Of a DNA stretch of 38,334 nucleotides, positions 1 to 38,334 are shown in pieces. Source of the DNA: a virus (Duplodnaviria; Caudoviricetes); the IMG/VR virus record IMGVR_UViG_3300035494_000073, positions 1 through 38,334 of that record. One strand, written 5' to 3'. The translations under genes and the position numbers were made by a program. Positions within the stretch are counted from its first letter, which is position 1. The number at the start of each line of letters is the position of its first letter. Below the pieces are notes generated by a model. The model searched no databases and was not told the origin of the DNA. It saw nothing but the letters and a program-made list of their open reading frames with translations.

Positions 1-127
1 TTGACGTAAAGAACTGCCGATTCGCACCAGAACGCGCCAGAACGCCAGCAGGAACGAGCGTAGACTCAGCGCCGTACAACATACCTATAACTGTCGTAGG
101 CGTCGCCCCAAGGCGTTCTATGCCGAC
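1..127. repeat. 127-bp terminal direct repeat, identical to 38208..38334 (assembly circularisation overlap)
   Basis: Bases 1-127 (TTGACGTAAA...TATGCCGAC) equal bases 38208-38334. 127 is a common assembler k-mer, and the baseplate J frame runs through the join. Confidence 0.95.
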
Positions 128-367
128 ATACGCCACCGTACCATCAAGCGACACGCCAGACGCACTGTACGGGTACATCGAATCGTAATTGTCCTGCACG
201 GCCTCCCACAAATCGGCCTGCGCTTCGGCCAGGATGCCCGTAATTTCACCGACAACCGAATCAGGCCCGGTATTGACTGGCCCAAGCGCCTGCGTAAAGG
301 ACGCATCCAGAGCGGCCTTCAGGTCATTTAATCGTGGCCGATTCAGGCCGGTTGCATCTAGGCTCAT
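1..367 (-). CDS. Baseplate J-like wedge protein, 5' part (continues across the circular join into 37150..38334)
   Basis: ATG at 367 overlaps the TGA of the upstream gene (ATGA). Reads MSLDATGLNRPRLNDLKAALDASFTQALG...DSMYPYSASGVSLDGTVAYVGIERLGATPTTVIGMLYGAES, in frame with the 37150..38289 ORF. Confidence 0.85.
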   Translation of the reverse strand, partial: MSLDATGLNRPRLNDLKAALDASFTQALGPVNTGPDSVVGEITGILAEAQADLWEAVQDNYDSMYPYSASGVSLDGTVAYVGIERLGATPTTVIGMLYGAESTLVPAGVLARSGANRQFFTS

Positions 368-708
368 GTGCTTACCTGTACGGGGCCAAAATTAGTGTCT
401 ATGGTGAAATCAACCGTGAGCGTGCGCTGGCGACGGTCGAAGTTGTACGTAAATTCCAGAAAACGGCGAACATCACGCACGGCCAAAACGCTGGCCTGAA
501 TGGCTGACAGCACGCCGGATAAACTAACCTGTTTTCCGAGAATGGATTGCAGCCATGGCGTGCCAAACTCGGTATCGAGAAACCACTCACCGCGCCACAA
601 CTTCAGTTTAATCAGAACTTGCTGGCGCACGCGTTCACGACCATCAACCAGCACAAGGTCGAAATTCTCTACTGATAGATCGTGGCTATTGGTTAGCTTG
701 ATGTCCAT
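364..708 (-). CDS. Baseplate wedge/sheath-initiator protein (gp25/W or Mu gp46-like)
   Basis: 114 aa with GEWFLDTEFGTPW motif; lies between the spike and J genes. Confidence 0.8.
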   Translation of the reverse strand: MDIKLTNSHDLSVENFDLVLVDGRERVRQQVLIKLKLWRGEWFLDTEFGTPWLQSILGKQVSLSGVLSAIQASVLAVRDVRRFLEFTYNFDRRQRTLTVDFTIDTNFGPVQVST

Positions 709-717
709 AGTTTCTGA

Positions 718-1416
718 TTATACAGGTTGCCCCGTGTTAGAACCACCGGCAGTTACACCAGAATGAACGTGTGTTTTCAGGCTGATACCATCGGCCACAA
801 CATCACCGCCCGACACGTCAAAACTGCCAGACACACTAGACGCCTTGCCGGTAGCCGGGTGTATGCCGGTAATCGACAGCCCTTGCTGGCCGGTAATCTG
901 TTGCTGATTTGTCAGTGTGCCGCTATTGTCCACGCTTGGCGTTTCAAACTTAATGCCACCGGGCGCGTTTACGATCATTTCACCGCTGGCAGTCAGCCGA
1001 ATGTATGCCGGGCCGTGCCACATGGTCATGTCGGCATTGTTGCCCGAATCACCAGCACCGGCAGCTCCGTTATTGACCATCAGCGCGTATGCATCCGTCA
1101 AATCAAACATGCGCCTATCATCGGTGCCGTCCACGGCTTGCTGGGCAAACACCAGCAGGCACGGGTCGCCAGCCACGACAGGCCCTTTAACGCCGCACTG
1201 CCCGCCGTTAAAACTCGGCCATTCAACGCGCACGTTCCTAATAACTGGGTAGGCCAGACTATCGCCGTCGGCGTAACGCTTCTGGCCTGTTGGCCGCACG
1301 GAAGCGCGACCATTGGCGTAATCCACGATCACACCCGGTAGACAGGTGTTTACGTCCAGTAGCTGCGCCTTGATTAACTCGACTAGTGAATCTACCGGGT
1401 CAATGTTTTCAGCCAT
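718..1416 (-). CDS. Baseplate central spike (gpV/gp138-like)
   Basis: N-terminal OB-like region (PVVAGDPCLLVFAQ), beta-repeat region, and C-terminal SLKTHVHSGV H-x-H iron-binding apex. Confidence 0.9.
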   Translation of the reverse strand: MAENIDPVDSLVELIKAQLLDVNTCLPGVIVDYANGRASVRPTGQKRYADGDSLAYPVIRNVRVEWPSFNGGQCGVKGPVVAGDPCLLVFAQQAVDGTDDRRMFDLTDAYALMVNNGAAGAGDSGNNADMTMWHGPAYIRLTASGEMIVNAPGGIKFETPSVDNSGTLTNQQQITGQQGLSITGIHPATGKASSVSGSFDVSGGDVVADGISLKTHVHSGVTAGGSNTGQPV

Positions 1417-2336
1417 TACACAAACCTCAGTGTTAGTTCTGTTTGAAACTCAGAGCCGTAATTGTCGCCTACATGCGTGAGCCGCTCGATTCTAAAAAAT
1501 TCCCCATCGATTCCAACGGATTTAACTTGCACGTATCCGCCGGGTTGCAGCGTAGGCTGTAGCAGTGACTTGACCTTATACCCAAGCACCCGCAGCCGCT
1601 CCTGTTTGTTGCCGTCTTTATCCACCCGGTACGTCGTATCCACGCCGCGCTGTGTGCGCGTTATGCCTTCTTTGGCAGCCGCTTTATCGGTCATGGTCTT
1701 GGCCTCTTGCTCAGGGCTTCCAATCATTCCAGTATCAGATGACAGCACGATAGCCTTTTGCTTGAACACGCCGCCCTTGTTGATAATCTGCACTTCGCGG
1801 TTTTGGATTGACCACTCAAGACCTAGATACTCACACACCTTGTCCATGGCGTCACGCAAACGCCCAACGAACGAAAACCCATCAGGGTATTGCAACGGCG
1901 AAACCTCGGGCAACGTTCTAACCGGCAACCCAAAACGGCCCGATATGTCACGCAGCACAACCCCAGCATCAATACCAGCGCCGAACGATACCGATACCTT
2001 GGTATCCCTGAACTCAAGCAAGCCGTCCATCATTTCAAGTTCGGTAATCCAGTCCGGGCCTTCTTTCACGGTCAGATAGCGCGTCACGGTGCCGGTAAAG
2101 ATGGTTTGAGGCCCGATGTCTTGCGTGTAGCCAGCTTTCAGGATCAGCACATTCCCCACCACCTGCACCAGCTCGCGGGTATCCTTGTTCATGTTGTAGA
2201 TTCGACACGAACATTTATTCGGGTTGCGGGTAGCGCCCTTTTCAATGCTGAACGATATGCGAAGGTCGCGGATAGTTACGCCTTTTCCACCCTCTTGGCC
2301 TATCGTCAGTTCAATGGCACGGTCAAATAGTGGCAT
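1416..2336 (-). CDS. Baseplate hub protein (gp27/Mu gp44-like)
   Basis: 306 aa with ISFSIEK..NPNKCSCRIYN, LILKAGY, WSIQN, GMIGSPE and HVGD motifs; immediately upstream of the spike. Confidence 0.8.
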   Translation of the reverse strand: MPLFDRAIELTIGQEGGKGVTIRDLRISFSIEKGATRNPNKCSCRIYNMNKDTRELVQVVGNVLILKAGYTQDIGPQTIFTGTVTRYLTVKEGPDWITELEMMDGLLEFRDTKVSVSFGAGIDAGVVLRDISGRFGLPVRTLPEVSPLQYPDGFSFVGRLRDAMDKVCEYLGLEWSIQNREVQIINKGGVFKQKAIVLSSDTGMIGSPEQEAKTMTDKAAAKEGITRTQRGVDTTYRVDKDGNKQERLRVLGYKVKSLLQPTLQPGGYVQVKSVGIDGEFFRIERLTHVGDNYGSEFQTELTLRFV

Positions 2337-2768
2337 TTATTGATCCCATAGCGAATCGCCGCCATCAAATTCTGTTAGCCCGCTATCCCAAATAGACCCG
2401 ATAACAGGAGCCGATACCTCAAGCACAGGCGCTGCTACGGGCGCGGCTTCGTCAGGCTCGTAATAGTACAGCCCGAACTCGGTTTCTAGCGCGTCGTAAT
2501 CTGCATAGGCTTTGCTGCCACGCTCACGGATAAAATATAACGAGCCAACCGGCAGGCGCGGGTCTTTGAACCGCTCGGTTAGCGGCCAGTTCGAGATCAT
2601 CTTGACGTTCGTCAGGATAGCCGAACCATCCAGATCAAGCACCGACAGCGAAAAGTAACCGAACCGTTCATTCCACAGCACCCGCAACGTGTACGGGTTT
2701 TCGTTGATCGTAACGTCTAGCGTTTGGTCGGTTGTTTGGGGCAGCAGGGGGATTCGTAGGAGTTGCAT
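2337..2768 (-). CDS. Baseplate-associated (plug-like) protein
   Basis: YTLRVLWNERFGYFSLSV pattern typical of the small gene between the Dit-like and hub genes; start probably MQLLRIP. Confidence 0.6.
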   Translation of the reverse strand: MQLLRIPLLPQTTDQTLDVTINENPYTLRVLWNERFGYFSLSVLDLDGSAILTNVKMISNWPLTERFKDPRLPVGSLYFIRERGSKAYADYDALETEFGLYYYEPDEAAPVAAPVLEVSAPVIGSIWDSGLTEFDGGDSLWDQ

Positions 2769-2769
2769 G

Positions 2770-3402
2770 TTATGCACCGAACGCTGAGCGTCTAGCCGAT
2801 TCTAAGATAGATACGGATTGTTTTTCTGATGGATTTTTGCCTTGAACCTTACCCTGGTTCTTCGCCGGTTCCGTCTTTTTACTGGTCGCTGCATCGCCTT
2901 TTGCGTTTTTCTTGGCGCTAATCCCATCGGGAACGTCCACGGTTTGCGTCGAAACTAAGCGGATATTGACAAATTCCGCGTTAAATTCAATGGCCTCACC
3001 CGTGCCAGAATTGCGCGGGATATTCACGCTGGCGAGCACCATATCGGTGTAAATATGGTACTTCGTGACAATCGTCATGGGCTGCTTGAGTTTAATCAGC
3101 TCATGCAGCAGGTCAAACACGGCTTGGCTTCGTTGCTCGGCCCCGGTCAGCGAATTGATGAACGAAACGATGTTGCCAATAATTCCGTTCAGTGGTGTGT
3201 CAGACACAACACCGCGAATGCTCACCCTATCGGGTTGTTCGATAACGTGATCGGTAATGTCAGCGCCAATTTCTACCGGGTTTGTCGTTACGTCTGCATT
3301 CCATTCGTGGCCTTCTTCAAGCGTGGCGTCAAGTTCGATGTTGCCGAAATCGTTGCCGAAGTTGGTTTTAAACTGCTCGCCACCGAAAAATAGATTTAGC
3401 AT
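2770..3402 (-). CDS. Distal tail/tube-initiator (Dit-like) baseplate protein
   Basis: LDATLEEGHEW..VTTNPVEIGADITDHV motif; directly after the tape measure gene. Confidence 0.75.
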   Translation of the reverse strand: MLNLFFGGEQFKTNFGNDFGNIELDATLEEGHEWNADVTTNPVEIGADITDHVIEQPDRVSIRGVVSDTPLNGIIGNIVSFINSLTGAEQRSQAVFDLLHELIKLKQPMTIVTKYHIYTDMVLASVNIPRNSGTGEAIEFNAEFVNIRLVSTQTVDVPDGISAKKNAKGDAATSKKTEPAKNQGKVQGKNPSEKQSVSILESARRSAFGA

Positions 3403-3404
3403 GA

Positions 3405-5090
3405 TTACCTCCCGTACACGCCCATGTTACGCGAGAAACCTTGCATAGGGTCAAATGCCGTGCCAGCGGCCCGCTTAATGGCATCCTGCTGTTCTTGGCT
3501 GGTGCCAGGCGGAACGTTCAGGTTAATCGTTTGGTTCATGCTTGTGTTGTTAGTCGTGCTTGCTGCGGCTGTGGCTGGCATACCTGGGCCAACAGGCGGA
3601 TTCGACGGGTAGCCAGCCATAACAGACTGGTATTCTTCTTCGTCGCCAAGACCCACCCATCCCTTGACCGTCTTGAATGCGTCTTTTATCGGGTCGGTAA
3701 CAAACTTAACAGCGCTCTTGCCAATGTCTTGGATCATCGTTGTAACCGTGCTGAATGCCGACTTGAACGCGTCAATAATTGGCTGAACAAGCCCGTTAAA
3801 CATCGTTGTAAACAATGTTTTTACATAAGCAACATAAGCATCCCAAACGCCGCGAACGCCTGTTAGTATTTTATCTAGACCGGCAGAGATTTTCCCTTCG
3901 TCTGACGTAAAAAGGCCGACAATAACATCCCAAACGCCTTGACCAATAGTGAGAATGTCAGCCCATAATTTTTTGATGCCGCTCCAGACCGCCTCAAGAT
4001 TGGCGAGCAATTCTTTATTCTTTTCTTTCCACTCATCAAACGGGCCAAGCCATGCGCCAATTACCGACTCACCACCGTTCATCCATTGATAAACGTCTTC
4101 GATAACAAGACCAAGCAAAGCAAGCAGGCCGACAACCAGCGTTATAGGCGACAGCAACAAGCCTAGCGCCCCGATAAACGTATTTATAACCACGGGGGCA
4201 AGCGCAGCGGCCAAGACAATTCCGAACGTTTTTAGCGCGTTTGTTGGGCCGCCAAGGAAATCTACTAGGTTATCCATTGCTTTCTCCATAGCGTCAAACG
4301 CGCCAAGGAAAAAGTTAGCCACGTTCGTAACCGCCATGCTTTCGCGGTTCATGCGGGAAATAAACCCAGAAAAACGGTTATTGATGATCGTGAAAGACTG
4401 GCTAAGCGTCAACGGCATAGCCATGAATTGCGCCTGAATGCTTGGGCCGATTTCCTGCAATGCTTTTACTAACATATCGGTTGTCATCTTGCCATTCCTA
4501 GACGCTTCCATGAATGACGCCAGCCCATCGGTATACCCCATAGCGTTCGCCAAGCCTTCGGTAAACGCCCGTGGCATAGCTTCCATAACGGCGCGAAATT
4601 CATCGCCGTCTAGCTTGCCCTTGTTAAACGCTTGGGATAGCTGAAGCATGGCGGAGGCTTGTTCAGACGATGCGACACCACCAACCACCATAGCTTGAGA
4701 AATAGTGTCGATCACGCCAAGTAGCGAATCTTGATCTTCAATAAGCCCTTGTGTTGCGTTTCCGATGCGAATGTAAAGGTTAGCGTAAGCGTCAAGGTCT
4801 TGGCGCGCGGCTGTAGCACGTTTTGCCACCTCATCAAATGCTTGCCCTGCCGTACCAGACGTTTGCGTCATCTGGCCCATACGAGCCTCTAGCGACTGTA
4901 CGTTATCAGCCACAGCGGCTAGCCCACGCAACCCCTGAAAACCAACAAACGCAGCAAGCAGGGCGCGCACTTCGACAGCAGCCTGACTAGCCTGGTTTTT
5001 GATGCGACTAACCGCACCCTCGGCCTTTTTTGCCCCAGATTGGTCTACGCTAAAACCCAGCCGCGTTATTAGTTCTCGAACGGTTGCCAT
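3405..5090 (-). CDS. Tape measure protein
   Basis: 561 aa, Ala-rich and helical; tape-measure domain (QLSQAFNKGKLDGDEFRAVME), hydrophobic segment and aromatic-spaced repeats. Confidence 0.93.
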   Translation of the reverse strand: MATVRELITRLGFSVDQSGAKKAEGAVSRIKNQASQAAVEVRALLAAFVGFQGLRGLAAVADNVQSLEARMGQMTQTSGTAGQAFDEVAKRATAARQDLDAYANLYIRIGNATQGLIEDQDSLLGVIDTISQAMVVGGVASSEQASAMLQLSQAFNKGKLDGDEFRAVMEAMPRAFTEGLANAMGYTDGLASFMEASRNGKMTTDMLVKALQEIGPSIQAQFMAMPLTLSQSFTIINNRFSGFISRMNRESMAVTNVANFFLGAFDAMEKAMDNLVDFLGGPTNALKTFGIVLAAALAPVVINTFIGALGLLLSPITLVVGLLALLGLVIEDVYQWMNGGESVIGAWLGPFDEWKEKNKELLANLEAVWSGIKKLWADILTIGQGVWDVIVGLFTSDEGKISAGLDKILTGVRGVWDAYVAYVKTLFTTMFNGLVQPIIDAFKSAFSTVTTMIQDIGKSAVKFVTDPIKDAFKTVKGWVGLGDEEEYQSVMAGYPSNPPVGPGMPATAAASTTNNTSMNQTINLNVPPGTSQEQQDAIKRAAGTAFDPMQGFSRNMGVYGR

Positions 5091-5120
5091 ACTTTACCTT
5101 AAACAAAAGCCCGGAACAGG

Positions 5121-5381
5121 CTACTTCTTCCGGGCTATTTTATCCTGTTCAAACGCTTGAATGTCACATTCCATTTGCCAAAGCGCATTTAGTTTCATCA
5201 GATGTTCCGGCAACACCTCGCCAGATAAAACGCCCTCTAGCGTACATTCTTTGGCGCGGATAGGTCGCCATATCCATGATTCTGATTCCAGCGCCTCGTC
5301 TAACTTCCCGTAGTTGGGTTGCTCGATTGACCGACGCCTTGCCGGAGTCCAAAGCGTTCGGTAATCTGGAGAAAAAAAGGG
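5121..5381 (-). CDS. -1 frameshift extension (gpGT-like) of the tail assembly chaperone
   Basis: In-frame slippery C CCT TTT TTT at about 5382-5372. The -1 frame stays open to TAG at 5123-5121 and reads ...GKLDEALESESWIWRPIRAKECTLEGVLSGEVLPEHLMKLNALWQMECDIQAFEQDKIARKK*. Confidence 0.75.
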   Translation of the reverse strand, partial: PFFSPDYRTLWTPARRRSIEQPNYGKLDEALESESWIWRPIRAKECTLEGVLSGEVLPEHLMKLNALWQMECDIQAFEQDKIARKK

Positions 5382-5755
5382 TGAAAGTTATACCTCGCCA
5401 CTTCCCAGATTAATTCATACAGATCAAGCAAGTTTTCAGCCGTGAAAACAATATCAACATCGGCAGGCGACTTGATGACGCGCTTGTGCTCGGTGCTGTA
5501 TACCTTGGCTTTTTCAAACATCGGGAAAACGATAGTGCGGAACGTTTCTTCACTCAGGTTTTCAGCCAAGACAGCCGCCGCCTTGGATACGTCCAAATCC
5601 ATAATGTCGGTAACTTTGCCCTCTTGCCCTTTGATCGAAGCAAACAGCGGCAGGACGATTTTCTGGATTTTCAGCAGCAACAAATTAGCGTCAAACGCAT
5701 TCATGCGAATGGCTGTGTATTCTTTGTTTCCGACTATGAAAGTTTCTTGGTGCAT
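5300..5755 (-). CDS. Tail assembly chaperone (gpG-like)
   Basis: 151 aa between tube and tape measure genes; slippery sequence near the 3' end. Confidence 0.8.
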   Translation of the reverse strand: MHQETFIVGNKEYTAIRMNAFDANLLLLKIQKIVLPLFASIKGQEGKVTDIMDLDVSKAAAVLAENLSEETFRTIVFPMFEKAKVYSTEHKRVIKSPADVDIVFTAENLLDLYELIWEVARYNFHPFFLQITERFGLRQGVGQSSNPTTGS

Positions 5756-5852
5756 TGTTTTTCCCTATGTTAGAATACGGGCACGGTTGCCGCGTATTCC
5801 TTCCCTGTTGCGCGGGCCAGACAACGCCGGAGCCGCCCGTAACCGGCACTAC

Positions 5853-5880
5853 ACCCCGCCCTAGAGCGGGGTTCTTTTTT
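5853..5880 (+). terminator. Hairpin ACCCCGC/GCGGGGT with T-run on the + strand
   Basis: 7-bp GC-rich stem, 6-nt loop, then TCTTTTTT; the U-tract is antisense to the late genes. Confidence 0.45.
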
Positions 5881-6319
5881 ACACGTTGTTGCCACCGATA
5901 AACATCGTCAAATCAGCAGCATCAAACACCCAGATACGTTCGCCGGGTTCTTTGCTGAATACCAGTGCTGGCAGGGTCTTGATCCACGCCTGAGACGCCG
6001 CAGCCAGCGACGTGCCCGACAAGTCAGCGCAGCCAAACGGCACAACAACAGAACCACCGGCCAGGTTATCGGTTGCGAACAGGGCAGACAGCAGCACGTT
6101 AGCGTTACTGGTTGCCAGTGTGCGCACTTCAATGGTGCCGGAGCGGTTAGCGTTTCGCGTGCGTGCTACTGCGCCATCTGCACCAACACGCTTAAAGTAC
6201 AAATCCTCGTCAAGTTTGACGGTAATGTAATCGCCATCAGACCAGCCATCAATGACAACCGGCCCCATGGTAACGATCAATTTGGACGGGTCGAAGGTAC
6301 CCGAGAGTTCAGCGGCCAT
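5879..6319 (-). CDS. Tail tube protein (DUF3277-like)
   Basis: 146 aa, VGADG..R..N.NRSGTI motif; follows the sheath gene. Confidence 0.88.
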   Translation of the reverse strand: MAAELSGTFDPSKLIVTMGPVVIDGWSDGDYITVKLDEDLYFKRVGADGAVARTRNANRSGTIEVRTLATSNANVLLSALFATDNLAGGSVVVPFGCADLSGTSLAAASQAWIKTLPALVFSKEPGERIWVFDAADLTMFIGGNNV

Positions 6320-6325
6320 ATGTAA

Positions 6326-7666
6326 TTACTCCAGTGTGTAGGCAAGCGCGCCTGTGATTTCTGTCAAGTGCACGGCCCCAGCCAAGCGTGCAACAAACGA
6401 AATACGCAAAACCCGCGCAGCCTTATCAGCAGGATCAACTTCCACCGACAGCGGGTAGGTAATCACGAAACCCGGCACGGTCTTGCCTTGTGCATCCAGT
6501 TCATCCGGAGCAATACCGCCGACTTGCTGGCCACGGCGCAGCGACCCGCGCAGATTGTTCACGCAAAGCTGAATACCCTCATCGGTGTACGGAACTTTGT
6601 CGCGGTTGATCTTCATCTGAACCATGTTCGTCTGGATCAGATCTTTGAGCCAATCGCGGAACCGGATAACGTCAATCCATTCACCGGCGAACGTCCTGCC
6701 GGGGTTTGTCAGTGCAAGCTGCGGCTGGTAAAACTCGAACGTGTTGCCGCCCTTGTTCGTGATGGTCTGGTAGTTCGTTTCTGACAGATTCGACGGCGTG
6801 ACACTGGCAAGCGATTTAAGCGCCCACGTTTCAGCGCCGGGTTGAATCGTAAACACGCGGCCAGCCCATGCTGCATCCGGGTATTCGGTCGCTGCGTTCT
6901 TGTGGAAAATACCAGCCGTGCGGAAGTACCGGGTGTTTTTCAGCGTGCTGAACAGATCGGTGTCCAGCGCTGGGTTCAGAATGTCGGCCTGGTCGGAGGC
7001 AATCAGCAGCAGTTTTTCCTGCGTTTCCGTCCACTCGGCGAAGTCCTCAATAACCGTAACGTCACGCTCGACCGGAACGATACCGTACCAATTGTTGTCC
7101 TCGTTCTGAATGGCCGTCATATCGTCAGCCACTGCCGTAGCCGCAGACATTGGCGAAAAGTCAGACCATTCCAGATAGTTGCCCAGCGTGACAATATCAA
7201 AGTTAGCCGGGTCAATCGGCGCAATCACCAGATCGTTGCCGGATACCGTGGCCGTGACCGTGGTGCTCAGGTCAGCGTCGATTTCAGCTTTCAGGCCGGT
7301 AGCAACATCGGAAGCGGTCGGAGCTGTGCCAGGCGCTGTATAGGTGTAATCCGTGGTGCCGATAGTGATTGTGTAATCGGCCAGTGCAATGAGTTCTGAG
7401 GCCGTGATGCTGGCGTCCAGAACCTGCCGACGCCCAACCTTAACCTGACGCGGGCGCGGGATTTGCGCAAAGCAATCCGACAGCGCAGTCAGCGCCAGCG
7501 GGGGCAGCGCATCATCTACCGCAGCGTCATAGCTGGTGTAAACGCGCACACGCTCTTGGAACGTCAGAAGCGGCGCGACAACAATCGGGATACCAAACTC
7601 GCCACGCTGCACCGCGAGGGTATTGAGGGCAATATCTACCCGCGTAATTCTATCTAGGGATGCCAT
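6326..7666 (-). CDS. Tail sheath protein (DUF3383-like)
   Basis: 446 aa with TWALKSLASV, GEWIDVIRFRDWL, KVPYTDEG and ARLAGAVH motifs. Confidence 0.92.
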   Translation of the reverse strand: MASLDRITRVDIALNTLAVQRGEFGIPIVVAPLLTFQERVRVYTSYDAAVDDALPPLALTALSDCFAQIPRPRQVKVGRRQVLDASITASELIALADYTITIGTTDYTYTAPGTAPTASDVATGLKAEIDADLSTTVTATVSGNDLVIAPIDPANFDIVTLGNYLEWSDFSPMSAATAVADDMTAIQNEDNNWYGIVPVERDVTVIEDFAEWTETQEKLLLIASDQADILNPALDTDLFSTLKNTRYFRTAGIFHKNAATEYPDAAWAGRVFTIQPGAETWALKSLASVTPSNLSETNYQTITNKGGNTFEFYQPQLALTNPGRTFAGEWIDVIRFRDWLKDLIQTNMVQMKINRDKVPYTDEGIQLCVNNLRGSLRRGQQVGGIAPDELDAQGKTVPGFVITYPLSVEVDPADKAARVLRISFVARLAGAVHLTEITGALAYTLE

Positions 7667-7722
7667 GTGTTTTACCTCACGGTGTTAGGCTTTAACTATT
7701 AAGCCTGATTTTACAATAGAAA

Positions 7723-8268
7723 CTAGCTAATGTTAATGGCTTTCGGGTAAGCGCCCGATTCTGATAGGTCGGTGTCCATATTGGACGTTAGACTTACTGT
7801 ATCAATCAGGCCAACGTTATCGGTTACGCTGGCTTTGTAGCCAACGAATAAATCAAGCGCGGCTCTATCTTCCATTTGCTGATTGGTGCCAGCCAAGAGC
7901 GCCGTGACGTTCTGAACGGTGCCGGTATCCCACACCACTAGATAAAAGGCTGCCAGCGCATCACGCACCGACGGCTTGCGCAGCGACAGTTTCAGGTCTT
8001 GCATTTTCTCCATGCTCGACCCGCGCACATCGGCAAACCGTTGCAGCGTTACGGTTGTTGTTTTGGTTTCGGTAATCGTCGCCAGCCCGGTATTATTTGG
8101 CGCGGTCATTTCCGGCGAACCGTAGGTGGATTCGGTGCCAACGCGCAACGTCCAAAACGGTTTAGGCGGCTGCGGTGCGTTTGCGTCGGCGAATATAAGC
8201 GCCTCGCCACCCGTTAGGGTAGCCAATACCGTTCGCAGCGAAGTATCAAACGTTGCCGTGGTTGTCAT
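7723..8268 (-). CDS. Tail terminator / neck protein
   Basis: 181 aa just before the sheath gene; A.ANAPQPPKPF..L and EDRA.LDL patterns. Confidence 0.7.
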   Translation of the reverse strand: MTTTATFDTSLRTVLATLTGGEALIFADANAPQPPKPFWTLRVGTESTYGSPEMTAPNNTGLATITETKTTTVTLQRFADVRGSSMEKMQDLKLSLRKPSVRDALAAFYLVVWDTGTVQNVTALLAGTNQQMEDRAALDLFVGYKASVTDNVGLIDTVSLTSNMDTDLSESGAYPKAINIS

Positions 8269-8855
8269 CAGTCGCCCAGATGTTTAATAACGCGGATATA
8301 CCAGCCGCGCACGACAACGGTTAGCGAGGCGTCAGACCAGATTTGTATCTCGCCAGGGTTTAAGCGGGTATTGTCTGAGCCGATGTAAAAGGGCATGTTA
8401 AATACGAAATCTTGAGTACCGGCAGTTTTAAACTGCGTACCACCGCCTGCCAGCGAAAATTCAACCGGCGAGCCAATGGCCATACGCAAACTGGTACGAA
8501 CAAGCTGATTAGCCGAAGTCGTTGTAATAGACAGATCGGCCCTAAGTTCAAGCATCGTCTTAACCGGGCATTCAGACAGCGCCAACTGGTGTGAAACAGC
8601 ATTCCAAACGTCAGTAATCCCGGAAGGCAAGGCGCGCAGTGTATTCACGCCAAGCGTGTTATTTGTCAGCTTCGTCCAGGTTGACGCCGTAACGTTAATG
8701 GGCGTGCTGGTCGTGGCCGTATCGTTATAGTCCGCAAATCCGATTTGCTTTTGCAGCGCGTCGATTTCGTCAGCAGCGGCCTGAAAGTTTGCGCGCACCC
8801 CGGCAGTCGTAGGGTTTCCAAACGGCGGAATGAGTGGGTCAATGTTCGATGACAT
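8268..8855 (-). CDS. Virion protein within the neck cluster (possible collar/whisker fibre)
   Basis: 195 aa; short N-terminal helix VRANFQAAADEIDALQ then a beta-rich domain; tightly abutting its neighbours. Confidence 0.55.
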   Translation of the reverse strand: MSSNIDPLIPPFGNPTTAGVRANFQAAADEIDALQKQIGFADYNDTATTSTPINVTASTWTKLTNNTLGVNTLRALPSGITDVWNAVSHQLALSECPVKTMLELRADLSITTTSANQLVRTSLRMAIGSPVEFSLAGGGTQFKTAGTQDFVFNMPFYIGSDNTRLNPGEIQIWSDASLTVVVRGWYIRVIKHLGD

Positions 8856-8857
8856 GC

Positions 8858-9262
8858 TTACCTCTGTATTGTTCCTGCAATCCAGCCTGCCAACAGCGCG
8901 GCTACATTGGTTGTAATCTTGATCCGCTTCTCAGCCACGTATTTGTAATGAGGAATAACGCCCATCTGGTGGATAAACTGGCTTGTGATTTCGTAAGCCC
9001 AACCAGACTCAGGCCACACAATCAAATCGGGCTGAACGTTCGAGCCTTCCTCGGTAATCTTCAGTTTGGTGCTGGTGTAAGCCTTCAGGTAATCAGACAG
9101 ACGGCGGCCCTCTGGTAAGGCTTCCACATCTTCGCCCATCTTTACCGGCTGCACGCTGGCCTGAATCGTGGCCGTGGTGCGTGCGCCGGGTACGTATTCG
9201 CCGTTAACGTAGCTGCCTGCTGTTTCGCTTAGGACGTAGAATGCGCGGCGGAAACTACTCAT
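8858..9262 (-). CDS. Head closure / head-tail joining protein
   Basis: GSYVNGEYVPG..IQASVQP..LPEGRR motif; neck position. Confidence 0.75.
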   Translation of the reverse strand: MSSFRRAFYVLSETAGSYVNGEYVPGARTTATIQASVQPVKMGEDVEALPEGRRLSDYLKAYTSTKLKITEEGSNVQPDLIVWPESGWAYEITSQFIHQMGVIPHYKYVAEKRIKITTNVAALLAGWIAGTIQR

Positions 9263-9690
9263 TTGCGCCTCACGGAATAGGTTACGGAATTGAGCATTAC
9301 GCCGGTATCAACGAGCGTTTTTGCGCTTCCCTTTTTGGCTATCGTGCTGGGTGCATTAGGGGGCGGAACGCCTTGGCGTATTTTTGCCTGCACCCGATTC
9401 TGATGCTTCAGCCCGATAATGTTCAGTTCACGGTCTACCGTGCTTGCGCCTGACGTAATGCGGCGCATTCCGGCGCGTGCATCGTTTGTGATCTTGGCGA
9501 CATTTTCATCAAACGACATTGCCATAAATGGACGGCTTGGTATTTCCCGCGTTCCGTACTCGTTATACGTCGCGTATTCGGCTACTTCGCCTTGAAAAAT
9601 GCCAACGTCCACCACCATATCATCAGCGCGTTTAATCTCGCGCATGATCGCTTCGTAACCCTTGTCGATGTCTTTGACGTAGTTAGCCAT
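9259..9690 (-). CDS. Tail completion / virion morphogenesis protein (HK97 gp10-like)
   Basis: YATYNEYGT..IPSRPFM and PPNAPSTIAKKGSAKTLVDTG motifs. Confidence 0.85.
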   Translation of the reverse strand: MANYVKDIDKGYEAIMREIKRADDMVVDVGIFQGEVAEYATYNEYGTREIPSRPFMAMSFDENVAKITNDARAGMRRITSGASTVDRELNIIGLKHQNRVQAKIRQGVPPPNAPSTIAKKGSAKTLVDTGVMLNSVTYSVRRK

Positions 9691-10042
9691 TTTGCATCCG
9701 CGTCAGAATAGACGCGCCAGCGCAGGCCGAACTAAGGTTCAGGTAGGCAAGACCGTAGGGCGTTTGGCCTAGCCACGTATCGTCACCTGAAATAGCGCCG
9801 AACGAACGCGACAAATCGCCCTCACGCTCAGATTTTACCGGCCCCGCAGCGCCAGACGACGCAGACTCTGTGACGCTAAGAAGGTGGGCGGCGTAGTACG
9901 CAATCGCCATGTTCTGGCGCTCGGTATCCAGACAGCCCACGTTGACCATACTTTCCGCCACAGTCAGCCATTGACCTACCGTCACATCGTCAACGGATGC
10001 GAAGGCGGGGGCAAATAGGCGGAAGTATTGTAGGGCAGTCAT
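9683..10042 (-). CDS. Head-tail adaptor (DUF4054-like)
   Basis: FR..APAF, YYAAHLL, SEREGDLSRSF and TPYG motifs. Confidence 0.85.
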   Translation of the reverse strand: MTALQYFRLFAPAFASVDDVTVGQWLTVAESMVNVGCLDTERQNMAIAYYAAHLLSVTESASSGAAGPVKSEREGDLSRSFGAISGDDTWLGQTPYGLAYLNLSSACAGASILTRMQNG

Positions 10043-10278
10043 TCTTGGTCGTCGGTGTCGGCTGTATCGGCCTGCTCGGTTTCCTGCTTAGCCTTACGAC
10101 CACGCTTAGGCGCTTCAGGCTCGACCACTTCGGCAGCTCGCAAAACTTCCATTTCCGGGTTTGCTTTTACGTCATCGAACCATTCGTCAGGCATTTCAAC
10201 GTAGTCAGCGGTAGGAACGAGCATCACGCCACGGACGAACCAAGGGCGGGCTACGTGGGGTTTGAGTTTGACTTTCAT
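10039..10278 (-). CDS. Small hypothetical protein downstream of the capsid gene
   Basis: 79 aa; SD AGGGAG upstream; low-complexity basic/acidic tail. Confidence 0.7.
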   Translation of the reverse strand: MKVKLKPHVARPWFVRGVMLVPTADYVEMPDEWFDDVKANPEMEVLRAAEVVEPEAPKRGRKAKQETEQADTADTDDQE

Positions 10279-10301
10279 ATTCTTAACTCCCTGTTAGGAA
10301 T

Positions 10302-10322
10302 GCCCCGGCACTTGGCCGGGGC
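10302..10322 (-). terminator. Hairpin after the major capsid gene
   Basis: 8-bp stem GCCCCGGC/GCCGGGGC with a 5-nt loop; weak U-tract. Confidence 0.5.
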
Positions 10323-10333
10323 TGTTGTTTACA

Positions 10334-11311
10334 TCAGACCGAATCGGCGATTGCGGCAGCGAATGGGTACGTGAACACTACACCGCCCATTTCAGACTCG
10401 CACGGCACAACCCATTCCAGGTTACGCTCCTGGGGGCTGTACTGTCGAAACATCATTGGTAGAACCATCTGATAGTTCTCAATGCTGTTGTCGATTGCTA
10501 CCATGGTATCGAGCTGGCCTGCCTTTGCACCTTGCAATTCCAACACAGGCACGACGCGCTGAACAAACGGGTTTGAGCGAAGGAAAAACTCAAGAATCGT
10601 GGTGTCCGAGTCGGTGCTGCGTGGCGTGCTGGAAATCAGCGCGTATTGTGCAGGCGGAACCCACAGTTCAGTAGCGCGGTGTACGGTCTTGGATTGGGTG
10701 TAAACCTGATTCACAATCCCGTTCATATCGCGCAGAATCTGATCTGCTGTCTTGTTGATCCACAACTTTGACGAACCACCACCACCAGCGCCATCGGCGG
10801 TAACCGTATAGCCAGGAACGTTCGGGTTTGTCAGAAAGCCGGGGATGCCAGAATCAGCATCACCGAACCAGGCCAGTTTGTTAACCAGTTCTTCGTGGGC
10901 GCGGCGTGCGGCCATCATCTTACGGGTTTCCAGCGGCACACCGGCCATGCGGGCGTGGCGGATTTCACGGGTAGAGTAGCCGTAAGACACGCCAATGGCA
11001 CGAATGGGGCTGGTGTATTCGCGGCCCGTAACGTCAGCGCGCGGCAGGTCGTCAGCACCGGCGGCGATCAGTTTGGCAGCGCCAACGCTGTCGTACTGCC
11101 GGTACGTCATGGTCAGCGCGCCTTCTGGCACATCGTTTGCCACGGGGAACATCGTCATGGCCGACATCGAAGGGCGTTTAACGTCGTAGGCTTGAGACTT
11201 TACGTAGTCAAGCTGTCGGGCAAACCAAATAGATTCACCAGCGTCTGCACGGAAAGCGCCCGAGGACTCGATAGCGCGCAGATCGTTTGCGTCATAGTTC
11301 ATGTGTTCCAT
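10334..11311 (-). CDS. Major capsid protein (DUF2184-like, HK97 fold)
   Basis: 325 aa; FARQLDYVK, DDLPRADV, AWFGD..GIPGFLTNPNV and GGV.F.YP.A motifs. Confidence 0.92.
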   Translation of the reverse strand: MEHMNYDANDLRAIESSGAFRADAGESIWFARQLDYVKSQAYDVKRPSMSAMTMFPVANDVPEGALTMTYRQYDSVGAAKLIAAGADDLPRADVTGREYTSPIRAIGVSYGYSTREIRHARMAGVPLETRKMMAARRAHEELVNKLAWFGDADSGIPGFLTNPNVPGYTVTADGAGGGGSSKLWINKTADQILRDMNGIVNQVYTQSKTVHRATELWVPPAQYALISSTPRSTDSDTTILEFFLRSNPFVQRVVPVLELQGAKAGQLDTMVAIDNSIENYQMVLPMMFRQYSPQERNLEWVVPCESEMGGVVFTYPFAAAIADSV

Positions 11312-11778
11312 TATTTGATCTCCACGATAGCGAGGCCAGCGCCAGAAGTGCCGGTAATAAACTTGGCCGAAACCTGGGTGAGTGCTTCAATACCAGCAGC
11401 CACAGTATCGTCGGTAAACTTGCCGTTACTAAGTTTCAGGTTAGCAACCGCGCCAGCCACAACAGCGTCATCGGTTTCAACCCAAATACGGCCAGACTTC
11501 AGTACGGGTGTGGCTTCGGTGTCGTCGTATTGCGCAACACCAGCAGACGTTTGCTCAACGTCATGGCTGGCAACAGAAATGCCGATAACTAGTGCGCCTT
11601 GCCCGACGCCAGTACCGACAGCGGCGACTTGGCGTTCCTTGTCAGTGCCAAGCACCACGGGCTTGCCAAACGGGATAGCGCCTTCCGCAAGATAGGACAT
11701 CTTGTCCGAAAACATCGAATCAGCCAGAAGGCCAGCAAAGCCCGCAGCCTGATATTGAGAGTAGCTAGTCTGAGACAT
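11311..11778 (-). CDS. Head decoration/cement protein
   Basis: 155 aa, IPFG and V.K.GRIWV motifs; between scaffold and capsid genes. Confidence 0.8.
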   Translation of the reverse strand: MSQTSYSQYQAAGFAGLLADSMFSDKMSYLAEGAIPFGKPVVLGTDKERQVAAVGTGVGQGALVIGISVASHDVEQTSAGVAQYDDTEATPVLKSGRIWVETDDAVVAGAVANLKLSNGKFTDDTVAAGIEALTQVSAKFITGTSGAGLAIVEIK

Positions 11779-12890
11779 TATGCGGCCTCCTGAGTTTTGA
11801 AACCATTAGCGCGGAATTGCGCGTATTTTTCAGCAGCCGACATCGTGGGCTTGCCCCCATCGTTGCGCGTGCCGGTCGCCTTGCGCTGCTCTTCCATAGC
11901 CTTATCGCCACGAAGCGCAGCGGTCGTATCGTAAGCGGCGTTGATGTATTCGTCCGACTTGCCGGTCAGATCGGCGTCAGTACGAACAGCCTTGATGACG
12001 GCCTCTTTAATCTGGCGCGTGGTCAGATCGGCGCAGTCCACCTTGAAGGTCGCGGCGACTTTCTCAACATCGGCACGCTCTTTGATTTCAGCGCGGGCAG
12101 CTTCAAGCGCATCGGCGCGGACTTTTTCAAGTTCGGCAGCGTGCTTTTCGACTTGGGCCTTGAGCGTGTCGCGTTCACCAGCCAGCGTATCCAGGCGGGT
12201 TTTAGCGTCGGCCAGTTCTTTGGTTACGGTTTCGTGATCGTTGCGCAATTTTTCGACTGCGACAATCACTTCGGGCGCGGCCTGATACTCCAAGCCGCTG
12301 TCAAGCCGGATTCGGCCCAGATTATCAGTGGACATAGTCACCTCTGTATGGTCGTATTGATAGGCGTCGGCCCTATCAAGATTAAGTCGGGCCATGCTGC
12401 CCGCCCGTGCCCTGCCGACGAGGGCTAAATGGTTGATTCGGATATTTCGTTGAATGGCGTCGTAGTCGCCGTATTCGGGGTGTGTGCCGGGTGTTTCGTC
12501 CAGGTCTACTTTGTAGCCTAGCGATAGTTCACGCTTGCCGCCTTTGGTTGCTTTGTCAATCGCGGTTTCGTCGTGGATCACCAGCGGAACGCGGATAGCG
12601 TCACCGTCCTGAATTGCAGCCCCGGTCATGGTGCCGATAGCGTATTTCTTGAAATTCTTAGGATTGACAGGTTCAGGCGGATGGTCATCGGTAATCGGCT
12701 TGCCCTCAGCAGACGCCAGCGCATCGGCCTTAAATACTTCTTCAGGCAAGCGTAACTCGCGGCGCATCGTGCCGTCTTTGTTACGGTACACCTGCACACC
12801 CACGCGGCCAACCACCGGCGAGTCGATGATAAACCCTTCGTCGGTGCGGGTGGCCTTTAGCTGCGCGAAGTCATAGCGGTACGCTTCCAT
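11778..12890 (-). CDS. Capsid maturation protease/scaffold (DUF2213-like)
   Basis: GKPITDDHP, RELSLGY and INHLALVGRARAG motifs plus C-terminal coiled coil; real start probably 12890 or 12896 rather than 12986. Confidence 0.9.
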   Translation of the reverse strand: MEAYRYDFAQLKATRTDEGFIIDSPVVGRVGVQVYRNKDGTMRRELRLPEEVFKADALASAEGKPITDDHPPEPVNPKNFKKYAIGTMTGAAIQDGDAIRVPLVIHDETAIDKATKGGKRELSLGYKVDLDETPGTHPEYGDYDAIQRNIRINHLALVGRARAGSMARLNLDRADAYQYDHTEVTMSTDNLGRIRLDSGLEYQAAPEVIVAVEKLRNDHETVTKELADAKTRLDTLAGERDTLKAQVEKHAAELEKVRADALEAARAEIKERADVEKVAATFKVDCADLTTRQIKEAVIKAVRTDADLTGKSDEYINAAYDTTAALRGDKAMEEQRKATGTRNDGGKPTMSAAEKYAQFRANGFKTQEAA

Positions 12891-12896
12891 AGGCAT

Positions 12897-12927
12897 ATTA
12901 TATAGCCTAAACGGAATTGATTGTAAA
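12897..12927 (-). promoter_or_regulatory. Putative sigma70-like promoter for the protease-capsid genes
   Basis: TTTACA-19 bp-TATAAT on the minus strand, just downstream of a terminator. Confidence 0.5.
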
Positions 12928-12946
12928 TAACTATTTTGTTGGTGTG

Positions 12947-12968
12947 AAAAAACCCGCCGGGGCGGGTT
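12947..12968 (-). terminator. Rho-independent terminator after the head morphogenesis gene
   Basis: Minus strand AACCCGCC-CC-GGCGGG-TTTTTT. Confidence 0.7.
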
Positions 12969-12986
12969 GCCTGATAAATTAGCCAT

Positions 12987-13802
12987 TTAATCGCCATCCT
13001 CTGGAAATATCGGCTCACTGCCGCATCTACAGCGCACGGCCTGCCCCGGATGCCCACCATCAGGCGGCTTATCCCACGAAAATTTCTTGCCTTCCCGCTC
13101 CGCATGTTCCGGCCTTACGCGGCTATCCTGCACCGTGCGCCAGATGTATTCTTTCACGCCCACGGACTGCATCCGGTAGCGCGTCAACTCGGCATGGGCA
13201 TTCAGCGTCTGGTCGGTTGCAATCAGTTTGGCGCGTCGGTCGGTTATGCCGAATCGTTCTGACAATTTACCGGCAAGCGTCTTTACCGAATCCCCGGCCA
13301 TGATGCCGCGCCTCAGTTCGTCGCCTAGCTGGCTATGGTACTGCTCGTGTATGGACTTAACCAGTTTGGTGTTTTCGTCGATCCATCCTTCATACAGCGG
13401 TCTTAAAAACGGCTCACCCCTGAAAATATCCACGCCAAGCCCGCGAAACGGCACGGCGTCAGGTAGCGTCACGCCAGTATTGGCGCGCACAACCATGCGA
13501 AACTGCCGGTCATTGTGCCGGTTGATTAGCTGATACATGCCTGGCAATCGTGCCACCACAGCATCGGTTTTGCCAGCGGCCAGACGCGCCAATTCAAGCA
13601 ACGCAGCGGTAAGCGCATCGCCCCAAGCGTCGGCGCGGATTGCCGTGTCGAACTCGGCCTTGCTTGCCCGTATGGCTTCAGGCATAACCTGGTTAATGTC
13701 ACGGCGCAATTCACGCACAAACCCGGTTAGCAGGCGCGTGTATTCGCGTTCGGCTTGGTCGGGCGGGTTAAGTAGTTTCTTCTTCGACATCGCCCGGCTC
13801 AT
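12987..13802 (-). CDS. Minor head / head morphogenesis protein (SPP1 gp7 / Mu F-like)
   Basis: RAKLIATDQ, YIWRT..DSRVRPEH..REGK.F.W and PG....CRC motifs; start may be 13790. Confidence 0.9.
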   Translation of the reverse strand: MSRAMSKKKLLNPPDQAEREYTRLLTGFVRELRRDINQVMPEAIRASKAEFDTAIRADAWGDALTAALLELARLAAGKTDAVVARLPGMYQLINRHNDRQFRMVVRANTGVTLPDAVPFRGLGVDIFRGEPFLRPLYEGWIDENTKLVKSIHEQYHSQLGDELRRGIMAGDSVKTLAGKLSERFGITDRRAKLIATDQTLNAHAELTRYRMQSVGVKEYIWRTVQDSRVRPEHAEREGKKFSWDKPPDGGHPGQAVRCRCGSEPIFPEDGD

Positions 13803-15111
13803 CCCTATTTACGCTCATATCATCCACCGGATACCCGCCCTCACTAGCCAGTTTCTTGCGCAACTCGGTAGGATCAAGCGCCCCGGTATCCACGTAAATT
13901 TGCCGCGTCTGGGCTTTCTTGTATTCGACCTCTGCCGTTTCCTTTTCGCTTGGCACGTACAGCGGGCAAAACTTAATCAGGTAGTCGTCGGTATAGACGC
14001 CAAGCGCACGCATGGTTAGCGATACCAGCTTATCCAACTGATGCAAAAGCTCGTTTTCTTGGCGCTGGCTGATGCTGGCGTACCAGTTTTCTAAACCCAC
14101 CTTGTCGCCCGCGTTCAAGCCTGCGGCCTGTTCACCATACAGCAGCGCCTTGGGCATACCAGACACGGCAGACAGCGCCGTTTCAAATTTACCTACAATA
14201 TCGGTCACGCCTACAAAGCTGGTGGATTTCAACTCGTAGGTTTCGCCAGCCTGGTCGCCTATGCCTGAATCAATTACAACCGTGTTGTTGATCGCACGGG
14301 CGCTATCGACCAGATCAATGCGCTTGATTACGTTTTGCTCACCGTCCTTAGATCGCAACAACTGCGACAGACCGGGAATACCATGCACCGCTTGCTGTGC
14401 GCGCTCCAGCAGCGCATTAGCCCACCCGTAACCCATGCCAAGGCGAACTAGCTCTGTGTAGCAGTGCTGCAAGCGTGAATTGCCCCACCCATCGTTACGC
14501 GCGCGGGTTCGTGCCGGTACGGTTGCGCCGTCGAACAGCAACACCCGGCTTTCGTGCACCGTGTAGGGCATACCACCATCAGCGTGGCTTATCATCCAGC
14601 GCATCGTTTCGCCGTAGCGCTTATCCGCTGGGTCGGTATACTTTTCCAAGCGACTGCACTGGTGGCGGTCGTAGACGCGGATGCCCTCAATTTCGCGCAC
14701 GGTTTCAGGATTCAGCGGATCGTCAAGCGTGCCGCCATCGTTGACCATCAGCACCGCAAGCGCACCGCCGTATAGATCGGCCCAGCGGATCGCGTCAGCC
14801 AAAGCTGGCAGCGCGTTCAGGTTTTCAAGATAGGCCAGCACTTCGTCAGGGTCGTTTATGCCATCGATCTTAAAACCGGCCCTGATCATTTCATCGGCTG
14901 GCGTGTCGATAATTCGCCGTGCGAAACCGTCACCCTCGTACAGATTTTCTAGCTCCATATGCGACAAGTAGCGCGGAATGGAAACCGTCGAAAAACTGCT
15001 ACGGTCGCGCCGATTTCCTACGCCCATAAAGACGTTGGCATAACTGCCGTCGTCGCGGGTTTCGGTTTTCTTGGGTCGGCCAGGGGGGCGGCCTGTGGGT
15101 TTGTAGGGCAT
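13768..15111 (-). CDS. Portal protein (DUF1073-like)
   Basis: 447 aa; LY..DGFARRIIDTPADEMIR, VHESR and GMP...LYG...AGLNA motifs; upstream of the Mu-F gene. Confidence 0.9.
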   Translation of the reverse strand: MPYKPTGRPPGRPKKTETRDDGSYANVFMGVGNRRDRSSFSTVSIPRYLSHMELENLYEGDGFARRIIDTPADEMIRAGFKIDGINDPDEVLAYLENLNALPALADAIRWADLYGGALAVLMVNDGGTLDDPLNPETVREIEGIRVYDRHQCSRLEKYTDPADKRYGETMRWMISHADGGMPYTVHESRVLLFDGATVPARTRARNDGWGNSRLQHCYTELVRLGMGYGWANALLERAQQAVHGIPGLSQLLRSKDGEQNVIKRIDLVDSARAINNTVVIDSGIGDQAGETYELKSTSFVGVTDIVGKFETALSAVSGMPKALLYGEQAAGLNAGDKVGLENWYASISQRQENELLHQLDKLVSLTMRALGVYTDDYLIKFCPLYVPSEKETAEVEYKKAQTRQIYVDTGALDPTELRKKLASEGGYPVDDMSVNRDEPGDVEEETT

Positions 15112-15126
15112 AATTGAGGCTCCGTA

Positions 15127-15158
15127 GGGGTTTTCTGTATTTTATCTTAGAAAACCCC
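15127..15158. promoter_or_regulatory. 10-bp inverted repeat just upstream of the portal gene (terminator or operator)
   Basis: GGGGTTTTCT-12 nt-AGAAAACCCC; the loop holds TAAAAT on the minus strand. Confidence 0.45.
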
Positions 15159-15166
15159 GGACTGGG

Positions 15167-15391
15167 TTAGTTTAGCTTGCTTGGATCAGATAGAGAAAAC
15201 GGGTTCGGCTCGTCCAGCAACTCGGCCATCTCGACCAGCGCCGCGCCCGTTAGATCGTCGCCAATCTGCAAGCGCATGAAGTGCATACACGTTATCATGA
15301 TCGCAAGCGCCGCATCTACCTGGTCTTGCTGGCTTGCATAGGGTCGTAGCGCATGGTTAACCTGCTCGATTATGGCGGTTTCGTTTATCAT
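15167..15391 (-). CDS. Hypothetical protein
   Basis: MINETAII... 74 aa; ATGA coupling and SD GGAGG. Confidence 0.65.
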   Translation of the reverse strand: MINETAIIEQVNHALRPYASQQDQVDAALAIMITCMHFMRLQIGDDLTGAALVEMAELLDEPNPFSLSDPSKLN

Positions 15392-15546
15392 TTCTTCCCC
15401 TCCCAAGCCCGGGCCACTTCCCGCGCCCCTAGGCTCATGTTGCCGTTACCGGCCCGCTTGAATGTCTCGCGGGTGGCGCGGTCTAGCATGATGTTGTAGC
15501 GCTTCATTGGTGCGGGTTTTTGTGGGTTTTTTTGTGGTTTGCTCAT
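15388..15546 (-). CDS. Small RHH-like DNA-binding protein (not in the ORF track)
   Basis: MSKPQKNPQKPAPMKRYNIMLDRATRETFKRAGNGNMSLGAREVARAWEGKK*, 52 aa; ATGA overlaps at both ends. Confidence 0.65.
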   Translation of the reverse strand: MSKPQKNPQKPAPMKRYNIMLDRATRETFKRAGNGNMSLGAREVARAWEGKK

Positions 15547-15953
15547 ACTTCCCCCATAGTCATCCGATTAAACACCTCACGAAACGCAAGCGGGTCACGC
15601 ACGTTCTTGATCTTCGCTTGCGGATTTCCGGCGCCTGCCACAATGACGGTGCCGAAATTAAACAAGCGCCCTAGGATGCCTTGCTGCACCTGCACCGATT
15701 CCACCCGCTTAACCGGCAACTCCACCGTGTCGCGCATGATGAACCCGTACTTTGCCACGATTCGCTTATCGGTAATGGCAAGTTCCGTGCTTGCGTAGAT
15801 AATCCACACGGCTACAAAGAACACCAGCCCGAACCCGGCCAGCGGCAACGTGACAACGCCGAAGAAAATCAGGTGCCACAGCGACCACAGGCTAACGCGG
15901 CTCTGGTGGCGGATGGTTTCGTTTGGTAGTAGGTTTTTGGATAGGTAGGACAT
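15543..15953 (-). CDS. Membrane protein with bacterial PH domain (bPH_2/DUF304-like)
   Basis: Two TM helices, then TELAITDKRIV.KYG and VQQGILGRLFNFGTVIV motifs. Confidence 0.8.
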   Translation of the reverse strand: MSYLSKNLLPNETIRHQSRVSLWSLWHLIFFGVVTLPLAGFGLVFFVAVWIIYASTELAITDKRIVAKYGFIMRDTVELPVKRVESVQVQQGILGRLFNFGTVIVAGAGNPQAKIKNVRDPLAFREVFNRMTMGEV

Positions 15954-15955
15954 AG

Positions 15956-16333
15956 TTATTTTCCTCTTACTTTATCTTCAGCCCATCCGAACCGAAGCTG
16001 TTTGTTGTCTGCAATGCGCACTGTGTCATTCATGCACATTCCCTTCCACGAAAATGTATTGTTGTTACCAGATGCTATGTACAAAAGCGACATAAGATTT
16101 TTTGCCCTGGCTTTGTTTTTGCTATTGCTATTGCGCACTCTGATGCTACGGTTTCCGGTAGAACTTGTTGTGTGCGGATAGAAAATCAAATTGACATCCT
16201 TTGATGTGAAGCGAAACGCCTCATAATCGTTTTGGCTCCACTTGATATTTTCAGATTTAAGAACAAGTTTTGCCATCTCAAATTCATGCTTATAGAATTT
16301 TTGGTATTGCCCAGCATTTGGGTCTTTGCTCAT
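15956..16333 (-). CDS. Hypothetical protein (AT-rich, basic)
   Basis: MSKDPNAGQ... 125 aa, SD GGAG. Confidence 0.65.
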   Translation of the reverse strand: MSKDPNAGQYQKFYKHEFEMAKLVLKSENIKWSQNDYEAFRFTSKDVNLIFYPHTTSSTGNRSIRVRNSNSKNKARAKNLMSLLYIASGNNNTFSWKGMCMNDTVRIADNKQLRFGWAEDKVRGK

Positions 16334-16356
16334 GGTTACTTCTCCATGTAATCCAG

Positions 16357-16542
16357 TCAAAACCAGCCCAAAACAGCGCCCAATGGCGCGAAAAATACAC
16401 CGACAACGCGCATCACTTCAACGCCGCCCCATTCGACTAATGCTGGCGAATCGTACAGCTTGACCACGTTTTTAATCCATCCTAGCGCGGCCACGATGAT
16501 AAGCGCCCAGCCTAAAACTAGGCCCATGGTTTCGGATTTCAT
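16357..16542 (-). CDS. Small two-TM membrane protein
   Basis: GWIKNVVKL and RVVGVFFAPLGAVLGWF motifs. Confidence 0.75.
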   Translation of the reverse strand: MKSETMGLVLGWALIIVAALGWIKNVVKLYDSPALVEWGGVEVMRVVGVFFAPLGAVLGWF

Positions 16543-16934
16543 ACCTCACCCCCGCTTGCCATGATCAAAGCCCGTGCGTGTTGCTCGGCGGATTCTTTGG
16601 TTAGGTGGATTAGGCCGCGTTTTAGCCAATTGACACAAAAAATATTATTTTCATCCCAAACACCACCATTAAAACCACCACCATTCAACGGATTGACAAC
16701 CCAATACTCTTGCCCATGCTCCAACGCCTCCCGTACCGGCTCAGGCACCTCAACCCCGTTAATCGTGATCGTGGCGGGTTTGACGCGGTATCGGCTTGGC
16801 GGATAATTGCCAGCGCTTATATGACGAAGTATGGTCTCAACGTTTGAGTTATGCCATTCGCCGCTTAGGTCAACCCACTGCACCACCTTCCCATCCGCAA
16901 TAGCCCGCAAAATTTTCGCGTATTGGTGTTCCAT
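16539..16934 (-). CDS. Conserved phage hypothetical protein
   Basis: MEHQYAKILRAIADGKVVQ...YRVKPATITINGVEVPEP...GLIHLTKESAEQHARAL; SD AGGGAG. Confidence 0.75.
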   Translation of the reverse strand: MEHQYAKILRAIADGKVVQWVDLSGEWHNSNVETILRHISAGNYPPSRYRVKPATITINGVEVPEPVREALEHGQEYWVVNPLNGGGFNGGVWDENNIFCVNWLKRGLIHLTKESAEQHARALIMASGGEV

Positions 16935-16948
16935 TTCTATTCTCCCTG

Positions 16949-17128
16949 TCAAAACTGCGAAAAAACAACAACAACCAACACCGCCAGCAAAACGCCAGCA
17001 AGCACCCACCACCAAGCGCCATTGGCTCGGTCGTAGGATTTGTAATAGTCAGATTCCCAAGTGTAGTTTGGGCCGAATGCTTCAGTGATCGTGCGCGGGA
17101 AGCGGCGTTCTGTGTAGTGTGGTTTCAT
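16949..17128 (-). CDS. Small C-terminally anchored membrane protein (not in the ORF track)
   Basis: MKPHYTERRFPRTITEAFGPNYTW...AWWWVLAGVLLAVLVVVVFSQF*, 59 aa; ATGA overlap. Confidence 0.7.
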   Translation of the reverse strand: MKPHYTERRFPRTITEAFGPNYTWESDYYKSYDRANGAWWWVLAGVLLAVLVVVVFSQF

Positions 17129-17340
17129 GCCAGTACCTCACGAATATGGGCCTCGAGCTGATCGCGGCCAGCCGCACCACTGGCCGGAGCATTATGAGAC
17201 GTTGAGTAGCGGGTTTTCGGCATAACGATTTCAGAGCAATCATTACGGTAGACCATCGTTCTGTCTTGCAACTGGGCAACGTTCAAGCCTGTAATCTGGC
17301 CATTAAGCATAATTTGGTTTGTGGTAGTGATCTGGATCAT
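17125..17340 (-). CDS. Hypothetical protein
   Basis: MIQITTTNQIML... 71 aa, SD AAGGAG. Confidence 0.7.
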   Translation of the reverse strand: MIQITTTNQIMLNGQITGLNVAQLQDRTMVYRNDCSEIVMPKTRYSTSHNAPASGAAGRDQLEAHIREVLA

Positions 17341-17350
17341 TTTGCTCTCC

Positions 17351-17617
17351 TTAGTTTGACAGTGCCACGACAGCGGCGAAGTCTTTAACCCGGGCTTGAG
17401 CTTCTTGGAATATTGCGGCCTCTGCGGCGTCAATTAGGTCGCCACGGTTAGCGTAAGAGCCTTCATGGATTTTTGCGTTGATTGTGTACTCGAAACCGAA
17501 AGAATCGGCTTCACACGCCTGAATCCAAACTTTCTCGCTGCGCTGGCCTGCCAGGCCGGAAATATAAACGCGCACTTCGCCGGTTGTCGGGTGTGTCCAA
17601 GTTTTGAATGTTGCCAT
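17351..17617 (-). CDS. Hypothetical protein
   Basis: MATFKTWTHPTTGEVRVYISG... 88 aa; SD AGGGAG; first gene after a promoter. Confidence 0.75.
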   Translation of the reverse strand: MATFKTWTHPTTGEVRVYISGLAGQRSEKVWIQACEADSFGFEYTINAKIHEGSYANRGDLIDAAEAAIFQEAQARVKDFAAVVALSN

Positions 17618-17657
17618 GTCGTTCTCCCTGTGTGTCATGCGTTAGTGCATGATTAGT

Positions 17658-17685
17658 ATTATACACACTACACACCAGCAAACAA
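17658..17685 (-). promoter_or_regulatory. Sigma70-like promoter of the accessory cluster
   Basis: TTGTTT-16 bp-TATAAT (GTGTATAAT) in the gap after terL. Confidence 0.6.
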
Positions 17686-17703
17686 CAACTATTTTGTAAC
17701 AGG

Positions 17704-19065
17704 CTAGAGAAGGGCGGAAATGTCGTAGAAACCAGACTCAGGCGCGAAGGCCATAACAATGGCGTCAGCAAGGTTCGGGGATTTGACGCCACGCGCTGCC
17801 ATGTCTTTCTTGCTTTCTACTTTGAACTTGCCGTTCAGAAACTCACGGCGCGGTTGGCTTAGTTCGGCGCACAGCTTGTCTAGGTGCGGCAATGCAGGAT
17901 TAAGACTAATCAGTTTCTCGGCGTCGTATGGATTGCCATTGACGGCATTGAACGTCTCGCGGAATCGGTCGCCAAGCAACCACCACGCCTGGGCCTTGGC
18001 ATTGGCGAACATATCTTTATTGGTCTTGCCGGGCATGTATTCAAGGGCAGGATTCACGACCGCAGCCGCAGCGTTGAAACCCTCGAACTCCGGCGGCTTG
18101 GCTTTCCGATCCAGGCGCTCCAGTTCTTCGCGTATAGCGCCCTTTGCCCCAGCACCTACGCCAATGTTATCGTAGCGCACCGTATCCAGGCCCATGCGTA
18201 GGGCTTGCGTGAAAACATGCCTGGCTGCGCTGTTAGGGTCGCGGTCTTTCCATTCTTCGGCGTGGAACACAGACACACCATAGCGGGCAATCAGCGCGTT
18301 TGCGTCGGCTCCTTCATCGGCAACGTCAAAACCGGCCAGCTTCCCGCCTGACGGTTCAATGCCAAGTTTGCCAAGCGCCCCCACTGCCGCGCTGATCCAT
18401 TCTGGTTTGATGATCGCCAGCGCACTATCGGCAACCGGCTCACCATCCCAGATATGGCGGGCAAGTTCCTGGTCTGTCTCGCGCATGGCCTCCATTTCCC
18501 GGCGCAGCACTTCAGGGAACCATGGGTTATCAGACCAGTTAACTTTGACAACGTGCGCGTCGGCTGGCGCATTGACCACAAAACGCTGATAGGTTTCGTC
18601 CAGCACGTTACCAGGGTTGAAGCTGGCCCATATCTCGCTACCAGGCTTTCGGATCGTCGGGATAAGCACGTTCCAGCTATGCGCGGTCACGGCCTCGGCT
18701 TCTTCCACCCAGCATATATCAATGCCCTCCATGGACTTGATCTTAGTGACGTTGTTTTTAATCCCGGCAAACAGGAATTGGCTACCGTTCGGCCCGTAGA
18801 TTGTGGCTTTCTCAATCGTGAAAAATGCAGTCAGCCCACGGCGCTCTATGGTGTCGGCAATCAGCTTATGCACCGATTCGCCGATAGAAAGCTGCAATTC
18901 ACGGGCGCATAAAATGCGCAATGGCCGTTGATAGGCCATCAAAACTAACAGGTCGGCTATTGTCCAACTTTTCCCGCTGCCCCTCCCGCCGTATGCAATC
19001 TTGTATCGGTGCGGCGCAAGAAACCCGCGAAACTTGCGCGGTACTTCAACCCTCAGCGTCGTCAT
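17704..19065 (-). CDS. terL: Terminase large subunit (PBSX-type)
   Basis: YGGRGSGKS Walker A, WVEEAE Walker B, SFNP, GFDVADEG nuclease motif and SPNLADA. Confidence 0.96.
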   Translation of the reverse strand: MTTLRVEVPRKFRGFLAPHRYKIAYGGRGSGKSWTIADLLVLMAYQRPLRILCARELQLSIGESVHKLIADTIERRGLTAFFTIEKATIYGPNGSQFLFAGIKNNVTKIKSMEGIDICWVEEAEAVTAHSWNVLIPTIRKPGSEIWASFNPGNVLDETYQRFVVNAPADAHVVKVNWSDNPWFPEVLRREMEAMRETDQELARHIWDGEPVADSALAIIKPEWISAAVGALGKLGIEPSGGKLAGFDVADEGADANALIARYGVSVFHAEEWKDRDPNSAARHVFTQALRMGLDTVRYDNIGVGAGAKGAIREELERLDRKAKPPEFEGFNAAAAVVNPALEYMPGKTNKDMFANAKAQAWWLLGDRFRETFNAVNGNPYDAEKLISLNPALPHLDKLCAELSQPRREFLNGKFKVESKKDMAARGVKSPNLADAIVMAFAPESGFYDISALL

Positions 19066-19453
19066 TGGGGTCAACGATCACAAACTGAACGGTTTGCGGT
19101 GGGGTCATGGTGCCGTCAGACGATGTAAGGTCAGTTTGTGTGCGGTCGCTGTAGCCGTGATTCGCCAAAACTAGCTTTGCAATCGTGGCGTTAAATTTGT
19201 TAGCCATGCCGCCATTTAACGCTAAATGTTCCTGTTTTGCGTCAATTGCTTGTAACGTGTCCGAAAAATCAGGGAAATTGTCGCGCCATTCGTAGATTGT
19301 TGACCGCGAAACGCCAAGATAACAAGCAAGACCGGCAACGCTGGGGATTACTCCCTCGTTGTCTTTGTAGCCTTCCAAAAGGTATCGATTTGCAGCCTCT
19401 TGCATAGCAGGTGTATACCCGCTAGGCCTGCCAACTGCTCTTTTCTCGGTCAT
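19046..19453 (-). CDS. terS: Terminase small subunit (P22 gp3-like DNA-packaging protein)
   Basis: GRPS.Y, PSVAGLACYLGVSRSTIYEW and FNATIAKLVLANHGYSD motifs; directly upstream of terL. Confidence 0.9.
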   Translation of the reverse strand: MTEKRAVGRPSGYTPAMQEAANRYLLEGYKDNEGVIPSVAGLACYLGVSRSTIYEWRDNFPDFSDTLQAIDAKQEHLALNGGMANKFNATIAKLVLANHGYSDRTQTDLTSSDGTMTPPQTVQFVIVDPNDDAEG

Positions 19454-19467
19454 ATCAAAACCCTGTT

Positions 19468-19489
19468 AAAAACGCCCGTATCGTGGGCG
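19468..19489 (-). terminator. Terminator/attenuator-like hairpin just before terS
   Basis: Minus strand CGCCC-ACGATAC-GGGCG-TTTTT. Confidence 0.45.
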
Positions 19490-19841
19490 AGTCGTGAGTC
19501 TGCACGGTTTCCCGCATCCGTCTCAATTATACCCGCTGAAGTGTCCGACGGGTTGATGGTGGCCGGTGCCTATCTCCGATCCGTTGAACCTGTTTCGCTT
19601 TCGCTACTTCTGCATTGGCTGCTGGTTCACCATCACGTCTGGCGACTGGCTGAGAAATTTTCTACATTTTGGTTTCGTCCTTCTCTATTACCTGACGGAA
19701 CGGCCAAGCGCCCGACCAATCGCCATGCGTGATAGCCCCCGTCTTTCCTGGGTGTCTGCGGCACGCTAATTTTCTCCGCCCGTCACCGCAGTTAAAGATT
19801 GCGGCTCTCCTGCGCTCTTACCCGGTGCAGGTTAGGTTTGA

Positions 19842-19921
19842 TGGTGTCTCTGCGAAGAATCGAACTTCGCTTGGATTCAGCTTCGACAGGATTTCTCCCT
19901 GCTGACTAGCCATTCAGAGCC
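19842..19921 (-). tRNA. Degenerate tRNA-like element ending in ACCA (pseudo-tRNA)
   Basis: Acceptor GGCTCTG/CAGAGAC (1 mismatch), T-arm CGAAG-TTCGATT-CTTCG, 3' ACCA; shrunken D arm; non-canonical anticodon loop GAGAAAT. Confidence 0.4.
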
Positions 19922-20194
19922 AACCCTTACTCTGTTAAGAGCAACCATCATCAAGGCGGGCCGGACTCGAAACCGGCGTACTTTACTTACCCGCGTTTCT
20001 GCGCAACCTACGGGCTTGTCTGGTCGAACCGCATTAACCTAACCGCCTTGATGATCCGACTACTCTTACCCGGTAATCGGTTTAGGTCACAGCCGCAACA
20101 TAGCTGTAAATTCAGGTTAGCTCACAACCTGCGGCCCCGATGCAAAAACAAGGTGGCTCCTTAAAGTTTCTGCAAATGCTCTTGCCGTGTGATT

Positions 20195-20203
20195 ATTATA
20201 CAC
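20195..20203 (-). promoter_or_regulatory. Promoter -10 (GTGTATAAT) reading into the structured RNA array
   Basis: Same GTGTATAAT as at 17658, 21513, 28876 and 29548; no clear -35. Confidence 0.5.
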
Positions 20204-20207
20204 AACC

Positions 20208-20501
20208 CTACCTCCCCCGTCCATACCCAAACGCGCCTTCGGTGCCGATACCTATCCCGCCCATACTAACCTGCTTCGGGTGCGCGTCAATATCGGCCTG
20301 CCTAAGGTGCACAGACGGCTTGTAAGCCTTGCGCTTGGGCGGTTCGGCTGGTGTTGCCTTGTTGCTCACGAAATCCGCCACAGAACCGCGCCATACCGTG
20401 CGAACGGCGGCGGTTACTTCGGTATCCGTGGGTTTTTCTGAAATCGCCACGCCAAGCCGTTGAAGGCGGGCAATGGCTAGGGTTTTGGTTTGTTTGTTCA
20501 T
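20208..20501 (-). CDS. Hypothetical basic protein
   Basis: MNKQTKTLAIARL... 97 aa; ATGA overlap with the upstream HTH gene. Confidence 0.6.
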   Translation of the reverse strand: MNKQTKTLAIARLQRLGVAISEKPTDTEVTAAVRTVWRGSVADFVSNKATPAEPPKRKAYKPSVHLRQADIDAHPKQVSMGGIGIGTEGAFGYGRGR

Positions 20502-20656
20502 ACATTCCACCTCGTCCGATACGTCAAAATATCACGAATAGTTGATTCTGCCACGCCGAATAACCGGGAAAGGCGAACGTAGCCGAAAACACCAGGCTTA
20601 TACGCTGCCCGAATCTGGCGTACCTGGTCTGGGGTTAGTTTTGCTCTGTGGTGCAT
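20498..20656 (-). CDS. Small HTH DNA-binding protein (not in the ORF track)
   Basis: MHHRAKLTPDQVRQIRAAYKPGVFGYVRLSRLFGVAESTIRDILTYRTRWNV*; AKLT..QV..IR...L...FGV..STI..I pattern; TAATG overlap. Confidence 0.75.
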   Translation of the reverse strand: MHHRAKLTPDQVRQIRAAYKPGVFGYVRLSRLFGVAESTIRDILTYRTRWNV

Positions 20657-20931
20657 TACGCCTCACCTCGGGCTTTAGCTAGTGCGGCTTCCGCAGCAGC
20701 AAGGGCTTTTTGGCACTCTTGCAATGCGGCATACATAGTCGGCGCGGCGGCGATTAGGTGGGCGTTAGCCTCAAAATTTTTTGTTTCTGTTCTTCGTATT
20801 TTTACGACAGCGCCGTGCCCATCAGTCAGTCTATTTCCTTCGCTATCGCTTCCCATAATGTAATAGCCGTTTGTTTGGTATGTTCGCTTTTCAGCATACC
20901 AAGGGCCAGGTGTAAATTTCGGTTCATTCAT
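20656..20931 (-). CDS. Conserved phage protein (TPGPW ... NA.LIAAAP family)
   Basis: KFTPGPW and EANAHLIAAAPTMYAAL...ALAKARGE motifs. Confidence 0.8.
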   Translation of the reverse strand: MNEPKFTPGPWYAEKRTYQTNGYYIMGSDSEGNRLTDGHGAVVKIRRTETKNFEANAHLIAAAPTMYAALQECQKALAAAEAALAKARGEA

Positions 20932-20947
20932 TTTTATTTCTCCCTGT

Positions 20948-21247
20948 TTAAGCTGCGAATCGAGGCAAAAAGCAATTTTCCAACTTTCCGGTTTCGCGGT
21001 TCATGTTCCGATCAATTCCGTAAAGGTCGTGCAAAAAATCGAAATCATCGGCGGCCAACCAACTTGCAAGCTTCAGCGGCGTTCCATTCAAGTGGCAAGC
21101 TGTTATATCCATTGCTGTGTTGATTATGTTGCGCTTGCTCAAATGCCAAATAGCAACGGCACGCTTGCAAATCTGCTCTATCAATGCCGATTCTTCGGCT
21201 GTTGCGCTCCAGTTGATTTTGCTCACTACGTAAAAAGTCTTTTCCAT
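20948..21247 (-). CDS. Conserved phage protein (DUF6874-like)
   Basis: MDITACHLNG.PL.L...L.ADDFDF.HD.YGI.R...RETGKL..CF.PRF motif. Confidence 0.7.
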   Translation of the reverse strand: MEKTFYVVSKINWSATAEESALIEQICKRAVAIWHLSKRNIINTAMDITACHLNGTPLKLASWLAADDFDFLHDLYGIDRNMNRETGKLENCFLPRFAA

Positions 21248-21291
21248 TTCATTCTCCCTGTATGCCCGGCGCGGTGCCGGGCGGTTAGTGT

Positions 21292-21477
21292 TTAAAACTC
21301 GGTAAACTCACCAGTCTTGATTGACCGAAGGCAGACCTTAACGCCGCCGCGCTTGCCAACCAAAGTGAAGAAACCAGCGTACCAGCCGCGGCGCATCAAA
21401 TCTTCAGCGAGTGCGCCTTCGATCTTTTCAATGCTGGCGACCTGGTACTGGCGGTTGTTTAAGGTAACTGTCTGCAT
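21292..21477 (-). CDS. Hypothetical early protein
   Basis: 61 aa; SD AGGGAG; L.GKRGG motif; first gene after the promoter at 21513. Confidence 0.7.
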   Translation of the reverse strand: MQTVTLNNRQYQVASIEKIEGALAEDLMRRGWYAGFFTLVGKRGGVKVCLRSIKTGEFTEF

Positions 21478-21512
21478 TTCGTTTCTCCCTGTTCCGTGTG
21501 TCGATGAATAGA

Positions 21513-21521
21513 ATTATACAC
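21513..21521 (-). promoter_or_regulatory. Promoter -10 (GTGTATAAT) of the leftward small-gene operon
   Basis: TATAAT in an AT-rich gap; ACCTA/TAGGT inverted motifs upstream at 21528-21556. Confidence 0.55.
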
Positions 21522-21654
21522 ACAATAACCTAAATTTTACTAGGTGTTTTTACCTACTATGCAATTATTTTTCGCCATGCTATACTGGGTAGGCAATTAG
21601 ACCATTAGACTATCTTTTATAGATATAAAAGACTAATAGTTTATATATAGAACG

Positions 21655-21699
21655 AAAAAAAAGCGCATTACCCCGTTTGGCGGTGCGCTTTTCTTTTTT
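21655..21699. terminator. Bidirectional terminator-like hairpin
   Basis: AAAAAAAAGCGCATT...GGTGCGCTTTTCTTTTTT. Confidence 0.6.
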
Positions 21700-21700
21700 G

Positions 21701-21897
21701 ACCGTTAGTAGACGGTTAGTAAACCGTTAGTAACGTAAGTCATTGATTTTATTGATCGTTACACCGATACACCGATATTTGCGTTTTGCATTTGTGCTTT
21801 TCTATGTGTCTGTGTGCGTGTATCTGTGTATCGGTGTATCGGTCTTTGTTTTCAATAACTTACGTTACTAACGGTCGTGTATTGGTCTACTAACGGT
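21701..21897. repeat. About 200-bp nested inverted repeat with iterated motifs; probable replication origin
   Basis: Perfect arms 21701-13/21885-97 (13 bp), 21723-40/21858-75 (18 bp) and 21763-77/21829-43 (15 bp); just downstream of the primase gene. Confidence 0.75.
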
Positions 21898-21944
21898 TGG
21901 TGAATTTTTAAAGAACAATCCCGCACGGGCACGCACTTACTACA

Positions 21945-24218
21945 CTACTGGATCGCATAGTATTTTGCAACCTCCTGATGGTTCTTTGCTTGCACGGTTT
22001 CTACCCGAACCATGCCGCTGGCCGCCATTTCATTAAGCGCCTTGGCAATGTCTTCGCGCTTGTACTTGCGCAGCCGATTAGCTAGCACGGCAAGGGTTTC
22101 GCCATGCTCATAGTCAATCTTGTTAAGTATGGCCGCGCAAAGCTGGTGATGTTTGTTGTTTGACTCATCATTGACGAATGCCATACGCGCCTTTTCTTCA
22201 ATGTCACGGTTCACAAACGCAAAGGCCCATTTAACGTGTTCAGGTGTGCGCGTACCGCTTGGTACAGCAAGGATGGTACTTATCTTTGCCACGGCTTCGT
22301 AACCGCGCCTGGGGGCCGCTTCAAAGCCATTTGACCCCTTAAACGATTCGGCCTTTTCTTCAAAGTAAGAAAGCGCCTGATCGAGCATGTCGTTGGCGGC
22401 TTTGGTCGTCACGATCTTTAGCTTTTCGCCGTAATACTCCACCCTGGTAATGCTTGAATCGTAATCTCCGCCCGAATACAGCGCCATAAGCGTGTTGCGC
22501 AGACTTTCCGGCATGTGGCGGCGTTTAAATCCTCGCTTTGCCCTTGGGTTGGTCTCACGTTCATTCACAAGCACAGAGCGCCCTATAAAGCCGTTTTCGA
22601 CTTGCTCACGCGTCACCAGTGAATCAAAGGTTACCGGCGTGGTAAACCCTATTAACGACAAAAAAGGACGCTCCAGCCCGTTATCAATATGCTCTAAGGC
22701 ACGTTCTAACCCTGGTATCCTGCGCGCTGCGTAGCCGGTAGGGTCTTCATTCTCGGCTACCATCTTGCGACACCCGGCAAGTTCTGATTTGAGCGCATCA
22801 CGAACGGCGTCCTTTACGTCACCCGTAAGCAGCATAAAACCGTTGGCCTTTGAGTATGCGGCCATAAGCTGCCCAATAACCCCATCCAGATAGGCCGCCC
22901 CACCACGTTTACGGGCTGATTCGATCTTGGATAGCAAAATGCCCATTTCATCAATGATGTAATAGGCCGCCTGGTTGCGGATTAGGTTACGGACTATTTC
23001 TTGTTCTGACTTGATCGAGCCGTGCGTGGCAATGTGAATACCAGCGGCTCGGTGGATTTCCGCCACCGCCTGCTGTACGGCCTCTTTCCCAGTAGCTGAA
23101 CCCGCCACACAAAACGCAAAAAGATTCAGGCTTACATCGTCGCGGTCGTCCGTATAGCGAAGCCCGCACACGTTACCCATAGCAACAATGGCCGACGCTG
23201 CGGCCAGGTGTTCTCGCGGGTAACGGCACTGGTCATTGATCCATTTGGCAACGTCGCCAACAAAGCCAGGCGGGCGCAGCAAGTCCACACCTTCAATGGA
23301 AAACGGCAACCCTTCAGCGGGTTCTGGCTCATCGAAAACAATATCAGAATCAAACGTTACCGATTGCGTCCACCCGGCGCTTTGTGCGTAATGCACGAGT
23401 GTGCCCATCGTCACTGGGTTGGCCGACTTGCCGAAGCTGTGCCAGCGACGGTTTAGCGCGTCAGCGCCGGGGTATTTGCCCTGTGTGCTGCCGTGGCTCC
23501 ACTGGTTCCACAATTCAAATCCAGCCCCACCTGTTGCGTGGTGTATGGCCATGCCGCAACGTACCCACGTTTCATGGTCGCAATCCGGGCTGATGTAGGA
23601 AAGCATATCAACCAGATCGGCGTCCGATACATCAACGCTCACCCCATCAACAGATGCGCGGTAGCGATCCGGTTTTTTGAGTAAATCAACGAGTTTTTGC
23701 GGCGCTGGCCCAATATCAAAGGGCGTTCCGATAACAGCCTCATAGCGATTGCCGCTAGCGTGCATGGAGCCTGGGCCGACCACGAACCCCGATGATTTAA
23801 AGTCAATACCTGGGTATTCGTCCAGGTGTTGCACCATCGCAATGGAAGGATCAACTAAAAAATAATTGTGCTTAGACCCGCCCCCGCTGCCAGTGTTAAC
23901 GATAAATTCACACCCGGCAATCTCTGGTATGTCAGCAACCAGTTTTTTATACGATTCAACGCCGCCGTTTCTCGCGTCACTATCAACGATCAGCAGGCCA
24001 CGAACAAGCACGCCGTAACCCGTGGCAAGCTGGCCGGACATTTCCATAACTTCGAGCTGTTCATCCGACCATTCAGGCGTATGTTGCCAGTTGGCAAAAC
24101 GCGGGTGCTTGAACGCGGCGGCACAATCCGGGTTGCCGCATTCGCATGAGCCATCAGGGTTAGCGCCATACAGCCCGAAGATACGATAACCGGCCTCAAT
24201 AAAATCATTGTGCATCAT
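21945..24218 (-). CDS. DNA primase-helicase (Prim-Pol + PriCT-2 + P-loop/DUF3987-like domain)
   Basis: C.CGNPDC...KHP, VDSDARNGG, TGSGG..H.YF, W.RCGMA.H...W..WS (PriCT-2), GSATGKE Walker A and IIDEMG Walker B. Confidence 0.9.
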   Translation of the reverse strand: MMHNDFIEAGYRIFGLYGANPDGSCECGNPDCAAAFKHPRFANWQHTPEWSDEQLEVMEMSGQLATGYGVLVRGLLIVDSDARNGGVESYKKLVADIPEIAGCEFIVNTGSGGGSKHNYFLVDPSIAMVQHLDEYPGIDFKSSGFVVGPGSMHASGNRYEAVIGTPFDIGPAPQKLVDLLKKPDRYRASVDGVSVDVSDADLVDMLSYISPDCDHETWVRCGMAIHHATGGAGFELWNQWSHGSTQGKYPGADALNRRWHSFGKSANPVTMGTLVHYAQSAGWTQSVTFDSDIVFDEPEPAEGLPFSIEGVDLLRPPGFVGDVAKWINDQCRYPREHLAAASAIVAMGNVCGLRYTDDRDDVSLNLFAFCVAGSATGKEAVQQAVAEIHRAAGIHIATHGSIKSEQEIVRNLIRNQAAYYIIDEMGILLSKIESARKRGGAAYLDGVIGQLMAAYSKANGFMLLTGDVKDAVRDALKSELAGCRKMVAENEDPTGYAARRIPGLERALEHIDNGLERPFLSLIGFTTPVTFDSLVTREQVENGFIGRSVLVNERETNPRAKRGFKRRHMPESLRNTLMALYSGGDYDSSITRVEYYGEKLKIVTTKAANDMLDQALSYFEEKAESFKGSNGFEAAPRRGYEAVAKISTILAVPSGTRTPEHVKWAFAFVNRDIEEKARMAFVNDESNNKHHQLCAAILNKIDYEHGETLAVLANRLRKYKREDIAKALNEMAASGMVRVETVQAKNHQEVAKYYAIQ

Positions 24219-24390
24219 TGGCCGACCCTTGCAGATAGTCACTTAACGCTTTCACTGTCTCGTAGTTAAGCCCCGAAAAATTCCCGCTGGCAATGCGCCA
24301 GACGGTCTGATAGGAAAGCCCGGTTTTTTGAGCCACGATCTTGGGTTTTCGGTCTGCAAGCGCGGCTTGTATCTGGGTTGGCGTCATCAT
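24205..24390 (-). CDS. Cro-like HTH regulator
   Basis: 61 aa, VAQKTGLSYQTVWRIASG helix-turn-helix. Confidence 0.85.
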   Translation of the reverse strand: MMTPTQIQAALADRKPKIVAQKTGLSYQTVWRIASGNFSGLNYETVKALSDYLQGSANDAQ

Positions 24391-24427
24391 TGGTTTGGCC
24401 TATTTAAAAAGTTTTTTGTATTTCGTG

Positions 24428-24457
24428 TTGACATACTAACAAAAAATAGACTATTAT
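24428..24457 (+). promoter_or_regulatory. Sigma70 promoter of the rightward recombination/replication operon
   Basis: TTGACA-18 bp-TATTAT in the divergent intergenic gap. Confidence 0.7.
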
Positions 24458-24518
24458 TCAAACCGTAGAGAAAGAAGCCGGAGCATTCCGCAACGGCAAT
24501 ACCCAATGAGGTAACAAT

Positions 24519-25271
24519 ATGAGCCTGTCCACAATGGTAGAAAAACCTACCGACAAACCCGTCATTGCCACGATCTTGGGCGATGCGGGCCTTGGCAAAA
24601 CGTCGCTTGCCTGCACGTTTCCTAAGCCGATTGTGATTCGTGCTGAGGATGGTTTGCAATCTATCCCGGTCGAACAGCGCCCTGACGCTTTGCCGCTGAT
24701 TACTAAGGTAGATCAGCTTTTCGATCAGCTTATGCTCTTGGTCAAAGAAGATCACGACTATAAGACACTTGTTATTGATTCGGTAACGGCGCTTGAGCGT
24801 CTGTTTATTCAGGACGTTATCGACAATGACCCGAAGAATCCAAAGGGAATTAACCAGGCGCTTGGCGGTTACGGAAACGGAACGGCAGCCGTAGCGGCAC
24901 AGCATGAACGGGTGCGCAAGGCCTGCGGCATCTTGCGCGACCGCAAAGGCATGAACATTGTTTTCATTGCTCATGCTGAGGTCGAAACCATCAGCCCACC
25001 AGACGATGAAGATTACAGCCGCTACAGCTTGCGTATCGGTAAAAAATCGGTTGCCCCCTATACCGATGACGTAGACCTGGTTGGTTTTGTCAAACTTGAA
25101 ACATTCACCAAAGGAGACGGCGACAAGAAAAAGGCTATTTCAAGCGGTGGCCGGGTTGTCGTATGCCATGCGACGGCCAGCAACGTATCAAAAAACCGCT
25201 ATGGCATTGAGGAAGAATTGCCTTTTGAAAAAGGCGTAAACCCATTTACCAATTACATCAACACACTTTAA
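24519..25271 (+). CDS. Sak4-like ssDNA-annealing ATPase (AAA_24)
   Basis: GDAGLGKT Walker A, TLVIDSVT Walker B, GGYGNG, IAH and SKNRY motifs. Confidence 0.88.
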   Translation: MSLSTMVEKPTDKPVIATILGDAGLGKTSLACTFPKPIVIRAEDGLQSIPVEQRPDALPLITKVDQLFDQLMLLVKEDHDYKTLVIDSVTALERLFIQDVIDNDPKNPKGINQALGGYGNGTAAVAAQHERVRKACGILRDRKGMNIVFIAHAEVETISPPDDEDYSRYSLRIGKKSVAPYTDDVDLVGFVKLETFTKGDGDKKKAISSGGRVVVCHATASNVSKNRYGIEEELPFEKGVNPFTNYINTL

Positions 25272-25283
25272 GGACTTACAGAC

Positions 25284-25820
25284 ATGTCAAACTTTTGGAC
25301 ACTTTCAGACGGCAAAACCGCCGAACAGACAACAAACTTTGATGCTGGATCAATCGACGTATTGCCTGACAATACCGACGTTTTGGCTATTGTTGAAGAA
25401 GCCGGTTGGAAAAGCGGCTATGAAGGCGCGCCCGATGTTATCAGCTTGCGCTGGTCGGTGCTGAAACCTGAAGCCTTGAAAAACCGCAAGGTTTTCCAGA
25501 AACTCAAGGTTTGCGAAACAGACCCCAAGGTATCCGACAAGGCAAAACGTATGCTCATGGCGATTGACACCAATGCCGGAGGCAAACTTGCCAAACTTGA
25601 GCGCGAACCAGAAGACAACGACTTGATGCTGGCACTCATGAACAAACCAATGGTGCTGAAAATCAAGGTCTGGAAAATGGACGGTAAGGAGGGTAATTGG
25701 GTTGCTGCGGTAAGTCCAGCGAAGAAGGCCGCGCCAGCGCAAAAGTCGGAGCCTGTTCAACAGCAACCAGAGCCGCAATCAGCTAATCTTGCAGATTTGG
25801 ATGATGATATTCCGTTCTGA
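25284..25820 (+). CDS. Single-stranded DNA-binding protein (DUF669-like)
   Basis: NRKVFQKL motif and acidic tail LDDDIPF; follows Sak4. Confidence 0.85.
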   Translation: MSNFWTLSDGKTAEQTTNFDAGSIDVLPDNTDVLAIVEEAGWKSGYEGAPDVISLRWSVLKPEALKNRKVFQKLKVCETDPKVSDKAKRMLMAIDTNAGGKLAKLEREPEDNDLMLALMNKPMVLKIKVWKMDGKEGNWVAAVSPAKKAAPAQKSEPVQQQPEPQSANLADLDDDIPF

Positions 25821-25836
25821 CCGCACATAACAAAAC

Positions 25837-25854
25837 CCAGCCCTTCGGGGCTGG
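25837..25854. terminator. Stable hairpin (UUCG tetraloop) after the SSB gene
   Basis: CCAGCCC-TTCG-GGGCTGG. Confidence 0.55.
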
Positions 25855-25869
25855 TTAAAGGATACAAGC

Positions 25870-26730
25870 ATGGAACAAAACACACCAGAATGGTTTGAAG
25901 CGCGCAAGGGGCGCGTCACGGCGTCAATGGTAGGCGCAATTTTAGGTCTTGCGCCTTATATGAGCCGAGACGATGCCATGCGCCGCATGGTGCGAGACTA
26001 TCATGGCGCACCGTCGGAGTTCACGGGGAACGATGCAACCGCCTGGGGGACGCATAACGAAGCAGGCGCACGGTTTGATTTTGAATTGGAAACCGGCATT
26101 TCCGTCCAACAATGCGGGTTTTTTGCCAAAGACGATTGGGCAGGGGCCAGCCCGGATGGGTTGCTTAGCGATTCTGGCCTGATTGAAATCAAATGTCCGT
26201 TTGGAATCCGCAACGACGAAAACCCAAAATTCAAAACCGCCGATGAACAACCGCATTACTTTGCGCAGATGCAGTTTCAAATGTGGGTAACAGGCAGAAT
26301 GATAACGCATTTTTGGCAATGGACGCCAAAGAAAACATACCTTGAAGTTATCCATTATTCGCAACCATGGATTGATGAAAACCTGCCGGTGCTGCGTGCT
26401 TTTTACGATGAATATCTGAAAGAGCTAAACAATCAAGATCATCTAGCGCCAAAGCGCAAACCCATAGAAACCGTCAAAGCGCGCCAACTTTTGCAGGAAT
26501 ATGACGAGCTGACAACGGCCATTGAGTTGGGGGAAGCGCGTAAAAAAGAAATCATAGCCGAATTTGAAGAATTGGCCGGTGGCCGCGACGCGCTGATATG
26601 GGGCCGCAAGTTTACCAAGGTTGAAAAGGCTGGCGCGGTTTCGTATGCGAAAGTTGTTAAAGACCATTTGCCTGGGTTTGATTTGGAGCCGTATCGGGGC
26701 AAGCCATCTAGTTATTGGAAACTTTCATAA
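25870..26730 (+). CDS. YqaJ/lambda-exonuclease family protein
   Basis: QNTPEWFEARKGRVTAS, WGT.NE, GASPDG, IEIKCP and Y..QMQ.QM motifs. Confidence 0.93.
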   Translation: MEQNTPEWFEARKGRVTASMVGAILGLAPYMSRDDAMRRMVRDYHGAPSEFTGNDATAWGTHNEAGARFDFELETGISVQQCGFFAKDDWAGASPDGLLSDSGLIEIKCPFGIRNDENPKFKTADEQPHYFAQMQFQMWVTGRMITHFWQWTPKKTYLEVIHYSQPWIDENLPVLRAFYDEYLKELNNQDHLAPKRKPIETVKARQLLQEYDELTTAIELGEARKKEIIAEFEELAGGRDALIWGRKFTKVEKAGAVSYAKVVKDHLPGFDLEPYRGKPSSYWKLS

Positions 26731-28514
26731 TGGCACTACGAGATTACCAACAAGCGGCCCATGATGCTATTGTGTCATGGGTGCGCAAGAGTAAAGAGCC
26801 GTGCGTGGTCGAAGCGCCTACCGGCAGCGGCAAGAGCCATATTATCGCAGCGGTGGCCGAAACACTTACCACCATTAGCCAAGGCAAGCACGTTCTATGC
26901 CTTGCGCCAAGCGCCGAACTGGTCACGCAAAACCGGGAAAAATACCTTGCAACTGGCAACCCGGCTAGTATCTATTCGGCAAGCGCGGGCCAGAAGTGCC
27001 TGAAGCATCCTGTGGTGTTTGCCACGCCAGGCACATTTAAAGGCAAGGCGCGAACGATTGGCGGGAAATTTTGCGCGGTCGTGCTGGATGAGGCACACCG
27101 CATCACGCCAACGGTCAAAGGCATTATTGCCGATATGCAATCGGCAAACCCGAATTTGCGTGTTATCGGGCTGTCGGCCACGCCTTACCGTTTGGGTTCC
27201 GGCCTCATCTACCAGATTGATGAAAACGGCAAGGCTTACGGCCCAGATCAAGCCGTTAACCCCTATTTTGCGGCCAGGGTATACCGTATTACAGCGCGAG
27301 AATTGCTTGATCGCGGATTTCTCACACGCCCAGTTATCGGCCACATTAACACCGAAAATTACGAAACGCTGCACCTTGAGTTAAATTCTCGCGGGCAGTT
27401 TGATGCCAAAGACGTAGACCGCGCATTTATTGGTCATGGCCGTAAAACTGCAATGATTGTTGCCGATGTTGTTCGCCAGGCGCGTGATCGAACAGGCGTG
27501 ATGTTTTTTGCTGCAACAGTCGCGCACGCGCATGAGGTTCTGGAAAGTTTGCCGCCTTCACTGTCTGCAATCATTACCGGAGAAACAAAGAAAGACGAAC
27601 GTGCGGCAATCATCAACCAGTTCAAAGCGCAAAAAATTAAGTATCTGGTGAACGTTGACGTCCTGACAACTGGTTTTGATGCTGACCACGTTGACGTTAT
27701 TGCTTTGCTTCGCGCAACCGAATCAGTCAGTTTATTGCAGCAGATCATTGGCAGAGGGTTGCGTATCCGAGATGGTAAGGATGATTGTCTGGTTCTGGAC
27801 TATGCGCAAAACATCGAGCGCCATTGCCCGGATGGTGACTTGTTCAATCCGCAAATTAAAACGCACATTGCGAAGGGTGACGGCTCGACCATTGATGTTA
27901 AATGCCCAGCCTGCAAAACGGCTTTGTCATTTTCTGCGCGGCCAAACGATGATGGTTATGATATTGACGAATACGGTTATTTTTCTCTGTACGGCCAGCA
28001 GATTGAAACAGATCACGGCCCCATGCCAGCACACTATGGCCGCAGGTGCTACGGCTTGATTCCCATAGGGCGCGGCGAAATGGAACAATGCGCCTACCGC
28101 TGGACTTCCAAGCCATGCCCGGAATGTAATGAGCCTAACGACATTGCAGCGCGCTATTGTGTCGCGTGCAAGGCCGAATTGGTAGACCCAAACGACAAGC
28201 TAATTGCCGACTTCAAAGCGGCCAAAAAAGACCCAGAGCGCGTGCAAACGGATCGGTTGGTATCCTACTCTGTAAAAGACACGGTAACGCAATCAGGCCG
28301 TGAATGTAAGGTTGTTGATTTCGATACAGAGTACCGAAACTTCAGGGTTTGGTACATGCCAGAGCGCCGAGAATGGGCGTCATTTTTGAACGCAACAAAC
28401 GGCGGCACAACCAAGCCTGAAAGCATCACCTACCGCAAAGAGCCGGGAAAGATTTTTTACCGTGTGCTGGCCTTTGGCCTTCCCATTGATACACCGGAGA
28501 GCATAGCCGCATGA
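26730..28514 (+). CDS. Superfamily 2 DNA helicase with zinc ribbons (RadD/YejH-like)
   Basis: LRDYQ, PTGSGKS, DEAH, SATP, LTTGFD and QIIGRGLR motifs; CPAC and CPEC..C..C zinc ligands. Confidence 0.93.
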   Translation: MALRDYQQAAHDAIVSWVRKSKEPCVVEAPTGSGKSHIIAAVAETLTTISQGKHVLCLAPSAELVTQNREKYLATGNPASIYSASAGQKCLKHPVVFATPGTFKGKARTIGGKFCAVVLDEAHRITPTVKGIIADMQSANPNLRVIGLSATPYRLGSGLIYQIDENGKAYGPDQAVNPYFAARVYRITARELLDRGFLTRPVIGHINTENYETLHLELNSRGQFDAKDVDRAFIGHGRKTAMIVADVVRQARDRTGVMFFAATVAHAHEVLESLPPSLSAIITGETKKDERAAIINQFKAQKIKYLVNVDVLTTGFDADHVDVIALLRATESVSLLQQIIGRGLRIRDGKDDCLVLDYAQNIERHCPDGDLFNPQIKTHIAKGDGSTIDVKCPACKTALSFSARPNDDGYDIDEYGYFSLYGQQIETDHGPMPAHYGRRCYGLIPIGRGEMEQCAYRWTSKPCPECNEPNDIAARYCVACKAELVDPNDKLIADFKAAKKDPERVQTDRLVSYSVKDTVTQSGRECKVVDFDTEYRNFRVWYMPERREWASFLNATNGGTTKPESITYRKEPGKIFYRVLAFGLPIDTPESIAA

Positions 28515-28843
28515 CACAATACCAAACAGAACACGCCGAACAAGTGGCGTTTGTCCAATGGTTCCGCAAAACGTATCCAGACGTGTTGATCTTCGCCATA
28601 CCCAACGGAGGCAAGCGTGGCAAGCTGGAAGCGGCACGGTTGCAGTTGGAGGGCGTAACGCCTGGGGTTCCTGATTTGTGCATTCCAGAGTGGCACGTTT
28701 ACATCGAAATGAAGCGCGTGAAGGGCGGAAGTGTGTCAAAAGAGCAAAAGGAAGTGATTGAATACTTGAATGCAAACGGCTACACGGCCAAAGTATGCGC
28801 TGGGTTTGAGTCTGCGAAGATATTTATTGAATCGTTGAAATAA
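28511..28843 (+). CDS. VRR-NUC nuclease
   Basis: EH.EQ, AIPNGG.R, GV.PGVPDL, IEMK and S.EQK motifs. Confidence 0.92.
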   Translation: MTQYQTEHAEQVAFVQWFRKTYPDVLIFAIPNGGKRGKLEAARLQLEGVTPGVPDLCIPEWHVYIEMKRVKGGSVSKEQKEVIEYLNANGYTAKVCAGFESAKIFIESLK

Positions 28844-28856
28844 TTTACACCGGCCC

Positions 28857-28893
28857 TTGCGCCGGTCTCTTAATAGTGTATAATTTTATACAT
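28857..28893 (+). promoter_or_regulatory. Promoter with palindromic -10/+1 region, copy 1
   Basis: TTGCGC-16 bp-TATAAT; TGTATAA-TT-TTATACA palindrome. Confidence 0.7.
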
Positions 28894-28913
28894 CATTAAC
28901 AGTGAGCAAAACC

Positions 28914-29159
28914 ATGAAAGAACCAAGCCTATTTGAAGAAGATTACAAAACGCCAGCGTTCAGCGCAGACCAAGAAGCGTTTATGTGGGCGCTTGAAGAT
29001 GGTGTTCAGGTGTACGTTCAAGCCGTCCTAGACGCCGACTTTCTGCGCGATCTGTCCGTTCAGCACCAGCATGAGTTGCTGCGCCACATCATCGAGCGCG
29101 GCAGCCCTGAACTAAAGGCAGAGCTGGCCGCGTGTGTGCGTGGGATTGTGGAGGGGTAA
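28914..29159 (+). CDS. Hypothetical acidic protein
   Basis: MKEPSLFEED... directly after the promoter. Confidence 0.65.
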   Translation: MKEPSLFEEDYKTPAFSADQEAFMWALEDGVQVYVQAVLDADFLRDLSVQHQHELLRHIIERGSPELKAELAACVRGIVEG

Positions 29160-29161
29160 CG

Positions 29162-29548
29162 GTGAACCCCAACAAACTAAACCGCACCGCACACAACGCC
29201 ATCCTAGAGCCAGTCATCACGGCCATGGTCGCCATGCGCCTGAGCCGCGCAACTAGCGAGCATTACCACACGCTGGCAAGCGCGTTTCTGATTGCATCGC
29301 ACGCGGTCGAACTGACGCCACGGCACGCCCATCTAGCCGATACGGTGACGGCTGGTCTTTCGGCGTTAGGCCATGTATTCGCACGGCACGAGCAGCGCAC
29401 GATACAGGATGCGTACTTTACGGCCACGGCAGACGAACTAGACGCGATCCATGACGCGCTGGAAATTTATAAAGCCTTGCTGAAAACAACGCCAGGCAGA
29501 ACGTGGCGTCGGGCAATTCATCGGGCTATTGCGCAGATCAATAAATAG
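29162..29548 (+). CDS. Hypothetical helical protein
   Basis: GTG start after GGAGG; 128 aa. Confidence 0.65.
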   Translation: MNPNKLNRTAHNAILEPVITAMVAMRLSRATSEHYHTLASAFLIASHAVELTPRHAHLADTVTAGLSALGHVFARHEQRTIQDAYFTATADELDAIHDALEIYKALLKTTPGRTWRRAIHRAIAQINK

Positions 29549-29565
29549 TGTATAATTTTATACAT
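29529..29565 (+). promoter_or_regulatory. Promoter with palindromic -10/+1 region, copy 2
   Basis: TTGCGC-16 bp-TATAAT; 22 bp identical to 28872-28893. Confidence 0.7.
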
Positions 29566-29583
29566 TGTTAACAGGGGAAATTT

Positions 29584-29787
29584 ATGCTGATAGCAAACGA
29601 ATACAGTCCGGTAATACTTGCGGACGATGTAATGATGCACCGCTGGCACTTATTCAACAACTCGCCAACCTGGTCTGTCTCGTACCATATCCCGGCGAAA
29701 ATCTGCGCGTTCTTTGGCGGCGTAAATGTCCAGTGCTTCGCCGTCATGGACGATTTCGGCAATCTGATTAGGGTAGATATTCAATGA
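29584..29787 (+). CDS. Hypothetical protein
   Basis: 67 aa; SD AGGGG; ends AVMDDFGNLIRV. Confidence 0.65.
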   Translation: MLIANEYSPVILADDVMMHRWHLFNNSPTWSVSYHIPAKICAFFGGVNVQCFAVMDDFGNLIRVDIQ

Positions 29788-29951
29788 AAAAACGCGGCCC
29801 AAAGCCTATTGAACCAACCACAGGCCACCCAATGCGGGTTAACGTGATGATTGACGCGCCAACCAAACAAACGCTTGCCCAAGTCGGGCAAAACAACGTC
29901 AGCGCGGGGATTCGTATTCTTGCGCGGCGGCACAGGGAGGGGAAGAAATGA
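29784..29951 (+). CDS. Small RHH-like DNA-binding protein, paralogue of 15388..15546 (not in the ORF track)
   Basis: MKKRGPKPIEPTTGHPMRVNVMIDAPTKQTLAQVGQNNVSAGIRILARRHREGKK*; ATGA overlaps. Confidence 0.7.
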   Translation: MKKRGPKPIEPTTGHPMRVNVMIDAPTKQTLAQVGQNNVSAGIRILARRHREGKK

Positions 29952-30100
29952 AAATTGAATGGCAGTACGCCAAGAACGGTGGGCAGCTTGTGGCGTTCCG
30001 GGTTGTTAACGGTGCGCGGATTTACGATAAATTGCCGGAGTTTAAGCCAGCGCCGCAGCCGGTTAGGTTTGGTGCGGCTGGGTATGAGGGTAAGAAATGA
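29948..30100 (+). CDS. Small hypothetical protein (not in the ORF track)
   Basis: MKIEWQYAKNGGQLVAFRVVNGARIYDKLPEF...YEGKK*, 50 aa; ATGA overlaps at both ends. Confidence 0.65.
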   Translation: MKIEWQYAKNGGQLVAFRVVNGARIYDKLPEFKPAPQPVRFGAAGYEGKK

Positions 30101-30351
30101 GTAAGGTAGCAATGCCGGAGCCTGTTGGGGAGGCTGTCATTGTTGGCAAGGAAAAACTTGTCAACTGGTTTAATGGCTGCATGCCGGTCTCTGGCACCTT
30201 GCTGTTTACCGAGGCGCAGATGCAAGCCTACGCCCAAGCACGGGTAAATGAGGCGCTGGAAGAAGCGGCGCAAATTGCTGCTAATAAATCCGCGTTAGTC
30301 GGGCCGGTTATTTCTAAGAAAATTCGTGCACTGAAAAAGGAATTTATATGA
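30097..30351 (+). CDS. Hypothetical protein
   Basis: 84 aa; MPEPV, LFTEAQMQAYA and ALEEAAQI...IRALK motifs common in phage early genes. Confidence 0.7.
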   Translation: MSKVAMPEPVGEAVIVGKEKLVNWFNGCMPVSGTLLFTEAQMQAYAQARVNEALEEAAQIAANKSALVGPVISKKIRALKKEFI

Positions 30352-30713
30352 CACAGCAAACCGTGCTTACAGAGACAGAGATAAACAGGCTGCAAATGCT
30401 TTCACAAGTGCTGCTGAATGATCCAAGCGACTTTAACAGGGCTGCCCGCGCCATCGAGCAAGCCGTCTTACAACAAGTGTTGTCATCGCCGCAGGCGCAG
30501 GCGATGCGATGGCAGCCGATAGAGACAGCTCCGAAGAATGGCCGTTCGATTTTCGTTATAAGGCGACACTCACACCTACCAAACACGGCCATTTACAACA
30601 CAACCATGTGTTGGTTTGAGGACTTGCATTCCGGGGATCACTTGCACGACTTAACCCACTGGATGCCCCTACCAGCCCCACCCGCCGACGCCGCAATGGA
30701 GAAACAGAAATGA
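30348..30713 (+). CDS. DUF551-like protein
   Basis: WQPIETAPKNG ... THWMPLPAPP. Confidence 0.8.
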   Translation: MTQQTVLTETEINRLQMLSQVLLNDPSDFNRAARAIEQAVLQQVLSSPQAQAMRWQPIETAPKNGRSIFVIRRHSHLPNTAIYNTTMCWFEDLHSGDHLHDLTHWMPLPAPPADAAMEKQK

Positions 30714-31357
30714 AATTTCGCAAAAAACCAGTAGTTATTGACGCTATCCAATGGACAGGCGCCAATTTAAAGGACGTAATTGACTTTACAGGTAAGCACC
30801 CGGACTTCGATAAATGGTTTGATAGTTGGGAAGCCTATTCCGAGCACGTTGCCAATGACGGGCTGAAATTCAAGATATTCACTCTTGAGGGCACCATGAC
30901 TGCCACACCCGGCGACTGGATTATACGTGGCGTACAAGGCGAATGTTACCCATGTAAGCCCGACATATTCGAGGCCACATATGACCAAGCGGATAGCCAA
31001 CCCGCCATGCCTGCGGATTCTGAATACAACATCGAAGCCGCTGCCCGTGAGCTTGCAAGACGTATGGATTACCCGTGGGAGTTTATGAACCATAGGGGCC
31101 GCATCAATATGCGTGAAATTACACAGCATGTATTGAACGCCGCCAGCCGCCGCATTGAGGAGGAATGGGGAATGATCCAAATCGAGCATGAAAACGTAGA
31201 AGAACTCAAAAAGTGGGGAATGGGGCTGTCCCGAATTATTGAGAATTGCTTCTTTTGTCATACACCCACCCGTTATTGGAACAAGAAGGCGAACCAACCT
31301 TGTTGCCCAAGCTGCTCCAAAAAGCACAAGGTTTCTGAATTCAAGGAAAAGAAATGA
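30710..31357 (+). CDS. Multi-domain phage protein (PGDYG-like N-domain plus C-terminal Cys-rich module)
   Basis: KFRKKPVVIDAIQW..TLEG..ATPGDWIIRGVQGE.YPCKPDIF..TY; C-terminal CFFC...CCPSC. Confidence 0.75.
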   Translation: MKFRKKPVVIDAIQWTGANLKDVIDFTGKHPDFDKWFDSWEAYSEHVANDGLKFKIFTLEGTMTATPGDWIIRGVQGECYPCKPDIFEATYDQADSQPAMPADSEYNIEAAARELARRMDYPWEFMNHRGRINMREITQHVLNAASRRIEEEWGMIQIEHENVEELKKWGMGLSRIIENCFFCHTPTRYWNKKANQPCCPSCSKKHKVSEFKEKK

Positions 31358-31761
31358 ACACTCACGACATTGAACTGCCGCCGTTGCCACACCTGCCTTT
31401 GAACGACCCGGCAGCAGTTTTTAAGACCGTGCATGACTGGGGCCGCGCAGCCATCGCCCACGACCGGCAGCAGCGCGGGGAGCCTGTGGCCCAAGTCGCA
31501 GTAAATGGCGATGGGTCGCAGGTATGGATTGCGCTAAAAACTCAGTGGCTACCGAAAGGCAGGCACAATCTATACGCGGAGCCACAACCCGCCGAGCCGG
31601 TGACTATCCAAACAGTCGCTAGTGACAATTCCGGCCTAACCGAATGGGAACAACGCGCCGACTTGGAAGCCGAAGAAGCGCGATCAGAACAGATTACAGA
31701 ATGGGAGCGACGAGCCGACCTTGAGGCCGAATCGGCGCGCTCTGCAATATTGGATAATTAA
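31354..31761 (+). CDS. Hypothetical protein with a C-terminal 19-aa duplication
   Basis: IELPPLP and GEPVA..LYAEPQP motifs; TEWE(Q/R)RADLEAE occurs twice. Confidence 0.7.
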   Translation: MNTHDIELPPLPHLPLNDPAAVFKTVHDWGRAAIAHDRQQRGEPVAQVAVNGDGSQVWIALKTQWLPKGRHNLYAEPQPAEPVTIQTVASDNSGLTEWEQRADLEAEEARSEQITEWERRADLEAESARSAILDN

Positions 31762-31762
31762 A

Positions 31763-32290
31763 ATGACACACTACGATGATACAGCGCATGGCCAAATCCC
31801 AACCCCCACAGAGGATTGGGAAAAACTAGCCAACACACCACAGCAAACGCTGAAAGTAAAGAAACTGCATCCAGACGCAATTATCCCAAAATATGCAACA
31901 TATGGCGCTGCGTGTTTTGATCTTCACGCCATTGATTGCCGCAATGATTCCCCTGTGCTTCCCTACGCCGGTACTACATTCAGAACAGGACTTGCATTTG
32001 AAGTACCTAGCGGGCACGTTATGCTGGTATTTTCACGAAGCGGTCACGGTTTCAAACATGAAACAAGACTTGCCAACTGCGTCGGGGTTATCGATTCTGA
32101 TTATAGAGGCGAATTAATGGTTCGACTTGTTCGTGAAGCAGGAACAGAAATTGATTTTTTGTGTGTTAGCCCGGGCGACCGCATTGCTCAAGCCATGCTC
32201 GTTCCTATTCCTCGCGTTGCCCTAGTCGAGGTTAAGGAACTTTCAGAAACCGAACGCGGGACTGGTGGATTCGGTAGCACTGGCGTATGA
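31763..32290 (+). CDS. dut: Trimeric dUTPase
   Basis: ACFDL, RSG, GVIDSDYRGE, GDRIAQ and RGTGGFGSTG (motifs I-V). Confidence 0.96.
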   Translation: MTHYDDTAHGQIPTPTEDWEKLANTPQQTLKVKKLHPDAIIPKYATYGAACFDLHAIDCRNDSPVLPYAGTTFRTGLAFEVPSGHVMLVFSRSGHGFKHETRLANCVGVIDSDYRGELMVRLVREAGTEIDFLCVSPGDRIAQAMLVPIPRVALVEVKELSETERGTGGFGSTGV

Positions 32291-32466
32291 ACAAACACCT
32301 ATCCGCCCCACCAGGCGAGCTGTATTGGCGCTACAGCTTGCCGATTGACAAGTCCGCCAAAATGTTACTTCGTACCGTAGGCGACGTTGCCGTTATCGGT
32401 ACGTGGTACGGTAATTTGAACGAGTATTTTGTGGCGTGGTGTCCGCTGCCAAGGAATAGTAAATGA
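32287..32466 (+). CDS. Small hypothetical protein (not in the ORF track)
   Basis: MNKHLSAPPGELYWRY...KMLLRTVGDVAVIGTW...FVAWCPLPRNSK*; ATGA overlaps. Confidence 0.7.
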   Translation: MNKHLSAPPGELYWRYSLPIDKSAKMLLRTVGDVAVIGTWYGNLNEYFVAWCPLPRNSK

Positions 32467-32651
32467 CCCTAGAAAAACTAGCCGAAAAACTAACCGGATG
32501 CAACGATACTTTGTATATTGAAGGCAAATTGTTGCAGCAACGCGCGCTGGCCTATGGTGACGGATATTCGGACGGCTACGCCCGCGCCTTATCTGACATT
32601 CGCAAAAAACTCGTTGATCTTGCCAGCCGTTCTACCGACACAACGCGCTGA
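32463..32651 (+). CDS. Hypothetical protein
   Basis: 62 aa, AY.DGYSDGY motif; last gene of the rightward operon. Confidence 0.6.
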   Translation: MTLEKLAEKLTGCNDTLYIEGKLLQQRALAYGDGYSDGYARALSDIRKKLVDLASRSTDTTR

Positions 32652-32826
32652 AAACCTCGTTATGCTCAACAACCTGGCGCACAATACCATCGGGTGTTTG
32701 CGCCAGTTCTTCGGCATTATTCCACCATATCGGTTTGGCTATCTGGCAGTAATTACCGCTCGTTGTCGCGCAACCAGGAACGAGCACGATCACGAACAGC
32801 AGCATCACTTTCTGAATCAATTTCAT
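32632..32826 (-). CDS. o-spanin (Rz1-like lipoprotein)
   Basis: Hydrophobic signal and lipobox LVPG-C; overlaps the i-spanin in another frame; start 32826 or 32805. Confidence 0.8.
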   Translation of the reverse strand: MKLIQKVMLLFVIVLVPGCATTSGNYCQIAKPIWWNNAEELAQTPDGIVRQVVEHNEVFSALCR

Positions 32827-32983
32827 CACGCACCTGTTTAGCGTCACGCACGGCGGCCTGCTCGCGTTCGCGCTGGTTGTTTTGCTCGCTGGCCTTGCCT
32901 TTGGTGTAAGCAATGACAAGCGCACCAATAGCGGCAACGATAGCCGCAGCGTAGGGGAAGATTGCTGTTAGGATTTCAGTCAT
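32753..32983 (-). CDS. i-spanin (Rz-like)
   Basis: N-terminal TM helix then a short coiled coil; directly after the endolysin. Confidence 0.8.
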   Translation of the reverse strand: MTEILTAIFPYAAAIVAAIGALVIAYTKGKASEQNNQREREQAAVRDAKQVRDEIDSESDAAVRDRARSWLRDNER

Positions 32984-33521
32984 AGCTAAGGCCCACAGTT
33001 ATCGCTTCCTGAGCATCCGCGCCTAAAAACATGGCGCGTTCAGCAGCCCGGCGACGGCGCAAGCCTTTCAGTGATTTACCGCCAGCCTTATCCCATCGCA
33101 AAAATTCATCCGCTGCGCCTTGAATATCCATTGCGTTAAATTTCTTGACCAGCGTAGAGTTTTTGAACGCATGAACACCAACGTTGTAGGCTAACGATAC
33201 CATAGCATCAAATTCGTGCTGGCTTGGGTTTTTCGTTAGTGCAGCCAATACACCCGGTTCAAACTCGTTAGCCAGCCGTTCAGCCAGCAATTTATCAGCC
33301 TGTGTCTGCGTTATTTCAAGGCCTTCAATAACATCTGGCCCTGTATGCCCGTAGCCAATCGTCAGTACGCCTACGGGGTCACGGTAGGCTTTGAGTTTCA
33401 CGCCCTCGTAGTGCTTGATTAACTTGATCCCCTCGGCGCTGGTGCGGGTTACTGGGGCTGGGGCAGGCGTTTCCTGCTTACCAAACAACCCAGCCAGAAA
33501 ATCAATCAGTTTTTTCAGCAT
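32976..33521 (-). CDS. Endolysin, GH24 (T4/P21-like) lysozyme
   Basis: EG..L.AYRD..GV.TIGYGHT catalytic motif, FDAMVSLAYNVG and GLRRRR.AE; start MLKKL at 33521 with SD AGGGG. Confidence 0.93.
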   Translation of the reverse strand: MLKKLIDFLAGLFGKQETPAPAPVTRTSAEGIKLIKHYEGVKLKAYRDPVGVLTIGYGHTGPDVIEGLEITQTQADKLLAERLANEFEPGVLAALTKNPSQHEFDAMVSLAYNVGVHAFKNSTLVKKFNAMDIQGAADEFLRWDKAGGKSLKGLRRRRAAERAMFLGADAQEAITVGLSYD

Positions 33522-33756
33522 GCAATTTCCCCTGTTTAATGACGCGCGCGACCGTTCCGCCGAACACCAACGCCAATCCAATATACTTAACCACCGAATC
33601 AGGCACAGCGGCCTGAACATCGGCTGGCAGCACTGCCCAAACTTGCGCCAACGCGCCGGGGGCAAAGTCGAAAAACAACAACAAAAAACCTCCTAGCGCA
33701 GTCAGGCGAATAGACCAGAATTTGTGCCACTGTTTCCAGTTTTCAATCAGCTTCAT
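33502..33756 (-). CDS. Holin-like two-TM protein
   Basis: MKLIENWKQWHKFWSIRL...ARVIKQ; directly before the endolysin. Confidence 0.75.
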   Translation of the reverse strand: MKLIENWKQWHKFWSIRLTALGGFLLLFFDFAPGALAQVWAVLPADVQAAVPDSVVKYIGLALVFGGTVARVIKQGKLHAEKTD

Positions 33757-33959
33757 TTCACCCACTCCTTAACCCCGCCATGGCCAGCGCAAACGCCTTG
33801 AGCGCGTGGCGCTGTAGTCAGCATTCCATCGCCGCAAACCGCAGTCAAACCTATTACACGCTTCATGGCGCGTTTTTGATCGGTAGCCAAACCATACACC
33901 AGCAACAGACCAAAAATAACAGTGCATACAATAGCGGCATTTTTCACTTGAATTTCCAA
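33753..33959 (-). CDS. Membrane-anchored protein with a DUF3761-like Cys/His module
   Basis: TM helix, then AVC.DG......QGVCAGHGGV..W. Confidence 0.6.
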   Translation of the reverse strand: MEIQVKNAAIVCTVIFGLLLVYGLATDQKRAMKRVIGLTAVCGDGMLTTAPRAQGVCAGHGGVKEWVK

Positions 33960-34234
33960 TCAATAAAACGCGATGCCGCAGACCTGATAAATTCAGTGCC
34001 TAGGAACCCGATTGCACCAGCCGCCGCATATTTCCAATCTCCAGATAGACCAATCGCGTCAATTGCATAACCAGCAGACAAAGTAATCATCCCACAAATC
34101 GAGCTTTCTAAAAACCGACGCAACCAACGCGGCTCCGTACCTTGCTGGATAGTTCGAAACATTGACAGCACGAACGCTAGGATGGGGGCCATGATTTCAG
34201 CGGATAACCAGTTGTTTGGGTCTTTCCAGGGCAT
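33944..34234 (-). CDS. Holin, lambda S-like family
   Basis: MP.KDP..W start, three hydrophobic helices, LESSICG and GAIGFLGTE.IR motifs. Confidence 0.85.
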   Translation of the reverse strand: MPWKDPNNWLSAEIMAPILAFVLSMFRTIQQGTEPRWLRRFLESSICGMITLSAGYAIDAIGLSGDWKYAAAGAIGFLGTEFIRSAASRFIDWKFK

Positions 34235-34311
34235 TTATCAACCTGTCTTAGGGTATCGTTTTATCGTGACACGAACGGCGGCCATGGCACGAGGTAGCCA
34301 AGCCAAATACA

Positions 34312-34860
34312 TCATGGCGCTACCGGCCAATCAATCTCATGCGGAAAACCTACCTGATCCGGAACATCACGCAAGGCTTGACGGTATACGGCCCATGCCT
34401 CAGCATTTACTGGCGCGTCAGGTAGCTGGCTGAAGTCTGAGGCTGCGAGTAGTTGGTCGCGTTTGGCGCGGGCTTGGGAGGCTAACGATTCATCTTCAGC
34501 CGCTTCGTTTTTTACCCAATCACCGTTAACAAAATCATAAAACTGGCCAGGTTTTTCTTTGTCGGTTAGCCAATCTGGAATGTCGCCAATGCCGTTATAT
34601 TCATCGTTAAGTGTGAACTTTTCGCCGGTATCGGTGCGGTAAAGTTCTGTGTTTCGGTTGTCGGCCTTGATAACCCATTGTCCTGTATTTGGTTCGCCGT
34701 ACTGTTTGTTGTTATTTACATGTACGTCAGTCTCCCAAACGGCCAATGACCCGGCAGGAATATCTGGCACAGCCACAGAAACCCCGCCGTGCGGTTTATT
34801 GGCGTATTCTTGACTGTATAAGTAGACGCCATTAGCGTCAGTCTGGTGAAAAGTTGGCAT
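34312..34860 (-). CDS. Tail fibre assembly chaperone (Tfa-like)
   Basis: W..KADNR...LY and RD.LL..SD..QLPDAP...W..YRQALRDVP.Q.GFP..IDWP motifs. Confidence 0.88.
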   Translation of the reverse strand: MPTFHQTDANGVYLYSQEYANKPHGGVSVAVPDIPAGSLAVWETDVHVNNNKQYGEPNTGQWVIKADNRNTELYRTDTGEKFTLNDEYNGIGDIPDWLTDKEKPGQFYDFVNGDWVKNEAAEDESLASQARAKRDQLLAASDFSQLPDAPVNAEAWAVYRQALRDVPDQVGFPHEIDWPVAP

Positions 34861-34908
34861 TTATGGTTCTCCGGGGGTTTTGGTTATTTTATATTGTTTT
34901 GGTTACAT

Positions 34909-34925
34909 TGACACTGCAAATGCGA
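34909..34925 (+). repeat. 17-bp inverted repeat, left crossover site (TGACACTGCAAATGCGA)
   Basis: Exact reverse complement of 35336-35352; encodes DTANA in frame. Confidence 0.92.
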
Positions 34926-35155
34926 TGGCCTTAGCAAGCAGGCAAATTGACGCGTTTCAAGGGCACCATTATTTAACACAATGGGGGAACGTTGCGGTTT
35001 TCAATACAACCAGCACAGGTGGAGCGGAGACTAGAAATGCGTCTACCAAATCCAATACTCTTGACCCGGTATCTGACGCAACCAACGGAAGCCCTAGAAT
35101 TTCTAGTGAAACCCGGCCAATCAACACCGCGTTTTTACCACTTATAAATTTATGA
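34910..35155 (+). other. Silent alternative tail-fibre C-terminal cassette (inverted, no own start)
   Basis: DTANAMALASRQIDAFQGHHY...SETRPINTAFLPLINL* aligns with the expressed tip DTANARDFGSWQIDQNKSHFH...AESRPINTAFSPIINL*. Confidence 0.88.
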
Positions 35156-35975
35156 TCGGGGAAAATGCCGTATTAATAGGTCGGGATTCGGCCCCACCGC
35201 TTGCCGTAGTAAACGATGGCTCATTGCCGTAGGGGGATCCTGGCCCGCTCGTGGTAAACCCAGATTTTTGGGTCAACCTATCGTATCCATGGAAATGGCT
35301 CTTATTTTGGTCTATCTGCCAGCTGCCAAAATCCCTCGCATTTGCAGTGTCAGCGTCAGTACCCGTAGCGCGCAAGAACATATCACGCATATCTGGCGCT
35401 TTCCAGTCGCCGCCGCCCATATCAGCGATCTTGTATTCCCCGGCAACCCAGCTACCCAACGCCACGGTTAGGCCAGACTCCTTGAACCGTGCGATTAGCC
35501 CCCCGTGGTCTGTTTCGTTCAATGTTCCGCCAATCGCTTCAACTTGCCACGGAAGCGGGGTGGGCGTCCATCCAAATTCAAACTGCCCGCAAATAGCAGA
35601 CCGATAACCTGTAAAAAACGCTGTATTCACCCACTGCCAAACGAACCCGCCGCGATCAGTAACAATAACCGGGCCGATATTGGAAGATAACGCGGAAACT
35701 TGAGAATATGTCATGATGCTAGGAATCTGCCCTAGCGAATTTTTCACATAATCCAACAACACCGACAACGCAAACGACTTATCACTCAGACCCTGCCGCA
35801 CCAAAGCAATATCAGAATCCGACAACGAAGTTGCAGCACTAAGCGCCGACAGATTGGTTTTTGTCGCGCCAAGTTTGCTGATAATTGTTGATTCGCTGGC
35901 TGCAAGGTTCAATAGCGCCGGGTTTTGCGCGATTAGCGATCTTACTTGCGCTTCTTCGGTGGGTGAAAGTGCCAT
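35142..35975 (-). CDS. Tail fibre (receptor-binding) protein with switchable C-terminus
   Basis: Collar-like PDMRDMFLR, GSWQ.D..KSH.H and ESRP.N.A tip motifs; upstream of the Tfa gene. Confidence 0.9.
   Translation of the reverse strand: MALSPTEEAQVRSLIAQNPALLNLAASESTIISKLGATKTNLSALSAATSLSDSDIALVRQGLSDKSFALSVLLDYVKNSLGQIPSIMTYSQVSALSSNIGPVIVTDRGGFVWQWVNTAFFTGYRSAICGQFEFGWTPTPLPWQVEAIGGTLNETDHGGLIARFKESGLTVALGSWVAGEYKIADMGGGDWKAPDMRDMFLRATGTDADTANARDFGSWQIDQNKSHFHGYDRLTQKSGFTTSGPGSPYGNEPSFTTASGGAESRPINTAFSPIINL
35336..35352 (-). repeat. 17-bp inverted repeat, right crossover site inside the fibre gene (codons about 209-213)
   Basis: TCGCATTTGCAGTGTCA on the + strand. Confidence 0.92.
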
Positions 35976-36419
35976 TTAAATATCTCCGAATTGACGGGTA
36001 GACCCCATCACAATAACGTCTGTGCCGCCTAATACTGGCTGATTTCCATCTGCTGTTCCGGTATCCAGCGTTAATACATTACTCGACACCACGGTAAGCG
36101 TATGAACGCCACCGCCTACGGGCTTAAAACCAACGGCCACAATGTAGTTGGCCGGGTTATCACGGTCGATTGCCTCAAGCCGGATCATGGCGTTTTCGTA
36201 GGGGAATAAGCCAACGCCGTTAGCATCGGTTACGCGGTCGCGGTTAATAAGCCTGAAAATACGCTGAAACAGCCAATTCGCCCATTGCGCCGGGAACGGT
36301 TGACCACGCGCGCCAGCCGTTTCTGGAATAAACCCTTGCGCCACCTGCGCATCAGGCGGTTGATTGACGTTCTGTTGCCCGTCAGGGTAATTTACGAGGG
36401 TTTCTGCCCATGTAATCAT
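35976..36419 (-). CDS. Baseplate/fibre attachment protein
   Basis: 147 aa, GF.P...GQP..AQW.NWLF motif typical of fibre N-terminal anchors. Confidence 0.65.
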   Translation of the reverse strand: MITWAETLVNYPDGQQNVNQPPDAQVAQGFIPETAGARGQPFPAQWANWLFQRIFRLINRDRVTDANGVGLFPYENAMIRLEAIDRDNPANYIVAVGFKPVGGGVHTLTVVSSNVLTLDTGTADGNQPVLGGTDVIVMGSTRQFGDI

Positions 36420-37150
36420 TGGAAAACACCCGGTAAGTGGTAATGGCCTATTGTACTGTCAGTATTGGGGTTATGCACCACTAAAATACTGCCGTCGGAT
36501 AACTCAAGTAATAATTGATCGTCAACGTCTAAATCACCCGGCACAACGCCGCCGAATGTCGCGCCATTCGTTGCTGTTTGTTGCCCAGTTACCTGCATAT
36601 CGGAGCCGTCTACTTCCAGATAATCGGCGTCAATATTTACAAATAATTCTGCCGGGTCTGCTTCACGGCCAAATCTGAATGGCAGCGCGGTATACGAAAC
36701 CATAACAGGAACCGTGCTAATTGCTGCGGGGCTAATATCCTGAATCACCCTCTGAATATCACGCTGCACAATCGGCCCGTTAGTAAACAACATCGTCGTT
36801 GCAGGGTATTGCTCCATGTACTGAGCATCGTCTGGCTTTGTCAGAAACGATAGCCCACGTATTAAATCTTGCGGGGTTCCCTTTGATACGTTCACAAACA
36901 CACGAAACCGAATTGCCTCCCGGTAAGCGTCATCATCGCGCCCGCTCCGTGGTTCGCCGACTATATACCCAGAGCCGTCTAATTGCGCCCCTTGCGCGGT
37001 TTCAATCCAGCGATCCGACTTCATCAAGTCAAGCGTGTTTTCGATGTTCGTAAACTCAGCCACCAACGCCGCAACAATCGCCCGTAACTTTGGCGATTCG
37101 TTGAACTGGTTGACCAGTCGGCTTTGCGCTTGGCTTTCGTAATCAAGCAT
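36416..37150 (-). CDS. Baseplate wedge protein (DUF2612/gpI-like)
   Basis: TAQGAQLD..G.IVG..R...DD..YR motif; downstream of baseplate J. Confidence 0.82.
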   Translation of the reverse strand: MLDYESQAQSRLVNQFNESPKLRAIVAALVAEFTNIENTLDLMKSDRWIETAQGAQLDGSGYIVGEPRSGRDDDAYREAIRFRVFVNVSKGTPQDLIRGLSFLTKPDDAQYMEQYPATTMLFTNGPIVQRDIQRVIQDISPAAISTVPVMVSYTALPFRFGREADPAELFVNIDADYLEVDGSDMQVTGQQTATNGATFGGVVPGDLDVDDQLLLELSDGSILVVHNPNTDSTIGHYHLPGVFQ

Positions 37151-38334
37151 CAGACACCCACGACGGAAATACGATCTTCGCTAAACACGGCAATTTCAGC
37201 GCGATCAATGGTCTTCGTGTTGGTCGAATAACTGGGCGTGTCCAGCGGGCCAGCCTTTGCATCAACCTCGACCGTGATATTGGAAATGCCGGTAGTCGCG
37301 CCAAATATCGAACCGAAAAACCGCTGCGGAATAATATCAACGCCAACACCCAGCGCGTTACCATAGGCCAGCACTGCATCAGTAATTGCCGCCGCCGCCG
37401 TACTGGTTAGCGGTTCTTCAGGATTTAGCAGGTTCACCGAAACGCGCACCCATGCGTACAATTCAACAGGGCGCGAAAAGTTCATTACCTGAATATCGCC
37501 GTTATCGTCCAGCACTTGCACCGACACGTTGCCGTAGGTTTCGATGCCAGCCGGTTTGACCTCAAAAAGCTTTTGCCCAACGGCCTGATTTGATCCGCCC
37601 TGAACAATCGCCTCAAACGAGTGCGGCGGCAGTACGTCTACAGTGCCGTTGGTACGGTTTTCGTAGACCGATGCCGCTGTTACCGAATCAACTTCTTGCA
37701 GCAAGCGCGCGCGGATTGCCTGAACTGTTGCCGCGCCTGTTACCCGAACACTGTTTCGGTGCCGAATACGTAATTCTTCATCGGTTTCAACAAAGCGGCC
37801 CGTGTCACCGGCCACAGGGTTGTTAACTTCCGTCCATCCAGCTACCGAACTATCAATGCGCGTCAGCGTCTCGGCTGGCAAGGGATACGCGCCCAAGTCA
37901 ACCGCCGTAAACAGTGCCGGTGTGCCAACGCGGGTAATCGTCAGCTTGCTATCGACGGAAACGGAAAAATCGTCCACCAGATTAGCCGCACGAATCCGCA
38001 GCGTGCCGCCGTCAGCCGTGGCAAGAAAATCGTTATGGTCAAACAGCGCGGCCAGTCCTGCGGCAATTTCAGCGTCGGTAGCGTCTGCATCTGCTGTGTA
38101 GACTACCGAAGCGCCACCAGCCACAACCTGATAGTTGGCAAGGTCAACAACAGAATTAACTTCAATCTCAACGTCGCCAGCATTGGCCCGCGTAATTACA
38201 GTATCATTTGACGTAAAGAACTGCCGATTCGCACCAGAACGCGCCAGAACGCCAGCAGGAACGAGCGTAGACTCAGCGCCGTACAACATACCTATAACTG
38301 TCGTAGGCGTCGCCCCAAGGCGTTCTATGCCGAC
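37150..38334 (-). CDS. Baseplate J-like protein, 3' part (true start at 367 across the join)
   Basis: G...ETDEELR.R, VYEN.T, PPHSFEAIV.GG, KPAGI.T.G and FSRP motifs. Confidence 0.9.
   Translation of the reverse strand, partial: VGIERLGATPTTVIGMLYGAESTLVPAGVLARSGANRQFFTSNDTVITRANAGDVEIEVNSVVDLANYQVVAGGASVVYTADADATDAEIAAGLAALFDHNDFLATADGGTLRIRAANLVDDFSVSVDSKLTITRVGTPALFTAVDLGAYPLPAETLTRIDSSVAGWTEVNNPVAGDTGRFVETDEELRIRHRNSVRVTGAATVQAIRARLLQEVDSVTAASVYENRTNGTVDVLPPHSFEAIVQGGSNQAVGQKLFEVKPAGIETYGNVSVQVLDDNGDIQVMNFSRPVELYAWVRVSVNLLNPEEPLTSTAAAAITDAVLAYGNALGVGVDIIPQRFFGSIFGATTGISNITVEVDAKAGPLDTPSYSTNTKTIDRAEIAVFSEDRISVVGV
38208..38334. repeat. 127-bp terminal direct repeat, identical to 1..127
   Basis: Exact match to the start of the window. 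Confidence 0.95.

Follow-up and report, generated by a model that had tools for sequence, protein, structure and literature searches.

In the R64/IncI1 pilV shufflon, a constant N-terminus is combined with swappable C-termini that are fused at the recombination site, and this sfx site is asymmetric, with a conserved core and right arm and a variable left arm (PMC11852207). The Rin shufflon of Bifidobacterium prophages uses a tyrosine recombinase to switch receptor-binding C-termini, and for the 500-bp inversion of Bb423phi2/689b-1, which has no flanking recombinase, an invertase acting in trans was already proposed (PMC6109161). Tail-fibre C-termini are likewise swapped by inversion in Mu Gin, P1 Cin, p15B Min, FRphi and BV01-like shufflons, the described examples of which all carry a flanking recombinase (PMC13418256, PMC13596623). 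Of the three locked isoforms of the Gin-driven FRphi fibre shufflon, a single one was able to infect the host that was tested (PMC13418256). Further prophage fibre inversions are listed in PMC9881135, whose main text does not name Achromobacter, Bordetella or Alcaligenes and whose supplements may list such loci. Here, a fibre cassette of this general design, with no recombinase gene in the same phage, was compared with these systems.

The window, a stretch of 38,334 nucleotides of viral DNA, encodes a myovirus that has a circular genome, with terminase, portal, capsid, sheath and baseplate genes, a primase-polymerase, a helicase, Sak4, SSB, a RecE-like nuclease and lysis genes, and judged by this gene content the phage is likely lytic. 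A search for cultured relatives returned nothing but a match of 103 bp to Yersinia phage fEV-1, the capsid protein is less than 38% identical to that of any GenBank phage, and no relatives were obtained with the gene at 36416-37150 as query. A bacterial PH-domain (bPH_2) gene is located between portal and terminase (15543-15953). The gene-poor and hairpin-rich region at 19450-20200 contains tRNA-like motifs on the minus strand (for example at about 19845-19920), neither ARAGORN nor Rfam returned anything for it, and 88-94-nt pieces of it are 87-97% identical to stretches in two genomes (G188, G121). Just past the primase-polymerase gene, an imperfect inverted repeat with 77-nt arms and an 18-bp perfect core (21701-21897) is a candidate replication origin. 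A 51-nt direct repeat (28852-28902 and 29524-29574; 82%) with a TATAAT motif lies ahead of small-gene clusters, and its copies are likely early promoters.

The tail-fibre gene (35142..35975, minus strand; 277 aa, PHROG tail fibre) ends within a 444-bp segment (34909-35352) between inverted copies of the 17-mer TGACACTGCAAATGCGA. Exactly two copies are present, at 34909-34925 (plus) and 35336-35352 (minus), and a window-wide match allowing up to three mismatches detected no others. When the genome was shuffled by triplets 30 times, the longest perfect inverted repeats found within 1 kb were of 11-15 bp, and the sole real repeat longer than 17 bp was an unrelated 18-bp inverted repeat (21723-21875). 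A chance origin of the 17-bp repeat was ruled out by these shuffles, by the exact-match counts and by the family data given below. Two fibre tips face each other in the segment, both in frame at DTANA; after this motif, the expressed tip A has 64 aa and tip B 76 aa, and inversion of the segment yields an open fibre of 289 aa instead of 277 aa. Q.D...H and E.RPINTAF.P.INL are common to both tips. Spare tip B (34910..35155, plus strand) is silent and start-less, consisting of DTANA, 76 aa and a stop in an open frame, and its C-terminal motif is intact with a score of 35.8. The first-pass annotation of this DNA had described the perfect repeat with its 444-bp segment, the in-frame starts, the tip and fibre lengths and the common end motifs, and the window-wide match, the shuffles and translation bore all of this out. 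It had further called the tips head-to-head, which was incorrect, as they converge, with 14 bp of overlap between their stop-carrying 3' ends (35142-35155).

At its C-terminus the fibre resembles short tail fibres in sequence (9cuy, E 6e-8; T4 1ocy, E 0.09). A monomer AlphaFold model of the fibre was poor (mean pLDDT 61), and Foldseek searches with this model gave no match at E<=0.001. Based on the short-tail-fibre match and on general knowledge of T4-type fibres, the variable middle of the tips probably contacts the receptor.

Both copies of the repeat hold a 9-bp core, CTGCAAATG. In the fibre-side site (35336..35352, minus strand) the core lies at 35347-35339 and the conserved arm bases of the family, G-10, G+12, T+18 and G+20, are all present. 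In the outer site (34909..34925, plus strand) the core at 34914-34922 is intact, while G-10 and G+12 are missing (34904 and 34926 are both T). The perfect identity of the two copies comprises the core, 5 bp to its left and 3 bp to its right. A third CTGCAAATGC at 20170-20179 is without family arms and likely due to chance. The outer site is followed by a 48-bp stub (34861..34908), which contains the left arm of this site and the tfa ribosome-binding region, by tfa (34312..34860, minus strand; 182 aa) and by a 77-bp gap between tfa and holin (34235..34311). The tail-fibre assembly chaperone encoded by tfa is of the type found with shufflon loci and matches that of L007 at 40% over its length and those of L030/L039 at 47-50% over residues 1-124.

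The 17-mer had 38 exact matches in viral contigs, which apart from those in L022, L026 and L034 all fell within xTANAR fibre cassettes of up to eight sites; the three exceptions look like chance matches. With a 22-nt fibre-side pattern, 39 genome loci and 63 metagenome loci were found, and the titles of the genome loci were mostly Achromobacter, but also Bordetella, Alcaligenes, Pusillimonas, Paracandidimonas, Pandoraea and Herbaspirillum. The fibre-side pattern was contained in 138 of 158 collected loci. Requiring two or more sites and a flank of 1.9 kb or longer left 65 of these 138, which gave 56 distinct loci after duplicate removal. Each copy of the CTGCAAATG core in family loci opens an xTANAR tip, and the window has the same layout, with inverted cores that read in frame as xTANA both in the fibre gene and before the spare tip; a linked tyrosine recombinase gene, also a trait of the family, is absent from it. 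Of the 56 distinct loci, 46 encode an Rci-like tyrosine recombinase that is intact and about 330 aa long, and in the other 10 it is broken or absent; the enzyme was present in 32 of 301 genomes of one bacterial family (that of G004). L039, whose fibre module is the one most closely related to that of the window, carries eight sites at 4205-5990, including three back-to-back pairs with cores 16 nt apart. The L039 enzyme and the integrase encoded next to pilV in an IncI1 shufflon (L092) are 34% identical (104/309), and the catalytic residues R-K-H-R-H-Y are aligned between the two. The alignment to Rci covers only residues 10-283 of 384, and therefore the family enzyme, at about 333 aa, is without most of the extra C-terminal domain of Rci.

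The shufflon-like character that had been proposed for the cassette is thus supported and can be specified further: fibre shufflons of one family, run by Rci-like tyrosine recombinases, use the repeat as their site. The first-pass annotation had suggested finding the usual partner through the 17-mer and cassettes in prophages, and this search led to the same Rci-like enzyme. Because the repeat is an Rci-like site, R64 Rci was the right one among the comparisons drawn in that annotation, while Mu gin and P1 cin were not apt. Gin, Cin and Min are serine invertases, and their sites differ from that of the family. In these systems a PF00239 invertase is linked to the segment; the window has none, and the relatives of the cassette carry tyrosine recombinases.

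The usual order in the family is fibre, tips, short stub, tfa and a convergent recombinase gene. Where tfa was recognised by our script, its start lay 23-88 nt past the outer core, or 235 nt in two loci; in the window this distance is 55 nt. As exceptions, the enzyme gene directly adjoins the outer site in L007/L117, L142 and L112/L127. From the usual order it follows that the missing gene has its slot in the 77 bp between tfa and holin and not in the 48-bp stub. The length that the first-pass annotation gave for the stub was right, yet a short stub before tfa is the normal layout of the family. No remnant of a recombinase was found in the 77-bp gap.

The family is visibly active in relatives, in which sequence comparison finds the same tips rearranged. 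In 36 non-independent pairs, one tip body stands behind different left arms. The last difference on the left side lies at -1 to -4 in 35 of them, and 22 are identical from 0 to +24 (one pair has a masked left arm). The crossover therefore falls within CTGCAAATG and the right arm moves with the tip, as has been described for sfx (PMC11852207). One two-site locus was found in both orientations (L120 compared with L135/L151). Sites with atypical right arms still take part in these rearrangements (L005/L116, L072/L116), and L083, whose enzyme is intact, has an ANAM start. Nearly half of the genome loci (19/39) end 170 nt or less from a site.

Pfam and PHROG searches identified neither a resolvase nor an integrase among the 75 ORFs of the window. 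In six-frame searches, PF00589, PF00239 and PF01548 gave no match at E<=1, and the profile of the cognate enzyme gave none at E<=10; as controls, the three Pfam profiles were positive in 14, 13 and 10 of 14 genomes, respectively. The claim that the phage encodes no recombinase, for which profile searches with PF00239 and PF00589 had been suggested as a check, is supported by these results. A serine invertase, an IS110-type enzyme and a hidden tyrosine recombinase were each considered as carried by the phage and rejected on the same ORF and six-frame searches.

The fibre is a mosaic, in which an N-terminal adaptor of the phage lineage (about aa 1-83) is followed by an imported module (about aa 84-213) and then by tip A. 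The lineage adaptor (residues 1-83) was present on 24 retrieved proteins, and only three of these had the site motif. Neither the cassette nor the enzyme was found in any of 21 loci from related phages with baseplate proteins at 55-69% identity; 14 of these loci had a fibre gene in view. Over 300 nt, the downstream module has 78% identity with L086 (Pusillimonas sp. UBA3987), and none of the 401 genomes of that family gave a better match. We infer that an Alcaligenaceae-type prophage was the source of one imported module comprising the fibre end, the spare tip and tfa, and since the downstream module is nearest to L086, the host is probably an Alcaligenaceae-type bacterium as well. At 30443-31603 the window shares exact matches of 21-37 nt with several genomes of the G004 family at small accessory-gene junctions, which suggests gene exchange with prophages of this family. 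These short exact matches were rejected as CRISPR spacers, being shared accessory-gene junctions in 11 stretches without repeat arrays. No spacer against the phage was found in the 11 candidate stretches, with two candidates scored per genome, so that spacers could be missed. Two short contigs of 1.9 and 1.3 kb (P0002 and P0003) encode fibres with the lineage adaptor in which 178 of 213 residues are identical to the constant part of the window's fibre. They are the same for 214 aa up to DTANAR and then continue into different tips, a pattern that a switching sister phage would give, as would two strains.

Taken together, these results point to a two-tip Rci-like cassette that is intact but without its enzyme, is carried by a phage that is likely lytic and is seen in one orientation, and that is probably flippable only at a low rate by a prophage enzyme acting in trans; we put the probability of this reading at roughly 0.55. 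The fibre end, spare tip and tfa would have been acquired from the prophage while the enzyme gene after tfa was either not taken or lost later. A prophage of the infected cell would then supply the cognate recombinase in trans, and recombination of the two inverted cores would produce the 289-aa fibre. Fragments 82-84% identical to the L040 recombinase gene were detected in run X2, in which the phage is also present, and in run X4; at a depth of 2-3x, they link the enzyme to the community and not to the host cell. Pieces of tfa and of the outer site of an L040-like locus were found in X1, with no pieces within the enzyme gene. X3 and X4 contained only short flanking pieces of related phages and did not cover the cassette region. 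Of the three explanations offered by the first-pass annotation, use of an enzyme in trans and recent orphaning are both compatible with these data and do not exclude each other; flipping by the phage's own Sak4, SSB and YqaJ proteins is unsupported, because the site belongs to a dedicated recombinase.

It is quite possible that the cassette is instead a dead relic, orphaned, with an outer site that has drifted out of function and a spare tip awaiting decay. No inverted junction was present in assembled contigs of the tar-pit runs X1 (46x) or X2 (18x), which would be expected of a relic; assembled contigs drop rare variants, and the two runs may themselves be the source of the window. No flipped 289-aa fibre was found among the fibre homologues either. 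The outer site also points this way, as G-10 is present in 107 and G+12 in 112 of 115 sites and no other listed outer site is without both. It scores low, at the 13th percentile on the left and the 6th on the right, but not outside the span of scores of sites that have an intact enzyme next to them. Against this, both 9-bp cores are intact, G-10 is missing in six of 44 outer sites beside intact enzymes, and Rci-type sites have a variable left arm (PMC11852207).

Enzyme loss is common in two-site relatives, which again would fit a relic. The gene was interrupted by an IS, truncated, split or absent in L020, L018, L065, L067, L097, L099, L114, L131, L139 and L141, and in L031/L131 the two-tip cassette is intact and a methylase gene occupies the enzyme slot; a search for a second enzyme copy in the hosts of L031, L023, L020 and L029 gave no match in records that were 12-60% complete. 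Loss affected 9 of 25 two-site loci and 1 of 31 larger loci (Fisher p 0.003, loci not independent). Spare tips were broken in 3/11 cases after enzyme loss and in 6/109 otherwise (p 0.04, loci not independent), or in 3/10 and 4/46 when counted by locus (p 0.10), and some of the breaks may be sequencing errors. The higher frequency after enzyme loss fits decay, and L018, L099 and L141 have frameshifted spare tips. In the window, however, spare tip B is open with its motif intact, the fibre of a sister lineage occurs with two tips in P0002 and P0003, and fragments of the cognate recombinase are present in the same community, all of which argues against a dead relic.

Inversion by the phage's own single-strand annealing genes Sak4, SSB and RecE-like YqaJ (24519-26730), acting through the 17-bp repeat, is very improbable. 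These genes are present and the perfect identity extends beyond the core, but the repeat is the site of a dedicated recombinase and the same 17-bp identity exists in L007 beside an intact enzyme. These genes would also act in every infection, and no inversion was seen. For annealing proteins, 17 bp is short. We give equally little credence to the idea that the phage encodes an unrecognised recombinase, or that such a gene is in a part which the assembly lacks. Many of the small ORFs did not match any family and CheckV estimates the window to be 76% complete, but the genome ends overlap by 127 nt, each of the two runs X1 and X2 contains the whole window in a single 38,237-bp contig, the six-frame searches were negative, and the family enzyme is about 330 aa long.

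Going beyond the reading of a cassette flipped in trans, selection might maintain the recombinase-free tip switch in a lytic phage that borrows the Rci-like invertases of resident prophages. Receptor specificity would then change only after passage through a lysogen, and one site would serve as a tip-exchange standard across many unrelated Alcaligenaceae phages. We consider this extended scenario rather unlikely. If a borrowed invertase does act, the host-range switch would be conditional on the prophage content of the host, and if the window's copy is dead, it represents an ordinary case of module import and orphaning. The family itself is a widespread tail-fibre shufflon run by a homologue of plasmid Rci. 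It is relevant to which hosts Alcaligenaceae phages can infect, accounts for contig breaks in the assemblies of these hosts and provides new shufflon invertases for synthetic biology.

No description of the CTGCAAATG fibre-shufflon family was found in the literature covered, which mostly excludes subscription papers, and in the supplements of PMC11852207 CTGCAAATG occurs only twice, both times within one vector coding sequence. The family shares with the R64 shufflon the constant N-terminus with swappable C-termini, the asymmetric site and the back-to-back internal sites, which are spaced by 8 nt in R64 and by 16 nt in the family. The family core matches sfx at 8 of 11 positions (CTGCAAATGCG compared with GTGCCAATCCG). 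The R64 sfx sequence GTGCCAATCCGGT and its pilV target are not found in the window, where the target is a phage tail fibre and not a pilus adhesin, and R64 has Rci whereas the window has no enzyme. With Rin, the family shares the switching of receptor-binding C-termini by a tyrosine recombinase; Rin however acts on an unrelated rix site, TTCCCTAACCC, in temperate phages of another host phylum (PMC6109161). In the window there is neither a rix site nor a flanking rin gene, both the cognate enzyme family and the site that it uses have been identified, and the phage carrying the cassette is apparently lytic. The Mu, P1, p15B, FRphi and BV01-like systems differ from the window in their flanking recombinases. 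The window works like the R64 shufflon and Rin but is a member of neither, nor of the Gin/Cin group. Tyrosine-recombinase fibre shufflons themselves have already been published (PMC6109161); here the enzyme and the site of the CTGCAAATG family are named, which makes the long-proposed in-trans phage switch testable.
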